Source: Coprothermobacterota bacterium (lineage in GTDB: Bacteria; Coprothermobacterota; HKB111). Taken from it: a DNA stretch of 64,000 nt. Of the stretch, positions 1 through 64,000 are shown piece after piece. The position numbers and the translations under genes are program-made. Location of the stretch: contig JBBIIY010000005.1 of the NCBI GenBank assembly GCA_037446255.1, positions 2,859 to 66,858 on the forward strand, in the 5' to 3' direction. The notes below the pieces were generated by a model, which saw only the letters and a list, made by a program, of their open reading frames with translations, was not told the DNA's origin and did not search any database. Numbering within the stretch: position 1 is the stretch's first letter; every line of letters starts with the position of its first letter.

Positions 1-486
1 GCCAAAGCCCTGGGTGGTGGTATTTTGCCCGTGGGAGTTTTCATCGGTACTCCAGAAGTCTGGAAAGCATTTGAACCTGTACCTTTAATACATACCTCCA
101 CTTTTGGTGGCAATCCTCTGGCAGCTACTGCAGTCCTGGCTTCTCTCCAGGTTCTGGTGGAAGAAAATATCGCTGAAAAAGCTCGCAATGGTGGTATAAA
201 GCTAAAAAGTGAACTTCAAAAAACTGCCAATGAATTCCCATCTATCGTTAAAGAGGTCAGAGGAAAAGGTTTATTACTGGGCGTAGAATTTATAGATGCA
301 GGATATGCCGGTTCAACTATGATGAAAATGGTGGAAAACGGTGTTATTGTTGCTTACACGCTTAACAACCCGAAAGTCATTCGTATAGAGCCTCCTTTAA
401 TTATAACCGGGGAGGAAATAACTACTGTGGGTGAAGTTTTCAGAAAAGCGGTCTCTGAAACCGTAAAATTATTGGGAGGTTATTAA
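1..486 (+). CDS. class-III PLP-dependent aminotransferase, C-terminal part (5' end lies outside the window)
   Basis: Frame 1 is open from nt 1. The tail (AKALGGGILPVG...STFGGNPLA...VRGKGLL) matches the conserved C-terminal half of acetylornithine/ornithine/putrescine-type aminotransferases. It is paralogous to the ORF at 7781-8992. Confidence 0.8.
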   Translation, partial: AKALGGGILPVGVFIGTPEVWKAFEPVPLIHTSTFGGNPLAATAVLASLQVLVEENIAEKARNGGIKLKSELQKTANEFPSIVKEVRGKGLLLGVEFIDAGYAGSTMMKMVENGVIVAYTLNNPKVIRIEPPLIITGEEITTVGEVFRKAVSETVKLLGGY

Positions 487-929
487 TGCCCGTAGTTATA
501 GAAAATATAGAGATTAAAGGTGATTCCAAAAAAATATTTGAAATAATAATGGACCTGGAAGCGTATCCTCAATATATGAGTGCTGTCAAAAAAATTGAAA
601 TAGTAGAGAGAGGTGAAGGATATGTGCTTTCCAGGTGGACAACTTCGGCCTCGGGAATAACTTTAAAATGGACGGAAAAAGATACTTATGACCAGGAAAA
701 TCTTACTGTTAACTATAAACTAACCCAGGGCGACATCTCTAAATTTGAAGGCTACTGGAAAGTGATACCGGTTACTGATAATTTGAATAAAGTTGAATTA
801 AAAATTGACTTTGATATAGGTGTCCCCATGCTGGAAGCATTTGTTGGTCCTATGGCCAAAGCGGTGGTTACCCAGAATGCTAAAGGGATGCTGTATGGTC
901 TGAAGGAGAAAATTGAAGGTGGTTTATGA
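486..929 (+). CDS. SRPBCC (START/polyketide cyclase-dehydrase-like) family protein
   Basis: 147 aa. Start is coupled to the upstream stop (TAATG). Length and pattern (IEIKGDSKKIFEIIMDLEAYPQYM...FEGYWKV) are typical of RatA/CoxG-like SRPBCC proteins. Confidence 0.55.
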   Translation: MPVVIENIEIKGDSKKIFEIIMDLEAYPQYMSAVKKIEIVERGEGYVLSRWTTSASGITLKWTEKDTYDQENLTVNYKLTQGDISKFEGYWKVIPVTDNLNKVELKIDFDIGVPMLEAFVGPMAKAVVTQNAKGMLYGLKEKIEGGL

Positions 930-2313
930 TGTAATCATCGTGGGGGCAGGACCTGCAGGGATATTCACCGCCCTTGAGCTTACAGACAAAGCTCCAGCAC
1001 TAAAAGTTTTATTGCTGGAAAGAGGTCCCTCTATAAAAGACCGTTCTTGCCCGATGAATGAAAAAGGGGTTTGTATTTTTTGCAAACCCTGCCAGGTTTT
1101 ATCAGGTTTTGGTGGAGCTGGAGCATTCTCGGATGGAAAGCTCACTTTCAGTCAGGATGTTGGGGGTCATCTTTCCAGATACATACCTGCCCAGGAACTG
1201 GAAAATTTATCCCATAGAGTTGAAGATACTTACCTCAAATTCGGTGCTCCGCTTGAAAGGGTGTACGGTCTGGACAGTGAAGCCACCCTGGAATGGGAAA
1301 AAAAGATATCCGTAGCTGGTATGAAATTTACCCCTATGAAAATCAGGCATCTGGGTACCGACAACGCTTACAAGATATCTGCTGCTATGCAGGATTACCT
1401 ATCACAAAACCTGGACTTTCTTGACAAGACCGCTGTAAAAGAAATAATGGTAGAAGAAGGAAAAGTTGTTGGTGTGATCACAGAAAAAGGAGAAGAGTTC
1501 AAAGCAAAATATGTGGTTTTGGCTCCCGGAAGGGAAGGTTCCTCCTGGATTCAGAAGGAAGCTAATAGATTGAACCTTCACCTGGAGAGAAACCCGGTGG
1601 ATATTGGAGTCAGGGTTGAAGTAGAAGCTCCGGTTCTGGAGCATCTGACAGATATTTTCTATGAAGTAAAACTGCAAAGGTATTCCAAGCCTTTTGAAGA
1701 CAAGGTTAGAACTTTTTGCATGTGTCCACACGGAGAAGTAGTGCAGGAGTGCGCAGACCATACTATTACCGTAAATGGCCATAGTTATGCTGATAAAAAA
1801 ACACGCAATACAAACTTTGCCATACTGGTAAGCACCACTTTTACCGAACCTTTCAAAGATCCTATTGGCTATGGAAGGTATATAGCTCGCCTGGCAAACC
1901 TGCTGGGGGGAAATATTATTATACAAAGGTTGGGTGATTTACTTTCTGGCAGGAGGTCCACTATAGATAGGATCAAGAACTCTTTGGTAGTACCAACCTT
2001 AACTACTGCTACCCCAGGAGATTTAAGTTTTGTCCTACCTTACCGCCATATGACCAATATTCTGGAAATGCTTAAAGCCTTTGATAGTATTGCTCCAGGT
2101 GTTTATTCTCCTTACACCCTGCTTTACGGGGTGGAGGTTAAGTTCTACTCTTTGAGAATGGATTTGAGTCCAGAATTGGAAACGAAAATAGAAGGCCTTT
2201 TTGCTGCAGGTGATGGCGCTGGAATAACCCGCGGATTGGTTCAATCTGCAGTATCAGGTATAGTAACAGCTAAATCTATCCTTCGCCGGGAAGGTTACGA
2301 ATCCTTAAATTAG
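913..2313 (+). CDS. FAD-dependent oxidoreductase (COG2509-like uncharacterised FAD dehydrogenase)
   Basis: N-terminal Rossmann dinucleotide motif DVIIVGAGPAGIF, ...LLERG, and C-terminal FAAGDGAG motif. The start is TTG at 913; a GTG at 919 is possible. Confidence 0.75.
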   Translation: MKVVYDVIIVGAGPAGIFTALELTDKAPALKVLLLERGPSIKDRSCPMNEKGVCIFCKPCQVLSGFGGAGAFSDGKLTFSQDVGGHLSRYIPAQELENLSHRVEDTYLKFGAPLERVYGLDSEATLEWEKKISVAGMKFTPMKIRHLGTDNAYKISAAMQDYLSQNLDFLDKTAVKEIMVEEGKVVGVITEKGEEFKAKYVVLAPGREGSSWIQKEANRLNLHLERNPVDIGVRVEVEAPVLEHLTDIFYEVKLQRYSKPFEDKVRTFCMCPHGEVVQECADHTITVNGHSYADKKTRNTNFAILVSTTFTEPFKDPIGYGRYIARLANLLGGNIIIQRLGDLLSGRRSTIDRIKNSLVVPTLTTATPGDLSFVLPYRHMTNILEMLKAFDSIAPGVYSPYTLLYGVEVKFYSLRMDLSPELETKIEGLFAAGDGAGITRGLVQSAVSGIVTAKSILRREGYESLN

Positions 2314-2326
2314 TAAGGAGTAAATA

Positions 2327-3547
2327 ATGGCTGATATTAAAAATAAAATCCTGGTTCTCATCTGCGATGGTATGGGGGATAGGTTAACCAATGGATATAC
2401 CCCCTTAGAAAAAGCCTATAAGCCTAATTTTGATTATCTGGCTTCTCAGGGCATACTGGGCATAATGGACCCAATTGCTCCAGGTATCAAGCCCGGAAGC
2501 GATACTTCCCACCTGGCAATTCTTGGATATGACCCCTACAAATACTATACAGGCAGAGGACCTTTTGAAGCTATCGGTATCGGCATGGAAGTTAAAGGGG
2601 GAGATATCGCCTTCAGATGTAATTTTGCTACCTCTACACCCGAACTGGTGATCAAAGACCGCAGGGCGGGTAGAATCAGCGAAGGCACTTCCTTGCTGGC
2701 AGAAATTGTGAATAACCTGGAAATTGATAATATCAAAATCATGTTCAAGGAATCGGTAGAACATCGTGGAGCCCTGGTTTTGCATGGAGAAGGGTTAAGC
2801 CCTTATATATCAGACACTGACCCGCACAGAGACGAGTCATCAGTATTAGAAGCAAAACCTCTGGATAATTCGCTTGAAGCCATAAAAACTTCCGATATTA
2901 TCAATAAGTTCACCAGACTTTCCTATCAGCTTCTTTCTTCACATCCAGTCAACCAGGAGCGACAACAAAAGGGAGAAAGTCCAGCCAACATAATTCTTTC
3001 ACGGGGAGCAGGCCTGGTTCCTCACCTTCCCTCCTTTGAGGAAAAATACCATCTACAGGGAGCATTTATTGCCGAAGTTGGGCTTGTTAAAGGAATTGCT
3101 CGCCTTCTGGGCATGTATGCTCCGGATTTTCCTTTTGCCACGGGCTCATATGATACGGATATGAAACAAATGATATTAACAGCCCTGGAATTTTTAGAAG
3201 AATACAATATAGTATTCGTGAATATTAAAACCTGTGACTTACCCTCACATAACCAAAACTTTGAATTGAAAGTAAGGGTAATTGAAAGAATTGATGAAGC
3301 TATCGCTCCCTTGAAAAATTTTAAGGGCACCCTGGCTATTACTGCTGACCATTCTTCCCCTATTTCTGTGGGTGACCATTCAGCTGACCCGGTACCTCTT
3401 CTTATTACCGGTGATGTCAGAAGAGATGTAGTTAACACTTTTTCTGAAAGAGCTGCTGCCTATGGTGGTTTAAACCGCATAAAAGGATTAGATTTGATAC
3501 CTACCTTATTAGACCTGGCAGGTTATTCAGACAAATTCGGTGCTTGA
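2327..3547 (+). CDS. apgM: cofactor-independent phosphoglycerate mutase, archaeal ApgM type (the closely related 'proposed homoserine kinase' clade cannot be excluded)
   Basis: 406 aa. Alkaline-phosphatase-superfamily motifs LVLICDGMGDR, GSDTSHLA, ITADHSSP. RBS AAGGAG lies upstream. Confidence 0.7.
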   Translation: MADIKNKILVLICDGMGDRLTNGYTPLEKAYKPNFDYLASQGILGIMDPIAPGIKPGSDTSHLAILGYDPYKYYTGRGPFEAIGIGMEVKGGDIAFRCNFATSTPELVIKDRRAGRISEGTSLLAEIVNNLEIDNIKIMFKESVEHRGALVLHGEGLSPYISDTDPHRDESSVLEAKPLDNSLEAIKTSDIINKFTRLSYQLLSSHPVNQERQQKGESPANIILSRGAGLVPHLPSFEEKYHLQGAFIAEVGLVKGIARLLGMYAPDFPFATGSYDTDMKQMILTALEFLEEYNIVFVNIKTCDLPSHNQNFELKVRVIERIDEAIAPLKNFKGTLAITADHSSPISVGDHSADPVPLLITGDVRRDVVNTFSERAAAYGGLNRIKGLDLIPTLLDLAGYSDKFGA

Positions 3548-3558
3548 TTATTTATTAA

Positions 3559-3969
3559 ATGGCTGCTATAACCACCAAGAATCACCAAAATATTAGCTTG
3601 ATTAAAATATTACTTATAATTACCGGAAGCATCTCCCTTTTATTAGGGATTATTGGTATTTTTGTTCCCCTTTTACCAACCACTCCCCTGCTTCTATTAT
3701 CTGCCTGGTGTTATTTAAGAAGTTCAGAAAGGCTATACCTCTGGGTTATACGCAACCGAATTTTTGGGAGTTATATCCGAAATTATCAAGAAGGTAGGGG
3801 CGTTTCGCTATATTTTAAAATCTTTACCCTTATTCTCCTCTGGGGAACTATTTTTTACACTACTGTTTATGTAATTAATTATCTCCCATCAAGATTACTG
3901 CTTTTAATTATTGCTATTTCGGTGACGGTCCATATTTACCTTATCCCTACTTACTGTGATAAACCATGA
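3559..3969 (+). CDS. DUF454/YbaN-family inner membrane protein
   Basis: 136 aa and hydrophobic. Family-typical segment GIFVPLLPTTPLLLLSAWCYLRSSERLYLW. Confidence 0.7.
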   Translation: MAAITTKNHQNISLIKILLIITGSISLLLGIIGIFVPLLPTTPLLLLSAWCYLRSSERLYLWVIRNRIFGSYIRNYQEGRGVSLYFKIFTLILLWGTIFYTTVYVINYLPSRLLLLIIAISVTVHIYLIPTYCDKP

Positions 3970-4001
3970 ATACATCATTTAAGTTTAATTCGAGGTTTTA
4001 A

Positions 4002-4496
4002 ATGAATAATAGTTTGGTTGTTTTTTATTCGCTTGAGAAAAACACAAAATTTATTGCTGAAATACTGAAAGAGGTCTTGCGGGCTGATTTATTGGAGATA
4101 AAACCTAAAAAAGAGATAATCTCTCGGGGAATAATGAAATACTTCTGGGGCGGAAGACAGGTTTATATGGGGGTAAAACCTGTTTTGCTTCCTTTTGACA
4201 AAAACCCCTTTGATTACGAAACTATTATTATTGGAACTCCCGTTTGGGCCTGGACCTTTTCTCCGCCACTACGCACTTTTTTTTCTCAGGTGAAACTGAA
4301 GGATAAAAATATTGCTTTATTCTGCACTTCTGATGGAAGTAGTGGTAAAACCCTGAAAAATATGAAAAGCGCTCTTGAAGGTAACCATTTTCTGGGTGAA
4401 GAAGAGTTTGTAAATGTCTTAACTTATAAAGAAGAAAATAAATTAAAAGCTATAGCCTGGGCGGAAAAACTGCTTTTGTCAAGAATGAAGACCTGA
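4002..4496 (+). CDS. flavodoxin-like protein
   Basis: 164 aa. N-terminal VVFYSLEKNTKFIAE and IIIGTPVW motifs are typical of short flavodoxin-fold proteins. Confidence 0.6.
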   Translation: MNNSLVVFYSLEKNTKFIAEILKEVLRADLLEIKPKKEIISRGIMKYFWGGRQVYMGVKPVLLPFDKNPFDYETIIIGTPVWAWTFSPPLRTFFSQVKLKDKNIALFCTSDGSSGKTLKNMKSALEGNHFLGEEEFVNVLTYKEENKLKAIAWAEKLLLSRMKT

Positions 4497-4601
4497 CCAC
4501 TTGATTATATTGCAAGCACAAATACAATAATACTTTTTTTTGATAAAATTAACATTCTGATAATATAAATAGAAGAAAACAAATAACAGGAGATTATAAA
4601 A

Positions 4602-7028
4602 ATGAAGATTATTATAGTTGGTGCCGTAGCCGGTGGAGCTACAGCTGCTACCCGTTTAAGAAGAATTAAAGAAGAAGCCTTGATTACAATTTATGAAAGA
4701 GGTAATTATGTTTCTTTTGCTAATTGCGGTTTACCCTATCACATTGGTGAAGTTATCAGTAACCGAGATTCTTTAATACTACAAACACCTGATAGTCTAA
4801 AAAGTATTTTTAATTTTACAGTCAAGGTTAATCATGAAGTAAAATCAATTAACCCAAATAATAAAACTGTGAAAGTTAAAAATCTTGATACCAGCGAAGA
4901 GTTTGAAGATACCTATGATTACTTGCTACTTTCTCCTGGATCACAACCGATAAGACCTGACATCAAAGGTATAGAACTACCGAATATCTTTACTTTGAGA
5001 AATATACCGGATATGGATAGCATAATATCGGCAATCTCTCGTGGTGCCAAGAAAGCGGTGGTGGTAGGTGGTGGATTTATTGGTCTGGAAATGGCAGAAA
5101 ATTTACATCACCAGGGTTTAGAGGTTTCTATGGTGGAAATGCTCGATCAAGTATTAACCAGCTTGGATCCTGATATGGCTTCTTATGTTCATCAGGAATT
5201 ATTGGATAACGATATTAAACTCTTCCTGGGTGAAAAAGTAGAAGGTTTTGAGAAAAATACTGAAGGACAGATAGAAGTCTTGCTTTCCAGCGGAAGAAGA
5301 TTAACTACCGATGTGGTTATCCTGGCAATAGGAGTAAAGCCAGAAGTAGTTTTGGCTCAAGAAGCAGGACTAACCATCGGAAAAAGTGGAGGAATACTGG
5401 TTAATGAAAAAATGCAGACCTCCAATGAGTTCATTTACGCCGTTGGAGATGCTGTAGAAGTATATCACCTGGTTATTGGGGCTTCTACCAGAATTCCTTT
5501 AGCTGGAATCGCCAACAAGCAGGCGCGGGTAGCCGCTAACAATATTGCTGGTTTGCCTTCTACTTATGAAGGGGCTTTAGGAACCTCTATCGTGAAAGTT
5601 TTCAATCTGGTTTGTGCCTCTACTGGTGCAAACATAAGACTGCTCGATCAATGTCAGATACCCTATAAAACAGCAGTCATACACCCTTACCAGCACGCGG
5701 GATATTATCCCGGCGCTTCTATGATGCATATTAAATTAATTTATTCACCTGTGGAGGGAAAAGTTCTGGGAGCACAGGTTGTAGGTTTTGATGGGATTGA
5801 TAAAAAAATTGATGTATTAGCCACTGCTCTAATAAATAAGGCTACTGTTTATGATTTACAGAACTATGAATTAGCCTATGCTCCTCCTTTCAGCTCGGCC
5901 AGAGATCCGATAAACAGTTTAGGTTTTATTGCTGTTAACGATATTACCGGTTTTACCCCTTTGATTGACACCTATTCTCTTAAAAACTGCCTTAATAATA
6001 ATTACTTTTTACTGGATGTAAGAAACCCAGAGGAAGTACTGGCTGGTAAAATACCAAACTCCTATAATCTACCTCTTCACGAACTACGCAGTAGATTAAA
6101 TGAAATTCCCAGAGATAAAACCATAATCTCTTATTGTAAATTTGGTTTACGAGGGTATCTAGCCCAAAGAATACTGATACAAAATGGTTTTAATGCCTAT
6201 AATTTGTCTGGTGGATATGACAGCTTTCAAGCCCATTTTAGCCAACCTGAAACCACCATAAGGAGGTTTTCCGAAACAATAACCATGGAAAAACCGCTAA
6301 CAACCAATACTTTCAAAGTGAATGCCTGTGGATTACAATGCCCCGGACCTTTGATGAAACTAAAAGAAGCCGTGTCTAAAGCACAGGTTGGTGAGATTAT
6401 TGAAATTGAAGCCTCAGACCCTGGATTTTATAAAGATGTACAATCTTTCGCTACCTCTTTGAATTTAGAGCTTCTAAATTTGGAAAAAGGGAAAACCATC
6501 AAAGCTTCCTTAAAAATCTCGGATTCAAAAAAAGAGGAAACATTATCTACTTCTTATAGTAATCAGGTAACTATTGTAGTCTTTTCTAATGATTTAGATA
6601 AAGCTATTGCTGCTTTTATCATAGCTAACGGAGCACTGGCCATGGGTAAAAATATTTCTATGTTCTTTACTTTCTGGGGTTTAAATGTTCTAAGGAAAGA
6701 GGGAAAGGTTGCTGTTAAGAAAAATATAATTGAGAAAATGTTCGGATTGATGATGCCCAAAGGTTCTCGCAAACTTATTCTCTCCAAAATGCATATGTTA
6801 GGTATGGGAACCGGAATGATTAAATGGCTGATGAAAAGTTATAATGTAGATTCTCTGGATACTCTTATCAAGTCAACCATAGATAATGGTGGAAAACTGA
6901 TCGCCTGCACTATGTCCATGAATCTGATGGGGATTAAAAGAGAAGAACTATTAGAGGGAATTGAAGAAGGCGGAGTGGCCACTTATCTGGGTGATGCTGA
7001 AAAAGGTTGTATAAACCTATTCATTTAA
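4602..7028 (+). CDS. four-domain fusion: CoA-disulfide reductase-type FAD/NAD(P) oxidoreductase + rhodanese + TusA/SirA-like + DsrE/DsrF-like domain
   Basis: GAVAGGATAA FAD motif. Redox Cys42 in SFANCGLPY. Second Rossmann motif VVVGGGFIGLE. Rhodanese active-site loop YCKFGLRG (Cys512). TusA motif CGLQCPGPLMKLK (Cys576/580). C-terminal region from about aa 656 (VTIVVFSNDLDKA...LIACTMSM) resembles DsrE-like proteins. Confidence 0.85.
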   Translation: MKIIIVGAVAGGATAATRLRRIKEEALITIYERGNYVSFANCGLPYHIGEVISNRDSLILQTPDSLKSIFNFTVKVNHEVKSINPNNKTVKVKNLDTSEEFEDTYDYLLLSPGSQPIRPDIKGIELPNIFTLRNIPDMDSIISAISRGAKKAVVVGGGFIGLEMAENLHHQGLEVSMVEMLDQVLTSLDPDMASYVHQELLDNDIKLFLGEKVEGFEKNTEGQIEVLLSSGRRLTTDVVILAIGVKPEVVLAQEAGLTIGKSGGILVNEKMQTSNEFIYAVGDAVEVYHLVIGASTRIPLAGIANKQARVAANNIAGLPSTYEGALGTSIVKVFNLVCASTGANIRLLDQCQIPYKTAVIHPYQHAGYYPGASMMHIKLIYSPVEGKVLGAQVVGFDGIDKKIDVLATALINKATVYDLQNYELAYAPPFSSARDPINSLGFIAVNDITGFTPLIDTYSLKNCLNNNYFLLDVRNPEEVLAGKIPNSYNLPLHELRSRLNEIPRDKTIISYCKFGLRGYLAQRILIQNGFNAYNLSGGYDSFQAHFSQPETTIRRFSETITMEKPLTTNTFKVNACGLQCPGPLMKLKEAVSKAQVGEIIEIEASDPGFYKDVQSFATSLNLELLNLEKGKTIKASLKISDSKKEETLSTSYSNQVTIVVFSNDLDKAIAAFIIANGALAMGKNISMFFTFWGLNVLRKEGKVAVKKNIIEKMFGLMMPKGSRKLILSKMHMLGMGTGMIKWLMKSYNVDSLDTLIKSTIDNGGKLIACTMSMNLMGIKREELLEGIEEGGVATYLGDAEKGCINLFI

Positions 7029-7057
7029 TATTTCAAAATTTTTAAGGAGGTGAAACC

Positions 7058-7615
7058 ATGAAAGTAAAAGAAACCATTAACAAAAGAAGGGCTTACCGTT
7101 CACTTGACCCGGTAGAAATAACCGAAGAGTTCATCAAGGACCTGGCTAAGTGTGCTCAACTTACTCCATCCTGTTTTAATAACCAGCCCTGGAGATTCGT
7201 TTTTGCTTATGATAAAGAGATTCTCCAGAAACTTTTCACAACCATGTCCCGAGGAAATGAATGGACTCATTATGGTTCCATGATTATCGCTGTCTTAAGT
7301 AAAAAAGAGCTTGATTGTGATATAAAAGGGCGTGAATATTTTCTCTTTGACACAGGTATGGCTACTGCTTTTATGATTCTTAGAGCTACCGAACTGGGTT
7401 TAGTTGCCCATCCGATTGCCGGGTTCCGTGAAGAAGAGGTAAAAACCATATTAAATATCCCTGAAGATATGAAAGTGATAACTCTGGTTATTGTAGGAAA
7501 ACATGCTGATGATATAAAACCTCTGCTTACCGAAAAACAGGTCAAAGATGAACCGGTAAGACCAGAACGCCTACCCCTGGAAAAGTTTGCTTACTATAAT
7601 AATTATTCAAGCTGA
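7058..7615 (+). CDS. nitroreductase family protein
   Basis: 185 aa. RRAYRSL...PSCFNNQPWRF motif. RBS AAGGAGG upstream. Confidence 0.8.
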   Translation: MKVKETINKRRAYRSLDPVEITEEFIKDLAKCAQLTPSCFNNQPWRFVFAYDKEILQKLFTTMSRGNEWTHYGSMIIAVLSKKELDCDIKGREYFLFDTGMATAFMILRATELGLVAHPIAGFREEEVKTILNIPEDMKVITLVIVGKHADDIKPLLTEKQVKDEPVRPERLPLEKFAYYNNYSS

Positions 7616-7780
7616 TATTTTTCAAGCGTTTATCCTGCAAATAAAGTAAGCCCTCTATTTGAAAACAAAACGCGGTCCATTGATGGTTTGGTTCTTATCG
7701 GTATTGGTATACGGATACTTACTGAGCACCTGTTTTTTTAAAGTATCAATTATTAAACCACCACCAACAGTATTTGAAGT

Positions 7781-8992
7781 TTATATTGCGAACACCTTAT
7801 TTATCCTTTCCATCGCCCAGTCTAATTCATCTTTAGTAATTATAAGTGGTGGGGCAAACCGAACAACATAATCATGAGTTTCTTTACACAATACCCCTTC
7901 AAGCATTAATTTCTCACAATAAGGTCTTGCCTTACTATAAAATTCCACCCCAATCATAAGTCCCCTACCTCTTACTTCTTTTATGTTCGTGCTCTTGATT
8001 TTCTTTAATTGGTTTATGAAGTACTCTCCCATCTGGAAAGATTTCTCAACCAATCTTTCTTCTTCAATAACTTCCAGGGCTGCTATGGCACAAGCACAGG
8101 CTAAAGGATTGCCCCCAAAGGTTGAACCATGAGAACCTGGTTCAAAAACCTCTAAAATATCTTTATTGGCCACAACTGCAGATATCGGTATCACTCCACC
8201 ACCAAGAGCCTTTCCCAGTATATAAACATCAGGAACAACCTTTTCCCAATCACAACAAAACATCTTTCCGGTTCTCCCCAGACCTGTCTGGATTTCGTCT
8301 ACCATAAACAAAATGTTATTCTCCTGGCAAATTTCATAAGCTTCTTTTAAAAATCCCTCTGGAGGGATAATTATTCCACCTTCACCCTGTATTGGCTCTA
8401 CCAAGAAAGCAGCCGTGTTGGGTGTGATAGAAGCTTTTAAAGCAGCTGTGTCCCCATAAGGTATAACCTTAAACCCTGGAGTAAAAGCTCCAAAGGCTTT
8501 CCTATATTCCTCAGCGGTGCTAAAAGACACTACCGTAACAGTTCTACCGTGAAAATTACCCTCACAAGCTATAATTTCCGCCTTATCCTGAGGTATATCT
8601 TTGTGGTAATAAGCCCATCTACGAGCAGTTTTTATGGCTGTTTCCACTGCTTCGGTACCGGTGTTCATGGCTAATACCATATCTTTTTTGGTAACTTCAG
8701 CAATTTTTTCGTAAAAGGGGCCTAATTGTTCATTATGAAATGCCCTTGAAGTAAGAGTAACTTTATCAGCCTGATTTTTGAGTGCTTTAATGATTTCGGG
8801 ATGACAATGACCATGATTTAAGGCCGAATAACAACTGAGCATATCTATATACCTATTTCCTTCAGGGTCAAAAACCCAAACACCCTTAGCTTTGGAAATA
8901 ACAATCGGTAGTGGTTTATAATTGCTTGCTCCATACTTTTCGGTTAACTGAATAATTTCCTGACTTTTATCCACTTTTATTCTCCTTATCAC
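7781..8992 (-). CDS. rocD: ornithine--oxo-acid aminotransferase-like class-III aminotransferase
   Basis: 403 aa. [36 protein letters not shown] and STFGGNPLA motifs. Confidence 0.8.
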
Positions 8993-9127
8993 AAGATGTT
9001 TAATATTGTTTTTGTTATAGATGCTTTTTACTGCTTAGCTTTCAATTCAATGTATTAAATTTAACCATAGATTTTTTTAATTACCTTATTTATTATATAA
9101 CTTCTAATAATGATTAAAAATAATTTG

Positions 9128-9192
9128 CCTCCCTACCAGGAGAGGGAAAATATGGAATTGCCACGACTTCTTTTTAAAAGTCTCGCGAAGAC
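9128..9192 (+). repeat. dispersed intergenic hairpin repeat (family 1: G-rich prefix + GGAATTGCCACGAC-hairpin-GTCTCGCGAAGAC)
   Basis: Read directly. Core ggaattgccacGACTTctttttaaAAGTCtcgcgaagac has relatives at 21785-21823(-), 24334-24409, 38355-38392, 45858-46054 and 49374-49553. Confidence 0.7.
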
Positions 9193-9300
9193 GAAAGAGG
9201 AGAAAATAGTTGAAATAACTACAAAAGCCTGTTATAATGTAAATATTATTTATAGGAGGATGGCGTTTACTTTTTAAATCAGCGCCTTGTTTATAGAATT

Positions 9301-10461
9301 ATGAAATATTTAATACTTGGTGGCGGACTTCAAGGCAGAGCACTTGCTTTTGATTTATTGACTTATGACCCTGGTTGCGAAGTTGTAGTTGGTGATAACA
9401 ACGAGGAAAACCTTGAACTCACTCGCAAATTAATTAAAATCGGTGGCTTAAGCACTGTTAAAGTTGATGTATTTGATGAAGAGGCAACAGCCAGAGTAAT
9501 GGAAGGAGTTGATGTTGCCATAAGTTCTTTACCCCATACCTGGCCCTTTACCGAAAAATTTTACCAGGCAGTGGTAAAAGCTGGTGTTAAAGGTGTTTTA
9601 ACTGACTACTGGGAATGGCAAAGGCACTACGAATTTGACGAACTTTTGAAAAAAGCTAAAACAGCGGTTATCCCCGGATTAGGTATCGTTCCCGGATTTG
9701 GAAATATTTGTGTTGGACAGGCGGCTCACGAGTTTGATCAGTTAGAAGAAGGTGCCATTTACTGTGGTGGATTACCTGTAAGAAAGAACCTTCCTCCCCT
9801 TGATTATATGGAAATGTTCATTATGGAAAGCCTTTTTGACCTTTACTACACTGACCCCCAGATAATTATGGATGGTGAAGTAGTAACCCTTAAATGTGCT
9901 GAGGATATTGAGAAATTTTACCTCCCTGGTGTGGGAGAAACTGAAGCAATATTCACCGATGGTCTTTATAGCCTTCTTAAAACGATGAAAGAAAAGGGTG
10001 TAAGAAAACTCACCGAAAAAACCCTAAGGTATCCCGGTCATTTTGAAAAGGTTGAAATCCTCAGGAGTATCGGTTTTCTGGACAGAGAACCGCTTAAAGT
10101 CGGTGAAATAGAGGTATCCCCCAGGCAATTCACTGAAACCCTGTTTTCCAAAAAACTGAAGAAGATTCCCGGTGAAAGAGATTTTACTTACCTTCTCGTC
10201 AGGGTTAAAGGTATGAAAGACGGTAAACGGGTAGAAAAGAAATGGGAGATTATGGATTACAGCGACGAAGTCAATGGTTTGACTTCCATGGAAAGAACCA
10301 CTGCCTATCCTTCTTCCATAGCTGCCATTATTTTGGCACATGATAAGTCCGATTTATATGGAATATTAGAACCCGAACTATACTTTATCGGCGACAAATT
10401 TAAGAAAATGGTTGATGAACTGGCTTTAAGGGGTATTTTCGTTTACGAAAGTTTACTTTAA
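9301..10461 (+). CDS. saccharopine dehydrogenase family NAD(P)-binding protein
   Basis: 386 aa. N-terminal ILGGGLQGRA Rossmann motif and central PGLGIVPGFGN, typical of the saccharopine/lysine/carboxynorspermidine dehydrogenase family. Confidence 0.7.
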   Translation: MKYLILGGGLQGRALAFDLLTYDPGCEVVVGDNNEENLELTRKLIKIGGLSTVKVDVFDEEATARVMEGVDVAISSLPHTWPFTEKFYQAVVKAGVKGVLTDYWEWQRHYEFDELLKKAKTAVIPGLGIVPGFGNICVGQAAHEFDQLEEGAIYCGGLPVRKNLPPLDYMEMFIMESLFDLYYTDPQIIMDGEVVTLKCAEDIEKFYLPGVGETEAIFTDGLYSLLKTMKEKGVRKLTEKTLRYPGHFEKVEILRSIGFLDREPLKVGEIEVSPRQFTETLFSKKLKKIPGERDFTYLLVRVKGMKDGKRVEKKWEIMDYSDEVNGLTSMERTTAYPSSIAAIILAHDKSDLYGILEPELYFIGDKFKKMVDELALRGIFVYESLL

Positions 10462-10507
10462 GATTAAATTAAATCCTTTTATATTTTTAAGGTAACCAAT
10501 TCAAATC

Positions 10508-10559
10508 GGGCAGGGGACTACTAAATAAGGATTTCAGCTCTCCTGCCCATATTTTTTTT
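10508..10559. terminator. hairpin plus T-tract between convergent genes
   Basis: GGGCAGGGGA...TCTCCTGCCC (one mismatch, long loop) followed by ATATTTTTTTT. Confidence 0.45.
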
Positions 10560-10579
10560 CCGGATTTTCTGTTTTAACT

Positions 10580-11827
10580 TTACTCGTATCTTAAAGCCAC
10601 TATCGGATCAAGCGAAGCTGCCCGATAAGCAGGATAAACCCCAAATACTACCCCGATGAAGGTTGAAAAAGTAATAGCTACCACTACCGAGTTGGAGGTT
10701 ATAGCTGAAGGTACGCTAAAATTCTTTAAAACCAGCGAACCTAAATACGCCATGAGTAAACCTAATAAGCCTCCAGCCAGAGAGAGAAAGACCGCTTCCA
10801 ACAGAAATTGCGCTAATATATCTTTCCTCCTGGCTCCAACTGCTTTCCTTATCCCTATTTCGCGGGTCCTTTCTGCTACCGACACCAGCATAATATTCAT
10901 TATACCGATACCACCAACCAGAAGTGACACTGCGGCAATCCCCCCTAAAGCCAGGTTTAAAGTACCTATAATGGTTCCGGTAATTTCTAAAATCTGGGAT
11001 TGCGTTGTCAGGCGAAAATTCTCTTTACCACGAACTTTTTTCAATAATGTAATAATTTCTTTTTTAACCCTGTCTATCTCTTCCTGACTGCGAACAGACA
11101 CATAAATGGTGGTTATATTTTCATTATTAGCAATATTCTGCATAACCCTATAAGGAACATAGACTTCGGTATCCTGGTTCCCCATCATACTAACGCCTCT
11201 TTCTTTAAGAACGCCTATCACCTTGAAAGGCATATCATTTATATAAACGGTTTTATTTAAAGCGTTGCTATTTAATATTTCTGAATATATTTTATAACCG
11301 ATAATAACTACTTTTTCTTGAGCGTCTTCGTTTCTTTTGCCAAAGTATTTACCTTCTAAAAGAGGTAGAGAAGCAATCTCGGAATATACATAATTACTTC
11401 CTGTCATTTGCACAGATTCCGTAAGACCCGAGTACTTTAAAACCCCGCTCCGGGAAATGACCGGAGATATTTTTACACCCTTGATTTTCAATAAAGCATT
11501 GTAGTCTTTATTGGTAAGCGGAGTAACTCCCATAAAACCACCACCCATCCCCTGAGGACCAATTCTTCTTGTACCAGACCCCTGTATGGGATTGCCGGAA
11601 GTTACAAAGATTATGTTGGAACCAAGACTTTCAATCTGCTTGTTTATATCTAACCTGACACCTTCACCAATAGAGACCATAAGAACAATTGCAAATACCC
11701 CGATAAGAATTCCAAGCATGGTCAGGAAATTTCTGGTTTTATTGGAGTTAATCGAGTTAAGGACTATTTTTAGAGTATGCGAAATATCCAACTCACACTT
11801 CCCTGATGGGGTTAAGCAAAACCTCAT
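10580..11827 (-). CDS. ABC transporter permease, MacB/FtsX family
   Basis: 415 aa. N-terminal NKTRNFLTMLGILIGV, large extracytoplasmic domain, C-terminal FtsX-type helices with ERTREIGIRKAVGA. The ATG at 11827 overlaps the upstream gene by 35 nt; a TTG at 11791 is an alternative start. Confidence 0.85.
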   Translation of the reverse strand: MRFCLTPSGKCELDISHTLKIVLNSINSNKTRNFLTMLGILIGVFAIVLMVSIGEGVRLDINKQIESLGSNIIFVTSGNPIQGSGTRRIGPQGMGGGFMGVTPLTNKDYNALLKIKGVKISPVISRSGVLKYSGLTESVQMTGSNYVYSEIASLPLLEGKYFGKRNEDAQEKVVIIGYKIYSEILNSNALNKTVYINDMPFKVIGVLKERGVSMMGNQDTEVYVPYRVMQNIANNENITTIYVSVRSQEEIDRVKKEIITLLKKVRGKENFRLTTQSQILEITGTIIGTLNLALGGIAAVSLLVGGIGIMNIMLVSVAERTREIGIRKAVGARRKDILAQFLLEAVFLSLAGGLLGLLMAYLGSLVLKNFSVPSAITSNSVVVAITFSTFIGVVFGVYPAYRAASLDPIVALRYE

Positions 11828-12494
11828 CTCTAACTACTTCACCGTCTTTCAGGTGAATTACTCTGCCAGTATGTTCAGCTAAAAACCGGTCGTGAGTGAT
11901 TAACAGTACTGTAATACCAGTATCATTTAAATCCTGTAACAGTTTTATAATTTCTTTACCTGTTTTAGAATCAAGGTTTCCCGTGGGTTCATCGGCTAAA
12001 ATAAAAGAAGGGTTGGTAACCAGCGCTCGGGCTAAAGCCACCCTTTGTTGTTCTCCACCAGAAATCTGGCTTGGCCTATGACGCATTCTTTCCTTGAGTC
12101 CTACCCTTTCTAACACTTCTTCGGCCTTTTTCCTCCTCAAGAAAGCAGAAACTCCCTGATAAATTAACGGTAACTCTACATTTTCCACTACTTTGAGTCT
12201 TGGTAAGAGATTATAACTTTGAAACACAAACCCCACTTGTTTGCTTCTTATAAAAGCAAGGTTATTATCATTAAGATTATCTACCCGGCTTCCGGCAATC
12301 CAAACTTCACCCTGGGTAGGCCTGTCCAGACAACCTAAAAGATTCATCAAGGTGGATTTACCCGACCCTGATGGTCCCATAATCCCTACCAACTCTCCCT
12401 GGTTAATTTGAATGCTGACATTGTTAAGGGCTGAAACCTTTATGGAATCAAGATTATATACTTTATCCAGGTTTTTCGTTTCTATGACAATCAT
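11793..12494 (-). CDS. ABC transporter ATP-binding protein (MacB/LolD type)
   Basis: Walker [10 protein letters not shown], signature [15 protein letters not shown], Walker [12 protein letters not shown]. Confidence 0.9.
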
Positions 12495-14233
12495 GGAGTT
12501 TTAATCCTCACCATCATTCCATCTTTCAATGATTCTACAGGATTTACTATTACTGTATCTCCTACCAGTATCCCTTCTAAAACTTCTACTATACCGTTAG
12601 TCTCCAGGCCTGTTTTAACTTTAACCAGGGATATTTTCCCCAATTTATCTTTGGTAGCAGACCATGTAAATACATATTCTTCATTATTTCTATAAATTAG
12701 AGCATCAGAAGGTATAGTTAAAACCTTTTCTTTCTGTTCTAAAACTATATTTATCTCCACTCCAGCGTTATCGGGTATATTCAGCGGGTGGTCTATTTCA
12801 ATTTTTACATAATACACATTGGAACCATCTCTTCCTAATTGAGCAATAGAGGAAATCTCCGAAACTTTCCCGGAAAATACCTGTTCTAAAAAGATTACTC
12901 TGGCATTCATGCCTTTGCTTGCGCGAGTATATTCTTCTTCACCCAGGTAGCCCCGCACAAAAGGTTTTCCTTTTTCAATTATCAGAAGCACCTGTCCTGG
13001 GGTCAGGGAATCCCCGATCTCCACATTTCTTTGCAGAACCCTTCCCTCACTCCCGGCAGTTATCTCATAGTACTGTTTTTGTTTAATCAAGCTTTGTTCC
13101 TGGAGTAACAGCTCTTTGTATTGCAGGTTCAGTATTTCCAGGTCTTGTTTTAACGACTTTACCCCTTCTTCAGCTTTTTTCAGGTTTGCTTCCATCTGTT
13201 TTATAGTTCTTTTCTGCTGTTCAATCTGGTTTTCCAGATCCTCGCTCTCAAGCTGGATTAACAGTGCTCCCTTGGTGACTGCCCTGCCAGGGGCTTCAAC
13301 AAAAACTACCTCACCTGTTAATCGTGGAGTGTACATCACTTTGGCATCACTTTCCAGATAGCCACTATACACTTTATCTAAATCACTGCCTTTAAACTGC
13401 ACCGAAACCGAAGAAAATATGGGGAAATCTATTTTCTGGTTTGCTTTGATTTTCACTTTAACAGATCTCTGACCTGATTTGTCCAGTTCCACCAGGTTTC
13501 CTATCTCCTGGATGGTACCCGAATAAACAGTGTCGGACTTTAGAAAAAAGGTCAATTCAATTGAAGTCGCCTTGGCTACTGGAGATTTATCTTTCTCGGG
13601 AATATACAGAAGCACGAAAAGAGTATCAGATTGATACATAGAAATTGCCGATACCGAAGGGGTAACATAATCGCCCTGGCGGTATTTACTTTCGTAAATA
13701 ACCCCGTTAAAAGGTGCCACCATCTTCAGTCCTTCAACCTTATTCTCAAGGCTATGCAAAGTGTTCTGGTTGCTCTCTAAACTCATCTTCGCTAAATCCA
13801 CATCTCTTACTGAACTGGTGATTCTATCATTCATTTTATTTATATTGATAAGAGATTGTTTTAATTTGATATTAAGGGAAGCTTCTTGATTCATAAATTC
13901 GTCGGAATCTATTTTTACTAATAGGTCTCCTTTATTAAACTCCCCCTCTTTTATAAAACCAATATTTCCTGAAACCCGGGAGATTATATTACTTTTCTGG
14001 TACAGGTAGTTACCGGAAATAATCAGCAGGTCTTCAATATTGCCTGTTTTTGCTTCCGCTGTTTCTATTTCGGTTGTTCCTCTTGAAACTATCTGTCCAG
14101 AAAATACCCAAAAATATGAAAACAGGCCGGTGACTGCTATCACCAGTAACAATATCCAGATCCATCTATTCTTCAACATTACCTTTATCCTCCTGAAATT
14201 TATCTTCATTATTGATAATCTATATTTACCCAA
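12491..14233 (-). CDS. HlyD/MacA-family periplasmic adaptor (membrane fusion) protein, unusually long
   Basis: 580 aa. N-terminal TM helix, long coiled-coil segments and beta-barrel-like C-terminus. ATGA overlap with the ATPase gene. The exact start is uncertain. Confidence 0.7.
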   Translation of the reverse strand: MGKYRLSIMKINFRRIKVMLKNRWIWILLLVIAVTGLFSYFWVFSGQIVSRGTTEIETAEAKTGNIEDLLIISGNYLYQKSNIISRVSGNIGFIKEGEFNKGDLLVKIDSDEFMNQEASLNIKLKQSLININKMNDRITSSVRDVDLAKMSLESNQNTLHSLENKVEGLKMVAPFNGVIYESKYRQGDYVTPSVSAISMYQSDTLFVLLYIPEKDKSPVAKATSIELTFFLKSDTVYSGTIQEIGNLVELDKSGQRSVKVKIKANQKIDFPIFSSVSVQFKGSDLDKVYSGYLESDAKVMYTPRLTGEVVFVEAPGRAVTKGALLIQLESEDLENQIEQQKRTIKQMEANLKKAEEGVKSLKQDLEILNLQYKELLLQEQSLIKQKQYYEITAGSEGRVLQRNVEIGDSLTPGQVLLIIEKGKPFVRGYLGEEEYTRASKGMNARVIFLEQVFSGKVSEISSIAQLGRDGSNVYYVKIEIDHPLNIPDNAGVEINIVLEQKEKVLTIPSDALIYRNNEEYVFTWSATKDKLGKISLVKVKTGLETNGIVEVLEGILVGDTVIVNPVESLKDGMMVRIKTP

Positions 14234-14495
14234 TATTACGAATTAAATCAGTTAATTGTTTCAATTTCCGAAATAATCCTACAGTTTTTATGGTCGGGGA
14301 TTCCTTCTCTAAGATACCCGAGGAAACTGATAAAATAAAGAATTGTAAAAATATTATTATCTCGGTATCTATAAATTAATCGGCATCAAGGTAGTCAAGC
14401 ATTGGCATTCAATAATCTCTCATTTACCTGAATAAAAGTCTTTTTGTTGATCTTGCTGATAGCTCCCGGTTTAAGTTGTTGATAGGTTAGAATTT

Positions 14496-16361
14496 TTACT
14501 GAGTCAATAATTTATACCCCTTTTCCTTGAATAATTTAAGACAGGCATCTACAACTTCAGTATCGTAGGTTATTCCTCTACCGTTCTCTATTTCCTTCAA
14601 AGCTGCTGACAAAGGATAGGCAGGTCTATGAGGACGATGGGAAGACATAGCTTCCACTACATCCGCCACCGCCAAGATTCTGGCTTCCAACATCATTTCC
14701 TCACCTTTAATTCCCCTGGGATAACCGCTTCCATCCATTCTTTCGTGGTATTGTTGGACAATACCGGCAACTGGCCAGGGAAATTCAATATTCTTTAGAA
14801 TATCGTATCCTAACTCAGCATGAGTCTTTACTATATTGAATTCAAAATGGTTGAGTTTACCAGGTTTATTGAGAATTTCTGAAGGTATATATATTTTACC
14901 TATATCATGCACCAGGGAAACCAGGTATAAACCGTTAACCCTGTTTTCTTCCAGACCTATCTCTCGAGCAATTGCAGTACATAAATCTGCCACCCTTCGT
15001 TGATGCCCTGCTGTATATGGGTCACGGATTTCCACAATTTTCGCCATGGCATAAATAATATCCTCAAGGTTTTTATTGGTTTTATTATAGCTTTCCCTTA
15101 TTTTTTCCTCGGCCAATTTTCTCTCAGTTATATCAATATGGGAACCTAAAATACGGAGAGGTTCTCCATTTTCGTCCTTGATTAAGGTTCCATGCGACAA
15201 TATCCACTTGTAAGTGCCATCTTTATGTCTTAATCTAAATTCCAAATTATAGGGATTTTCCTGATTTTTTATATATTCATTCTGGATGCCAAGTACCCTA
15301 TCTTTATCCTCTGGATGTAACCTGGTTAACCACTCATTATTGTCATCAGGTATTTCCTTATCTTCATACCCTAATTGTTTTTTCCACTCGGGAGATAAAT
15401 AAGTTTCATTGGTTTGTACATTAAAGCTCCATAAACCGATATTAGCTGACTGGATGCTTAATCTTAATCTCGCCTCACTCTCTACCAACTTTTTTTCAAC
15501 TAATATTTTTTCAGTAATATCTTGGATGATGGAAATATTACCTAAAGGCTTTCCATCAGCGTCTAAAAGTTTATAAGCATGGATTTCTCCTGTAAAAACT
15601 TCCCCGTTTTTTCGTTTAAATCTATATGTCAGATTTTTAGGAGCAATTGGTTCATCAATATAAAAAAACTCTCGCCCACTGCTTTCATAATCCTCGTCGC
15701 TAGCATAGAGCAGTCGGACATTTTTTCCTATCACTTCTTCTGGAGTATAGCCAAACATGGCTTTCAAAGCTGGACCATTGACGTCTATAATCTGACGGTT
15801 TACAGAAGTTATTAAGATAAGATCTCTAATACTATTAAAAAGGTTCAGGTATTTTTCTTCGGATTGCGATAATAATTTATATGATTTTAAAAGCTTATTT
15901 CTTTCATTCTCAATTTTATTTATTATTAAAGAGGAGTATTGTTGAATAAATTCTGCTTTATCTATCATAGCAAACGGGGTAGGCTTATGAATTTTAAATT
16001 TATTCAAGTTATCATTTAAAACTACCATAAACTCTTGAAAATCGTTACCTTTAGGTATATAACCATCGGCAACCAGATTCATAATAAAGCTTTGCTCATC
16101 CGGATCGGTATAGACAGATGAATAAGCAATCATAGGTATATTTTTAGTGCCATCGCCAGCTTTTATCTCATATAAAAACTGAAATCCATCCATCACAGGC
16201 ATGGAAACATCAAAAATTATTAAATCAGGGTTCTCTTTTCTGGCTAATTCCAAACCCTTCTTACCATTTTCAGCCTCCACAACCTGATACTCAGCTTGCC
16301 GAAGGAACATTTTCAATAGTTTTCTTTCATCGTCATTGTCGTCAACTATCAATATTTTCAT
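14496..16361 (-). CDS. response regulator with receiver + 2 PAS + HD-GYP (c-di-GMP phosphodiesterase-type) domains
   Basis: Receiver motifs KILIVDDNDDE and DLIIFDVSMPVMDG. PAS-like repeats. HDIGKIYIP and HERMDGSGYPRG motifs. I prefer the ATG at 16361 over the upstream TTG at 16376. Confidence 0.85.
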   Translation of the reverse strand: MKILIVDDNDDERKLLKMFLRQAEYQVVEAENGKKGLELARKENPDLIIFDVSMPVMDGFQFLYEIKAGDGTKNIPMIAYSSVYTDPDEQSFIMNLVADGYIPKGNDFQEFMVVLNDNLNKFKIHKPTPFAMIDKAEFIQQYSSLIINKIENERNKLLKSYKLLSQSEEKYLNLFNSIRDLILITSVNRQIIDVNGPALKAMFGYTPEEVIGKNVRLLYASDEDYESSGREFFYIDEPIAPKNLTYRFKRKNGEVFTGEIHAYKLLDADGKPLGNISIIQDITEKILVEKKLVESEARLRLSIQSANIGLWSFNVQTNETYLSPEWKKQLGYEDKEIPDDNNEWLTRLHPEDKDRVLGIQNEYIKNQENPYNLEFRLRHKDGTYKWILSHGTLIKDENGEPLRILGSHIDITERKLAEEKIRESYNKTNKNLEDIIYAMAKIVEIRDPYTAGHQRRVADLCTAIAREIGLEENRVNGLYLVSLVHDIGKIYIPSEILNKPGKLNHFEFNIVKTHAELGYDILKNIEFPWPVAGIVQQYHERMDGSGYPRGIKGEEMMLEARILAVADVVEAMSSHRPHRPAYPLSAALKEIENGRGITYDTEVVDACLKLFKEKGYKLLTQ

Positions 16362-16422
16362 CTTTATACACCCCAAATCTAAAAGTTTGGTTGTATTTCA
16401 ATTATATAATAATTCACTTATT

Positions 16423-16788
16423 TTAAACACCCAACAATTTATGAATTTCCTGGATAATGGTAAGAGGGTTTATGGGTTTATCAAAGTAACCATTAACACC
16501 ATAACTTAATATCCTTTCCCTATCACCCCTCATGGCAAAAGAAGTCATAACTATAATTGGAATTTGTTGACATAAGGAATTAGCTCTAATTTCCTTTGCT
16601 ACCTGCAAACCATTGATATCAGGTAAATCAACATCCAATATAATAAAAAAAGGGTTCTCTGAAGTGGCTAATTCCATCCCGGTAGTCCCATTGGAAGCAG
16701 CTATTACCTGATAACCAGACCTTTTTAAGGCATAAGTTATAAGTTTCAAGTTGTTTTCGTTATCTTCAATTACTAGTACTTTTTTCAT
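16423..16788 (-). CDS. single-domain CheY-like response regulator
   Basis: 121 aa. VLVIEDNENN, ILDVDLPDINGL and the conserved Lys in FDKP. Overlaps the kinase stop by 4 nt. Confidence 0.85.
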   Translation of the reverse strand: MKKVLVIEDNENNLKLITYALKRSGYQVIAASNGTTGMELATSENPFFIILDVDLPDINGLQVAKEIRANSLCQQIPIIVMTSFAMRGDRERILSYGVNGYFDKPINPLTIIQEIHKLLGV

Positions 16789-18545
16789 GTTTTAGCCTCC
16801 AATATCTCTCGTTTCTCTAAAATAGGTAAAATTATAGTAAATTTACTACCCTTATCTTTCTCGCTTTCTACCAGTAGTTCACCTTTCAGTATCTCATTTA
16901 CAATCTTATTAGTAAGATAGAGCCCCAATCCTACACCAGCAATTTTTTTCTCTTTATTCACCAGGCGGGTAAAGGGGGCATACAGTTTATTAACTTCTTC
17001 AGGAGTCATTCCCATACCAGTATCTTCCACGGTTATTACCAAACGGTCAGAAAAAATATGATTACAGATGGTTACTCCACCCTTTTCGCAAAACTTCAGA
17101 GCATTGCTTAATAGGTTGTAAAGGCACTGAGTTAAACGTCTTTTTTCGGTAAAAATATTTACAGGAGTAAGTTCTAACTTTAACCATAAGCCTGAGCTTT
17201 TTGTAACCGTAGAAAGATTTTTAACCAGTTCTTCTATCAGTTCCTTTAATTCAAACTCTTCAAAATGCATCTCTGAAACCCCGGCTTCAATTTTTGCCAC
17301 ATCTATAATGTCGTTTATTAAAGAAAGAAGGTATTTTCCGGATTTTAGAACTATAGAAAGGTTTTCCCTTTGTTCATCATTTATGGGGCCTACCCATTCC
17401 TCCAGTATAATACTGGTAAAACCAATAATGGAGTTTAGAGGAGTGCGTAGTTCGTGACTCATCGTAGCAATAAATAAGGATTTCAGGTCATCAAGTTCTT
17501 TTAATTTCCGATTATACTCTGTTAAATCATGAACGGTTTTCTGGGCTTCCCTCAAATGGGTGATATTAATTCCGTTACTAAGGATGCCATAGATTTTACC
17601 ATCTTCATCTCTTAATAAATCGTTATACCAGTATATCTGTATCTCTTCACCGCTTTTGGTCAGCACAGGATTTTCATGATAAAATTTTATATCTGTTTCT
17701 CCTTTTAATGAACTAAAATAATCCTTCACCTCTTTATGAATCCTCACTGGTAAAAATTTATCTACCCAATTTTTGCCCAGTATCTCGTAATCGTGATAAC
17801 CAAGGAGTTCACAACCCTTTTTATTTATGAGGATTACTTCCATTTCCAGGTTCAAAGCTAAAACTATGTCACCAGTTACATCCAGCAAAGCCTTCAAGAA
17901 TTTTCTTTCTTCGGCTATTTTGGTACGAAGTAGTAATTTTTCCGAAACATCATGAAAAATCGCTAATAAACAATTTCTATTTTGAAGTTCAATCTCTTTA
18001 AAAGTAAGGTCAACATAAACGATTGAGCCATCTTTTAGTATTACTGGAATTTCATAGGCATGTATATTTCCTCTTTCATAGGCTTCTTTAAGGACAGAAA
18101 ATAATTTTTTTAAACAATCATCTTTTTCTCTACCCTCAACTACTTTAAAATTTAGTATTTCTTCTCTACTGTAACCCAGCATATCTTGCAAAGCTCTATT
18201 GGAAATTAAAAAAGATTGATTTTCCACATCTACTATTAACATACCTTCAACCATGGAATTGGATATTTTTCTTATTTGATTGAGGTATTCTACTTCCTTT
18301 CTATGAGTTTTTTCTAAATCCAGATAATAACTTCTGATAAGTGCAAATAGTACCAGACCGCTAAAAATTACATAAAATGACTCTTTATAACTTTGAAATA
18401 CCATATACAATTCAGGGTCGGGAACCAATAATGCCAAGGCTCTGTCTGAAAAATAAATCCAGGCAAAGCCAAATGATATATAAATAAGGAAGATCTTTAA
18501 GGGTACTATTAAATTTTTCATGTTTTTAACAGATAATTTATACAT
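16785..18545 (-). CDS. PAS-domain sensor histidine kinase
   Basis: Two N-terminal TM helices, PAS repeats, H-box ATMSHELRTPLNSIIGF, and N/G boxes (LSNALKF, EDTGMGM, GVGLGL). Confidence 0.85.
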   Translation of the reverse strand: MYKLSVKNMKNLIVPLKIFLIYISFGFAWIYFSDRALALLVPDPELYMVFQSYKESFYVIFSGLVLFALIRSYYLDLEKTHRKEVEYLNQIRKISNSMVEGMLIVDVENQSFLISNRALQDMLGYSREEILNFKVVEGREKDDCLKKLFSVLKEAYERGNIHAYEIPVILKDGSIVYVDLTFKEIELQNRNCLLAIFHDVSEKLLLRTKIAEERKFLKALLDVTGDIVLALNLEMEVILINKKGCELLGYHDYEILGKNWVDKFLPVRIHKEVKDYFSSLKGETDIKFYHENPVLTKSGEEIQIYWYNDLLRDEDGKIYGILSNGINITHLREAQKTVHDLTEYNRKLKELDDLKSLFIATMSHELRTPLNSIIGFTSIILEEWVGPINDEQRENLSIVLKSGKYLLSLINDIIDVAKIEAGVSEMHFEEFELKELIEELVKNLSTVTKSSGLWLKLELTPVNIFTEKRRLTQCLYNLLSNALKFCEKGGVTICNHIFSDRLVITVEDTGMGMTPEEVNKLYAPFTRLVNKEKKIAGVGLGLYLTNKIVNEILKGELLVESEKDKGSKFTIILPILEKREILEAKT

Positions 18546-18831
18546 TCACTTATCAAGTTCGTAGACACCCTTCACCCCTTATCCAAAACCTAACTACCAT
18601 AACTACTTAAATTGACAGAATGTAAAACATTACTTTCTCATTATATCACTTTAAAACCCTGTCAATTATATGCTCAATAAATGTGAAATAAGTTAAAAAG
18701 TCTTTTTGCAAGACAAGCGCCTTTTATTCAATTTTGTATTTTTTGAAACCTCTCCTTAATAGATGGAAAGCTTGATTTTGAGTATTGAAATGCCTTTTAA
18801 ATTATGGCTAACAGGGTGGAAACTGAAAGGT

Positions 18832-18905
18832 TGGCTGGGGAGAATGGATTCGAACCACTACTAAGGGATCCAGAGTCCCCCGTCCTACCGTTAGACGACT
18901 CCCCA
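18832..18905 (-). tRNA. tRNA-Gln (anticodon CTG), CCA encoded
   Basis: The reverse complement TGGGGAGTCGTCTAACGGTAGGACGGGGGACTCTGGATCCCTTAGTAGTGGTTCGAATCCATTCTCCCCAGCCA folds as a cloverleaf by hand: 7-bp acceptor, anticodon stem GGGGA/TCCCT, loop CTCTGGA, T-loop GGTTCGAATCC. Confidence 0.9.
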
Positions 18906-18962
18906 ATTTCACTTATAAAAGGATTGCCAAACATTATAATTATATCAGGCAGATAAAATAAT

Positions 18963-20831
18963 ATGACTACTGGTATCAACCTTAAATCAGATAGCAAAGA
19001 AGATACAATACTCTTCCTGGAAATTATTGCCTTATTGCACGATATTGGAAAACTTAGCACTAACTTTATCCATTCCAAAGCCATAGATAATTCCCAGGAA
19101 GACACGCATGCTTTATTACCACTTTCTGATAATTTTCCTGAGATTTTTCGGAAGATTATTACCATTTATAGCAATAACAGTAAGCAGAAGCCTTTTGAGT
19201 TTAACCCTTTTACTTTAATCTGTTCTCACCATGGTTGCGAAAGGTGCCAAAGTGAATGCTCATTTAAACATAAAAATCCTATAACCACGCTTCTAAGGCT
19301 GGCTGACCGGAGAGCCTCCGAAGAAGAAAAAGGATTTCTACTGGACAGCTATAGGCAACCAAAAGATGAAACCTACTTTTCTAATCCATTCGGAAAAGAA
19401 TTATTGGTTTTCACGGGTATAATTGACGAATGCCGTAATGAGTTATGGAAAATAATCAATAAGGTATTGGAAAAGAAAAATATTCAAGAGGTCAGGAATC
19501 AGATAATTCCGTTAATAGAAGCTGTTTACACCTTCTTCCCCTCTGAAACCAGAAGACCAGGAAACGATCTGTCTTTATGGGATCACTCCTTCACCACATC
19601 TACCTATTTTAAGATTGCCCTGTATGAAATGCTCATAAACGGTAAAAATATTCTCTCAACGCAAAAAATTCCTGTGGTTTTCCTTAAAATAAAAAAGAGG
19701 CAGGATAAATTTAGAGAGTTAATAGAAAATAAATATTGTGCAGGTAACCTTATTCTTTCCTTCGGTGGTTATCATATTTATGCTATTGGAGAGTCTTTTC
19801 TGAAAAATGAGTCTTTGCCGAAGAACGAAATTTCTGAATCTTTTTTCTCTTTAATTCCCAGTCTTGAAGAAGAAATTGAGAACCTTGACTTTACCGGTGC
19901 CACCTCAGTTTTTATACCCGATTATCGCAGTTTATTCAGTCATATTGCTGAATCCACTTTTACCCAACCTCTTACCAGGAATCAGATGGTAGAGGCAAAG
20001 GTGATTTTAAACAAAGTTATTGTCCAGAATTGTCTCCGTGAAAAAAGAGAAATTGAAGAAAAAATAAAGAGTATCTCCCGCCATATAAAAAATCTGGAAA
20101 ATAGCGGATTGAAGGAAGAGAGAAAAAACGAATACTTATTGAAATTAGAGGATATTTACCGCTTGAATGCAAACCTGAACTTACTTTCCAAATTAAGTGA
20201 AACATTCAATAGTGAGAATTCTTTTTTGAGGCTTAACCTCCCATCCTGGGAGGTATCGGTCCTAAACCTATATCAAGATTGGCTCAAAACAGATTCTGCT
20301 ATAACTTTTGATGAATACGCTCTTTACAATCTTTCCCAAAGAAAACCATCTGTAAGTTCGTGTTCCAGTCTGGTAAGGGAAGTAGAAAAACAACTTGCTG
20401 CTGTAAAAAAGTTTCTCTTAAATAGAGATTGTTATTGTTGGGAAAGCGAGGGAGTTCTGTATATTAAAGAACCTTTAACCAACGATTTACTTCTGGAAAG
20501 TAAAAAAATAATAAACAGATTATCAGGAAAAAGCCTCGGTTTAATTCCTATCTACTGGTATAAGATTAATAAAAAACCTTTTTCTCCAAAAAAACGGAAA
20601 CACAGTTTTCATAAAGTTGAAGAGTGGAAGTGGGGTATATTAACGCCCGAGAATTTTTTATTACTTCAGTTTGAAAAAAAGGAGACGATAAAAGTCAATT
20701 TAGCCAGAGGAGATAGTTCGTTGGATATTCACAGACTTTACCGAAAAAATAAAATTGGGCGGTTTATACACCTTAGCGATGTTAGGGTAGGGGATTCAAT
20801 TCTCTGGTTTTTTCCTCTGGAAAGATATTAG
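18963..20831 (+). CDS. HD-domain protein with a Cas10-like N-terminal half (HD + degenerate Palm1) and an unrecognisable C-terminal half
   Basis: 622 aa. Motifs LLHDIGK, CSHHGCERCQSEC, LADRRAS, FFPSETRRPGNDLSLWDHSFTT and LSFGGYHIYAIG. No GGDD motif. See findings. Confidence 0.55.
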   Translation: MTTGINLKSDSKEDTILFLEIIALLHDIGKLSTNFIHSKAIDNSQEDTHALLPLSDNFPEIFRKIITIYSNNSKQKPFEFNPFTLICSHHGCERCQSECSFKHKNPITTLLRLADRRASEEEKGFLLDSYRQPKDETYFSNPFGKELLVFTGIIDECRNELWKIINKVLEKKNIQEVRNQIIPLIEAVYTFFPSETRRPGNDLSLWDHSFTTSTYFKIALYEMLINGKNILSTQKIPVVFLKIKKRQDKFRELIENKYCAGNLILSFGGYHIYAIGESFLKNESLPKNEISESFFSLIPSLEEEIENLDFTGATSVFIPDYRSLFSHIAESTFTQPLTRNQMVEAKVILNKVIVQNCLREKREIEEKIKSISRHIKNLENSGLKEERKNEYLLKLEDIYRLNANLNLLSKLSETFNSENSFLRLNLPSWEVSVLNLYQDWLKTDSAITFDEYALYNLSQRKPSVSSCSSLVREVEKQLAAVKKFLLNRDCYCWESEGVLYIKEPLTNDLLLESKKIINRLSGKSLGLIPIYWYKINKKPFSPKKRKHSFHKVEEWKWGILTPENFLLLQFEKKETIKVNLARGDSSLDIHRLYRKNKIGRFIHLSDVRVGDSILWFFPLERY

Positions 20832-20848
20832 TAAAATCTTTTTAATAT

Positions 20849-21304
20849 TTACCTACCAAATAAACTATGCGAGAGAAAGAGAACTACAATACCGGCAATG
20901 GCTGCTCCCAGAGAAATGGAAAGAAAACCTTTTTGCCAGCTCATTCCTATCAACCAGCTGAGAATAGTGCCTGAATAAACTCCACTTGCAGGTAAGGGAA
21001 TTGCTACAAATAAAGCTAACCCCAGCATTCCGTATCTGTCAACATAAGGCTTCCCCCTGCTTCTTAAATTAGTTATATATTTTTTGTATATATTCCATTT
21101 AAAAAGATATTTTTCATGAAAAAAGTTGAGCAGGATAATTATAGGGAAAAAAAGGAGAATATTCAAAACTACGATACCAAAATATGCCAGTACAGGATTA
21201 AAACCTAAACCAATAGCCAGGGGAATACCACCTCTAAGTTCGCTTATCGGGGTTACGGTTGCTATAAAAACCATAAATAGTTTATGAAAGGCGTTTAATT
21301 CCAT
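20849..21304 (-). CDS. small multidrug-export-like membrane protein (COG2426 family)
   Basis: 151 aa with four hydrophobic segments. N-terminal TPISELRGGIPLAIGLG motif is typical of the family. Confidence 0.6.
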   Translation of the reverse strand: MELNAFHKLFMVFIATVTPISELRGGIPLAIGLGFNPVLAYFGIVVLNILLFFPIIILLNFFHEKYLFKWNIYKKYITNLRSRGKPYVDRYGMLGLALFVAIPLPASGVYSGTILSWLIGMSWQKGFLSISLGAAIAGIVVLFLSHSLFGR

Positions 21305-21377
21305 TAATCAATATCACATCAATTATTAATCAGGTAAAAGACAAATAATTATTTACTCCTTATTATTCGTATTGATT

Positions 21378-21402
21378 GAGAGACCGTCCCCTTTGTTTTT
21401 TT
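21378..21402. repeat. family-2 motif (GACCGTCCCCTTTGTTTTT variant of the GGGACTGTCCCC palindrome)
   Basis: Read directly. Near-identical to 21704-21725. Confidence 0.6.
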
Positions 21403-21441
21403 AAGTTGCTTTCAAGATATTTCATGAGTAAAACCAGCTGT

Positions 21442-21615
21442 CTAATTTGATAGAACAAGAGCAGGGATAGCATCTATAATCCTGAAAACAAGACCGCACC
21501 TGGTGCAGGTAAGTAAACCAGATATAACTTCATCATCTTTTTCCTCTTCTATGGTAAGGCTCAAAGATGATTTACATTTGGGGCAGGCTAAAATTTTTAA
21601 TAGGGTTTTTTTCAT
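21442..21615 (-). CDS. Trm112/UPF0434-family small zinc-ribbon protein (not in the ORF track because it is under 60 aa)
   Basis: Hand translation gives MKKTLLKILACPKCKSSLSLTIEEEKDDEVISGLLTCTRCGLVFRIIDAIPALVLSN (57 aa). It has the CPxC...CxxC pattern and the family-typical F/Y-x-I-x-D-x-IP-x-L ending. Confidence 0.7.
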   Translation of the reverse strand: MKKTLLKILACPKCKSSLSLTIEEEKDDEVISGLLTCTRCGLVFRIIDAIPALVLSN

Positions 21616-21678
21616 TTTTTATATTCCCGAGCAAATAAGTTTAGCATAATATCACAAATACCTTTCAATAATCAATTT

Positions 21679-21725
21679 GGGGACGGTCACCTAAATTCCT
21701 CCTGGGGACTGTCCCCTTTGTTTTT
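21679..21725. repeat. two adjacent family-2 palindromic motifs (GGGGACGGTCACC ... GGGGACTGTCCCCTTTGTTTTT)
   Basis: Read directly. Related copies at 21378, 24313, 33091, 38318, 46090, 61266 and 63554. Confidence 0.65.
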
Positions 21726-21784
21726 CAAAGACGAGTTTGCTGCGTCGTCTTGACAGGCTCTTTGCAAATACAGAAGTGAATGTT

Positions 21785-21823
21785 CAATCGCGAGACTTCT
21801 GAAAGAAGTCGTGACAATCTCAT
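21785..21823 (-). repeat. family-1 hairpin repeat, inverted orientation
   Basis: The reverse complement gagattgtcacGACTTCTttcAGAAGTCtcgcgattg matches the core at 9154-9192. Confidence 0.65.
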
Positions 21824-22010
21824 CTTTCCTGGTACTTCATTATCAGTCCTTGAAGAGTGTGTAACAATTCTTTGTTTTACATACATCTTGACTTTACCAA
21901 CTACTATGATAATATAAAGCATACATAATAATATCCTCGGGCAAATATAGCCCTTCTTCGGGGAAAGGTATATTACTTACCCGTCCCAAAACCTAAATAT
22001 TTCAGGAGGT

Positions 22011-24275
22011 ATGCTGAAAATGAAGAGAATTTTTGCTCTTCTATTAATTATTTTATTTTTAGTGCCTCTGGGACAGGTTAAAAATATACCAGAGGTTTAT
22101 TCACAAATTACCTTTAAAGATGTAAAAGGTCATACATTTGAATCGGAAATTCTTCGTTTAGGAAAGCAGGGTTACCTTAAAGGTTATCCTGATGGCACCT
22201 TCAAACCCGATGTTTCCATTAGCCGGGCTGAGATAGCAGTTATCATTGCAAAAGTGTTTAAATTACCTTTTTCTAACAATAACAACCTTCCTTTTACCGA
22301 TATTTCACGTACTCATTGGGCATACTCTTCTATTCAGGCTGTTTACCAGGCAAACTTGATGCTGGGATACCCCAATGGTACTTTCAAACCCGAACACTCC
22401 CTTACCCGAGCCGAGTTAGCGGTACTCCTGGGAAAAACTAAAGGTCTGGATAAAGAGGTTAGCCGGGTCAAAGAAAACATTTACTGGTCTAACGATGAAC
22501 TGTCAGTTCCCGGTTGGGCAGCAAGCTTTTTAACTCTGGCTTACTATCCTGAACACCAGTTCTTAACTTATAGACCGGGCAGAATGGTAGCACCCAATGC
22601 CCGCTCTACTAGAGGAGAAGTTGCTTATGGTCTGCACTCCTTAATTTATCCTCCTACAACTGGTAGCATCTTGAACATAGTAATGAACCAGGAACCGGAC
22701 ACTTTAAGCACCTGGACGGGCTTTACCACAGCTATGAACCACTTGCTCGGCGCTATAAATACCCCCGCCCTGGGCAGGGGTGATGGTTGGATTCTTTATC
22801 CTGGATACCTCAAAGAGATTCCTACCGTGGAAAATGGTCAGTGGAAAATAACCGGTAGCGGGCATATGGAGTTAACTTTTACCATAAGGGATAATCTTTT
22901 CTGGAGTAACGGTAAAAAAGTGAATATTGAAGACTGGTCTTATGCTTTTTCTGTATTTATGGACTCTCAAACTCCTGTCAGGTCCAGGGTTATAGAGGAA
23001 AAAATAGATCTGACCAAAGGCTCGGGTGGATATGGCACTCGTGGTTTTGAAGTGTTAAATCAAACTCAAATAAAATTTTATTTTAAAGAAATAGATTGGA
23101 GAGCTAACGCCAGCCCTCCCGGAGTAGGACTTTATTTCAAAGAACACCTGGAACCAGCGTATCGTAAAATGAAAGACACTGGAATAATTGACCATTTTAT
23201 AAAAGATGAAAATCTTTCCCGAAAACCAATTGGGATGGGTCCTTACCGTATTGTCGACTGGAAGCCTGGTGTACATATTATTATGGAAAAAAATCCTTTT
23301 TATGCCTGGGGTAATCCACTTACCGACAGGTTGGTTATACGCTTTATACCTGATACCACAGCCTTATTAGCGCAGGCAATTTCTGGAAAAACCGTGGATA
23401 TCGCCATAATGGGCTTAACTTTTGACCAGGCTCTGGCTTTAGAAGCCAGACCCCCTGCACACCTTAAGGTGTTTTTCTCGCCGGGAACTTTTGTAGAGCA
23501 TATTGCCTTTAACCTGGATAATTCAATTTTATCTGACCTGCGTGTGAGAAAAGCCTTAGCTTATAGTCTTGACCGTGAAAAGATTATCAGGGATTTCTAT
23601 GGAAATAGGGTGGAGCTGGCTCATAGCTTTTTTAACACCCGACACTGGGCTTACGACGATACTGTGCTTACCAGATACAATTTTGACCCTGAAAAAGCCC
23701 GCAATCTCCTGGAAGAAGCCGGGTGGAAGATAGGGTCGGGGGGAATTCGGGTTAAAGACGGGGTAAGACTTTCGGTGGAACTTAGAACTACATCCGGGAA
23801 CGCACTCAGAGAAAGAATACAATCTTTTATTCAACAACAGTGGAAGGATATCGGGGTAGATATGCGCATTCATAACCTGCCTTCTACTACCTTTTTCAGC
23901 AGGATTCACTACACCATGAGAGCCTGGCCTTCCATGCTTTTATTATCCATGCCTTTTGAACCGTTGTTCATGGGTGAAACTGTGTGGCGAGAAGACTACA
24001 TTCCTGCAGAAAATAATAATTGGTCAGGTTCTAATATTTACGGTTATAAAAATGCAGAAGTTACCGATGCCCTGAAAAAAGCAGAAATGGAACTAAGAGA
24101 AAAAGAAAGAAAGAGATTGCTTTCTCTGGTCCAGAGAAGGATAAGCGATGAGCTTCCTATACTTCCGATAAACTATACTGTGGGTGTTTCTTCCTATAAA
24201 ACTAACCTGGTAAATTACCGTCCACTCGGATTGGGACCAATTACCTGGAATATTCACTACTGGTATTTTAGGTAA
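22011..24275 (+). CDS. S-layer-homology (SLH) domains fused to a family-5 (peptide/nickel-type) ABC substrate-binding domain
   Basis: Signal peptide. Repeated SLH-like segments (F.DV.GH...YLKGYPDGTFKPD..ISRAE and FTDIS.THWAY...LMLGYPNGTFKPEHSLTRAE). The remaining ~530 aa resemble SBP_bac_5-type proteins. An ATG at 22020 has better spacing to AGGAGG than the one at 22011. Confidence 0.75.
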   Translation: MLKMKRIFALLLIILFLVPLGQVKNIPEVYSQITFKDVKGHTFESEILRLGKQGYLKGYPDGTFKPDVSISRAEIAVIIAKVFKLPFSNNNNLPFTDISRTHWAYSSIQAVYQANLMLGYPNGTFKPEHSLTRAELAVLLGKTKGLDKEVSRVKENIYWSNDELSVPGWAASFLTLAYYPEHQFLTYRPGRMVAPNARSTRGEVAYGLHSLIYPPTTGSILNIVMNQEPDTLSTWTGFTTAMNHLLGAINTPALGRGDGWILYPGYLKEIPTVENGQWKITGSGHMELTFTIRDNLFWSNGKKVNIEDWSYAFSVFMDSQTPVRSRVIEEKIDLTKGSGGYGTRGFEVLNQTQIKFYFKEIDWRANASPPGVGLYFKEHLEPAYRKMKDTGIIDHFIKDENLSRKPIGMGPYRIVDWKPGVHIIMEKNPFYAWGNPLTDRLVIRFIPDTTALLAQAISGKTVDIAIMGLTFDQALALEARPPAHLKVFFSPGTFVEHIAFNLDNSILSDLRVRKALAYSLDREKIIRDFYGNRVELAHSFFNTRHWAYDDTVLTRYNFDPEKARNLLEEAGWKIGSGGIRVKDGVRLSVELRTTSGNALRERIQSFIQQQWKDIGVDMRIHNLPSTTFFSRIHYTMRAWPSMLLLSMPFEPLFMGETVWREDYIPAENNNWSGSNIYGYKNAEVTDALKKAEMELREKERKRLLSLVQRRISDELPILPINYTVGVSSYKTNLVNYRPLGLGPITWNIHYWYFR

Positions 24276-24312
24276 ATTGAAATAAAAAGGGGTAGTCTTC
24301 ATCAAGATTTTA

Positions 24313-24325
24313 GGGGACTGCCCCC
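24313..24325. repeat. family-2 palindromic motif variant (GGGGACTGCCCCC)
   Basis: Read directly. Confidence 0.5.
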
Positions 24326-24333
24326 ACAGCAAT

Positions 24334-24409
24334 CCTTCTCCAGAATAGGGAGGGCAGGGTGAGGGGAGAATATGGGATCGCTACAGACACTATGAGTGTT
24401 CGCAATGAC
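24334..24409 (+). repeat. family-1 hairpin repeat with G-rich prefix
   Basis: ccttctccagaatagggagggcagggtgaggggagaatatGGGATCGCTACAGACACTatgAGTGTTCGCAATGAC has the same architecture as 9128-9192. Confidence 0.7.
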
Positions 24410-24641
24410 AACCAACCACCCTTGTCTCCATGAGGTTGTTGAAAACAACCGCTTAAGTCTTATTTTTAATCTTTTATCTTCTCGGGCCTAACCCGAAAAC
24501 TTTGAATTAAAAGTAGAGTTAGCCCTATTTTTTACCCCGTCTTCTGAATTATATATAATTATTATTTACATAAACTTTATAATATACTAATTAGGAACAT
24601 TTACCATCAGGCAGTACATAATATTATAAAAGAGGTATTTT

Positions 24642-25805
24642 TTGAATAAATATGCGATAAAACAGAAAGGGTTAATATTACCTATTCTTATTTCCTTTCT
24701 TCTTTGGATAGCACCCTTACCCTATGCCTATGCCCTCACCACCCTCGCTGAACCAAGAATAAACATAACTAAAGCAGAAACTTTTGAAAACGACCTATAC
24801 CTGGCAGGTCAATCCGTTAATATACAGGGCAAAACTAAAGGAGACTTACTTTCCGCCTCTATTGACTTCACTTTAGACGGTAGTGTGGGGGGAGATTTAA
24901 ATGCCATTTTTCAAAGAGGCTTCCTGAGTGGAAACATAGGTGAATCTGCACGAGTAGTAGGAGTATGGATATTTTTCCAGGGGAAAGTCGCTAAAGACTT
25001 CCTGATGATGGGAAGCGAGGTTCACCTCCAACCAGAAGCATTGATTGGAAGGGATATTTTGATCGTAGGCAACAGGGTAATACAAGAAGGAACTATAGGA
25101 AGAAACTCAAGAATTTGGGGAAAGGAAGTCTTTCTTAAAGGCAAAATTACCGGAGATGTAGAAATCACTGCTGAAAAAATAAACCTTTCTCCAGAAGTGG
25201 TAATTGAAGGTAACCTGGTCTGGAATTCTTCTAACCCGGCGGAAATTAGCCCTGAATGCATTATAAAAGGTGAAATAAAGGGAAAGATTATCTACATACC
25301 CCCATTGGAATTACCCTGGAAAGGCAACTTCTCTATATCATTTCTCCTGAACTTTTTTGCGCTTTTCATCTCGGGAATAGTCCTGCATGTAATTTTTCCA
25401 GAAAGATTCACGGTGATTAGAAGTAAAGCTATATCCTATCCATTTCAAAGTCTGGGAGTGGGTATAGCAGCCTTACTGCTTTTCCCGCTAATTATTGCTG
25501 TTTTATTTGTTTCTGTAGTAGGTGTCCCTTTGGGAATTATGTCACTATTTTTTTTAATTTCTACTATATATTTAGGTAGAATTTACGCAGGTTTTTATTT
25601 AGGCGAAAAAATTAATTCTCTTTTACTCAAGAAAAGCCTGCACCCTTTTATATCACTTTTTATGGGATTATTAATTATTCTAATTTTAGCTCAACTTCCC
25701 AATTGGGGATGGATTGCCACTATTCTATCTACCATTATGGGTATGGGAGCTTTGGTGATGGCTTTTATTCAGGGTTTTCTGAAAAGAAAAGTAGGTAATA
25801 AATAA
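24642..25805 (+). CDS. membrane protein: signal peptide + beta-helix-like (bactofilin/polymer-forming-cytoskeletal-like) repeat domain + polytopic C-terminal domain
   Basis: 387 aa with a TTG start after AAAGAGG. Has repetitive G-x-[IV]-x-G-D/N segments and about 5 C-terminal hydrophobic helices. Shares its architecture with 46183-47178. Confidence 0.45.
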   Translation: MNKYAIKQKGLILPILISFLLWIAPLPYAYALTTLAEPRINITKAETFENDLYLAGQSVNIQGKTKGDLLSASIDFTLDGSVGGDLNAIFQRGFLSGNIGESARVVGVWIFFQGKVAKDFLMMGSEVHLQPEALIGRDILIVGNRVIQEGTIGRNSRIWGKEVFLKGKITGDVEITAEKINLSPEVVIEGNLVWNSSNPAEISPECIIKGEIKGKIIYIPPLELPWKGNFSISFLLNFFALFISGIVLHVIFPERFTVIRSKAISYPFQSLGVGIAALLLFPLIIAVLFVSVVGVPLGIMSLFFLISTIYLGRIYAGFYLGEKINSLLLKKSLHPFISLFMGLLIILILAQLPNWGWIATILSTIMGMGALVMAFIQGFLKRKVGNK

Positions 25806-25817
25806 TATAAATAACAC

Positions 25818-26663
25818 ATGAAAGATAAACTTGATGAATTTTTACTTTATCTCTCTCTGGAAAAGGGGTACTCCAGGCAAACTATCACTGCTTATAAGTC
25901 TGACCTGAAATTTTATTTTCAGAACTTTGACAATTTGGATGAAAATTCTTGCGAGGCTTATTTAAAGCTTCTATACAGCAAAGGGTTAAAAGGAAGCAGT
26001 ATTGAAAGAAAAATTTGCAGTCTCAAAGCTTTGCTTAAATATCTATACCTCAGGAGTTATATCACCAAAACCAATTGGTCCGGCTTAAAGTCCATCAAGC
26101 GAGAAAAAAAACTGCCCAATCCTCTTAGGCCTTCGGAAATTGAAAAGATATTCTCTTTAGCCAACCCCAAAGAAACTCTTATTCTCGAAACTCTTTTCGC
26201 TACTGGCATCAGGGTCTCAGAATTAGTGGGGTTAAAAGTGAAAGATGTGGATTTGAAGGAAGGTTTTTTAAAAATCAAAGGCAAGGGGAATATAGAAAGG
26301 ATAGTTCCCATGACTCTTTCTCTTATGGGTATGCTGGAAAAACATATATTGGAAAGGAAGGTTCAACGAGATGATTTCGTGTTTTATGATACTCATCCCC
26401 AGGTTCATCTAACCCGACAGGCAGTTTTTCTGATGATAAGGAAACTCGCTGAGTTGGGAAGTTTAACCAGAAAACTGGGTCCTCATATGTTCAGGCATAC
26501 TTTTGCTACCCGCCTGCTCCGTGGTGGAGCAGACTTGAGAGTAGTTCAAGAAATACTGGGGCATAAAAATATTACTACCACGCAAATATACACCCAGGTT
26601 GAAGATGATGCCCTAAAACAGGCTTATCAACAGAGCCATCCTTTAAGTAAGAAGAATAAATAA
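25818..26663 (+). CDS. xerD: tyrosine site-specific recombinase, XerD/XerC type (chromosome dimer resolution)
   Basis: 281 aa. SAM-like N-domain (LSLEKGYSRQTITAYKSDL), catalytic region ATGIRVSEL, HMFRHTFAT, LGHKNITTTQIYT. Lies immediately upstream of deoB, as ripX-drm does in Bacillus. Confidence 0.75.
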   Translation: MKDKLDEFLLYLSLEKGYSRQTITAYKSDLKFYFQNFDNLDENSCEAYLKLLYSKGLKGSSIERKICSLKALLKYLYLRSYITKTNWSGLKSIKREKKLPNPLRPSEIEKIFSLANPKETLILETLFATGIRVSELVGLKVKDVDLKEGFLKIKGKGNIERIVPMTLSLMGMLEKHILERKVQRDDFVFYDTHPQVHLTRQAVFLMIRKLAELGSLTRKLGPHMFRHTFATRLLRGGADLRVVQEILGHKNITTTQIYTQVEDDALKQAYQQSHPLSKKNK

Positions 26664-26665
26664 AT

Positions 26666-27838
26666 ATGAGTAAAAGGGTAATATTGATTATACTTGATGG
26701 TCTCGGTGTGGGAGCAATGGAAGATGCTTACCTTTATGGAGATGAAAATACCAACACCCTTAAAAATGTTCTGAATGAAACCGGTGTAGAAATACCTAAT
26801 CTAATTTCCCTCGGATTACTAAAAACTATAAATAAACTGAATGAACCAGTAAACTCCTCGGCTGCTTATGGAAACATGAAAATTTCATCTCCGGGTAAAG
26901 ATACCACTACCGGTCATTTTGAGTTGATGGGGATTATCAGAGAAAAACCCTCACCTACTTTCCCCGAGGGTTTTCCTGCGGGTTTGATAAAGGAGTTTGA
27001 AAAAAGAATAGGCAGAAAAACGATTGGCAATAAACCTGCCTCCGGTACGAAAATAATAAATGAGTTAGGGAATATACACATGAAGACCGGCTATCCCATT
27101 GTTTATACTTCAGCCGATAGTGTTTTTCAGATTGCAGCTCACCAGGAAATTATTACTTTAAAGGAACTTTACCGTATTTGCGAAATTGCCAGGCAGTTGC
27201 TCCAGGGTGATTGGGAAGTGGAAAGAGTTATTGCCCGACCCTTTATAGGTGAGAGCCCAAATTTTATCCGTACTCCCTTCCGCAAGGACTTTAACCTGCC
27301 AGCACCAGAAAAAACAGCTCTTGACTTCCTATCAGAGCATAATATTCCCGTATGGGTAATCGGTAAAATCGGAGATATATTTTCCATGAAAGGAATAAGC
27401 CGGGAAGTTCGTACCAAAAACAATCAGGATGGGATGAAAAAAATAACCTTAAGCCTGAGTAAATTGGAAAGAGGATTAATTTTTACCAATCTAAACGATT
27501 TTGATACTCTTTTTGGACATAGAAGAAACCCCGGGAAATTTTCCGAATCGCTTAAAGAGTTTGATGATTTTCTTCCCGTTCTTCTTGATAAATTAAAAAA
27601 GGAAGATTTACTCATAATAACTGCTGACCATGGCTGCGACCCCACCTATACCAGACACACCGACCACACCAGAGAGAAAGTTCCCCTGTTGGTTTATTCC
27701 CTAATGATGAAAAAGAAAATGTATCTGGGAGAAAGAGAAAGTCTATCCGATGTAGGACAAACTATACTTGACTATTTCCAAATTTTGGATAATTCAGTTG
27801 CAGGAAAGAGCTTTCTCCCCGAACTCAGTATAGGGTAA
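26666..27838 (+). CDS. deoB: phosphopentomutase
   Basis: 390 aa. ILDGLGVG, KDTTTGHFELMG, FTNLNDFDTLFGHRRN and ITADHGCDPT motifs. Confidence 0.9.
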   Translation: MSKRVILIILDGLGVGAMEDAYLYGDENTNTLKNVLNETGVEIPNLISLGLLKTINKLNEPVNSSAAYGNMKISSPGKDTTTGHFELMGIIREKPSPTFPEGFPAGLIKEFEKRIGRKTIGNKPASGTKIINELGNIHMKTGYPIVYTSADSVFQIAAHQEIITLKELYRICEIARQLLQGDWEVERVIARPFIGESPNFIRTPFRKDFNLPAPEKTALDFLSEHNIPVWVIGKIGDIFSMKGISREVRTKNNQDGMKKITLSLSKLERGLIFTNLNDFDTLFGHRRNPGKFSESLKEFDDFLPVLLDKLKKEDLLIITADHGCDPTYTRHTDHTREKVPLLVYSLMMKKKMYLGERESLSDVGQTILDYFQILDNSVAGKSFLPELSIG

Positions 27839-27850
27839 AGTGAAGATAGT

Positions 27851-28819
27851 ATGAATTACCAACCGCTATACCTGGAAATGATTAAAACCGGAGAAATTGA
27901 TGAAAGAATTAATAAACTTTTTAATATTCTCCAGGATTGTGTTTTATGCCCACGAAAATGCCGCATCAACCGTATTAAAGGCGAAAAAGGTTACTGCCAG
28001 GCTGGTCGCGAACTGGAGGTTTCCAGCTATGGGCCTCACTTTGGTGAAGAAGAACCATTGGTGGGTTCACAGTCCCTGGTAGTTTCCTACCTGGGAAGGG
28101 TTAAACCAGCTGGTGGTTCTGGTACCATTTTTCTAACTCACTGCAGTCTTCGCTGTAACTACTGTCAAAACTATACCATTAGCCACTTGGGTGAAGGCAA
28201 AACCGTCTCTCCAGAAAAATTTGCTCGAATAATGCTTGAATTGCAAAATGCCGGGTGCCGTAATATTAATCTGGTTACTCCGACACATTATACTCCTCAA
28301 CTGGTTAAATCGCTGAAAATAGCCGGGAAAATGGGTCTTCTCCTTCCAATTGTGTACAACTGCGGAGGTTACGAAGAGGTAAACACCATCAAGTTGCTTA
28401 AGGGTTTGATTGATATTTACATGCCTGATATTAAGTATAGTTCACAGGAATCAGCACAAAAATATTCTGATGCCCCTGATTACTTTGAAAGGTGCAAGGA
28501 AGCAGTTAAAGAGATGCACAGACAGGTGGGAGACTTGCAACTTAACGATAAAGGAGTCGCTTTTCAGGGACTTTTAATCAGGCACCTCGTTCTACCAAAT
28601 GACCTGGCAGGTAGTTTTGATATTCTTAAATTCATTGCCAGTGAAATATCTATTAATACATATATAAATATTATGGACCAGTATCGGCCAATGTTTAGAG
28701 CCAGCCAGTACCCGGAAATCAATCGTATACCCAGCAGACAGGAGATAGGTTCAGTTATGGAGATAGCTAAAAATCTGGGATTAACTCGTTTCAGAAGAGA
28801 TTATTTCTCCAATACCTGA
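27851..28819 (+). CDS. radical SAM protein, PflX-like (COG1313)
   Basis: N-terminal CPRKC...C cluster and CSLRCNYCQN radical-SAM motif preceded by GSGTIF. Confidence 0.8.
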   Translation: MNYQPLYLEMIKTGEIDERINKLFNILQDCVLCPRKCRINRIKGEKGYCQAGRELEVSSYGPHFGEEEPLVGSQSLVVSYLGRVKPAGGSGTIFLTHCSLRCNYCQNYTISHLGEGKTVSPEKFARIMLELQNAGCRNINLVTPTHYTPQLVKSLKIAGKMGLLLPIVYNCGGYEEVNTIKLLKGLIDIYMPDIKYSSQESAQKYSDAPDYFERCKEAVKEMHRQVGDLQLNDKGVAFQGLLIRHLVLPNDLAGSFDILKFIASEISINTYINIMDQYRPMFRASQYPEINRIPSRQEIGSVMEIAKNLGLTRFRRDYFSNT

Positions 28820-28900
28820 TTCCCACCTACCTGAAACCAATAAACTATTATTTTAATAACCCGTATCGGGCAAAAAACTGGTATATTTATTGATAACAAT

Positions 28901-29884
28901 ATGATTAATGGTCTGCAAGCAATAAAACTTATCCGCGAGAAAAAGATTAAATTCCCCCTGCTACTGTGGGGACCAGAAGTATATTTAAGAGACCGTATTA
29001 AAAGAGAGCTGATTAACTCTTATTTAGAAAAAAGATTAATTGCTTTTAACTTTCAGGAAGTAAAAAACGGCGACCTCAAAATAAATGAGATAGTCAATGC
29101 CCTGTTGGAACCACCTCTACTTTCCCCGGGGAGGATATTTTTTATACACCTTTCTTCCTACTCAAAAAGCGAATTAACCCAACTGGCTTTCAGTTTAGAA
29201 AAAATAGAGTTGTTTAATACTTATTTTGTAGGTTATTCCCCCGAATCGCTTCCCCAGGAGTTTACCAAGGTTATAAACAGTAAGGGAGGCACAATAATCA
29301 ATCTAATTAAACCTGCAGCTAAAACTGTTCTTGACTTCATCAAGGATCTATTTACCCGTGCCGGAATGAGCGTAGAAGACAGAGTAGTGGAAACACTGGT
29401 AAGTGATAAGAGGGACTTGCAAACCCTCAGAATGGAGGTAGAAAAACTAATTTTATATGCTTCAGATAAAAAAACAGTACTGATGGAAGACTTGTTGCAG
29501 GTTTATTCCTCACCCGAAGGAGATAATATTTTCTCCCTTATTGACGGACTTTTTGAAGGTAAAACAGGTAAAAGCCTGAAAACTTTAACTTATCTTACCA
29601 GCATTGGGGAGTCACCTTCTGCCATCTTATCGGTAATGGCTTCTCAGATAAGAGGAGCTTTCAAAACCCTTTATTTAAATGAAAAAGAAACCGGACTTCA
29701 TCCTTATGTGTATAGAAAACTAAGAACTTATGCCAAAAGAATGCATCCCCGTCACCTGGAACTTGCTCTGTTAATACTGGCTGATACCGACGAAAAAATT
29801 AAAAGTGGCAAGGGTGACAGTAACTTCCTGATAAATCAAGCCGTAATAAAGGTAGGTCAATTATGGAAAACAAGGTTAAATTAA
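28901..29884 (+). CDS. holA: DNA polymerase III delta subunit
   Basis: 327 aa. Length and pattern (LLLWGPEVYL..., central LEVEKLILY, C-terminal helical domain) are typical of HolA. Confidence 0.7.
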   Translation: MINGLQAIKLIREKKIKFPLLLWGPEVYLRDRIKRELINSYLEKRLIAFNFQEVKNGDLKINEIVNALLEPPLLSPGRIFFIHLSSYSKSELTQLAFSLEKIELFNTYFVGYSPESLPQEFTKVINSKGGTIINLIKPAAKTVLDFIKDLFTRAGMSVEDRVVETLVSDKRDLQTLRMEVEKLILYASDKKTVLMEDLLQVYSSPEGDNIFSLIDGLFEGKTGKSLKTLTYLTSIGESPSAILSVMASQIRGAFKTLYLNEKETGLHPYVYRKLRTYAKRMHPRHLELALLILADTDEKIKSGKGDSNFLINQAVIKVGQLWKTRLN

Positions 29885-31098
29885 TAAAGCTGGACAATGG
29901 TTTAACTCTCATCAGCGACCACCGCCCCTGGTACACTTCTGCCAGTGTAGTAGCATATGTGGGAGTGGGAGTAAAGCACGAACATGAAACCAGGGTAGGC
30001 ATTTCTCATCTGCTGGAACATGTAATTTTTAAGGGTACCAAGAATTATCCTACTTTTAAGGATATTACCGGTAAAATTGAGGGGATTGGAGGAAGATTGG
30101 ACGCTTTTACCTCGTATGATTATAGTGCTTATTATGCCAAGGTTCCCCGCAGTCAGGCAGAAGTTGCCTTACATATGATACTTGACCTGGTCTATAACCC
30201 TCTATTACTGTCAGAAGATATAGATAGAGAAAAAGCTGTAATATATAATGAACTAAGACTTCGCTACGATGACCCTGAAGAGTATTCGGATTTAATGTTA
30301 ACTCAGAATTTATGGGTTAAAGGGCCTTTATCTAGAGAAATAGGCGGTACACCGGAAACAGTTGCTTCTATAACTCAGCAGAATATTATTGAACTTCACC
30401 AACATTTTTACCGCAACCCTAATATCACTATTGTAGCTTCAGGTGCCTTTGAAGAGAATAACCTCATAAACATTCTTGATAAAATTCCTACACAGCATTT
30501 TGATTACCCCTCCAAGGATATGGACTCAGCATATCAGGTACCCCAGAGGAAGAGCATAACCCGTGATACTTCAGAATCTTACCTCAGGTTAGGATATCCG
30601 CTTTTTAACCGATTTTCTCCTCTCAAAACCTCGGTAGCGGTTTTTAATGTACTATTAGGGGTAGGCGGCAGTAGCCGTCTTTTTGAAGAGGTAAGAGAAA
30701 AAAGGTCCCTTACTTATGATATCGGGTCTTCACTGCTACTTCTCAAAGAAGCAGGAGAGTTATCTATCGCTTTGAGCACCCATCCTGATAAGATGGATGA
30801 GGCTTTAGGAGTGATTCTTAAGGAAGTTGAAAACCTGAGGGAAGGCAGGGTCATTGAAAAGGAAGTAGCAAGAAGCAAGGCTTATATAAAAGGGAGCTTT
30901 CTTCTGAGTTTGGAAGATTCCCTGAGAAGAGCTTTTTTCTGGGGAGAAGGTTATTTACTTGATGGGGTTATTAAAGATATTGAAAATGAGATCAGAAACT
31001 ATGAATCGGTGGATTTTTACTCGGAAGTAAATCAACTGAAACCTTACTTTGCGCCTGATAGGTGTTGTATCGTTTCTGTTGTCCCCAGAAATAGTTAG
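29863..31098 (+). CDS. M16-family (pitrilysin-like) zinc peptidase
   Basis: Inverted zinc motif HLLEH in GISHLLEHVIFKGT, with the downstream Glu region in ...VIYNELR. Confidence 0.8.
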   Translation: MENKVKLIKLDNGLTLISDHRPWYTSASVVAYVGVGVKHEHETRVGISHLLEHVIFKGTKNYPTFKDITGKIEGIGGRLDAFTSYDYSAYYAKVPRSQAEVALHMILDLVYNPLLLSEDIDREKAVIYNELRLRYDDPEEYSDLMLTQNLWVKGPLSREIGGTPETVASITQQNIIELHQHFYRNPNITIVASGAFEENNLINILDKIPTQHFDYPSKDMDSAYQVPQRKSITRDTSESYLRLGYPLFNRFSPLKTSVAVFNVLLGVGGSSRLFEEVREKRSLTYDIGSSLLLLKEAGELSIALSTHPDKMDEALGVILKEVENLREGRVIEKEVARSKAYIKGSFLLSLEDSLRRAFFWGEGYLLDGVIKDIENEIRNYESVDFYSEVNQLKPYFAPDRCCIVSVVPRNS

Positions 31099-31174
31099 TT
31101 CAATCTCTTTCACTATTGAATAACTAAAATACGATAAAATATTATATTCATAACAAATATATGGGAGAATTAAA

Positions 31175-31312
31175 ATGAAAAAAATAAAAATAATTTTCAA
31201 AAAAGCCCTGAAAGCGTTATCTTCGGAAAGATTTAAAGTATCCTGCCAATCTGCTTGTAAAACCTCCTGCACTATAGCCAACCAGACAAACTTTCTAAAA
31301 CCTGGCAAATAA
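31175..31312 (+). CDS. SCIFF-family RiPP precursor peptide, cysteine-depleted variant (45 aa, 3 Cys; not in the ORF track)
   Basis: Hand translation gives MKKIKIIFKKALKALSSERFKVSCQSACKTSCTIANQTNFLKPGK. RBS GGGAGA sits 6 nt upstream. It contains the family core SCQSACKTSCT(V/I)(A/G)NQ and ends 2 nt before the radical-SAM maturase gene. Confidence 0.75.
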   Translation: MKKIKIIFKKALKALSSERFKVSCQSACKTSCTIANQTNFLKPGK

Positions 31313-31314
31313 GC

Positions 31315-32709
31315 TTGGTGGAAAATTTTACCTTGAAGAAAGGAAGAGGTCAGGTTCACCTCTTCCGCTGTGCCAATGAATTCTTCGCTCTGGATGTTAA
31401 TTCAGACACCCTCATAGAAATTTCAGCTGAAGTTTATGAAATTCTAAAAAAAATAAACCAAACAGGAGAACTTTCTTTCTTTGAAATTCCTCAGGAAAAC
31501 CAGGATGATTTTAATAAAATAATAACTCTTTACCAGGAAGAAGCCCTCTTTTCCTCACCCCTGGAATATTCAGCAGAATATTCTCCTCACCTGCAGGGTA
31601 TGTGCCTTTTTATAGATGGAAGGTGTAACCTTGCCTGCTCTTACTGTTTTGTCAAGAATAAAACTACCACCGAATATCTTTCAGCAATGAATTTTTATAA
31701 AGCCCGTATTGCTATTGATTTTCTTTTCCAGAACTCCCCTTATGAGGAAATGGAAGTAGATTTTTTTGGTGGTGAACCGCTTTTAAATTTCCCTGTATTA
31801 CAGAATACTGTTAACTATGGAAACAAAAGAGCCCTGGAAGAAGGAAGGAAAATCAACTTCACCCTGACCACCAATGCTATTTTGTTGACCCCACTTGTTC
31901 AGGAGTTTCTGATTGATAATCACATTGAAGCTGTGCTGTCTCTTGATGGTTCACAGGATACCAACGACCTATACCGTGTTAACCCTCAGGGTAAGGGTTC
32001 TTATAATACCGTTTCTCATAATATTAAAGAGTACATATCTAAAAACCCTCCACCTTTCTATATCCGTGGAACTTATACCAGTCAGACACTTCATTTTGCT
32101 GACTCAACCCGGTATCTTTTTAACGAAGGTTTTCCGGTAGTTTCTATGGAACCCGTAGTTGGTAAAAAACATAGTTTCACCCTGAAAGAAGATGATTTAC
32201 CTGAAATATTCCAGCAATATGAATTGCTATCTCAATGGTATTTAGAAGAAAAACTTAAAGGTAAGGAAATAACTTTTTTCCACTTCCTTCTGGACCCTTT
32301 AAGGGGACCCGACCTTAAAAGAAGAATCGGGGGTTGCGGTGCTGGTCGGGAGTACATTGCTATTTCCCCCAGAGGAAATATTTATCCCTGCCACCAGTTT
32401 ATTGGCGAAACTAGTTTTATATTAGGGAAGCTGAGTGAAGGCATAAAGAACTTGGATCTAAGGGATAGATTTATATCCCTTGATTTTTCCACTAAGGATA
32501 AATGTTTACAATGTTGGGCAAGATTTTATTGTAGCGGTGGATGCCACGCTAACCATTATTTTGCCAATGGTAGTATCTACCAACCCGATGATTTAGAATG
32601 CGCTCTTCTAAAAAAAAGATTGGAATGGGCCTTATGGATTAAAGCAAAATTGAAACTTCTGAATAAAATAAAGGGAGGTAAAAATGAAAAAAATACTGCA
32701 AAGTTCTAA
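31315..32709 (+). CDS. SCIFF-type radical SAM/SPASM peptide maturase
   Basis: CNLACSYCF radical-SAM motif. C-terminal SPASM cysteines (GGCGAG...YPCHQF, CLQCWARFYCSGGCHANH). Immediately downstream of the SCIFF-like peptide. The start is TTG at 31315 or GTG at 31318. Confidence 0.85.
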   Translation: MVENFTLKKGRGQVHLFRCANEFFALDVNSDTLIEISAEVYEILKKINQTGELSFFEIPQENQDDFNKIITLYQEEALFSSPLEYSAEYSPHLQGMCLFIDGRCNLACSYCFVKNKTTTEYLSAMNFYKARIAIDFLFQNSPYEEMEVDFFGGEPLLNFPVLQNTVNYGNKRALEEGRKINFTLTTNAILLTPLVQEFLIDNHIEAVLSLDGSQDTNDLYRVNPQGKGSYNTVSHNIKEYISKNPPPFYIRGTYTSQTLHFADSTRYLFNEGFPVVSMEPVVGKKHSFTLKEDDLPEIFQQYELLSQWYLEEKLKGKEITFFHFLLDPLRGPDLKRRIGGCGAGREYIAISPRGNIYPCHQFIGETSFILGKLSEGIKNLDLRDRFISLDFSTKDKCLQCWARFYCSGGCHANHYFANGSIYQPDDLECALLKKRLEWALWIKAKLKLLNKIKGGKNEKNTAKF

Positions 32710-33073
32710 AGCTCCAAAGGCTATCGGACCTTATTCACCAGCAATTGAGGTGGAAGGATTCAAGAAAATCATTTTCCTGTCCGGTCAAATACCCCTTGAC
32801 CCTGAAACCGGGGAATTAATTGGCACAAACATTAAAGAACAGGCAAGAAGGGTACTATTAAACATCGTAGCACTTCTTGGCGAAAGTAATTTATCGCTGG
32901 ATAATGTTGTTAAAAACACGGTATTTTTAACGAATCTCCAGGATTTTTCCGATTTCAACGAGGTCTATAAAGATTTTTTTAAGGAAATTTACCCTGCGCG
33001 AACAACCATAGAAGTTAAGGGGCTTCCCCGGGGAGCATTGATAGAAATCGAGTCAATAGCGGTAGAATATTAA
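32684..33073 (+). CDS. ridA: RidA/YjgF-family reactive-intermediate deaminase
   Basis: 129 aa. APKAIGPYSPA, FLSGQIPLDP and YPARTTIEV...LPRGALIEIE motifs. Confidence 0.85.
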   Translation: MKKILQSSKAPKAIGPYSPAIEVEGFKKIIFLSGQIPLDPETGELIGTNIKEQARRVLLNIVALLGESNLSLDNVVKNTVFLTNLQDFSDFNEVYKDFFKEIYPARTTIEVKGLPRGALIEIESIAVEY

Positions 33074-33090
33074 AATATGAGATATCAAGA

Positions 33091-33102
33091 GGGACAGTCC
33101 CC
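33091..33102. repeat. family-2 palindromic motif GGGACAGTCCCC(AATT)
   Basis: Read directly. Confidence 0.55.
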
Positions 33103-33169
33103 AATTCCCTGATAGTTACTGAATCACTGAATCGGGGTTTAGAGTGACGGAAAGCAGTTTGACCTTATT

Positions 33170-34792
33170 CTAAGGTAAGCTCAGTGCTTTCTTTATAGCT
33201 GAAAGAATGACCTCTCTTGGACCACTATCCAAAGAATTATATTTCCTTAAGAAATCCTGTGGTGTCATTCGCAATACCTCACGAGCAACTTCCAGTAATT
33301 TTTCCTGAAAAACCGACATAAAAGAAGAACTTCCTTCATATGAAAGCGCTTTCATTCCACTTATCTTTCCGGAAGTTACTTCTACCTCCATCTCCACTTC
33401 TCCCTGAGGGGAAGAAGCTCTTCCGATATAAGTGCCATCAACTACAATTTTATAAATCAGAATGACCAGATTAACCTCTTTTATCAAAGGGTCGTCTGGT
33501 AAGGTCGCTGTATGAGTATAAAATCCTTCCTTCTCAACAAGAACAGTTTTTACACCATCTTTTATTTTCAGGAAGAACCTTCCTTCCTCATCAGTTAAAG
33601 CCTGGGTGCTCCCTACTGAAACCCGAGCCCTAACTACTGCTTGATTATTTATATCCTTTACCCTACCGGATAGGTTAATATCTATTACAATTTTTTCCAG
33701 GAATATTTCCAGTTGTAAAACTTTTCCAGCTTCAATTTGAATTTCTCGCGATACGGTTTGATAACCCTTCAAACTAATTGACAGGGATAAAGGACCAGGG
33801 ACCAAGTTAGGAAAAACAAATCTCCCACCCAAATCTGTCTGCGCCTTCAGTGTTTTCCCTTCCACAGACACTCCGCTTAAAGGTAAACTGTTGGAACTAT
33901 CCTTGACTATTCCGATTATTCCGCCACGCCCCTGCTGACCTGAAAGCAGTTTTACATTTAACATTGTGTTCTCATTAACTTTTATAGATACCACTTCCCT
34001 ATACATCAGGTAGCCAGAAGCAGTAAATACAATTTCCGAGCTCTGGGCAGGGACTTCAGTTATTAAAAGGTAGCCCTCAATATCGGTAAGTCCTTTCTTT
34101 TCTCCCACCTGAACGGATACCTGGGATATAGCTCTACCTGTTTGGGCATCGGTAACTTTTACTTCCAGGTTACCGTAAGTCCCGGGTAAGGGTTTTTCTT
34201 TATTTAAGGCTACTTCAAGGTTGGTGGTTTTACCAGTAAAAGTTTCTATCCCTGATACTTTATAAGGTTGATAACCCGGATGCAACACTTCCACCGAGTG
34301 AAGCCCGGCTTTTAGAGGAATGGTAGCTAAACCATCTTCATTGGTGTACCAGACTGTTTCCCCTATGTTAATTACCGAGCCTACCAGAAGGGATTTCGTT
34401 TCCTCATCTAACACCTTGATCCGGATAAGGGCTTCTTCTTTCCCTACCTCCACCAGGGTGATAAGTAAATGTATTTTATTTCCGCCTACCCCACTAACTT
34501 CTTCCTCATAAGGATGAAATCCCTCTACCTCTGTCCTTATCTTTACCTTACCTGTTTTAAGGGGTGGAAAGGTGAATTTACCTTTATTATCAGTTAATAC
34601 CTCGGTTTCCTTTTCAGGTAGAATTACCTTTGCTCCAATAACAGGTTCCCCATTACTGTTGATTACCTGCCCGTAAAGATTAAAGGTTTGTGGCCTTCGA
34701 AAAAAACTATAGGCAGTTACCATAAGGATAATAACGAAAACTACCGGTATTATTAATTTTAATATGGTTCCTAAAATTTTCTTTCTTTTCAT
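33170..34792 (-). CDS. membrane-anchored protein with tandem carboxypeptidase-regulatory-like (Ig-like beta-sandwich) repeats and a possible FMN-bind-like C-terminal domain
   Basis: 540 aa. N-terminal TM helix, then 5-6 repeats of about 80 aa of the form G.V.D...G.P..GA.V......TD..G.F....L..G.Y.L.v...GY. The C-terminal GEVEMEVEVTSGKISGMKAL resembles FMN_bind domains (weak). Confidence 0.5.
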   Translation of the reverse strand: MKRKKILGTILKLIIPVVFVIILMVTAYSFFRRPQTFNLYGQVINSNGEPVIGAKVILPEKETEVLTDNKGKFTFPPLKTGKVKIRTEVEGFHPYEEEVSGVGGNKIHLLITLVEVGKEEALIRIKVLDEETKSLLVGSVINIGETVWYTNEDGLATIPLKAGLHSVEVLHPGYQPYKVSGIETFTGKTTNLEVALNKEKPLPGTYGNLEVKVTDAQTGRAISQVSVQVGEKKGLTDIEGYLLITEVPAQSSEIVFTASGYLMYREVVSIKVNENTMLNVKLLSGQQGRGGIIGIVKDSSNSLPLSGVSVEGKTLKAQTDLGGRFVFPNLVPGPLSLSISLKGYQTVSREIQIEAGKVLQLEIFLEKIVIDINLSGRVKDINNQAVVRARVSVGSTQALTDEEGRFFLKIKDGVKTVLVEKEGFYTHTATLPDDPLIKEVNLVILIYKIVVDGTYIGRASSPQGEVEMEVEVTSGKISGMKALSYEGSSSFMSVFQEKLLEVAREVLRMTPQDFLRKYNSLDSGPREVILSAIKKALSLP

Positions 34793-34864
34793 CTCTTTTT
34801 ATAATATACCACAAGATGCCTGCAGTTAAAAATATTAAAACCTATCTTATCAAGATAGCTAAAA

Positions 34865-35593
34865 TTATTTAAGCAGTGTTAATAGCTGATAATAAAGGAA
34901 AATTACCATTTTTTCTATTAACCCCTGCTCTGATAAAAACCGGATATAACCAAATATTATAGACTTTTCCAATTGGAGAGAGAGAAATCCCGGAAACATC
35001 TGATGCAATAAAGTTTCCACGAAGCCCGAAAGAAACGCTATTAACAAACCGTAAAAGAAAAGGTTCAACATCCCTCCCAGAACGAAATTGATAAAACCTA
35101 CAGGTTGAAGGGATTTAAGAAGCTTGGTTACCATGGTAGTGGTGAAATTTAGTAACCAGCGGGATAAAAAGAAAAGCAAGATGAAGGAGATTATTCCCAG
35201 AAGAATAAGACCGAGGAGTTTGCCTAATACGCTCGCCAGTATCAGGGGGTGCAGGTTGGCTGTTATATCAGATACTCCACCAATAATTATTTCCTTAACG
35301 GATTGTGAAAAAGGCATGGTATTAATGAATTCTTTTATGCCTTCTTCAGAAATTTTTATACCGAAAAGATTGGGGTTTTGTCGTAAGAAAAATCTTTCTA
35401 CGGAAACAGTAATTTTGCTAAGAATTGATAATCTGCTTTCTAAAAGCCTTATGAAGGTATCGGTGTGGGCTAAAGCTACATACCAGCTTATAAAAAGAGC
35501 TAAAACTGCACTTAACTGTTTTATTAACCCTCTTTTATAACCCGAATAAAACAGGTAAATAAACCAGGCAGATATAATAAAATCAAACATCAT
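34865..35593 (-). CDS. CvpA-family membrane protein
   Basis: 242 aa. N-terminal FDFIISAWFIYLFYSGYKRGLIKQLSAVLALFISWYVA is typical of colicin-V-production (CvpA) proteins. Confidence 0.6.
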   Translation of the reverse strand: MMFDFIISAWFIYLFYSGYKRGLIKQLSAVLALFISWYVALAHTDTFIRLLESRLSILSKITVSVERFFLRQNPNLFGIKISEEGIKEFINTMPFSQSVKEIIIGGVSDITANLHPLILASVLGKLLGLILLGIISFILLFFLSRWLLNFTTTMVTKLLKSLQPVGFINFVLGGMLNLFFYGLLIAFLSGFVETLLHQMFPGFLSLQLEKSIIFGYIRFLSEQGLIEKMVIFLYYQLLTLLK

Positions 35594-35596
35594 ATC

Positions 35597-36319
35597 TTAA
35601 CGGTGCCTCGCCAGGCTGATTCTTTCACCATCAATAATTTTAACATTTAAAGTTTTTTCTAATTCGGATATTTTTATACTACCTTCCGTGGTGTAAAGGC
35701 TTTTGAAATAAAGCAGGGTGTATTGGTTATTTGTAAGCCAATCAAATTCACTTGAGTCATTACAGATATTTGTTTTGAATCTCGGTAGGAGTATTTTCTC
35801 TAAAAAATTACTTACTACTGCCTTATCAATAATTTCTAAATGTAAAACAAAAGGTCTGATATTAAACAATTTTTCTTTCCTTTTCCGGTTGTCTTCTCGT
35901 AAAACCTGGTAGTAAGATTGACTTAAAAAACTGTTAATAGATAATTCAATTCCATTCCCTTCTACTAAAATTAAATAGTTGATTTCTATGGGGAAGCTTC
36001 CCAGGGAAGGATAACTATCAGGCAAATATTTTACCTCTGAAAGGTTGTAACCGCAAGGAAGAGTGGAATTAACCATAAAAATAATCTCTTCAGGTGTAAG
36101 CTGTTTATCTAACTTAACTTCCAATAATTGAGCCCGGCTGGAAAAACCTACCGGAAGGGGAGGTCCAAAGGACATTATCGGACGGGGTGAAAAACCCTGT
36201 GAGTACACAAGCGGAATATTAGCCCTGCGTAGGGTTCTTTCCAGGGCTCTTACCTCTTCCAGATGAGACAAGAACCTGACTGACCTTTCCCTATTAAATA
36301 TCAGTAAATAACGAGGCAT
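35597..36319 (-). CDS. TIGR03936-type (DUF2344) radical-SAM-associated protein
   Basis: 240 aa. N-terminal RFLSHLEEVRALERTLRRANIPLVYSQGFSPRP is family-typical. Overlaps the upstream TIGR03960-type gene. Confidence 0.7.
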   Translation of the reverse strand: MPRYLLIFNRERSVRFLSHLEEVRALERTLRRANIPLVYSQGFSPRPIMSFGPPLPVGFSSRAQLLEVKLDKQLTPEEIIFMVNSTLPCGYNLSEVKYLPDSYPSLGSFPIEINYLILVEGNGIELSINSFLSQSYYQVLREDNRKRKEKLFNIRPFVLHLEIIDKAVVSNFLEKILLPRFKTNICNDSSEFDWLTNNQYTLLYFKSLYTTEGSIKISELEKTLNVKIIDGERISLARHR

Positions 36320-38078
36320 CAGACTCCTCCTCCCTGAAGGCTTTATCTCTTTCCCGCTTCAATAATTCCGGTGATAATCCACAATTAATCATCTCCCAGG
36401 GTAACGGTCCTTCTTTTTCTTCCAGGTAATACAAAGGGTTTATCTCTTCTTCCGTAAATGCCTGTTGATAATGATTTATTTTAAGATGTTCTTCCCAACC
36501 ATCAAACCGCGCCCCTTTCTGAAAAGCACTGAGTATCACCCTGTGTAATTTCCTATCACCCCGACCAAATACTCCTTCCAGGAAACTCATAAGTGGGTTA
36601 TGCTCCCGCAAAGTAAAAAGAGGCTCACGAAGCTGGCTTTTTAAATATCCAATTTTTTCGTAACAATCTTTAATTAATAGTTGTTTCTCTCTTTCAAAGG
36701 GAGTATGAGGTTTGGGAACAAAGGGTGAAACGGTGATATTAAAGTGAAAAGGCCGCTTACTGGTGCGATAGGTATTAGCTGTTTTATGAAGTTCTTTTAC
36801 CAAGGGCACAATAGCCTGCACATCCTCTTCTCTTTCAGTAGGAAGACCTATCATAAAATAAAGTTTTAATAAATCCATTCCCTGCTTGGCAGTTTCTTTT
36901 ACAGTATCAAATATTTCTTCTTCCGGTAGGTTTTTATTAATCACTTTTCTTAAGCGTTCGGTGGCTGCCTCTGGAGCAAAGGTCAGGTTGGTCCTTCGCC
37001 TATCGCTTATGCAGGCTAATTCAACCGAGGAAGCTCTCATGCTGAGAGATGGCAGGGATAAGGTAAGCTTATCACCATAAGTCTTTTTCATAAATAAAAT
37101 TAATTCTTTCAGGTAAGGATAATCGCTGGAATTAAAGGAGGTCAAGCCTAAGGTGTCAAAGCCTGTATTTTCAATAATTCTGCAGGATTGTTCTTTCAGG
37201 AGCGGAAGACTTCTAAACCTTACCGGTCTAAAAAGGTAACCTGCCAAACAGAATCTACAACCCCTCCAGCAACCGCGGAATAGTTCCACTACTGCCCTGT
37301 CATGAATCGGAGCTTTGAAAGGAACCATCTGTCTCAGAGGATAATAAGCGCATTCCAGGTCTTTGATGATTCTTCTATTGATAATTCTGGGAATACACGC
37401 GTATTCTTTAACAGGTTCTAATCCCAGAAAAACACCTTCCTGGTTAAATATTTCTTCATAAAGAGATGGTACATAAACACCCCCTATACTGCATAGCTCC
37501 AATAGAATGTCCTTCCGTGAAGCTTGCTTTAATTTAAGCTCGGCAATTTTATTCAGAATCTCCAGCAAGCCCTCTTCAGCTTCACCTACGAAAAACAGGT
37601 CAAAGAAGGGAGCCATAGTCTCGGCATAGGAAGCAACCGGTCCCCCACCAATTATAAGCGGGTCATTTTCGCCTCGGTCTTTTTGAAATATAGGTATTCC
37701 ACCTAAATCCAGGATGTTCAACACATTGGTGAAAGTTAATTCGTACTGCAGGGAGAAGCCAATAATATCAAATTTATTTAAAGGTTTCCTGCTTTCCAGA
37801 GAAAACAGGGGAATTTTCTCCTTTCTCAATATTTCTTCCATATCAAAATAAGGAGCATAAGACCTTTCCATAAAATAAGGGGTGGTTTCGTTGATTAAAT
37901 AATAAAGTAGAAGATGGCCAGAATTACCCATCCCGATTTCGTACAAATCGGGATAAATCATAGCCATTCTAACTGGAGCCGTCTCCCAGTTTTTTTTAAT
38001 ACTATTGAATTCTCCACCTGTATAGCGTGAAGGACTGGAAACACGGTTTAAAAAATGTTCAATGTTAACTATATCCAA
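36294..38078 (-). CDS. TIGR03960-type B12-binding-domain radical SAM protein
   Basis: 594 aa. RGCWRGCRFCLAG cluster motif and an N-terminal B12-binding-like region. Conserved pairing with the DUF2344 gene. Confidence 0.8.
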   Translation of the reverse strand: MDIVNIEHFLNRVSSPSRYTGGEFNSIKKNWETAPVRMAMIYPDLYEIGMGNSGHLLLYYLINETTPYFMERSYAPYFDMEEILRKEKIPLFSLESRKPLNKFDIIGFSLQYELTFTNVLNILDLGGIPIFQKDRGENDPLIIGGGPVASYAETMAPFFDLFFVGEAEEGLLEILNKIAELKLKQASRKDILLELCSIGGVYVPSLYEEIFNQEGVFLGLEPVKEYACIPRIINRRIIKDLECAYYPLRQMVPFKAPIHDRAVVELFRGCWRGCRFCLAGYLFRPVRFRSLPLLKEQSCRIIENTGFDTLGLTSFNSSDYPYLKELILFMKKTYGDKLTLSLPSLSMRASSVELACISDRRRTNLTFAPEAATERLRKVINKNLPEEEIFDTVKETAKQGMDLLKLYFMIGLPTEREEDVQAIVPLVKELHKTANTYRTSKRPFHFNITVSPFVPKPHTPFEREKQLLIKDCYEKIGYLKSQLREPLFTLREHNPLMSFLEGVFGRGDRKLHRVILSAFQKGARFDGWEEHLKINHYQQAFTEEEINPLYYLEEKEGPLPWEMINCGLSPELLKRERDKAFREEESDASLFTDI

Positions 38079-38317
38079 TGGTTAATCCTGTGTTGAATTT
38101 ATCAGATTTTTTCATTTCAGTCAAGGAAAAGGGGGCAGGCTACTTTTCCTCATTCCCTTCCCCTATTATCCTCCAACCAAGCGATTTACTACCTTTAAAG
38201 TTTTATACCTATCTTTCCTGTTTACTCCCTAAAACTTCCTATAATTTCAATTATACTACTACTGCCCTTTATCCAGATGAATTTATGTCAAAGGAGAAAG
38301 TCCCCAAGAAGAATTCA

Positions 38318-38330
38318 GGAGACTGTCCCC
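38318..38330. repeat. family-2 palindromic motif variant (GGAGACTGTCCCC)
   Basis: Read directly. Confidence 0.5.
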
Positions 38331-38354
38331 AATCGTACCCAGGGAAAGGAAAAA

Positions 38355-38392
38355 CATTAGTCACCACGGATACTTTGTATCCTCGCGATGAC
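38355..38392 (+). repeat. family-1 hairpin repeat
   Basis: cattagtcaccacGGATACtttGTATCCtcgcgatgac has the same flanks-plus-hairpin layout as 9154-9192. Confidence 0.6.
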
Positions 38393-38452
38393 TGTGACAG
38401 TGTGTGATTGCCATTACTCCTTTTAAAAAGACTTGCACTAACATATGAAATA

Positions 38453-38482
38453 CCGAGACGCTGAATCAGCGTCCAGAATAAC
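38453..38482 (+). repeat. family-3 hairpin repeat (GAGACGCTGAATCAGCGTCCAGAATAAC)
   Basis: Hairpin GACGCTG-aat-CAGCGTC. Related copy at 63677-63706. Confidence 0.6.
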
Positions 38483-38499
38483 AAAGAGGTAAAAAGACG

Positions 38500-38508
38500 T
38501 GTTATAAT
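38500..38508 (+). promoter_or_regulatory. candidate extended -10 promoter element (TGTTATAAT) for the pyr operon
   Basis: The TGnTATAAT match lies 65 nt upstream of the pyrB GTG start. The -35 element is weak. Confidence 0.3.
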
Positions 38509-38572
38509 ATTAAAATCCCGGACTTAAGGGCTTTACCACCCCTCCAAGTCGTCAAAGCAAGGGAGGTACGAT

Positions 38573-39499
38573 GTGATAAAAAAGTTAGTCAATCCTCTGG
38601 ATCTATCTATCCAGGAATATCAACATCTTTTTGAAACCGGAAAAAAAATCTACGAGTCCCCACAAAACTTCACCCAATTAGCAAATTCTAAAATTCTCGC
38701 CACTCTTTTCTACGAGCCAAGCACCCGAACCCGCATGAGTTTTGAATCCGCTATGTTCAGGCTGGGAGGAAAAGTACTGTCTATGGCAGATACCAGCGCC
38801 AGTTCTGTAGCCAAGGGAGAAAGCTTGGCTGACACCATAAAAACCATCAGTAATTATGTAGATATAATCGTTATTCGTCATCCCAAGGACGGTTCAGCCG
38901 AAGTAGCGGTCAAGTATTCTTCGGTACCGGTAATCAATGCTGGTGATGGTGCTCATCACCACCCCACGCAAACACTTACTGACTTATTCACCCTTTATAT
39001 GTACCGGGGTAAGGTAAGCAATAATTCCTTCGGTTTTTGTGGTGATTTGAAGTATGGGAGAACTGTTCACTCACTCATTACCACCTTAGCCAGGTATCCT
39101 GAGGTTAATTATTACCTGATATCCCCCGAAGAACTACAACTACCCCAGCATATTAAAAACTCGGTATTAGAAGTTAATCCTGAAGCTATCTTTCATGAAG
39201 CTTCCCAGATGGAAGAAGTTTTACCCAATCTTGATGTTCTCTACATGACCCGTATCCAACGGGAAAGATTCTTTAACGAAGATGACTATCTCAGGCTTAA
39301 AGACACCTTCATCCTTGATAAAAACAAGGTTAACCTGATGAAAAAAGATGCTCTAATTATGCATCCCCTTCCCAGGGTTTCTGAAATAACCTACGAGGTT
39401 GACGATGACCCCAGGGCGATTTATTTTGAACAGGCAAAACTCGGTATGTTTATCCGCATGGCTTTAATCAGCCTGATGTTAGGCTTGAATACCATCTAA
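38573..39499 (+). CDS. pyrB: aspartate carbamoyltransferase catalytic subunit
   Basis: STRTR, HPTQ and HPLPR motifs. GTG start after GGGAGG. Confidence 0.9.
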   Translation: MIKKLVNPLDLSIQEYQHLFETGKKIYESPQNFTQLANSKILATLFYEPSTRTRMSFESAMFRLGGKVLSMADTSASSVAKGESLADTIKTISNYVDIIVIRHPKDGSAEVAVKYSSVPVINAGDGAHHHPTQTLTDLFTLYMYRGKVSNNSFGFCGDLKYGRTVHSLITTLARYPEVNYYLISPEELQLPQHIKNSVLEVNPEAIFHEASQMEEVLPNLDVLYMTRIQRERFFNEDDYLRLKDTFILDKNKVNLMKKDALIMHPLPRVSEITYEVDDDPRAIYFEQAKLGMFIRMALISLMLGLNTI

Positions 39500-39516
39500 T
39501 AAAGGGAGATACTGAT

Positions 39517-39951
39517 ATGAGTGATAGCGAATTAAAGGTTGAAAAAATTACACGAGGTATAGTGATAGACCATATCAAAGCCGGTAACGGATTAAAAATT
39601 TTTAATAAATTGAATCTGGGAGAGTTAGGCAAAGCCATAGCTCTACTTATAAATGTTCCCAGCTCCAAGATGGGAAAAAAGGATATCATCAAAATTTCCG
39701 ATGTTCTGGATTTAGATTTAGCCGTGCTGGTTCTCATTGACCCGGATATAACTCTTGATTACATAGATGAGGGAAGGGTGATCAAGAAAATAAAACTGGA
39801 GCTGCCTAAAACCGTAAAAGGCTTATTGAAATGCCGTAACGCCCGTTGCATTACCTCTGCTGAATCTTATCTGGAATCTATATTTTACCTGACTGATAGT
39901 AGCAGTAGAACCTACTGTTGTCATTACTGTGACGAATTCCTCAAAGTATAA
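39517..39951 (+). CDS. pyrI: aspartate carbamoyltransferase regulatory subunit
   Basis: 144 aa. LKVEKI..G.VIDHI N-domain. Zn site CRNARC...CHYC. Confidence 0.85.
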   Translation: MSDSELKVEKITRGIVIDHIKAGNGLKIFNKLNLGELGKAIALLINVPSSKMGKKDIIKISDVLDLDLAVLVLIDPDITLDYIDEGRVIKKIKLELPKTVKGLLKCRNARCITSAESYLESIFYLTDSSSRTYCCHYCDEFLKV

Positions 39952-41158
39952 TTGGCATTTTAAAAACATATCGCTGGTAGACTCTTTCACTCAAGAGGAG
40001 GGTGGTTTATGGGTAGAAAATGGCATAATCACTGACAAGCCTTCAGCAAATAAGGATTACCAATTAGTTGATGGTAAAGGTTTATTGTTAATGCCTGCCT
40101 TTATTGATTTACATGCTCATTTTCGCGAACCTGGCTTTACCTATAAAGAAGATATGCTTTCAGGATGCAAAGCGGGTGCTAAAGGTGGATTCACTACCAT
40201 TTCCATTATGCCCAACACTTCTCCTGTTCTGGATAAACCTGAAATTATAAGTGCCCTTCAAAAAAAATATTTAGAATTGCTCCCTCTTGACATATTTTAT
40301 ACTTCTTCTATAACCCAGGGACAGGATGGTAAAGAAATTGTTGATTTTGACAATCTTGCCCCTTTTGTGTGGGCTTTTACTGATGATGGAAAGGGAGTAG
40401 ATAATCCCGAGGTTTTTCAACAAGCTCTGATAAGAGCCCGGGATATTAACCGAATTTTGCTTTTACATGAAGAAGTGAGCCTTTCCGAAATGCCTCTTTT
40501 TGCCAAAAACATCTGTCCCGAGCTATGGATGGTTAAAAGAGATCTGGAGATGAACCAAAACATAAAAGCAAGTCTCCATTTAACGCATTTATCCAATCCC
40601 CAGAGCATTAAAATGGTTGATGAAGCTCACAAGAAAAGCCAACCGGTAACCTGCGATGTCACGCCTCATCATCTCTGCTTGAATATGGAAAATTTTCCCT
40701 ATAAAGTTAACCCTCCCTTAGTAAATGAGTCCACCAGAAAGCATCTCCTGGAACTGGTAAGACAGGGTATGGTAAACGCTATTGCTACCGACCACGCTCC
40801 CCATTCAGATGAGGACAAAGAAAAGGGAGCACCGGGTATTAATAACCTTGAACTTACTTTTGCCACACTTAACAGTTTCCTGATTAAAAAGGGACAGATT
40901 ACCCTACCTAAATTATCCTTCCTGCTCTCCTTGGGTCCTGCGCGTATATTAGGGATAAGTTCCCAGGTAAGCCTTTTACGAAATGGTTTCCAGGCAGACC
41001 TGGTAATAATTGACCCCAACAGAAAGGCAACCGTGAACATTAATTCCTTTGTATCCAAATCTCACAACACACCTCTACTTGATTATCCTCTTTTTGGCTG
41101 GCCCTTGTTAACCTTAAAAAAAGGAAAGGTGGTTTATAATGGTGGGATTATTGATTGA
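39929..41158 (+). CDS. pyrC: dihydroorotase
   Basis: DLHAHFREPG, ...ATDHAPH and amidohydrolase fold motifs. The start overlaps the pyrI end. Confidence 0.85.
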   Translation: MTNSSKYNWHFKNISLVDSFTQEEGGLWVENGIITDKPSANKDYQLVDGKGLLLMPAFIDLHAHFREPGFTYKEDMLSGCKAGAKGGFTTISIMPNTSPVLDKPEIISALQKKYLELLPLDIFYTSSITQGQDGKEIVDFDNLAPFVWAFTDDGKGVDNPEVFQQALIRARDINRILLLHEEVSLSEMPLFAKNICPELWMVKRDLEMNQNIKASLHLTHLSNPQSIKMVDEAHKKSQPVTCDVTPHHLCLNMENFPYKVNPPLVNESTRKHLLELVRQGMVNAIATDHAPHSDEDKEKGAPGINNLELTFATLNSFLIKKGQITLPKLSFLLSLGPARILGISSQVSLLRNGFQADLVIIDPNRKATVNINSFVSKSHNTPLLDYPLFGWPLLTLKKGKVVYNGGIID

Positions 41159-42029
41159 TAAATTATATGAAACGGTAAAAAACCATAGCCCCCTATGTCT
41201 GGGATTAGACACTGATTTAAGCTATATCCCAGATTTTATCAAAACCATAAGTTCAAATCCTTCCGAGTCATTATTTATTTTTAACCGTATGCTGATTGAT
41301 TCTGCTAAAGAACTGGTGGGTGCGGTAAAAGTGCAAATAGCTTTTTACGAAGCCCAGGGGATAGAAGGATTAAAAGCCTATTCAGCCACCTTGAAATATT
41401 TAACTAAAAAAGGCATATTGAGTATTGCTGATATTAAACGCGGTGATGTCAGTGTTAGCGCAAAGCAATACGCCTTGGCACATTTTTCTGGTGATTTTGA
41501 AGCAGATTTTATCACCCTGAACCCTTATCTTGGCTTTGATAGCCTTCAGCCTTTTCTGGAAGTAATAGAAAAAAATAATAAAGGTGCTTTTATTCTGGTT
41601 AGAACCTCTAACCCTTCAGCCAGAGATATCCAGGATTTAGAAGTATCGGGTATTCCTCTTTACCAACATATAGGCAAACTGATCAGCGAGTGGGGCAAGG
41701 ACACAACTGGCATCAATGGTTATTCTTGCCTTGGGGCTGTCTTTGGAGCTACCTACCCGCTTCAACTAAAAGAGTTTAGAGAACTATATCCGGAAATGTT
41801 TCTGTTAGTGCCTGGCTATGGTGCTCAGGGAGCTAATAAAAAAGATATTATTTATGCCTTTAACCATGGGAATGGTGCAATTATCAATGTTTCCCGCTCA
41901 ATCATCACTTCCCTGAAAGATTGCCTGAATGAAAGAGAGTTTCAGGAAAAAGCTCATAAAATCATTAGAGAAACTTCAAAAGAAATAAAGACAGCTTCTT
42001 TTAAAAGTATAAACAGTGATGGTTTATAA
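41139..42029 (+). CDS. pyrF: orotidine-5'-phosphate decarboxylase (long, type 2)
   Basis: 296 aa. LCLGLDTD, ADIKRGD and LVPGYGAQG motifs. Confidence 0.85.
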   Translation: MVGLLIDKLYETVKNHSPLCLGLDTDLSYIPDFIKTISSNPSESLFIFNRMLIDSAKELVGAVKVQIAFYEAQGIEGLKAYSATLKYLTKKGILSIADIKRGDVSVSAKQYALAHFSGDFEADFITLNPYLGFDSLQPFLEVIEKNNKGAFILVRTSNPSARDIQDLEVSGIPLYQHIGKLISEWGKDTTGINGYSCLGAVFGATYPLQLKEFRELYPEMFLLVPGYGAQGANKKDIIYAFNHGNGAIINVSRSIITSLKDCLNEREFQEKAHKIIRETSKEIKTASFKSINSDGL

Positions 42030-42789
42030 AAAAGCAGGAATTTTAGATAACACCCGGGTTTACGAAAATATTTTTCATTTAACTCTTGATTTTTCAGGAA
42101 CAGCACTTCCGGGACAGTTTTACCTCATCAAGCTGCCCTTCCAGGAACCACTTTTGGCCCGTCCTTTTAGTGTTTTTGAATCAGGCGAGAGAAGTATAGG
42201 CTTTCTTTATCAAACTAAAGGGGTGGGAACAAATCTTCTTTCTACTATGGTAAAAGGAGAAATATTAACTCTTACCGGGCCTCTCGGAAATGGGTGGCAA
42301 CTACCTGAAAGTAAAAAGAGAATAGCCCTGGTTGGAGGGGGAATTGGCCTGGCTTCTTTAAATATGCTCACCCGGGAGATTCAGAGTAAAAATAATAGTG
42401 TATTTGACCTTTACCTCGGTTTTTCCAAAAAACCTTTTATGCTGGAAAGTTTTTCCAAAATCACCCATAAAGTAGTTATAAGTTCGGAAGAAAAAAATGA
42501 ATCTTTTTTACAGGGAAAAATTACTGAATTTATTAATCCAGCTAACTACGACACTATTTACGCCTGTGGCCCCAAACCTATGTTAAAGGCTCTTTACGCG
42601 ATGGTAATGAATGAAGGAAATAAATTTAATAAACTTATTGATTTATGGGTATCTTTGGAAGAAAAAATGGCCTGTGGGTTAGGTTCCTGCTGGGGATGCG
42701 TGGTCAGGGTAAGGGGTGAGTATAAAAGAGTTTGCCGTGATGGACCGATTTTTAATGCCAGGGAGGTTGACTGGGATGAGTACAGTTAA
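42016..42789 (+). CDS. pyrK: dihydroorotate dehydrogenase B electron-transfer subunit
   Basis: FAD/NAD-binding fold (RPFSV, GGGIGLA) and C-terminal 2Fe-2S cysteines MACGLGSCWGCV...C. Confidence 0.85.
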   Translation: MMVYKKAGILDNTRVYENIFHLTLDFSGTALPGQFYLIKLPFQEPLLARPFSVFESGERSIGFLYQTKGVGTNLLSTMVKGEILTLTGPLGNGWQLPESKKRIALVGGGIGLASLNMLTREIQSKNNSVFDLYLGFSKKPFMLESFSKITHKVVISSEEKNESFLQGKITEFINPANYDTIYACGPKPMLKALYAMVMNEGNKFNKLIDLWVSLEEKMACGLGSCWGCVVRVRGEYKRVCRDGPIFNAREVDWDEYS

Positions 42790-43705
42790 TTTAGAAGTTA
42801 GAATAGGGAATCTCTTTCTAAAAAACCCTCTCATTGCTGCCTCTGGTATTTATGGTCCTGATAGCTTTGAATTGATTCCACCCTCCCTGTTTGGAGCTGT
42901 TTGCACTAAAGCAGTAACCTTAAACCCCGTATCAGGGAATAAACCACCACGATTGTTTGAGGTTAAGGGTGGTCTCATAAACCGCATAGGTTTGCAAAAC
43001 CCGGGAGTTCATCAGTTTGTTAGGGAGATATACCCCCGGTTTGGCCAATACAACACACCGGTGATAATCAATGTGGCTGGTTTTACTATTAACGAATATC
43101 TCAAGGTTTTAGAAATCCTGGAAGATAAAATTAAAGATTCGGTAATCTATGAAATAAATATTTCCTGTCCTAATGTGGAAAAAGGTGGGATAGCTATTGC
43201 CCAGCACTTACCATCTTCAAGACGACTGCTCTCAAGGACGCGTGAAATAACCAACAAGCCTCTCTGGGTTAAACTCCCCCCTCAGAGTGACCTTGGCAAA
43301 CTCCTGAAAATATGTGAAGATACCATGATGGAAGCAGTGGTAATAGCCAATACCTACCGTGCCTTAACTATAGATAAAGAAACCGGTGAAATTTACACAG
43401 GCGGTCTTTCTGGACCAGCTATCAAGCATTTAACCCTGAACCTGGTTAATCAAGCCAGGCAGTTAACCCCCCTACCTATAATCGGTTGTGGGGGAGTTAG
43501 TGATTTAGAAGGTCTAATGCAGTACCTCAAGCTGGGAGCCAGAGCGGTACAAATTGGCACTTCTTTGCTTGGTAACCCCGATACACCAGCAACGATAATT
43601 AGCGAATTAACCAGTTTTCTAAATAGTAAAAACCTTGACAATCTTGACGATTATCTTCACCCACCGGGTTCTTGTAAAACTATATATAACCGGGGAAGGG
43701 TGTAG
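42776..43705 (+). CDS. pyrD: dihydroorotate dehydrogenase B catalytic subunit
   Basis: I chose the ATG at 42776 (MSTVNLEV..., RBS GGAGG upstream) over the track start at 42716. Motifs NPLIAASG, NISCPN and GGVS...GA.AVQIGT. Confidence 0.9.
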   Translation: MSTVNLEVRIGNLFLKNPLIAASGIYGPDSFELIPPSLFGAVCTKAVTLNPVSGNKPPRLFEVKGGLINRIGLQNPGVHQFVREIYPRFGQYNTPVIINVAGFTINEYLKVLEILEDKIKDSVIYEINISCPNVEKGGIAIAQHLPSSRRLLSRTREITNKPLWVKLPPQSDLGKLLKICEDTMMEAVVIANTYRALTIDKETGEIYTGGLSGPAIKHLTLNLVNQARQLTPLPIIGCGGVSDLEGLMQYLKLGARAVQIGTSLLGNPDTPATIISELTSFLNSKNLDNLDDYLHPPGSCKTIYNRGRV

Positions 43706-43843
43706 GGAATCTTCGCTTGGGTAAACAAAAAACATTAAAATAATAGGCTTCAATAGATACGGTAACCTGAAAGATAAAGGCATTACCAATGATGAAAATT
43801 CTTGATAATTGGGTTTAGACCTGATTTATCAAAGGAGGAATAT

Positions 43844-44419
43844 ATGACAGAAAAAAATATTGGTTTCTTATCCACGATGAAAAAATGTCAGGCTGTGCTG
43901 GAAGGCCATTTCCTGCTTTCCTCAGGGCTTCACAGTAATAAATATTTTCAATGCGCTCAACTTTTTCAATATCCCGAGGAATCAGCCAAACTTATGAAAG
44001 AACTGGCTTTAAAGATAACTGAACCGGTAGATGTGGTGATTGGACCAGCATTGGGTGGTATTGTTATGGCTTTTGAGTTAGCCCGTCTATTGCAATCCCG
44101 GGCAATCTTTACCGAGAGAGAAGGATTGGAAATGAAATTGAGAAGAAACTTTCATATAAATCAGGGAGAGAGTGTTCTGGTTGCCGAAGATGTGGTTACC
44201 ACAGGAAAATCCACTTTGGAAGTTATAAACATCGTAGAGAAGCTTGGAGGGGATATCAAAGGAATCGCCTGTGTTATAGATCGGAGAAACCCTGAAATAG
44301 AACTACCTTTTCCGGTTTATTCATTAATTAAATTAGAAGTAGAAACCTTTAAACCTGATGAATGCCCTTTATGCCAACAGGGAAGTTTGGCTATTAAACC
44401 AGGTAGCCGTGGGGTTTAA
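43844..44419 (+). CDS. pyrE: orotate phosphoribosyltransferase
   Basis: I chose the ATG at 43844 (after AAGGAGG) over the track start at 43802. PRTase motif VLVAEDVVTTGKS. Confidence 0.85.
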   Translation: MTEKNIGFLSTMKKCQAVLEGHFLLSSGLHSNKYFQCAQLFQYPEESAKLMKELALKITEPVDVVIGPALGGIVMAFELARLLQSRAIFTEREGLEMKLRRNFHINQGESVLVAEDVVTTGKSTLEVINIVEKLGGDIKGIACVIDRRNPEIELPFPVYSLIKLEVETFKPDECPLCQQGSLAIKPGSRGV

Positions 44420-44490
44420 TCTTGGAGACTGGTTATTATTTATAATCTAAATTTGTGATATTGCAAAACCTTGGCCCAAAAGGAAATATT

Positions 44491-45759
44491 TTATTTCCAG
44501 AAAACCCAGATTACTATAGAGCCAACGATAACTGCTGACAGGGTAAAGGGAAGACCATATTTCATAAACTCCCAAATGTTCACCTGATACCCCTCTTTCC
44601 TCAATATTCCTATTCCAGCAATATTAGCAGAAGCTCCTATGGGAGTAATATTACCACCTAAAGTGGCTCCCGATAAAAGACCAAAGTACAACAGGTAGGG
44701 TTCTATCCCTAATAATGCTGATATTCCCTGGACCACCGGTAACATAGTAGCCACATAAGGAATGTTATCTATGAAGGCAGAAAAGAAGACCGAAGCCCAA
44801 ACGACCAGGTTAAATGTCATGAAAAGGTTTTTTCCTCCCACTTTTACAAATAACTGGCTTATGTCTTTTACAATACCCATTTCCACAATTCCCCCTATAA
44901 CCATAAATAACCCCAAAAGTAAAAGAAGAGTAAAGTAATCAATTTCTCGCAAAACTCTTTTAAAAATGTTTCCATCCTTTTTAAGCAGGTATTCACGGAT
45001 TACCCCTATGGTAAAAAGGGTAACACATACCAGTCCATTGGTAACCTGTGGTTTATTGGGAATGAAGGAGACCAGGATTAATAACAAAATCATGCTTAAA
45101 ATCAAATAAGTAGGAAAAATATCTTCTACCTTTTCTTTTTCATGTAGATGAATTGGTCGGGTTTCTTTTCTAAATAGATAAAGAAGAACAAAAGCGGAAG
45201 CAATAGCTCCCAACTCCACTGCCCAGAAAATACCGGGTTTACCATGTAGAAAAATAAAGTCAATAAAGCTCATATTGGCATAACCTCCAAGCATTATGGA
45301 GGTGGCATCACCCACCAAGGTGGCGGCTCCCTGAAGGTTGGAAGATATGGCGATGGAAATGATTATGGGTGAAGGATTTATCTTGAGTTTACGGGAAAAG
45401 GACAGTGCTACCGGGGCTACTATCAACAGTGTGGACACATTATCTATAAAAGCTGATATAGCTCCCGCAAACAGTGCCAGGGAGGTGATTACCCATTTCA
45501 TATTGGGCATTCTGTCTATCAGGATATCACTTAAATAGGCAGGCATTTTTGATTCTATAAACAGGGTAGCAATACCCATAGTACCCGCAATCATCAACAA
45601 CACATTCCAGTCTACAGCTTGAAATATTTGGTCATAGGGAAGTATCCCCAGAAGAATAAATAAAGATGCTGAAAGAAGCGCAATGTGAGGTCTTTTCCTG
45701 GGGAATATTAAAAGCATTATATAAGTGACAATAAATATTATTAAAGCAATGTTTTTCAT
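44491..45759 (-). CDS. ArsB/NhaD (SLC13-like) superfamily anion/cation permease
   Basis: 422 aa and polytopic. The pattern (...AFIDNVSTLLI... repeated as ...AFIDNIPYVA...) is typical of this inverted-repeat permease family. Confidence 0.65.
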   Translation of the reverse strand: MKNIALIIFIVTYIMLLIFPRKRPHIALLSASLFILLGILPYDQIFQAVDWNVLLMIAGTMGIATLFIESKMPAYLSDILIDRMPNMKWVITSLALFAGAISAFIDNVSTLLIVAPVALSFSRKLKINPSPIIISIAISSNLQGAATLVGDATSIMLGGYANMSFIDFIFLHGKPGIFWAVELGAIASAFVLLYLFRKETRPIHLHEKEKVEDIFPTYLILSMILLLILVSFIPNKPQVTNGLVCVTLFTIGVIREYLLKKDGNIFKRVLREIDYFTLLLLLGLFMVIGGIVEMGIVKDISQLFVKVGGKNLFMTFNLVVWASVFFSAFIDNIPYVATMLPVVQGISALLGIEPYLLYFGLLSGATLGGNITPIGASANIAGIGILRKEGYQVNIWEFMKYGLPFTLSAVIVGSIVIWVFWK

Positions 45760-45857
45760 TAATACTCCTTATGGTGTATATATAAATATATTTGTAAACG
45801 GATTATAACACCTATATTTTACATAAGATAATATCATAATATCAGCCTTATAACCTT

Positions 45858-46113
45858 GGGGATTGCCTCTTTTTGTTCCTACGAGAGCTTGCAAGACTTG
45901 TTTTGATCTCATGTTTTATAGCCTTAAAAGATAAGTTTGCTTCGTTTTGCTCGCAAATTAAGGAGGAGGGATGAGACTTCCACGCCTGCCAAAGGCAGGC
46001 TCGCCGAGACAAAAAAAATCATCACGAAGACCAGAAGGGTTTGTGGCAATCTCCTGGTCTCCCTTCTCATCATCGCATTTATAACTCCAGGGACGGCCTC
46101 ACTGTCCCCTTTT
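45858..46113. repeat. mosaic of family-1/family-2 short repeats filling the spacer
   Basis: Components: ggggattgcctc...gcaagac (45858-45897); gtttgcttcgttttgctcgcaaat; hairpin GCCTGCCaaaGGCAGGC; cgaagaccagaagggtttgtggcaatctcc (46025-46054); gggacggcctcactgtcccctttt (46090-46113). Confidence 0.7.
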
Positions 46114-46182
46114 ACCCTTTTAATAAAATTGGAAATATTTATTTATATATTTATTACTATAATTCTACCTGTCAATGTAATT

Positions 46183-47178
46183 TCATAAGCCAAAAATATT
46201 TGCTTTGGGGAAGGCTGCTTTAAAAGCTGAACCTAAACCAAATAGAAATACCGCTAAACCAATAATAAACCCAAAGGGTAGATAATTCCTGAGTAACAGC
46301 AGAGGTATAGCCCCCACAATGTAAGAAAGAGCCGGTACTGGTGATTCAAGTTTAAATACTTTTAACAACATCTCCCCGGTAGTTCGGTAAACTATCACTC
46401 CTCCTAATACATTAAAGATAATAAAAGTAGACCAGATTAATAAAGCCAGAGGAATGCCAATCAAGGTGATAACTAAAATGAAAGTTCCACCTATGGCTAT
46501 AACTGTAAGCGATAGGGTCAGCAATAGAGAATTCCATGGTTTGGATATCAGAAACTCTGCACCCCTTTGAACAGCCAATGGGAATAAAGCCAGGAGTAAT
46601 ACGCCCAGCAATAGGGTAGATATCAGACTTATTAATTTCATAGTCTGATGTATTTGAAATAATCTGGCGGGAATTTTCTTAATATATCCCCGGTCTTTAA
46701 AAATACCTTTCAAACCTGGAATGGTAATTCCCACTGATTTTACAGCACCTTCAACGATACTTCCTTCATCACGAGTAATTTCGCCAACAGTAGAAATATC
46801 ACCTTCAACTATTGCGGTGCTTTTTAATATAACATCTCCCAATCCTACCTCTATATCGCCTCTAACCTTACCAGATACTTCCACATCCCCCAAGCCTACT
46901 TTAATCTCTCCTGCTTCTCCCAAAATAATTACATCCCCCATACCCAGAGAAAGGTTTTTAACTTTTCCACCTTCATGGATGGTAATTTTTCCAGTACCGA
47001 GATTCAAGTTTTTTACCTCTCCATATACTTCCACATCAAATAGCGACAACGATAATTCATTTACCACATCACCTTTGACCACCACATAAGCAGATTTGGC
47101 CATAGCCAGGGGTATAGTGGTTAACATTAATCCAGTAATCAATATAAATAACAAAACTTTTTTCATTTTATCCTCCAT
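46183..47178 (-). CDS. membrane protein: signal peptide + beta-helix-like (bactofilin-like) repeat domain + polytopic C-terminal domain
   Basis: 331 aa. Repeats such as GDVEVSGKVRGDIEVGLGDVILK. About 5 C-terminal TM helices. The likely start is the ATG at 47166 (after GGAGGA). Last gene of an ECF-sigma operon. Confidence 0.45.
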   Translation of the reverse strand: MEDKMKKVLLFILITGLMLTTIPLAMAKSAYVVVKGDVVNELSLSLFDVEVYGEVKNLNLGTGKITIHEGGKVKNLSLGMGDVIILGEAGEIKVGLGDVEVSGKVRGDIEVGLGDVILKSTAIVEGDISTVGEITRDEGSIVEGAVKSVGITIPGLKGIFKDRGYIKKIPARLFQIHQTMKLISLISTLLLGVLLLALFPLAVQRGAEFLISKPWNSLLLTLSLTVIAIGGTFILVITLIGIPLALLIWSTFIIFNVLGGVIVYRTTGEMLLKVFKLESPVPALSYIVGAIPLLLLRNYLPFGFIIGLAVFLFGLGSAFKAAFPKANIFGL

Positions 47179-47191
47179 TATCTTCTTTTCG

Positions 47192-47563
47192 CTAAATTAT
47201 ACGCAGGTTAATCCTGTATAGTTTCGTAATTCTGGTAAAAACAAAAACTAACAGCGTTAATACCAGCATGAGAATTGGTGGTAGAGTCAATAAATAAGTT
47301 GCAAGTCCAAGATTAACCAAAATAGCTATACCGTTGAAAAAAGAGTATATACCTTTAAATAAATTAAGAGGTAGGCCAAAGAAAAAATAGTAAAGAAGCG
47401 GATAACTCAACAATATTAGAAGTAGTGCTGCTAATACCATCCTTCTCCTTTCAATCAACAACACCCGTTTATAAACAAAACGGGCTTTTTGTCCATCGCT
47501 AGGGTGTTTTTCGCTTAGCAGTTTAAATAATAACTCATCATACTTATCCATTTTCAACCTCAA
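47192..47563 (-). CDS. small membrane protein, positional candidate anti-sigma factor
   Basis: 123 aa. Cytoplasmic N-terminal segment plus hydrophobic helices. Overlaps the stop of the sigma gene. The call rests on position only. Confidence 0.4.
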   Translation of the reverse strand: MRLKMDKYDELLFKLLSEKHPSDGQKARFVYKRVLLIERRRMVLAALLLILLSYPLLYYFFFGLPLNLFKGIYSFFNGIAILVNLGLATYLLTLPPILMLVLTLLVFVFTRITKLYRINLRII

Positions 47564-48008
47564 GAATACTTTTTAACTTACTCTTACCCCGATGGAGAAG
47601 GGTCTTGACCGTCCCCTCGGGTATTTCCATTATTTGAGCCACCTCTTCATATTTATAATTATCTTCATAATAAAGCAAAATTGCTGTTTTCTCCTTTTCA
47701 TTTAGAACTTTCATAGCTTCTTCAATGTCAGAGGCATCAGTTTTGTTTGGTAAAATATAGCGGGTCTCCTCAAATTCGTTGGTGTAATCAGCGTATTCCT
47801 TGCTTCTTCTGCGAAATATATCCATCGCTTTACTATAAGCTATCTTAAAAACATACTGTTTGGCTGTCTCATTCCTTATATAAGGTATTCTCGTTAAAGC
47901 CAGAAAAGTTTCCTGCAAAGCATCTTCAGCATCATCGCTATTACCCAGAAGTCTTCTCAAAAAACGAAAGAGATTTTCACCATAATCCTCAAAAAGCTCT
48001 TCAATCAT
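47544..48008 (-). CDS. ECF-type sigma-70 family RNA polymerase sigma factor
   Basis: Region 2 (DAEDALQETFLAL) and region 4 HTH (YEEVAQIMEIPEGTVKTLLHRGKSKL). Confidence 0.85.
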   Translation of the reverse strand: MIEELFEDYGENLFRFLRRLLGNSDDAEDALQETFLALTRIPYIRNETAKQYVFKIAYSKAMDIFRRRSKEYADYTNEFEETRYILPNKTDASDIEEAMKVLNEKEKTAILLYYEDNYKYEEVAQIMEIPEGTVKTLLHRGKSKLKSILEVENG

Positions 48009-48064
48009 TATTTACAAATGAATACGTCAATTCCTTGCGAATTGTTTCATCGCTTCAAAGTTTA

Positions 48065-48556
48065 TTAGCGATAATCAAGCCTATTGCCAAACAATTGAAA
48101 AAGAGAATTAGCTGCGTCGTCCAGATTAAATTCGGGTCTGATTTCCAAGTTTAAGGTAGCGTCAGGAAGAACAATTTTTAATTTATGCATATCCTGCTTA
48201 TTCCCATATTTATCACGAATAATCCTTCCCTTCCTCAGAGTTATGCTTTTCACGGTATTAGGATCTATCCAGATATTTTCGGGGGTTTCGTTAAGGATAT
48301 ATTCAGGGTCAAAATTGACATAACGGGTATAATAGGTAAAACCAGTAGTAGCTACCGCCCACATTTTCTTAAGCATACCCCCACCTTTGCTTTCTACTTC
48401 GGATTTTTTTTCCTGAGCAATTTGCTTCCATAAATTTGAGGTAAGTTTAGCCATAATCAATCTATAATTGGTTACCACTAATGTATGTATTTCTGTTTTA
48501 AAAAATCCTTTTTTCCAGTTTACCGGTATAGCGCTAATAACAAATTCGCCTTGCAT
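48065..48556 (-). CDS. hypothetical protein (possibly bacterial PH-like fold)
   Basis: Clean ORF. I prefer the ATG at 48556 (MQGEFV..., preceded by GGAGGT at good spacing). I recognise no family motif with confidence. Confidence 0.45.
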   Translation of the reverse strand: MQGEFVISAIPVNWKKGFFKTEIHTLVVTNYRLIMAKLTSNLWKQIAQEKKSEVESKGGGMLKKMWAVATTGFTYYTRYVNFDPEYILNETPENIWIDPNTVKSITLRKGRIIRDKYGNKQDMHKLKIVLPDATLNLEIRPEFNLDDAANSLFQLFGNRLDYR

Positions 48557-48705
48557 CAGACAATTACCTCCGTAAAGCATTATTAAATAAAATAATCAAA
48601 TTATTATATACCTTGAAGAATGGATTTTAAAAAACATTGGTAATTTTTTATTATTTTAATAGACGAAACTTGCTGATACTTTTAATACTAATAAATGAGA
48701 TGTTC

Positions 48706-48780
48706 TGGTAGCGCTGCGGGGACTCGAACCCCGGTTTGCGGATTGAGAGCCCGCCGAACTAACCCCTGTTCTACAGCGCC
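48706..48780 (-). tRNA. tRNA-Glu (anticodon CTC), CCA encoded
   Basis: The reverse complement GGCGCTGTAGAACAGGGGTTAGTTCGGCGGGCTCTCAATCCGCAAACCGGGGTTCGAGTCCCCGCAGCGCTACCA folds by hand: acceptor with a G1-U72 wobble, anticodon stem GCGGG/TCCGC, loop CTCTCAA, T-arm CGGGG-TTCGAGT-CCCCG. Confidence 0.85.
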
Positions 48781-48806
48781 ACTTTTTATATTATAAATTA
48801 AGGTTA

Positions 48807-49289
48807 TTATTTAACCTTTTTTTTCATAAAAAGAATCAGCACTCCTGCTAACACCAAAGCCAGAGGCCAAATCAGCCCAATTAATTGTAGGAACTTTTCT
48901 CCAATACTCCCCATTAAAATCCACAAACCTATTATAGAAAGAATTGCTCCTGGAATCAAAGGCCAGATTTTCTCACCTTTATCCGTGGTAACCAGGCTAC
49001 GGGTGTGCGTAACATAGATAGCTAAAAAAGATAGTCCTAACAAGACTATTATCCAGGCACCATTAATATTTTCAATTTTCTCAACCAGAGTGGAGAAAAT
49101 GGCTACTGCAGCAATGTTAGAAGCAGGAATCAAAAAACCCAGGCTTTTTTTAACAAATATATAGGCACCTAAAAATCCAGCACTTAATACGTAAAGCAAC
49201 AAATAACCGGGAATATAGTTTTGGTTGGTTAAAAACCAGGTAATGCCAACTAATATTAAGCCTGAAGATAAATATCTCCTACTATCCAT
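48807..49289 (-). CDS. hypothetical polytopic membrane protein
   Basis: 160 aa with 5 hydrophobic segments and a Lys-rich C-terminus. No family recognised. Confidence 0.5.
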   Translation of the reverse strand: MDSRRYLSSGLILVGITWFLTNQNYIPGYLLLYVLSAGFLGAYIFVKKSLGFLIPASNIAAVAIFSTLVEKIENINGAWIIVLLGLSFLAIYVTHTRSLVTTDKGEKIWPLIPGAILSIIGLWILMGSIGEKFLQLIGLIWPLALVLAGVLILFMKKKVK

Positions 49290-49373
49290 ATTTCCTCCTA
49301 CAAATTATTTAATTAATATTTATTATATATTAATAAAAATAGTTCAGACTGAACGGAAAATACTTAAAAGATT

Positions 49374-49553
49374 AGATTGCTTCGTCGCTTTTTAGAGCTC
49401 CTCGCAAAGACAAAATAGAAGTCCTTGCGAACGAAGACCGGAAGGGTCTGTGGCAATCCCATATTTTCGCCATAAGGTCAAAAGATGAGACTGCTTCGTT
49501 ACACTTGCAGAGACAAAAGAAACGAAATGAGTTGGCTTCACGACTTCGTCCCT
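49374..49553. repeat. mosaic of family-1 hairpin repeats in both orientations
   Basis: Components: agattgcttcgtcgctttttagagctcctcgcaaagac (49374-49411, +); gtccttgcgaacgaAGACCggaaggGTCTgtggcaatccc (49421-49460, -); gagactgcttcgttacacttgcagagac; ttggcttcacgacttcgtccc. Confidence 0.7.
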
Positions 49554-49598
49554 TAGGAATAAAAGCATTTTTAATGACCGTGGACAGTATCCAGAATG

Positions 49599-50870
49599 CT
49601 ATGTTTTAATTGCTCTATAACCAATATCTTTACGGTAATGCGCTTTTTCAAAAGAGATCGCTTTTACCCCTGAATATGCCCTGATAAAAGCAGTTTTCAG
49701 GGTGGGACCCATTCCGGTAATTCCCAACACCCTACCCCCTGAACTTACGATTTTCTCACCTTTTAAAGCTGTTCCCGAATGGAAAATCTTTACCAAGGGT
49801 AATAGTTCAGCAATCTCTAAACCATTTATGGTTTTACCCTTCTTGAAACTCTCAGGATAACCTCCTGAAGCCAGCACCACACAAAGGGCATGGTTTGTTG
49901 ACCAACTAAATTTAATCTGACTTAAACTCCCCTCAAGACTTGCCAATAATAGGGGAACAAGGTCATTCTTAAGGCGAGGAATTACCACCTGGCATTCAGG
50001 GTCACCAAAACGGGCGTTGAATTCCAGTACTTTAGGACCAGTTTTGGTTATCATCAAACCAGCATAAATAACCCCTTTATATATTATACCCTCCTTATTT
50101 AACCCTTTTATAAGAGGAATAAATATTTCTTTTTTAACTTTCCGGGTCAGATAAGGAGTTAGCACGGGTGCAGGTGAATAAGCCCCCATACCCCCGGTAT
50201 TAGGTCCCCTGTCACCATCAAACACCCTTTTATGGTCCTGCGCGGAAGCCAGCAAGCGAATATCTTTACCATCTGCTAATGCCATAACCGAAACTTCTTC
50301 CCCTTCAAGGTATTCCTCTATCACCACCCTATTTCCTGCTTCACCGAACAGCTTTCGTTCCATAATATTTTGCACTGCTTCGGTAGCCTCGGTTTGCGTA
50401 TGAGCTACTACCACCCCTTTACCAGCCGCCAGACCTTCAGCTTTAACTACTACAGGTACCCCAATTTTATGAATATAAGCCAGGGCTGAAAACGAATTGC
50501 TAAATATTTCGCTTCTGGCTGTGGGTATACCGTATTTATTCATAATTTCTTTTGCAAAAACCTTGCTACCTTCAAGTTGAGAGGCTTTTTGGCTGGGACC
50601 AAATATTTTCAAACCTTTTTCAGTAAAAATATCCACAATTCCTGAAACCAATGGTGCTTCCGGACCAACAACGGTAAGGTCAATGCCTCTGTTTAAGGCA
50701 AAGTTGAGAAGACCCTGTATATCCTCCGCAGGAATAGGGACAGAGATAGCCTCTCTCATTATACCGGCATTGCCTGGAGCACAATATAACTCTCTCACCA
50801 GAGGGCTTTGCTTTATTTTCCAGATGAGGGCATGCTCCCTTCCTCCGCCACCTACAACCAATACTTTCAT
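49599..50870 (-). CDS. purD: phosphoribosylamine--glycine ligase
   Basis: MKVLVVGGGGREHAL start and ATP-grasp motifs. Confidence 0.9.
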   Translation of the reverse strand: MKVLVVGGGGREHALIWKIKQSPLVRELYCAPGNAGIMREAISVPIPAEDIQGLLNFALNRGIDLTVVGPEAPLVSGIVDIFTEKGLKIFGPSQKASQLEGSKVFAKEIMNKYGIPTARSEIFSNSFSALAYIHKIGVPVVVKAEGLAAGKGVVVAHTQTEATEAVQNIMERKLFGEAGNRVVIEEYLEGEEVSVMALADGKDIRLLASAQDHKRVFDGDRGPNTGGMGAYSPAPVLTPYLTRKVKKEIFIPLIKGLNKEGIIYKGVIYAGLMITKTGPKVLEFNARFGDPECQVVIPRLKNDLVPLLLASLEGSLSQIKFSWSTNHALCVVLASGGYPESFKKGKTINGLEIAELLPLVKIFHSGTALKGEKIVSSGGRVLGITGMGPTLKTAFIRAYSGVKAISFEKAHYRKDIGYRAIKT

Positions 50871-50913
50871 AATATATCTACCTGAACTGAGGTAATTCTT
50901 AAAAGGTTAATCA

Positions 50914-52458
50914 CTAATGCTTGAAATACCTTCTCCCGGTAATCATCATAGTAATACCTTGCTCATCGCAAGCTTTAATAGAGTCATCATCCCGTAAAGA
51001 ACCCCCGGGTTGTATAATCCCCTTCACCCCTGCTTTATAGGCTTCATCAACCACATCCCTGAAGGGAAAGAAAGCATCTGAAGCCAATACACTTCCTTTA
51101 GCTTTATCTCCAGCGTGCTTAAGAGCAATTTGAGCTGAACCCACCCGGTTCATCTGCCCGGCTCCTATGCCTAATGTTTGCCCGTCTCTAACCAACACTA
51201 TGGCATTAGATTTGGTATGTTTTACCACTTTCATTCCAAAAACCATATCTTCCAGGGTTTGTTCATCAGGTTTAATCAAGGTAGGACATCTCCATTCATG
51301 AACAATTACATCCTCCACATCCATTTCTTGCAGTAAAAATCCACCCTGAATACTCTTTACTTCAACACCCTGGCATTTTTCCCAATCGTTAATTTTCAAA
51401 ATCCTTAAATCTTTTTTCTCTTTTAAAACCTCCAGGGCTTCTTGCTCAAAATCAGGCGCTAGCACCACTTCCAGAAAAATATCTCTCATTTGCCTGGCTG
51501 TTTCCACTGTTATTATTCTATTTACTGCAACTATCCCTCCGAAAATTGATACTTCATCAGCTTCATAAGTTTTTCGAAAAGCCTCGGATATATTATTTGC
51601 CGAAGCTACCCCGCAGGGGTTGGCATGTTTAATAGCTACCGCTGTAGGTTCAGTAAACTCCATCACCAGCTGCAGGGCTGCGCTGGCATCATTAAGATTG
51701 TTATAAGAGAGTTCCTTTCCTTGAAGCTGGGTGGCAGAAAACAATCCCGAAGCTACCCTGCCCATCTCACCATAAAAAGCAGCCTCCTGTTGAGGGTTTT
51801 CTCCGTAGCGAAGCTTCTGTAGACAGGTAAGAGGTAAGATTACTGTTTGAGGAAACAATTCTGATTCCGGGAATTTCTTTTGCAGCCAATTACTGATTAT
51901 AGCATCGTACCCTGCGGTGTGTGTAAAAGCTTCTATCGCTAAAGAAAAGCGGGTATTATATCCGACTTCACCGTTTTCCCTTAACTCCCGAGTAATAACC
52001 CCATATCTGTCAGGGTTAACCACCACCACTACCTCCTGAAAATTCTTGGCTGCTGCTCTTACCATAGTTGGACCACCAATATCAACATTTTCCATAGCAA
52101 TTTCCAGAGTTACCTCGGTCTTGTTTATGGTTTGAGCAAAGGGATAAAGATTTACCGCTACCAGGTCTATTAGATTTATATTGTGTTCATTTAGTTCTTT
52201 AATATGCTCTGCAGAATCCCTGCGGGCTAAAATACCCCCATGTATTTTTGGGTGCAGGGTTTTTACTCGTCCACCCAGTATCTCGGGAAAACCTGTTATA
52301 TCTGATACCTGTTTAACAGGAACTCCTGCCTCTGAAAGAGTTTTTTTGGTACCGCCGGTGGATATTATAGTGAAACCCAGGTCAATTAAATTTCGGGCAA
52401 ACTCCACCAAACCAGTTTTGTCAGAAACACTAAGTAGTGCATACTTATTTTTCATCAA
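50914..52458 (-). CDS. purH: bifunctional AICAR transformylase / IMP cyclohydrolase
   Basis: MGS-like N-domain (ALLSVSDKTGLVEFA, GGTKKTL) plus an AICARFT domain ending RYFKH. Confidence 0.9.
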   Translation of the reverse strand: MMKNKYALLSVSDKTGLVEFARNLIDLGFTIISTGGTKKTLSEAGVPVKQVSDITGFPEILGGRVKTLHPKIHGGILARRDSAEHIKELNEHNINLIDLVAVNLYPFAQTINKTEVTLEIAMENVDIGGPTMVRAAAKNFQEVVVVVNPDRYGVITRELRENGEVGYNTRFSLAIEAFTHTAGYDAIISNWLQKKFPESELFPQTVILPLTCLQKLRYGENPQQEAAFYGEMGRVASGLFSATQLQGKELSYNNLNDASAALQLVMEFTEPTAVAIKHANPCGVASANNISEAFRKTYEADEVSIFGGIVAVNRIITVETARQMRDIFLEVVLAPDFEQEALEVLKEKKDLRILKINDWEKCQGVEVKSIQGGFLLQEMDVEDVIVHEWRCPTLIKPDEQTLEDMVFGMKVVKHTKSNAIVLVRDGQTLGIGAGQMNRVGSAQIALKHAGDKAKGSVLASDAFFPFRDVVDEAYKAGVKGIIQPGGSLRDDDSIKACDEQGITMMITGRRYFKH

Positions 52459-53071
52459 TAGTACACCTTCTTCCCTGTATTTTTATTTTTCCTTTAATAA
52501 AAAGATTTATAACCCAGGGATAAAGTATATGTTCTAACACTTGAATCCTCTGGTGAAGCGTTTCTTTGGTATCGTTGGGATAAACCGGTACCGCTTCCTG
52601 CATAATTATAGGTCCCGTATCTACCCCTTCATCAACCAAATGTATGGTGCAACCACTGACTTTTACTCCATACTTCAGGGCATCAGCCACCCCCTTCTCA
52701 CCTGGAAAAGAGGGTAAAAGGGCTGGATGTATGTTAAGGATACGGTCTTTAAAAGCATTAATAAAAAAGGGAGTCAATAACCGCATATAACCAGCTAAAA
52801 CCACCAGATCAATCTGATATTTACAAAGGGATTCTACAATATCCCTATCCATATCCTCACGGCTTAAGTAATTTCGGGGATTAAAAAATATTGTGGGGAT
52901 AGTTCTTTGCCTGGCTCTTTCCAGAGCATAAGCGTTCTCTTTATCACTAACTACCAATGCAACCCGCCCACCTTCTATGTCACCTCTATCTATCGCTTCC
53001 AGAATGGCCTGCAGGTTAGAACCGCTCCCTGATGCCAGTACGGCTATCTTGAATACAGTTTCCGTGTTCAT
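52445..53071 (-). CDS. purN: phosphoribosylglycinamide formyltransferase
   Basis: LASGSGSNLQA and NIHPALLPSFPG motifs. Confidence 0.9.
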   Translation of the reverse strand: MNTETVFKIAVLASGSGSNLQAILEAIDRGDIEGGRVALVVSDKENAYALERARQRTIPTIFFNPRNYLSREDMDRDIVESLCKYQIDLVVLAGYMRLLTPFFINAFKDRILNIHPALLPSFPGEKGVADALKYGVKVSGCTIHLVDEGVDTGPIIMQEAVPVYPNDTKETLHQRIQVLEHILYPWVINLFIKGKIKIQGRRCTIDEK

Positions 53072-53101
53072 AAACTTATAATTACCCCCTGGCTTAAAAA
53101 G

Positions 53102-54121
53102 TTATTTTATACTTACGCCCTTTCCACTTACAACACTACCTAAAACAAAAACCTTTTCCCCAATTTCAGGCAATATTTCCACAGCTTTTTCCGCATCTTT
53201 GGATGATACCACTACCACAAAACCAATTCCCATATTGAATACCCTGTACATTTCTTCTTTACTAACTTCCCCTAACTCTTGAAGGAGAGTAAATATTTCC
53301 TGGGGTTGCCAGTTCTGGCTATCAATCTCGGCTCCAACTCCTTCAGGCAAACAACGAGGTATATTTTCCAGCAATCCCCCTCCGGTAATGTGAGCCATTC
53401 CCTTGATTTCCAGTTTATCGAGGAGAGTTAAAATTGATTTAACATATATTTTTGTTGGAGTCAGCAGCTCTTCCCCGAGTGTTTTCCCCAAACGGGAGAT
53501 GGTTTTATCTACGGTAAAGTTATGCTTGTCAAAAAATATCTTCCTGACCAGGGAATACCCGTTGCTGTGCAACCCTGATGAACCCAGTCCTAAAAGCATA
53601 TCTCCTTCTTTGATATTTCTCCCACCTATAATGTTATTTTTATTAACCACCCCCACAGCAAAACCGGCTAAATCATATTCGTCCTGGTTATAAAAACCGG
53701 GCATTTCCGCAGTTTCTCCGCCAATAAGAGCACAACCTGCCTGTTTACAGCCTTCGGCTATCCCTTTTACAATAGAACTGACTTTCTCAGGGATTAACTT
53801 ACCGGTGGCAAGGTAATCCAGAAAAAAGAGTGGTTCTGCCCCCGAGGTAAGTATATCGTTAACACACATAGCCACCAAATCTATACCAATCGTATCGTGT
53901 TTATCGGTCATAAAAGCGATTTTAAGTTTGGTGCCCACTCCATCGGTTCCCGACACCAGCACAGGTTCAGGGTATTTGTTTATATCCAGTGAAAAAAGAC
54001 CACTAAATCCTCCAACATCTCCCAATACCTCGCTTCGGCAGGTGGAGCGAACATATTTTTTCATCATCTCCACCGCTTTATTTCCAGCTACAATATCTAC
54101 GCCTGACATTTTATAATCCAT
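53102..54121 (-). CDS. purM: phosphoribosylformylglycinamidine cyclo-ligase (AIR synthetase)
   Basis: [12 protein letters not shown] and HITGGG motifs. Confidence 0.9.
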
Positions 54122-54130
54122 CTGATAACC

Positions 54131-55549
54131 TTAGTACCATCCCCCAAACAGATGTTTCTGTTTCCTGAAACTGATTTCCTCGGGATAACAGCCATCAAAA
54201 CAAGCAGTACAAAAACAATCCCTACCAAGACCTGTAGCAGTCAACATCCCCTCCTGGCTCAAATAACCCAGGTAGTCAGCTCCAATGGTTTTAGCAATTT
54301 CAGGGACATCCATTTTAGCCCCGATTAAATCCTTGGAAGCGGTGTCTATTCCATAAAAACAGGGGTGGGTTATACGAGGAGAACTGATAAGAACATATAC
54401 TTCGGTGGCACCGACTTTTTTTAATTTATCCACAATTCTCATAGAAGTGGTACCCCGGACAATGGAATCATCCACCATTATTACCTTTTTACCTTCCACC
54501 AGACTACTCATCGGGTTAAGTTTAAGCCTAACCCCGGCGGTACGCTCACTTTGATCCGGCTGGATGAAAGTTCTGCCTATGTAACGATTTTTAACAAAAG
54601 CTGTTTCATAGGGTAAACCTAATTCTTCAGCAACCCCGGGAGCGGTGGACATGGACGAATCAGGAACCCCGGTTACTAAATCAGCCTCTAATTTATTTTC
54701 TCGAGCTAAAATTCTCCCTAACTCTTTCCTCACCAGGTGAACATTCTTTCCCATTAATTGGCTATCGGGCCTGGCAAAATAAATAAATTCAAAAATACAA
54801 AGTTTCTCACCTCTGGAAGGTGTTAGTTGTTCACTTACCAACCCATCCTCATCAATTACCACCAGTTCCCCGGGTTGAACATCCCTGATAAATTCAGCTC
54901 CAAGGGCATCAAAAGCACAGGTTTCCGAAGCCAAGATAAAACAACCATTGAATTTACCTATAGAAAGAGGTCTGATTCCAAAGGGGTCTCTAATTCCTAA
55001 CAAGCTCTTCTCGGTCATAAGGACAAAAGAGTAGGCACCTCTTAATTGCTCCACAGCAAACTTCAGAGACTTTATAATATCCTTTTTCCCGGAAAGAGCT
55101 ACCAGATGTGCAATGATTTCACTATCCGAGGTGGTCTGGAATATGGAACCATCCCTTTCCAGTTTATATCTTAACTCTTTACTATTAGTCAGGTTTCCGT
55201 TATGAGTAACCGTAAATAAACCTCCACGATAGCGAAACAGTAAAGGTTGAGCATTCACCAATTCGCTGGCTCCGGTAGTTGAATACCTGACATGACCAAT
55301 GGCGATATGTCCTCTCAGGTTTATTAATTTTTCTTTGTTTTGAAAAACATCAGATACCAGCCCCATCCCTTTTTCTACCTTTATTATTTTCCCATCAGTT
55401 ACCGCTATACCAGCGCTCTCCTCTCCGCGGTGCTGGAGGGCATAAAGACCGTAACAGGTAATCTGGGCTACCTCTTCGTGGTGGCTATAAATACCAAAAA
55501 CTCCACAAGCTTCTTTTAACTCATTAATTTTGCGATAGTATTTTTCCAT
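54131..55549 (-). CDS. purF: amidophosphoribosyltransferase
   Basis: Short propeptide, then the Ntn-Cys in EACGVFGIY. PRTase loop [14 protein letters not shown]-terminal Fe-S-type cysteines. Overlaps the purL end by 34 nt. Confidence 0.9.
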
Positions 55550-57720
55550 GACTGCTCCATTTCCTCAACACCAAGATTAATCCATTCCAGGCCATCAACC
55601 TGGATTGATAATGATTCACCACCTACATAACCAATCGCGTTAACATTAAGACCATTTTTTTGAGCTAACTGCCACAATACAGGTATATAATCAGACTTTA
55701 TACTTACAATCACCCTGGATTGGCTTTCTCCAAAAAGCAAAGCATCTACCCGAAGGTCTTCTTTCTTTAACACTATTTTTGCCCCCATGCCCCCACTTAT
55801 ACAGCATTCAGCTAAAGCCACAGCTAAACCCCCTTCCGATAGATCGTGAGCGGAATTTATTATCCCTTCACTAATCGCCAGGTATAAGGTTTCCTGCACA
55901 GATTTTTCTTTCTTTAAAGAGAGGGCCGGTGGCTTACCCTTGATCAGGTCATGAACCTGCAAAAGATACTGACTACCACCCAATTCGTTGTAACTATCTC
56001 CCAGAAGCACTATAATATCCCCCTGAGTTTTAAAAGCGAGAGTGCATCTTTTATCAATATTTTCCAGTAAACCAACCATCCCTACTGTAGGTGTAGGATG
56101 TATCGGACTCCCGCTCCTCTCATTATAAAAAGAAACATTTCCCCCCACTACCGGAGTTTGTAAAACTCTACAAGCTTCACTCATCCCTTCTATGGTTTTG
56201 AGGAATTGCCAAAAAATTTCAGGTTTTTCCGGGTTACCAAAATTAAGACAGTCGGTAACCGCAAGTGGCCTGGCTCCTGAACAAACAATATTACGGGTAG
56301 CTTCGGCTACCGCAATCATACCGCCGATATAAGGATCCAGGTAACTATAAAGAGAGTTGCAATCGGTGGTTAAGGCCAGTCCTTTGGTGGTATCCCTGAT
56401 TCTTATAACCGCAGCGTCTGACCCGGGGTGTATAACTGTACTGGTTCTAACCATATAATCGTACTGCTCATATACCCATTCTTTGCTGGCAATGGTAGGA
56501 GAAGAAAGTAATGTTAATAACACCCTGTTAGCATCTGCTACCTCAGGCAGTTCACTCAGGTTGAAGTTAGATACATCTTTGATATAATCAGGCTCAATTG
56601 CTAAAGGAGAATATACCGGTGCATCTTCTGCTAACATCCTGGCAGGTACTTCAGCCACAATTTTTCCACCATGATATATCTTAAGCATTCGGTCATCAGT
56701 CACTTTGCCAATAGCAACCGCGCTTAAACCCCAGCGGTCACATACCTCCATAACCTTATTTTCCTTGGACGGTTCTACGATTAAGAGCATCCGTTCCTGA
56801 GATTCCGATAGCATTATTTCATAAGGAGTCAGGCTTTTTTCCCGCAGGGGTACCAGGTCCAGATCAATCTCCATACCTGTCCCTGCCCGACTGGCGGTTT
56901 CCGAAGTAGCACAGGTCAGTCCTGCTCCTCCTAAATCCTGTAATCCAACCAGATAATCATTTTCAATCAGTTCCAGGCAGGCTTCCACCAGCAGTTTTTC
57001 CATAAAAGGGTCACCCACCTGAACAGAAGGTCTTTTGTTTTCTGAAATCTCACTCAGTTCTTCCGAAGCAAAGGTTACCCCATGAATTCCGTCTCTACCG
57101 GTACAGGCTCCCACAAGTATTACCAAATTATTCACACCGGTAGCCCAACCTTTCATCAGGCGATTTTTATTTACCAATCCCACGCACATGGCATTAACCA
57201 GTGGATTAGATTCATAACAGGGGTCAAAATATACTTCGCCTCCTACGGTAGGTATACCAATACAATTTCCATAACCCCCAATTCCAGCCACCACCCCGCT
57301 AAAAAGATGCCTGACGCGGGGATTCAGGAGCAAGCCAAAGCGAAGAGAGTTTAATAGCGCCACAGGTCTGGCACCCATAGCTAAAATGTCCCGGATAATC
57401 CCTCCTACACCGGTAGCCGCCCCCTGATAGGGCTCAATAGCTGAGGGATGGTTATGGGATTCAATTTTAAAACAAACCGCCAAGCCATCGCCGATATCTA
57501 CCACTCCAGCATTTTCACCAGGACCCTGCAGTACCCTTTCCCCGGTGGTGGGAAACATTTTTAAGGCTTTTCGTGAATGTTTGTAGGAGCAGTGTTCAGA
57601 CCACATAACACTGAACATTCCCAGTTCTACATGATTTGGTTCTCTACCCATTCCATCCGTTATCAACTGGTACTCGGTGTCAGTTAAACCCATTTCCTGC
57701 CAGATTTTTGTTTTTTTCAT
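55516..57720 (-). CDS. purL: phosphoribosylformylglycinamidine synthase subunit II
   Basis: 734 aa. [21 protein letters not shown] motif. Confidence 0.9.
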
Positions 57721-58412
57721 ACTTTCTCCAGATGGTTAAGCAGGGATTGAAAAATACATAAACCATCGGTGGAACCCAGAATGGCTTCCCCAGCCCTTTC
57801 GGGATGAGGCATCATACCTAATACATTACCTTTCCGGTTACTTACCCCCGCAATATTTAACAACGCTCCATTAGGATTGGCTTCATCGCAAACTGTTCCC
57901 ATAGAAGTTGTATAGCGAAAAATAACCTGTTTATTCTCTAACAGACTTTTTAAACCCTGTTCATCAATATAGTAATTTCCATCGCCATGAGCGATGGGTA
58001 ATTTGAGTATTCTTTCAGGCTCAATAAAGTTGGTAAAAGGGGTATTTACATTTTCTACTTTCAGGTGCACGAATTGGCAGTGGAATTTTAAATCTTTGTT
58101 TCTAAGCAACACCCCGGGTAAAAGACCCACTTCGGTTAAAATCTGGAAACCGTTACAGATGCCTAAGACCAGCCCTCCTCGGTCAGCAAACTCAACTACT
58201 TCCTGCATTACCGGAGAAAAACGGGCAATAGCTCCACAACGAAGATAGTCACCATAGGAAAAACCCCCAGGAAGGATGAGGCAATCAAAACCTTTAAGAC
58301 TGTTTTGTTGATGCCAGATGTATTCAACAGGCTTTCCAAATACATCTTTTACTAGATGATAAGCATCTAAATCGCAGTTAGACCCGGGAAATACTATTAC
58401 TCCAAACTTCAT
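57717..58412 (-). CDS. purQ: phosphoribosylformylglycinamidine synthase glutaminase subunit
   Basis: I chose the ATG at 58412 ([14 protein letters not shown]), 1 nt after the purS stop, over the track start at 58448. Contains LGICNGFQ and MPHPER. Confidence 0.9.
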
Positions 58413-58413
58413 C

Positions 58414-58665
58414 TCAAACTTCTTTGATGCAAAAATGGTAATCTTCAATAACCGTATTGGCCAGCAATTTTTCGCACATCTCTTTTACGGTTTCTTCCAC
58501 GATCTGCTGGTTTTCACCTGTAAGCTCCATTTCCAGATGTTTACCAATACGAACACTGTTAATTCCTTTATAATTCATGGTATCCAGAGCTTTAGCTACG
58601 GCTTGCCCCTGGGGGTCAAGAATTCCTTTTCTGGGCATCACTATTATTATCACTTTATATAACAT
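58414..58665 (-). CDS. purS: phosphoribosylformylglycinamidine synthase subunit PurS
   Basis: I chose the ATG at 58665 ([20 protein letters not shown]), 1 nt after the purC stop. Confidence 0.85.
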
Positions 58666-58666
58666 C

Positions 58667-59386
58667 TCAGGCTCCTTCCAGCCTTTTAAGAACTTCTGCA
58701 TAAGCCTGGGTTACACCGCCTAAATCACGACGAAACCTATCCTTATCAAGTTTGTCATGGGTGCTGGCATCCCAGAACCTGCAGGTATCAGGAGATATTT
58801 CATCACCTAATATCAGTACACCTTGATGTACGCCAAACTCCAGTTTAAAATCCACCAGCAATATTTTTTTGGATAAAAGATACTTTTTAAGAATATCGTT
58901 TATTCTAAAAGCCAGATAAGTTATTTTCGAAACTTGCTCTGGTGTGGCTAAACCCAGGGCATAAATATGGTATTCATTGATCATAGGGTCTTTCAGGGCA
59001 TCATCTTTATAATAGAGCTCCAATATAGACTTTTTAAGTTCTCTGCCTTCTTCAATTCCTAATCTACGGGATAGGCTGCCAGCAATTATGTTCCTGACCA
59101 CCACTTCCACTTTCAGAATATCTAATTTTTTAACCAGCATTTCACGCGCGGAATACTTTTTGACAAAGTGAGTTTGAATATTATTATCTTCCAGCAAAAG
59201 AAATAGAATGGTAGATATTTTGTTGTTAACCTCCCCTTTGTTGGCTATTTGACCTTTTTTGAGACCGTCAAAAGCGGTGGCATCATCTTTAAATTCAATC
59301 ACCAGGTAATCTGGATTACAGGTGGCATAAACATCTTTGGCTTTACCCTGATAAAGAAGTTCTCTCTTTTCCAAGTTTACCTCCAA
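58667..59386 (-). CDS. purC: SAICAR synthetase
   Basis: [10 protein letters not shown] and ...[13 protein letters not shown] motifs. Confidence 0.9.
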
Positions 59387-59880
59387 CCCTTCTCCTCAAT
59401 TTCGCATGCTTTAATTTCTACTGCTTCTTTCATTTTATCTTTATAAGAAGCATATTTATGTTTCAAACCAGTATCCAGCACCCCCAGGATTTGTACAGCT
59501 AATAAACCAGCATTTTTAGCTCCATTTATAGCTACAGTAGCTACCGGAACACCCGGTGGCATCTGAACAATAGAGTATAAAGCATCCACGCCGCCCAACG
59601 AACCTGTTTCCACAGGAACCCCGATAACTGGAAGTTCGGTAATAGAAGCTACCATCCCAGGAAGGTGAGCAGAACCACCTGCACCCGCAATGATAACTTT
59701 TAACCCCCGCTGGGAAGCTTTTCTGGCATACCCATACAGCCTTTCGGGTGTTCTATGGGCCGATACTATGGTCAATTCGTATGGAACACCAAATTCTTCC
59801 AATAGTTCTGCGGCTGACTTCATTACCGTTAAATCTGAACTACTTCCCATTATTATGCCAACAACAGGTTTTTCTGACAT
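59377..59880 (-). CDS. purE: N5-carboxyaminoimidazole ribonucleotide mutase
   Basis: IIMGSSSDL and [10 protein letters not shown] motifs. Confidence 0.9.
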
Positions 59881-59884
59881 TAGT

Positions 59885-61057
59885 TTAACCTCCTTCCTGA
59901 GATATTATTTTTAAGGATTTTTCTGCTTTTTGGGCAATTTCCATCGCCCTATCTATATTCGTGTTAACCACAGTAAAATGCCCCATCTTTCTAAGAGGAG
60001 CAGTCTTCTTTTTACCATAAAAATGAAGGTGAAGACCGGGTAGTGAGAGAGCTTTATTTACCCCTGTAAGGACTGCAGGTCCCTGATAACCTTCATCTCC
60101 CAGTAGATTAACCATGACGGCCGGGTTAATCAGGCTTGTGTCTCCCAGTGGCAGACCGGCTATTGCTCTGATATGCTGTTCAAACTGTGAGGTAACGCAG
60201 GCTTCAATGGTGAAATGACCAGAATTATGCGGACGGGGTGCTACTTCGTTAACCAGAATCTGCTCATCATCAGTTAAAAACATCTCCACGCAAAATATAC
60301 CCACCCCTGAAAAAACTGACATTACCTTTTCAGCAACTTCTTTTGCCTTACTACATATTTCAGGTGATACCCGCGCAGGGACCATACACCTGTACAGAAT
60401 ATGATTTCTGTGTTCATTTTCGGCTAAGGGATAGGTTTTAATTTCCCCGTTTATACCCCGGGCAGCAATTATGGAAATCTCTTTAGTAAAACTAACCCAT
60501 TCTTCAGCCATGAGATTTGGGTTGTTTATTTTCATATACATTTCTTCAACCTTTTGTTGATTTTCCACCAACCAGTTCCCTTTACCATCGTAACCCCCGT
60601 AAAGCGATTTAATAATCAGTGGATAACCAAGTTCATTACCAGCCTGGATTAATTCTGCTTTACTGAAAACTTTTCGGAAAAGAGGCACGGGAATTCCTGC
60701 CATCGCCAGGGCTTCTTTCTGAAGAAGTTTATTTTGAATAATGTTTAGAGAGTGAGGAGTGGGATAGATAGCCCTGCCCTCACTTTCCAGAGATATCAGG
60801 GTAAGGCTATCTATATGTTCAAATTCATAGGTAACCACGTCCGAGGTCTCGGCCAGGAACCTTATAGATTCACTATCCTCAAAATCAGTTACAATTTGGT
60901 TATCTGCTACCTGACCTGCCGGGCATCTGGGTGTGGGGTCAAGAATGGTAACCTGAAAACCCAACTGTTTGGCTGATACAGTCATCATTTTGCCTAATTG
61001 ACCGCCACCAATTATGCCTATCCTGAAGGGAGGTTCAAGAGGGATTCTATCAAGCAT
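59885..61057 (-). CDS. purK: N5-carboxyaminoimidazole ribonucleotide synthase
   Basis: [13 protein letters not shown] and ATP-grasp motifs. First gene of the operon. Confidence 0.9.
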
Positions 61058-61178
61058 ATGGCTTACCTCTTAACCCTGATTGATATCGAGAAAATAATAA
61101 AGCCCTGACTGAAAAATATAGCCAGAGATAGATAAGAGCAGAATAATCCGCACTATATCTAAACATCATGACAACTAT

Positions 61179-61190
61179 ATTATACCACAA
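61179..61190 (-). promoter_or_regulatory. candidate extended -10 promoter (TTGTGGTATAAT) for the pur operon
   Basis: On the minus strand, TGGTATAAT (TGnTATAAT) lies about 120 nt upstream of the purK ATG, with a weak -35 (TTTAAG) at 17-nt spacing. Confidence 0.3.
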
Positions 61191-61265
61191 CCAACCAAAG
61201 CCTTAAAACTATGTCCTACATCTACCCCGATCATCGCAAGAAATTCAAGAGGGAGGGGTTCAAGT

Positions 61266-61277
61266 GGGACTGTCCCC
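61266..61277. repeat. family-2 palindromic motif GGGACTGTCCCC
   Basis: Read directly. Confidence 0.55.
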
Positions 61278-61419
61278 AACGATTTAACTGGTTTTTCATC
61301 ACGATATTCAATAGAAATTGATTTAACTTCATTATCCTTTATTCAAAAATTATGTTTGTAATAATTCTTAAATTTCTTTGTATTAATATATGAAAATCTT
61401 TATGAAAGGAGAATGCTTT

Positions 61420-62016
61420 ATGAAAAAATATATGGTCGTGTTAGTGGTTACCATGCTGGTGCTGGGAATTTCAGTTACTGCGTATGGTTACGGTATGAAA
61501 GGGTATTTTCAAGGTGGAATGTTTGGACCTAAATCAGGCGAAAGATTGGAAAACTTGCTTCAAAAACAAGCCACCATTTTAGGCATCACTATAGACGAAC
61601 TTAAAAAACAGCTGGAAAGCGGTAAAACATTTCTTGATTTAGCCAAAGAAAAGGGAATCAATGTAAAACCGATGATGAATAAGATGTTTAGAAATGAAGG
61701 AATGCTTACAAGATATGCTTCTATCCTGGGTATTACCGTAGAAGAACTTAAAAAGGAACTGGAAAGTGGTAAAACATTTTTAGACATTGCTAAAGCCAAG
61801 GGAATTACCGAAGAACAACTTAAAGCTAAAATGCTTGAACTACAAAAAGAAAGGTTACAGGAATTGGTCAAAGCTGGAAAAATCACTCAGGAACAAGCTG
61901 ATCAGAAACTGAAAGCTATGAAACAACGCCAGGAACAGGCTCCGTGCCCTACCTGCGGACAGGGTTTTGGATTTCCGGGGGGATTCAAAGGAAAATTTAA
62001 TCGGCCCAATCCGTAA
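61420..62016 (+). CDS. secreted repeat protein (two ILGIT-x-[DE]ELKK-x-LESGKTFLD-x-AK-x-KGI units; C-terminal CPTC and Gly/Phe-rich tail)
   Basis: I prefer the ATG at 61420 (after AAGGAGAA), which gives a signal peptide MKKYMVVLVVTMLVLGISVTAYG. The internal duplication is visible at both protein and DNA level. Confidence 0.6.
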   Translation: MKKYMVVLVVTMLVLGISVTAYGYGMKGYFQGGMFGPKSGERLENLLQKQATILGITIDELKKQLESGKTFLDLAKEKGINVKPMMNKMFRNEGMLTRYASILGITVEELKKELESGKTFLDIAKAKGITEEQLKAKMLELQKERLQELVKAGKITQEQADQKLKAMKQRQEQAPCPTCGQGFGFPGGFKGKFNRPNP

Positions 62017-62028
62017 GAAAAATTTATT

Positions 62029-62059
62029 GGTGCCGAGCGAAAGTTCGGCACCTTTTTTT
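62029..62059 (+). terminator. Rho-independent terminator
   Basis: GGTGCCGA-gcgaaagt-TCGGCACC followed by TTTTTTT. Confidence 0.75.
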
Positions 62060-62115
62060 ATTGTCTATTAACTCCTTGATACACCAAGTAACACACTAAG
62101 GTTCTAAATGTTAAA

Positions 62116-62745
62116 ATGGTTAAAACAACAACAGGAATGTTAAAAATTATACCCGAAAAGGTTTATGAGAATGATAGGGAACTTGTCAAGTACGGTTCGG
62201 ATGAAGATATCGCCAGGGCCGTACAAAGTGGTGATATAAGCGCTTTTGAGGTGCTTATACACCGTTATGAAGAAAAAATTAACCGTTATATTTTGAGAAT
62301 TTTACCTGACTTTGAAGAAGCTCAGGATTTACTGCAGGAAACATTTATGAAAGTGTATGTTAACATCAATAGTTTTGATGTGAAAAGAAGATTCTCACCC
62401 TGGATATACCGCATTGCTCACAACGAAGTGATCAATAGGGTAAGACAGAAAAGTAGAGAAATGATTTCTCCTTTTGATTTAGATACTTTTCTACCAATGT
62501 CTCTTAAAGAAGGTGTGATGAATAAGGCTGATGATATTAAACTTACCTCAGCTGAACTCAATAAGTGTATGGGAAAATTAGAAGTAAAATACCGTGAACC
62601 TCTGCTTTTCTTTTACATAGAAGAATTAAGTTACAACGACATTTCGGATATTTTACGTATTCCTGTTTCCACTGTAGGGGTACGTATAAAAAGAGGAAAA
62701 GACATGTTAAAAAGAATTTGTAAAGAGATGGGTTATGAACTATGA
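62116..62745 (+). CDS. ECF-type sigma-70 family RNA polymerase sigma factor
   Basis: Region 2 (EAQDLLQETFMKVY, WIYRIAHNEVINR) and region 4 (LSYNDISDILRIPVSTVGVRIKRG). Confidence 0.85.
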   Translation: MVKTTTGMLKIIPEKVYENDRELVKYGSDEDIARAVQSGDISAFEVLIHRYEEKINRYILRILPDFEEAQDLLQETFMKVYVNINSFDVKRRFSPWIYRIAHNEVINRVRQKSREMISPFDLDTFLPMSLKEGVMNKADDIKLTSAELNKCMGKLEVKYREPLLFFYIEELSYNDISDILRIPVSTVGVRIKRGKDMLKRICKEMGYEL

Positions 62746-63479
62746 GTGAACAAGGAATAAAGCCAACCGTTAAAGATAAAATATTGGAAGCTATCAAGAG
62801 CAAGCAGGTCAGGATAAAACCTCGCTGGCATTTTATAGTCAAAAGTCTGCTGGTAGCTACTGGCTTGATATTTGCCTTCCTGGCTTCAATATTTCTTATC
62901 AGTTTTACTTTATTTAACTTACGCTTAAGTGGTGCCTTGTTTTTACCCGTTTTTGGCTTCCGTGGGTGGAGAATTCTGCTTACCTCTCTACCCTGGCTGA
63001 TAATCGGATTATCCATCCTACTCTTAGTTATCACCGAGATTCTGGCAAAAAATTATACTCCGGTTTACCGAAAACCTATTTTACTATCGGTAGCAGCTAT
63101 TATTATTTTAGCCCTGATATCTAGCTTTGTTTTATACGCAACACCCATGCACCAGAGATTATTTGACTACTCGCGAGACCAAAAGATTCCTATTACGGGT
63201 CCTTTATACAGGCATTATGGCATGATGCGACCTTCAGAGTTCACTCCTGGCACTATAACCCTATTTATAAACAACGATTTTCGTATTTTAACCCCTCTAC
63301 AAGAGATATTTTTGGTCAAAACCAGTGCTGAAACTATATTTCCCAGAGGAAGAGAGTTACTTGTAGGAGATATGGTAATGGTGATCGGTAGAAAAGAAGA
63401 TGGAACCATATTTGCTCTTGGTATCAGGAAGTTTCGAGGCGAAGAGTTCCGGCAACATATGCCAGGACCGAGATATTAG
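62742..63479 (+). CDS. membrane protein, positional candidate anti-sigma or sigma-associated factor
   Basis: 245 aa with 4 hydrophobic helices followed by a soluble C-terminal domain. ATGA overlap with the sigma gene. Confidence 0.45.
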   Translation: MSEQGIKPTVKDKILEAIKSKQVRIKPRWHFIVKSLLVATGLIFAFLASIFLISFTLFNLRLSGALFLPVFGFRGWRILLTSLPWLIIGLSILLLVITEILAKNYTPVYRKPILLSVAAIIILALISSFVLYATPMHQRLFDYSRDQKIPITGPLYRHYGMMRPSEFTPGTITLFINNDFRILTPLQEIFLVKTSAETIFPRGRELLVGDMVMVIGRKEDGTIFALGIRKFRGEEFRQHMPGPRY

Positions 63480-63553
63480 ATATTTCGAAAAATAAAGCGT
63501 TAAACAGGACAGTTATTGCTTAACCTCCCTCCTTGAACTATCTTGTTATGTGA

Positions 63554-63580
63554 GAAGCAGTCCCCTTAAGGGACTGCTTC
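63554..63580. terminator. perfect 11-bp hairpin between convergent genes (built on the family-2 core)
   Basis: GAAGCAGTCCC-cttaa-GGGACTGCTTC. There is no clear T-tract, so a terminator function is uncertain. Confidence 0.4.
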
Positions 63581-63676
63581 CATTTATGCAAAGATTCTGA
63601 CCCTGAACCGAGAGTTATAGAAAAAAGGGTCGTCACCCCATCCTTGATACAGAATCTATTTTAATAGAGATTAAAA

Positions 63677-63706
63677 CTGAGACTCTGGATCGGCGTCCAG
63701 AGTGAC
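63677..63706 (+). repeat. family-3 hairpin repeat
   Basis: ctgagACTCTGGAtcggcgTCCAGAGTgac is related to 38453-38482. Confidence 0.55.
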
Positions 63707-63738
63707 ATTCACCCATATTGTCTTCAGCTCTTGAGAAG

Positions 63739-64000
63739 TTAACCCAAATATTTACTTTTTCCCCAGGTGGATAAAAATTCCTGCAGGTGCGGTTGTTTTA
63801 TCTCTTTAAGAGAGTTTTTTACCAATAGAAGCTCTTTTTCGTAATCATCGGGGGAAACCAGACCTCTCATCAGGTTAAACCGTTGATATATCAGATAAGT
63901 GTTAATTACATCTATTTCACAGTAATTCCTGATTTCCTTGATTCTACCTAACTGCCAGTACTCCCATACTGATGACCCTACCATATTCATTTTTCCCGGT
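63739..64000 (-). CDS. C-terminal part of a predicted 3'-5' exonuclease related to the PolB exonuclease domain (COG3298-like); 5' end lies outside the window
   Basis: The frame stays open to the window edge. YCEIDVINTYLIYQRFNLMRG resembles the ExoIII-motif region of this family, recalled from memory. Confidence 0.45.
   Translation of the reverse strand, partial: PGKMNMVGSSVWEYWQLGRIKEIRNYCEIDVINTYLIYQRFNLMRGLVSPDDYEKELLLVKNSLKEIKQPHLQEFLSTWGKSKYLG

Follow-up and report, generated by a model that had tools for sequence, protein, structure and literature searches.

Type III CRISPR-Cas is recognised by its signature protein, Cas10. In surveys, 'solo Cas10' matches are routinely dropped as noise (10.1101/2023.06.26.546636). 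The window analysed here, the whole stretch of 64,000 nucleotides from a Coprothermobacterota bacterium, carries such a gene, and the original prediction described its product as an orphan Cas10-like protein made up of an HD domain, a degenerate Palm1 and a novel C-terminal half. What does a Cas10 homologue do when it stands alone: has it been exapted, do its partners lie elsewhere, or is it a remnant of a type III system?

The gene is complete, and its start is the same as that of its orthologues in loci L010 and L011. The layout was as first described, with the tRNA gene 57 bp upstream on the opposite strand and a convergent membrane gene downstream, which is also found downstream in locus L011 (Table 1). 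None of the 57 ORFs of the window matched a Cas, CARF or SAVED protein and the repeat scan of the 64 kb found no CRISPR-like repeat or array, as had been predicted. The promoter and terminator scan gave nothing over shuffled expectation. The gene had also been judged by eye to be more AT-rich than its neighbours. Its GC content is 35.3% versus 39.0 ± 2.7% for the genes of the window (z = -1.4), its GC3 is average (z = -0.2), and the three genes upstream have 33-36% GC. The composition of the gene is native, and the claim therefore falls.

Table 1. Features of the solo Cas10 homologue and its neighbours (positions in the window)
Feature	Position	Strand	Basis
tRNA-Gln(ctg), divergent upstream neighbour	18832..18905	-	ARAGORN
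Complete gene, solo miniature Csx11-type Cas10 homologue	18963..20831	+	622 aa + stop codon
Cas10-type HD domain, residues 1-230, mostly helical	18963..19652	+	profile matches, hhalign, AF2, Foldseek
HD dyad H26-D27	19038..19043	+	translates to HD
Cys4 insertion CSHHGCERCQSEC, putative Zn or Fe-S site	19221..19259	+	C87, C92, C95, C99
SETRRPGNDLSLWDHS, signature C-terminal HD motif of Cas10	19542..19589	+	aligns to Csm1, Csx11
Reduced Palm1-like ferredoxin-fold domain, residues 236-335	19668..19967	+	hhalign, AF2, Foldseek
Helical hairpin (339-380, 385-415) and helical bundle (430-487)	19977..20423	+	AF2 model
Degenerate Palm2 remnant and C-terminal beta-rich domain	20433..20807	+	hhalign vs Csx11
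Small multidrug-export membrane protein (PF06695), convergent downstream	20849..21304	-	Pfam E 1.8e-28

The protein belongs to a family. Word-indexed homology searches, profiles included, saturated at 17-18 proteins, and an exhaustive HMMER scan revealed a wider family, which clusters at 50% identity into about 20 representatives and occurs in at least 12 lineages; the pattern for the metagenome scan was a Cys motif, and this biases the lineages that were sampled. The hosts are Caldisericota, Coprothermobacterota, Lithacetigenota and Eremiobacterota/Vulcanimicrobiota. The long relatives of this short family carry the NCBI name Csx11, match PADLOC Cas10c over their full length and sit in RAMP operons.

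The N-terminal part, and that part only, was matched by the PADLOC profile Cas10c (III-C; E 1e-31) and by the NCBIfam profile Csx11 (E 4e-20). The gene product scored 71.6 bits against the cut-off of 248.95 of Csx11 (TIGR02682), covering profile positions 9-226 of 1007. When the family profile was compared with the Csx11 profile, hhalign gave a probability of 100% and an E-value of 6e-46 over positions 7-296, that is, the HD domain and the first half of Palm1. The HD helices span residues 12-225 in the AF2 model. The HD motifs that were named in the original prediction, LLHDIGK (H26-D27), CSHHG and LADRRAS (D115), are present and could be aligned both with profiles of Cas10 and with Csm1 chains of solved structure. 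The same is true of SETRRPGNDLSLWDHS, which had been likened to the Cas10 'DISLYDHS' segment and aligns to 'S.T...DISLYDHS' of Csm1 and 'GETRRxANDVTLWDHS' of Csx11. The H26-D27 dyad is found in 24/24 short-family rows covering the column (one N-terminally incomplete row has a gap) and in 33/33 Csx11 sequences. For each of the seven HD ligands (H26, D27, H49, H89, D115, D202 and H208), the residue is shared by every short-family sequence covering the column and by 32-33 of the 33 Csx11 sequences.

Placement with other HD proteins was weighed and did not hold. The generic HD phosphohydrolase profile PF01966 reached 13.6 bits, under its gathering threshold of 22, and Palm similarity was found by both hhalign and Foldseek. 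The Cas3 HD profile PF18019 reached 16.4-18.4 bits, under its gathering threshold of 23.1. Cas3'' and Cas3 (PF18019, TIGR01596) share the HD superfamily branch and gave weak matches at residues ~11-116 (E 1e-4 to 1e-2), all scores being under curated cut-offs; Cas3'' is a stand-alone HD protein like the members of the family but is encoded in type I loci. Since the family has the Cas10-specific C-terminal HD motif and Palm remnants, it goes with Cas10, not with Cas3, and its relation to generic HD and Cas3 HD domains appears to be at the superfamily level only.

The extra cysteine cluster that had been noticed inside the HD domain is present with the spacing C87-x4-C92-x2-C95-x3-C99 and flanks the HD ligands H89/H90. 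The cysteines are conserved in 22-23 of 25 family members and are lacking in three, whereas they occur in 0/33 Csx11 proteins, which have gaps or other residues at those columns. By this alignment, the Cys4 site appears to be a feature gained by the short family relative to Csx11. AF2 model confidence at the segment is 56-74, and the site putatively binds a metal, Zn or Fe-S.

Behind the HD domain, hhalign to Csx11 covers β1-α1-β2-β3 of Palm1, up to residue ~296. The AF2 model has a β-α-β-β...β-α unit at 238-331 (strands 238-244, 261-267, 270-276 and 315-319; helices 249-257 and 321-331), and a Cas10 insertion of ~25 residues (WDGxxF...KIGDIxGR) is missing from this reduced Palm1. The element LILSFGGYHIYAIG, which had been taken for degenerate Palm1, aligns to strands β2-β3 of Csx11-type Palm1 (GNxIYxDxNGIYFLxP). 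The helical middle carries the family motifs RHIxNLxxG (H374) and RKPSxS (R460, P462), whose positions are invariant. Its weak collinear hhalign match (E 1.6e-4, probability 51%) is to a Csx11 segment with KxPSPSRLxRxW that lies between the zinc finger and Palm2; this match fell to 7.6% with a smaller sub-profile, so the homology of residues 339-487 is unproven.

The original prediction held the last ~330 residues to be novel and unassignable. Library profiles do miss the C-terminal half; however, hhalign of the long-type sub-profile aligned residues ~492-614 to the degenerate Palm2 and C-terminal beta region of Csx11 (probability 94.4%, E 9.2e-8, 117 columns), so the claim does not stand for that region. 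The Palm2 remnant consists of a β-hairpin (492-501), a helix (507-520) and GKSLGLIPIYWYKINKKP, and the C-terminal beta-rich domain (548-615) includes LARGDSSLDIHRLY and IHLSDVRVGDSI. The aligned Csx11 segments are SPxxFxxxVPA, FGKVxGRLPL..KRKxP, LGDxxxDxYHPY and HxxxIxKGDxI. Motif inspection and the end of the alignment agree with the prediction that the zinc finger, the GGDD motif and the helical D4 domain are missing. There is no GGDD anywhere in the 622-aa protein, whose residues 492-540 align to a Palm2 that lacks GGDD in Csx11 as well, and no treble-clef motif (CxxC...CxxC) in residues 296-490, where the Csx11 relatives have the invariant zinc-finger cysteines C433, C436, C448 and C451. 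The Csx11 alignment of the C-terminal half stops at template position ~551 of 701 and the protein ends 8 residues later; the Csx11 tail (FDFxFLDS...TQxxNxExL...) is without a counterpart in it. The protein might have been an ordinary divergent Cas10 with both Palm2 and D4; of these the Palm2 remnant was found and D4 was not. Judged from these alignments, the protein has no new domain in its C-terminal half but keeps there a reduced version of the C-terminus of Csx11-type Cas10.

An AF2 model built on a 12-sequence alignment was unusable (pLDDT 52.6), and the model built on a 23-sequence alignment (pLDDT 79.5, pTM 0.82) was used instead. Its best Foldseek matches were the Csm1 chains 6ig0_A and 6ifz_A (351 columns, probability 1.00), and Csm1 chains were the only ones with E < 0.01. 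Weak matches of the C-terminal domains to palm polymerases and uL2-like proteins in this whole-chain search were treated as noise. Sequence searches of the PDB gave marginal Csm1 matches only (E 0.06-0.8).

How close, then, is the family to known systems? Csm1 of III-A (6ig0, 6ifz, 6mua, 9asi) is the only solved protein matched by fold and, through DISLYDHS, by sequence; unlike the family, it has GGDD cyclase Palms, a zinc finger and D4, synthesizes cOA and works in the crRNA-guided Csm complex. Csx11 (TIGR02682; PADLOC Cas10c) is closer. It shares the HD ligand positions, the ETRRxxNDxxLxxHS motif, Palm1 β1-α1-β2-β3, the order of the elements and a degenerate Palm2 without GGDD but with FGKVxGRLPL-like and LGxxxxDxY...HxxxxxxGD-like segments. 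The cyclase of III-C Cas10 is described as inactivated (PMC12669027, PMC3150331). In contrast to Csx11 (~950-1200 aa), the family is ~40% shorter, lacks the zinc finger, the Palm1 insertion and D4, has the Cys4 site in the HD domain and is never found in a RAMP operon. The two formed separate clans in 98/100 NJ bootstraps of an unrooted tree, and derivation from Csx11 therefore rests on parsimony.

We consider it moderately probable that the protein is a CRISPR-independent miniature descendant of Csx11-type (III-C, cyclase-dead) Cas10, an HD hydrolase with a cellular, non-immune role. Exaptation, one of the readings offered originally, fits best: the gene is solo in 53 loci, the HD site is intact and purifying selection acts on the gene. 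Being conserved without CRISPR partners in several deep-branching anaerobic phyla, the family looks recruited for another job.

A rival to this reading comes from the neighbours in some lineages. In all 19 loci of lineages 8-11 (4/12), the family gene directly follows LipS2, the ORF ends overlapping or nearly so, and is the last gene of an operon in the order MTase, YkoF-like, LipS1, LipS2, family gene. The LipS1 proteins scored 245-270 bits versus the curated cut-off of 230 and the LipS2 proteins 312-329 versus 270. This operon persists even though the family proteins are < 55% identical between these lineages. LipS1 and LipS2 use up auxiliary [4Fe-4S] clusters in turnover (PMC9585515), the one feature that the family gained is Cys4, and all hosts are anaerobes. 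The protein could then be an accessory factor of radical-SAM/lipoyl-cofactor metabolism, whose Cys4 would hold Fe-S and which would support LipS1/LipS2 by servicing clusters or hydrolysing a small-molecule by-product, with no role on nucleic acid; the coupling in 4/12 lineages does point away from such a role. We nevertheless regard this explanation as unlikely. The four lineages may all be Caldisericota, so that shared ancestry could explain part of the linkage. Neither LipS1 nor LipS2 has a homologue in the 64-kb window, the neighbours in lineages 0-7 are unrelated, and the cysteines are lacking in three members. An HD hydrolase is not called for by any known role in the lipoate pathway, and no such partner is named in the LipS literature. 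A broader proposal, which we put forward as a speculation with little chance of being right, is that the exapted CRISPR effector subunit is an Fe-S-binding HD partner of LipS1/LipS2 or of radical-SAM sulfur-insertion enzymes generally, that it services sacrificial clusters or clears a by-product, and that in lineages like that of the window it moved from the operon and kept its role.

The ancestor was a defence protein and the HD site is intact, so a solo nuclease of innate immunity, in which a Cas10 HD effector was freed from crRNA and is triggered by another cue, has also to be considered. There is a likely parallel in mCpol, which keeps an active Palm/cyclase with GGDD, has no HD domain and serves in defence with a partner effector. 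The 'miniature CRISPR-Cas10 enzyme' of the Panoptes system, as mCpol is called, is a precedent for a Cas10 fragment outside CRISPR (PMC12657230). The family differs from mCpol: it keeps HD, its Palm remnants are dead, no partner is conserved and its contexts are housekeeping. An AlbA_2/HATPase_c_4 gene lies near the family gene in locus L045, but the neighbours in general are ribosomal, DnaB, RuvABC, POR, XerC, ABC-transporter and similar housekeeping genes, not defence islands. No relatives were found on viral contigs, phages or plasmids in the collections scanned, including BFVD by Foldseek. Related genomes show synteny: the locus is syntenic with the orthologues of Ca. Psychracetigena and Ca. 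Lithacetigena and shares a XerC-metalloenzyme block with Caldisericota loci. The pepM20-NUDIX-XerC-metalloenzyme synteny indicates vertical inheritance rather than function, and an origin by horizontal transfer or in an island was rejected on GC3, codon usage and synteny. A NUDIX gene lies within 5 kb in lineages 0, 1, 2 and 7; this association is suggestive only, since the orientation varies and the events that are independent number ~3. There is no conserved sensor or partner gene, and a solo nuclease, if constitutively active, would need control, of which none is visible. An immune role is thus improbable in our view.

It is still less probable, and indeed very unlikely, that the protein is a genuine type III effector subunit whose Cas7, Cas5 and Cas11 and array lie elsewhere in the genome. 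The genome was seen over 64 kb, remnants of both Palm domains are retained, and III-C loci often lack adjacent arrays (PMC12669027). However, no cas gene or CRISPR array was found beside the family gene in 53 loci (643 kb, 12 lineages, flanks up to 10 kb), RAMP genes occurred in 0/53, and RAMPs did flank the real Csx11 genes of the positive controls L007 and L009. When all proteins of two real III-C operons were searched against the 643 kb by tblastn, nothing was found besides the Cas10 homologue and a single generic AlbA_2 gene; this backed the PADLOC scan of 104 flanking ORFs, for which 25 of 50 families were listed. CRISPR-like k-mer matches in L040 and L054 proved on inspection to be a coding tandem repeat and REP-like palindromes, and an ORF common to L007 and L045 encodes no Cas protein but a generic Schlafen/AlbA_2 protein. 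The orphan state that was predicted for this gene holds for the whole family, and partners just outside the window are unlikely, as the flanks of the homologues contain housekeeping genes only. The family has lost D4 and the zinc finger and is cleanly split from Csx11, and consistent uncoupling over such divergence is unlike effector subunits.

Purifying selection acts on every region of the gene, the C-terminal half included: dN/dS was 0.20-0.25 over the whole gene and 0.15-0.40 in each of four regions. The original alternative of a remnant, a gene left over from a III-C locus and decaying or already a pseudogene, to which the reduced length, lost domains and absent partners might point, can hardly be maintained against this selection, a reading frame that stays open over 450-700 aa in 12 or more lineages from several phyla, catalytic residues invariant across phyla and a newly gained, conserved Cys4.

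For the CRISPR-independent descendant of Csx11 that we prefer, the following course is plausible. A Csx11-type ancestor would have lost the treble-clef zinc finger, the Palm1 insertion and D4, keeping structural remnants of both Palms and a fully conserved HD active site, beside which the four-cysteine insertion was gained. The protein would act on its own or in homo-oligomers that form through the long helical hairpin. Most likely it serves as an HD hydrolase that carries a metal or an Fe-S site. Hydrolysis would be metal-dependent and most probably directed at single-stranded nucleic acid, as by the Cas10 HD domain; ancestry alone suggests this substrate, and nucleotides and second messengers are hydrolysed by HD domains too. 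We know of no characterised HD activity of III-C Cas10 itself. The Cys4 site would bind Zn or an Fe-S cluster in a structural or redox role, and neither cyclic oligoadenylate synthesis nor crRNA guidance would be expected. The function would be cellular and vertically inherited, not adaptive immunity.

In conclusion, one group of solo Cas10 matches forms a coherent family under purifying selection in several phyla, which has kept the HD site, shed the parts for complex formation and signalling and gained a putative metal site. HMM-based CRISPR typers will flag its genes as orphan Cas10c. The family provides a small, monomeric system to study the poorly understood HD domain of III-C/Csx11, and its unexpected operon linkage with LipS1-LipS2 in a third of the lineages is a concrete, testable lead. 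It mirrors mCpol, the HD domain being kept here and the Palm there, and makes a clean example of how a component of a CRISPR effector is put to use outside CRISPR.

The solo gene encodes a protein of 622 residues (hereafter mini-Cas10), and all motifs named in the original prediction were found in its translated sequence. Library profiles from Pfam, NCBIfam and PADLOC matched it at residues ~10-240 only: PADLOC Cas10c, the large subunit of subtype III-C, with E 1e-31, NCBIfam Csx11 with E 4e-20 (71.6 bits, far under the family cut-off of 248.95 bits) and Csm1 with E 8e-6, besides weak Cas3-HD matches. When the alignment of the short family, that is, the solo homologues of mini-Cas10, was compared by hhalign with that of 33 Csx11 proteins, family positions 7-296 were aligned with a probability of 100% (E 6e-46). 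This span comprises the HD domain and the Palm1 strands b1-a1-b2-b3, with GNLILSF..YHIYAIG of the family opposite GNxIYxDxNGIYFLxP of Csx11; the family lacks a ~25-residue insertion (WDGxxF...KIGDIxGR) present in Csx11 Palm1. The HD ligands H26, D27, H49, H89, D115, D202 and H208 are kept in all short-family sequences covering the column and in 32-33 of the 33 Csx11 proteins. Profile searches and hhalign therefore support what had been read from the N-terminal half: the HD motifs in Cas10 order, the conserved Cas10 HD segment and the degenerate Palm1 element.

The C-terminal half has no match in Pfam, NCBIfam or PADLOC. It is conserved inside the family, K367, H374, R460, P462 and D588 being invariant among close members. 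The AlphaFold model, which rests on a 23-sequence alignment, was confident (pLDDT 79.5, pTM 0.82), and Csm1 chains were its sole Foldseek matches in the PDB with E < 0.01 (probability 1.00, ~350 columns), in agreement with the Cas10 assignment. When the C-terminal halves were compared by local hhalign, two collinear matches to Csx11 emerged (E 4.8e-5 and E 1.6e-4). With a sub-profile built from the longer proteins of the family (the query, L010, L011, P0002, P0029, P0032 and P0034), residues ~492-614 aligned to Csx11 with a probability of 94.4% and E 9.2e-8. The matched region (SPxxFxxxVPA ... YxxxFGKVxGRLPL..KRKxP ... LGDxxxDxYHPY ... HxxxIxKGDxI) is the already degenerate GGDD-less Palm2 of Csx11 and the beta region following it. 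This alignment indicates that the C-terminal half is a contracted Csx11 C-terminus with no new domain, and the earlier description of it as novel was not upheld. Homology of the helical middle to Csx11 is unproven (two hhalign tests gave probabilities of 51% and 7.6%).

Csx11/Cas10c is thus the nearest family; mini-Cas10 is homologous to it, yet falls under its cut-off and lacks three of its defining features: the treble-clef zinc finger (invariant C433/C436/C448/C451 in Csx11), the D4 tail and the operon context. For these reasons, we class it neither as a Csx11 nor as a component of type III systems. An exhaustive HMMER scan with the family profile over 1.84 billion representatives gave 473 matches, of which ~20 are short (450-706 aa) and cover most of the profile and >200 are long (900-1200 aa) and align over profile positions ~3-300. 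The long relatives carry the NCBI name 'CRISPR-associated protein Csx11' and align with the Cas10c profile over its whole length; two of them are flanked on both sides by RAMP genes and are therefore genuine type III-C large subunits. Among species-representative genomes, homologues were found in Ca. Psychracetigena formicireducens (72% identity), Ca. Lithacetigena glycinireducens (58%) and Coprothermobacterota (37%), and also in Caldisericota and Vulcanimicrobiota/Eremiobacterota MAGs. Including 34 loci from a metagenome scan, the family comprises 53 loci in 12 lineages at 55% identity, and its members are annotated 'hypothetical protein' in all sources.

In an unrooted NJ tree, bootstrap support for the split between the short family and Csx11 was 98 of 100. 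Of 25 family members, 22 carry an insertion of ~10 residues, C87-x4-C92-x2-C95-x3-C99, which flanks the HD ligands H89/H90; all 33 Csx11 proteins lack it. The insertion is missing from P0029, P0032 and P0034, which also have the most Csx11-like C-termini and branch closest to Csx11. Such a pattern is consistent with a Csx11-like ancestor that was reduced stepwise and then gained the Cys4 site, the direction being inferred because the tree is unrooted.

No Cas, CARF or SAVED protein besides mini-Cas10 was found among the 57 window ORFs, nor any CRISPR-like repeat within the 64 kb, so the predicted lack of CRISPR-Cas context stands, as do the upstream tRNA-Gln on the opposite strand and the convergent membrane gene downstream. 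The remaining genes are ordinary, such as a PAS histidine kinase, response regulators, a MacB-type ABC exporter, an SLH-anchored solute-binding protein, XerC/D, a phosphopentomutase-like metalloenzyme, DNA polymerase III delta and M16 peptidases. The mini-Cas10 gene has a GC content of 35.3% versus 39.0 +/- 2.7% across window genes; however, its GC3 is average (z = -0.2) and the AT content of the three upstream genes is as high or higher, contrary to the impression that it is AT-rich for its neighbourhood. The low GC reflects the Lys/Glu/Asn/Ile-rich protein, not foreign origin. The HD_5 protein of the upstream signalling operon is a second HD-domain protein adjoining mini-Cas10 and is unrelated to it. 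The 808-residue fusion looks like a sulfur-trafficking multidomain protein. No Pfam match of the 387-residue ORF exceeded the threshold; there was just a weak one that is bactofilin-like (E 3e-4). Single PADLOC matches among the 57 ORFs were mad3 (E 7e-32), PD-T4-2_B (E 2e-28), mad8, pVip, AriA and SduA; the ORF matching pVip is probably a radical-SAM gene.

Features of the window, of homologue loci (L-numbers) and of the mini-Cas10 model
Feature	Location	Strand	Remark
Solo mini-Cas10 gene	window 18963-20831	+	ORF, 622 aa
tRNA-Gln(ctg)	window 18832-18905	opposite	57 bp upstream of mini-Cas10 gene
PF06695 small multidrug-export membrane protein	window 20849-21304	convergent	downstream neighbour
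PAS histidine kinase	window 16785-18545	-	signalling operon 14496-18545, directly upstream of mini-Cas10
Single-domain response regulator	window 16423-16788	-	same operon
Response regulator-PAS-PAS-HD_5 (HD-GYP-like) protein	window 14496-16376	-	same operon
Pyridine nucleotide-disulphide oxidoreductase fused to rhodanese, TusA and DsrE-like domains	window 4602-7028	+	808 aa
387-aa ORF	window 24642-25805	+	between SLH solute-binding protein and XerC
XerC/D-type recombinase, then phosphopentomutase-like metalloenzyme (PF01676)	window 25818-27838		5 kb downstream of mini-Cas10
XerC/D-type recombinase, then PF01676 metalloenzyme	L003:3846-5889		also L013, L014, L015, L025
Operons of LipS1, LipS2 and the family gene	L036:6148-9470, L039:2340-5677, L044:674-5451		examples; 16 further loci, lineages 8-11
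NUDIX genes near family gene	L001:11853-12293, L005:9280-9951, L045:4688-5356, L003:3338-3868, L025:1615-2142
Schlafen/AlbA_2 protein gene	L007:9042-9872		just downstream of genuine III-C effector operon
Schlafen/AlbA_2, then HATPase_c_4-HTH	L045:7551-8922		450 bp downstream of solo family gene
Helical HD domain	residues 12-225		AlphaFold model
Ferredoxin-like unit	residues 238-331		AlphaFold model
~40-residue helical hairpin	residues 339-415		AlphaFold model
Helical bundle	residues 430-487		AlphaFold model
b-hairpin/helix/strand unit	residues 492-534		AlphaFold model
Beta-rich domain	residues 548-615		AlphaFold model

The alternative that survives best, although we consider it unlikely, is that mini-Cas10 is a radical-SAM/lipoate accessory. 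At all 19 loci of lineages 8-11, of which at least one comes from Caldisericum, the family gene is the last of a compact operon. It is preceded, in this order, by genes for a SAM-methyltransferase, a YkoF-like small protein, LipS1 and LipS2, and the ORF ends overlap or almost do so. The YkoF/thiamine-BP-like protein has 100 residues, and LipS1 and LipS2 score 245-270 and 312-329 bits against NCBIfam curated equivalog cut-offs of 230 and 270, respectively. LipS1 and LipS2 act jointly as a lipoyl synthase, using up auxiliary [4Fe-4S] clusters (PMC9585515). The published lipS1-slpl(AB)-lipT-lipS2 clusters differ, since the clusters of lineages 8-11 contain no lipoate ligase or H-protein gene, and no HD or Cas10-like neighbour is mentioned in PMC9585515 or in PMC10332631, which describes the pathway. 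Because the 64-kb window holds no LipS homologue, the linkage is a lead for the family, not for the window locus.

That mini-Cas10 is a stand-alone innate-defence nuclease seems less probable still. The Schlafen/AlbA_2 proteins encoded beside the III-C operon (L007) and beside a solo family gene (L045) are 35% identical. Relatives were found neither on IMG/VR viral contigs, GenBank phages and PLSDB plasmids nor among BFVD folds. Family neighbours are housekeeping genes (ribosomal proteins, DnaB, SSB, RuvABC, pyruvate:ferredoxin oxidoreductase, acetate kinase, M20 peptidase, XerC, UvrA, ABC transporters), and the commonest occurs in at most 5 of 12 lineages. Four of the 12 lineages have a NUDIX gene no more than 5 kb from the family gene. 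In Coprothermobacterota the two genes are convergent and overlap; in lineage 2 the NUDIX gene encodes an NrtR-type regulator and stands immediately upstream; in Caldisericota it is found two to three genes upstream. This association is suggestive and not statistically secure.

It is very improbable that mini-Cas10 is an effector subunit whose partners are encoded elsewhere. By tblastn, all proteins of two real III-C operons matched nothing in 643 kb of family loci except the Cas10 homologue and a single generic AlbA_2 gene. Two apparent repeat arrays in family loci were inspected and are not CRISPRs. One of them, on the Caldisericota-like contig of L054, consists of clusters of ~44-nt palindromic repeats (5518-5891 and 16170-16295; core TTGTCATTCCCGTGAAAACGGGAATCCA) that are REP/MITE-like and not a CRISPR array; their spacing is irregular and partly overlapping. 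A pseudogene can practically be dismissed: compared with the two nearest orthologues, the gene has a dN/dS of 0.25 and 0.20. Taken separately, the HD, Palm1-like, helical and C-terminal regions give 0.15-0.40, which also contradicts the suggested remnant of a type III system. Downstream genes are common to the window and the orthologous Lithacetigenota loci, and the XerC/D-metalloenzyme pair, immediately upstream of the family gene in Caldisericota, is deep synteny between phyla. Selection and synteny together argue that the gene is native, vertically transmitted and functional.

Our preferred reading, held as a whole with moderate confidence, is that mini-Cas10 would be a CRISPR-independent HD hydrolase, working without crRNA or Cas partners and incapable of cOA synthesis. 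Given descent from the Cas10 HD domain, its substrate would most likely be single-stranded nucleic acid, and the putative Cys4 site may hold Zn or Fe-S; that it is a nuclease as opposed to another hydrolase is somewhat doubtful. The mCpol protein of Panoptes keeps the Palm domain and, compared by description only, is a mirror-image precedent to mini-Cas10, which keeps HD. No description of such a solo mini-Cas10 family was found in the literature searched. Type III surveys explicitly filter out solo Cas10 matches (10.1101/2023.06.26.546636), and the 2025 classification notes that the cyclase is inactivated in III-C and counts exaptation among the recurrent trends (PMC12669027). Of the origins first proposed, an exapted Cas10 derivative is favoured, and both this identity and the exaptation are very probable.

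Follow-up and report, generated by a model that had tools for sequence, protein, structure and literature searches.

SCIFF peptides form one of the most widespread RiPP families of anaerobic Firmicutes, and their function and final structure are unsettled. The characterised members are two ranthipeptide systems, namely CteA/CteB (thermocellin) of Clostridium thermocellum and Tte1186a/Tte1186 of Caldanaerobacter subterraneus. A single thioether has been mapped in SCIFFs (Tte1186a and CteA), and the literature disagrees on its acceptor: Cys32 is linked to Thr37 in vitro, whereas a C-gamma link between Cys32 and Thr34 forms upon co-expression in E. coli (PMC8326336, PMC8172795). The fate and role of the remaining five cysteines, including the reaction in the native host, are treated as open in reviews (PMC8326336). 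In the crystal structure of CteB, the leader extends the beta-sheet of the RRE domain (PMC6231123), and auxiliary cluster 1 is held by three cysteine ligands with an open iron site (PMC10177961, PMC6231123). Selenium EXAFS placed the donor residue, as a SeCys substitute, on an iron of Tte1186 that was assigned to its auxiliary cluster 1, and the donor Cys also binds an enzyme iron in PapB (PMC10177961). The latter belongs to another ranthipeptide system, PapA/PapB (freyrasin) of Paenibacillus polymyxa, in which PapA carries six CX3D motifs, each of which yields a Cys-to-Asp C-beta thioether (PMC8326336, PMC8172795).

We analysed a stretch of 64,000 nucleotides, hereafter the window, which contains a locus of comparable design. 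As in CteA/CteB and Tte1186a/Tte1186, two genes form a cassette, in which a peptide of about 45 residues is encoded directly 5' of an enzyme with RRE, radical SAM and SPASM domains. The peptide shares with these systems the MK-x-IK leader start, the donor Cys32 and Thr34/Thr37 (CteA numbering), and the enzyme shares the ten cluster-ligand cysteines and the fold. However, C21, C24 and C43 are missing from the window peptide, whose leader is shorter by 4 residues; the enzyme has Asp in place of C336 and Gly in place of H102; neither gene reaches its NCBIfam equivalog cut-off; and the host is related to Ca. Lithacetigenota instead of Clostridia. We consider it probable that the two genes are a ranthipeptide cassette which represents a sister lineage to the SCIFF system, diverged from it, and uses the one-thioether mechanism. 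The features of the peptide gene and its surroundings are as follows, in window positions.

30955 to 31359, minus strand: antisense ORF of 134 aa, spurious, which masks the peptide gene in the ORF list; without Pfam match
31116 to 31145, plus strand: promoter-like site (TTGAAT and TATTAT, spaced by 18 nt) within the 76 nt that separate the peptide gene from the M16 peptidase gene; consensus scan, weak evidence
31163 to 31167, plus strand: ribosome-binding site GGGAG, 7 nt 5' of the ATG; read directly from the sequence
31175 to 31312, plus strand: 45-codon gene for the three-cysteine SCIFF-type precursor peptide; Pfam SCIFF match, identity in four assemblies, conservation in relatives
31232 to 31297, plus strand: conserved core F20-L41, preceded in the peptide by the leader-like N-terminus MKKIKIIFKKALK
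31244 to 31273, plus strand: codons C24-Q-S-A-C28-K-T30-S-C32-T33; register by alignment, crosslink roles from PMC8326336 and PMC8172795
31315 to 32709, plus strand: radical SAM/SPASM maturase of the CteB/ScfB type, 464 aa; TIGR03974, alignment to CteB 5WGG, AlphaFold model

The peptide ORF starts with the ATG at 31175, ends with the TAA at 31310-31312 and translates exactly to MKKIKIIFKKALKALSSERFKVSCQSACKTSCTIANQTNFLKPGK (45 aa). At the place of its ribosome-binding site, GGAG or GGAGG is found 5' of the peptide gene in the related loci L001, L003, L004, L005 and L087. The stop codon is followed by GC and then by TTG at 31315, so that the maturase would start 2 nt after the stop. This junction, TAAGCTTG, is kept in three related loci. 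The public gene call P0126 starts instead at the TTG at 31333, a codon that reads CTG in L004 and ATA in strain X4/P0002. Given that the junction is kept and TTG 31333 is not, a start at 31315 with tight coupling is the best reading, by which the peptide gene would be translationally coupled to the CteB-type radical SAM/SPASM gene. The two genes are separated by 2 nt in the window, L004, L005 and L087, and lie 161-241 nt apart in L001 and L003. The initial annotation, made from the window alone, had described a 45-codon ORF with a ribosome-binding site, 2 nt 5' of a radical SAM/SPASM gene, and the ORF, the GGGAG and the TTG at 31315 are all as it described. It had also taken the overlapping antisense ORF to be spurious. 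A Pfam search of this ORF gave no match, and its frame is open only in the window, none of the five related loci having a piece of it longer than 65 aa; we thus agree that it is a chance ORF.

The promoter-like site scores 9/12, and such sites are no commoner in the region than in shuffled sequence. Folding of the RNA from 31099 to 31420 revealed no structure beyond the shuffled controls (z = -0.27), and thus we propose no leader or attenuator. A 9-bp GC-rich hairpin at 31342-31366 (GGAAGAGGT, a 7-nt loop and ACCTCTTCC) lies just 3' of the peptide gene, 27 nt inside the maturase coding region; L004 and L005 keep only part of it, and the coding sequence in which it sits is conserved.

The close relatives of the maturase are 98, 84, 81, 58 and 55% identical to it, after which identity drops to about 41%, the level of ordinary SCIFF maturases. 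Seven distinct three-cysteine peptide sequences adjoin maturases of this clade, which are 55-98% identical to that of the window. Each clade locus with upstream sequence encodes a three-cysteine peptide, and members of the database clusters add more sequences. The clade peptides are listed below.

Window: MKKIKIIFKKALKALSSERFKVSCQSACKTSCTIANQTNFLKPGK
L004: GTG start, KKVKIIFKKALKAQPRERFKVSC...
P0001 (same peptide in L005 and L087): ...KTQPLERFKVSC...
P0122: MKKLKIIFKKALKTLTLERFKVSC...
L001/L002: MNKIKVIFKKALTRVHKDKFKVSCQSACKTSCTVANQTIFIKSEKKA
L003: MNKIKVIFKKALRLLPNEKFKVSCQSACKTSCTVANQTIFIQTKKKS

The survey for three-cysteine variants that had been suggested thus yields seven distinct sequences, including those of Ca. 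Lithacetigena and Ca. Psychracetigena, and a literature search found no description of a three-cysteine SCIFF form. With the peptide itself as the query, a word-indexed search of 5.8 billion proteins gave one candidate, P0001, and an exhaustive phmmer search of 1.84 billion representatives gave only P0130 and the unrelated repeat protein P0144. With this query the short length of ordinary SCIFFs keeps them from reaching E = 0.001, and the census was thus taken from maturase-anchored loci. It holds 76 ordinary peptides (73 distinct), which are part of the family and come from 80 ordinary SCIFF loci, among the matches listed in a species-representative genome collection, and from two further loci. 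Of the matches listed in a scan of genome contigs (at least 600 stretches), which served as the control, all were ordinary SCIFF loci, 35-42% identical, and none was a close relative.

Profile comparisons place the locus beside the ordinary family. The peptide exceeds the threshold of Pfam PF13165 (SCIFF), with 35.8 bits against 27 (E = 7.1e-9). Its only NCBIfam match is TIGR03973, with 33.7 bits (E = 2.5e-8) against an equivalog cutoff of 50; its clade relatives score 32.6-34.2 bits, and ordinary SCIFF peptides, which served as controls, 72.6-81.7 bits. For the maturase the best NCBIfam model is TIGR03974, with 394 bits against an equivalog cutoff of 425, compared with 396-420 bits for clade members and 517-532 bits for the ordinary maturases used as controls. 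An alignment of both gene products to the SCIFF models had been proposed as a check on the assignment. The peptide matches both of its models, with E values far beyond chance, and the enzyme is fitted best by the SCIFF maturase model. As both the peptide and the enzyme fall below the NCBI equivalog cut-offs, the window locus represents a divergent sister group rather than an ordinary SCIFF member. In terms of the strict family, the locus falls short in the number of cysteines (six in the family) and at the cut-offs of TIGR03973 and TIGR03974; in terms of wider membership, it scores above the PF13165 threshold, has the core with the donor Cys and acceptor Thr, and lies 5' of an ScfB-type maturase. 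Judged by these profiles, the 45-aa peptide is a SCIFF homologue. The locus, which is homologous to SCIFF/ScfB and would function like it, is best filed as a phylogenetically coherent three-cysteine SCIFF.

We compared the peptides position by position in an alignment anchored on the invariant SACKTS, with the window, L004, L005, L001 and L003 as the clade set (n = 5). In this alignment C24, C28, T30, C32 and T33 of the window peptide correspond to CteA C28, C32, T34, C36 and T37, respectively. All 76 ordinary peptides have Cys at C21, C24, C28, C32 and C43 and Thr at T34 (CteA numbering, as in the rest of this paragraph unless stated). Cys at C36 is found in 74/76 (Leu in L017, Val in Caldisericum L089) and Thr at T37 in 73/76 (Gly in L059, L061 and L084), and position 44 is mostly Glu. 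In the clade, C28, C32, T34, C36 and T37 are each kept in 5/5, whereas C21 is variable, C24 is replaced by Phe (5/5), C43 by Asn or Ile, and position 44 is Phe (5/5). Accordingly, the clade peptides have lost the first, second and sixth cysteines of the family (C21, C24 and C43) and keep C28, C32 and C36 together with both candidate acceptors Thr34 and Thr37; their leader falls short of that of ordinary SCIFFs by 4 residues. The residues C28, S30, A31, C32, K33, T34, S35 and N40 never change in all 81 peptides. The whole segment C28-N40 of the clade is the same as in ordinary SCIFFs except for positions 38 (V/I) and 39 (G/A), which vary in the ordinary set too. By contrast, F20, T38 and F40 (window numbering) are conserved only within the clade.

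Much of the initial description of the peptide is borne out by this comparison. The window peptide has exactly 45 residues and only three cysteines (C24, C28 and C32), and the published thioether Cys/Thr pair is preserved, with the donor Cys and both candidate acceptor Thr residues in place. The segments ERFKV and NQTNF had been named as the replacements of the missing cysteines. Three cysteines are indeed lost, but their sites in the window peptide are S17 (variable in the clade), F20 and N39, and the SACKTS-anchored alignment excludes F40.

Other natural SCIFF peptides with fewer than six cysteines beside an ScfB-type maturase occur in the census. The peptide at 2322-2495 of L089 (Caldisericum sp., GCA_049966075.1) has five cysteines, with C36 replaced by Val (KTSVT), and that around 3816 of L017 (a Bacillota MAG) also has five, with C36 replaced by Leu (KTSLT). 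Unlike the window clade, both lose only C36 and keep C21, C24 and C43, which is the complement of the clade's loss, and the L089 maturase passes TIGR03974 with 517 bits. Three six-cysteine ordinary peptides, in L059, L061 and L084 (genes at about 2975, 3523 and 3773), have Gly at position 37 (KTSCGVANQ or KTSCGIANQ). Thus Thr37, the in vitro acceptor, is not universal, whereas Thr34 is invariant in 81/81. C28 and C32 are the only cysteines that survive in every variant (window clade, L089 and L017). Taken together, the three-cysteine clade, the five-cysteine variants without C36 and the Gly37 peptides point to C28, C32 and Thr34 as the putative irreducible set of SCIFF, and such a set favours the Cys32-Thr34 link that was seen in vivo.

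The adjoining gene had been called a radical SAM/SPASM gene, and the comparisons with CteB substantiate this. Its product has the three-domain architecture of CteB, with an N-terminal RRE-like domain, a radical SAM core and a SPASM domain, and is a full-length CteB/ScfB homologue: residues 13-445 align with residues 6-451 of CteB (PDB 5WGG) at E = 2.8e-95. An AlphaFold model (mean pLDDT 87.6) has 5WGG_A as its best PDB match, with TM 0.83/0.87 over 455 columns. With ordinary ScfB homologues, the window enzyme shares about 35-42% identity. Within the gene, the following sites were located.

31615 to 31620, plus strand: D101-G102, clade-specific, just before the CX3CX2C motif; 6 clade versus 115 ordinary sequences
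31624 to 31647, plus strand: CX3CX2C motif C104, C108 and C111 of the SAM-cleaving [4Fe-4S] cluster; numbering matches CteB C104/C108/C111 (PMC10177961)
32311 to 32313, plus strand: D333, clade-specific Asp at a position that is Cys in 115/115 ordinary ScfB homologues; 6 clade versus 115 ordinary sequences
32335 to 32601, plus strand: SPASM seven-cysteine motif; all seven in 100% of 121 aligned sequences

With the CteB ligand list taken from PMC10177961 and PMC6231123, C341/C359/C410 correspond to the auxiliary cluster 1 ligands C344/C362/C413, and C397/C400/C406/C429 to the auxiliary cluster 2 ligands C400/C403/C409/C432. All ten published Fe-S ligand cysteines are kept in the 6 clade and 115 ordinary maturases aligned. 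Three positions set the clade maturases cleanly apart, and G102 and D333 are present in all six. G102 lies two residues before the first SAM-cluster Cys, at a position that is His in 97% of ordinary sequences, and the preceding residue is Asp in the clade and Ala in 91% of the ordinary ones. D333 corresponds to native C336 of CteB, 8 residues before the first ligand of auxiliary cluster 1; C336 is not among the published ligands, and the invariance at C336 and H102 is an empirical feature of 115 homologues rather than a published criterion. The model is least confident in the linker around D333 (pLDDT below 50 at residues 328-330, a mean of 64 in the blocks of 321-340). We also considered D333 as the counterpart of an extra auxiliary cluster 1 ligand of anSME and rejected it, for the alignment puts anSME C255 opposite C341 and not D333.

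The maturase is 464 aa long in the window and 450 aa in sister strains. Runs X2, X3 and X4 have one extra base at 32656-32657 relative to the window (X1), as a result of which the window maturase reads through the ribosome-binding site and start (ATG 32684) of the Rid gene, whereas the sister strains end in ...KLKQSE. As the change comes after the last residue aligned to CteB, this 3' length difference is probably harmless strain variation.

Other radical SAM/SPASM enzymes are more distant. PapB is a homologous radical SAM/SPASM enzyme of a ranthipeptide system, but the window maturase reaches 252.5 bits on the PapB model, below its cut-off of 340, and the window peptide, unlike PapA, has no CX3D motif. 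The anaerobic sulfatase-maturating enzyme (anSME) is likewise a radical SAM/SPASM protein with two auxiliary clusters and is a distant second structural match (TM about 0.62). However, anSME lacks an RRE domain and acts on sulfatases. In the entries P0124, P0127 and P0128, deposited with the Ca. Lithacetigena and Ca. Psychracetigena MAGs, the maturase is named anaerobic sulfatase-maturating enzyme and the peptide hypothetical protein. Given only 99.7 bits on TIGR03942 against a cutoff of 349, the anSME name is a mis-annotation; our analysis corrects both names, as the maturase is not an anSME and the peptide is not merely a hypothetical protein.

These comparisons enable us to propose a putative course of maturation, drawn from CteB, Tte1186 and PapB. 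The N-terminal leader (MKKIKIIFKKALK...) would dock on the N-terminal RRE domain of the enzyme, and the thiolate of peptide Cys28 would bind the open iron of auxiliary cluster 1. A 5'-deoxyadenosyl radical would then abstract a side-chain hydrogen of Thr30 or Thr33, and one non-alpha (C-gamma) thioether ring would form, while Cys24 and Cys32 would stay unlinked or serve in another role. Because the window system keeps every element of its homologues' mechanism, the product is likely to be a ranthipeptide with one thioether ring, from Cys28 to Thr30 or Thr33. Among the two acceptors, the comparative data lean to Thr30, the counterpart of invariant Thr34. If so, the family can exert its conserved function without the three missing cysteines. 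The clade represents a natural deletion experiment, in which C21, C24 and C43 are lost and C28-N40 stays essentially unchanged under selection.

With two substitutions beside the SAM cluster and a third close to auxiliary cluster 1, the clade enzyme could differ in regiochemistry or in the number of turnovers. A product of the same family with a different or additional ring pattern, installed by the altered enzyme, is accordingly conceivable although we regard it as unlikely; such an enzyme may use Cys24 or Cys32 as the donor, make two or three links, or take Asn36, Gln37 or Thr38 as the acceptor. In its favour, D101, G102 and D333 stand at positions that are 91-100% conserved in the 115 ordinary homologues, the clade maturases form a separate bipartition in 50/50 bootstraps, F20, T38 and F40 are peculiar to the clade peptides, and reviews leave open what becomes of the non-donor cysteines of ordinary SCIFFs as well. 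But the published cluster ligands are all unchanged, and the sameness of C28-N40, apart from positions 38 and 39, argues for an unchanged fit between substrate and enzyme, as the single-thioether reading has it.

A further proposal, which we put forward as speculative and hold to be improbable, is that the loss of peptide cysteines and the enzyme changes C336 to Asp and H102 to Gly are one co-evolved event. If true, the extra cysteines of ordinary SCIFFs and C336 would cooperate in a second step with which the Lithacetigenota-type system dispenses, perhaps the closure of further rings, an exchange of ligands at auxiliary cluster 1 or thiol-disulfide chemistry. In that case the clade would be a minimal SCIFF made by nature, in which the essential Cys32-Thr link is set apart from an as yet undefined accessory function. 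The midpoint root of the maturase tree was placed differently in two samplings, so that the three cysteines may be either ancestral or derived. The paired substitutions C336D and H102G are concrete targets for mutagenesis.

Four independent subsurface-metagenome runs carry the locus, with 0 base differences in 31175-31312. The assemblies of the four runs differ from the window at about 30 places within 30900-32800, with SNPs on either side of the peptide ORF. Pairwise comparison of the core F20-L41 between clade peptides revealed 4-8 synonymous versus 0-3 non-synonymous codon differences, which indicates that the peptide is under purifying selection. It is thus very improbable that the maturase is active while the peptide is not its substrate or not made, as a decaying remnant of a six-cysteine SCIFF gene. 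Such a remnant would fit with the peptide score under the TIGR03973 cut-off and with the outcome of a search for RNA runs that carry the locus, which found none, and NCBIfam does have a model, NF040492, for ScfB-related orphan maturases; yet the window maturase scores 358 bits on it against a cutoff of 855, the peptide's frame, ribosome-binding site and core are intact even where maturases are only 55% identical, and the peptide still adjoins the maturase in L001 despite inserted flanking genes. An artefact, be it a sequencing or assembly error that hides cysteines or an antisense 134-aa ORF that is the real gene, has a negligible probability: the antisense ORF does exist in the window, but its frame is broken in all relatives and matches no family, the four independent assemblies are identical over the peptide ORF, and the same three-cysteine pattern recurs in seven distinct sequences. 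The last two observations exclude the hidden-cysteine error that had been named as a way in which the three-cysteine peptide could prove false.

In public records, filed under candidate division WS2, the clade proteins carry the names Candidatus Psychracetigena formicireducens and Candidatus Lithacetigena glycinireducens. This group is the phylum Ca. Lithacetigenota of Nobu et al. 2022, a deep branch of the Terrabacteria in hyperalkaline systems hosted by serpentinite; SCIFF and radical SAM are not mentioned in that paper (PMC9751293). The cassette is carried by the window organism, which is a relative of Ca. Lithacetigena/Ca. Psychracetigena, and by two more distant lineages. SCIFF-type systems are thereby extended to a deep-branching candidate phylum of hyperalkaline serpentinite springs. 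The gene order holA, M16 peptidase, peptide, maturase and Rid is common to the window and L004, and is also found in L001 with two insertions. Since this order is common to L001 although the flanking proteins there are only 54-66% identical to those of the window, the cassette has long been inherited vertically. No six-cysteine or other second SCIFF gene was found within the 64-kb window.

The M16 (insulinase/PqqF-like) peptidase gene at 29863-31098 ends 76 nt 5' of the peptide gene. We considered this peptidase as a leader protease and found the idea unsupported, as the adjacency occurs only inside the housekeeping synteny of the clade. In L001 an inserted BNR/sortilin-like gene separates the M16 gene from the peptide gene, and ordinary loci have no comparable adjacency, the one weak match (26% identity) lying about 3 kb 3' of the maturase in L053.

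Further radical SAM genes lie near the SCIFF cassette. At 35597-38078 on the minus strand, a 26-nt overlap joins the gene for a DUF2344 protein of 240 aa to the start of that for a 594-aa radical SAM protein, which has a Radical_SAM_N2 domain and a weak, sub-threshold match to a B12-binding domain; these two genes form a second radical SAM pair, and a small radical SAM gene is located at 27851-28819. The ordinary chromosomal context of the region also includes the gene at 22011-24275 for a 754-aa protein with S-layer homology repeats and a family-5 solute-binding domain, and a gene for an XerC/D-type tyrosine recombinase at 25818-26663.
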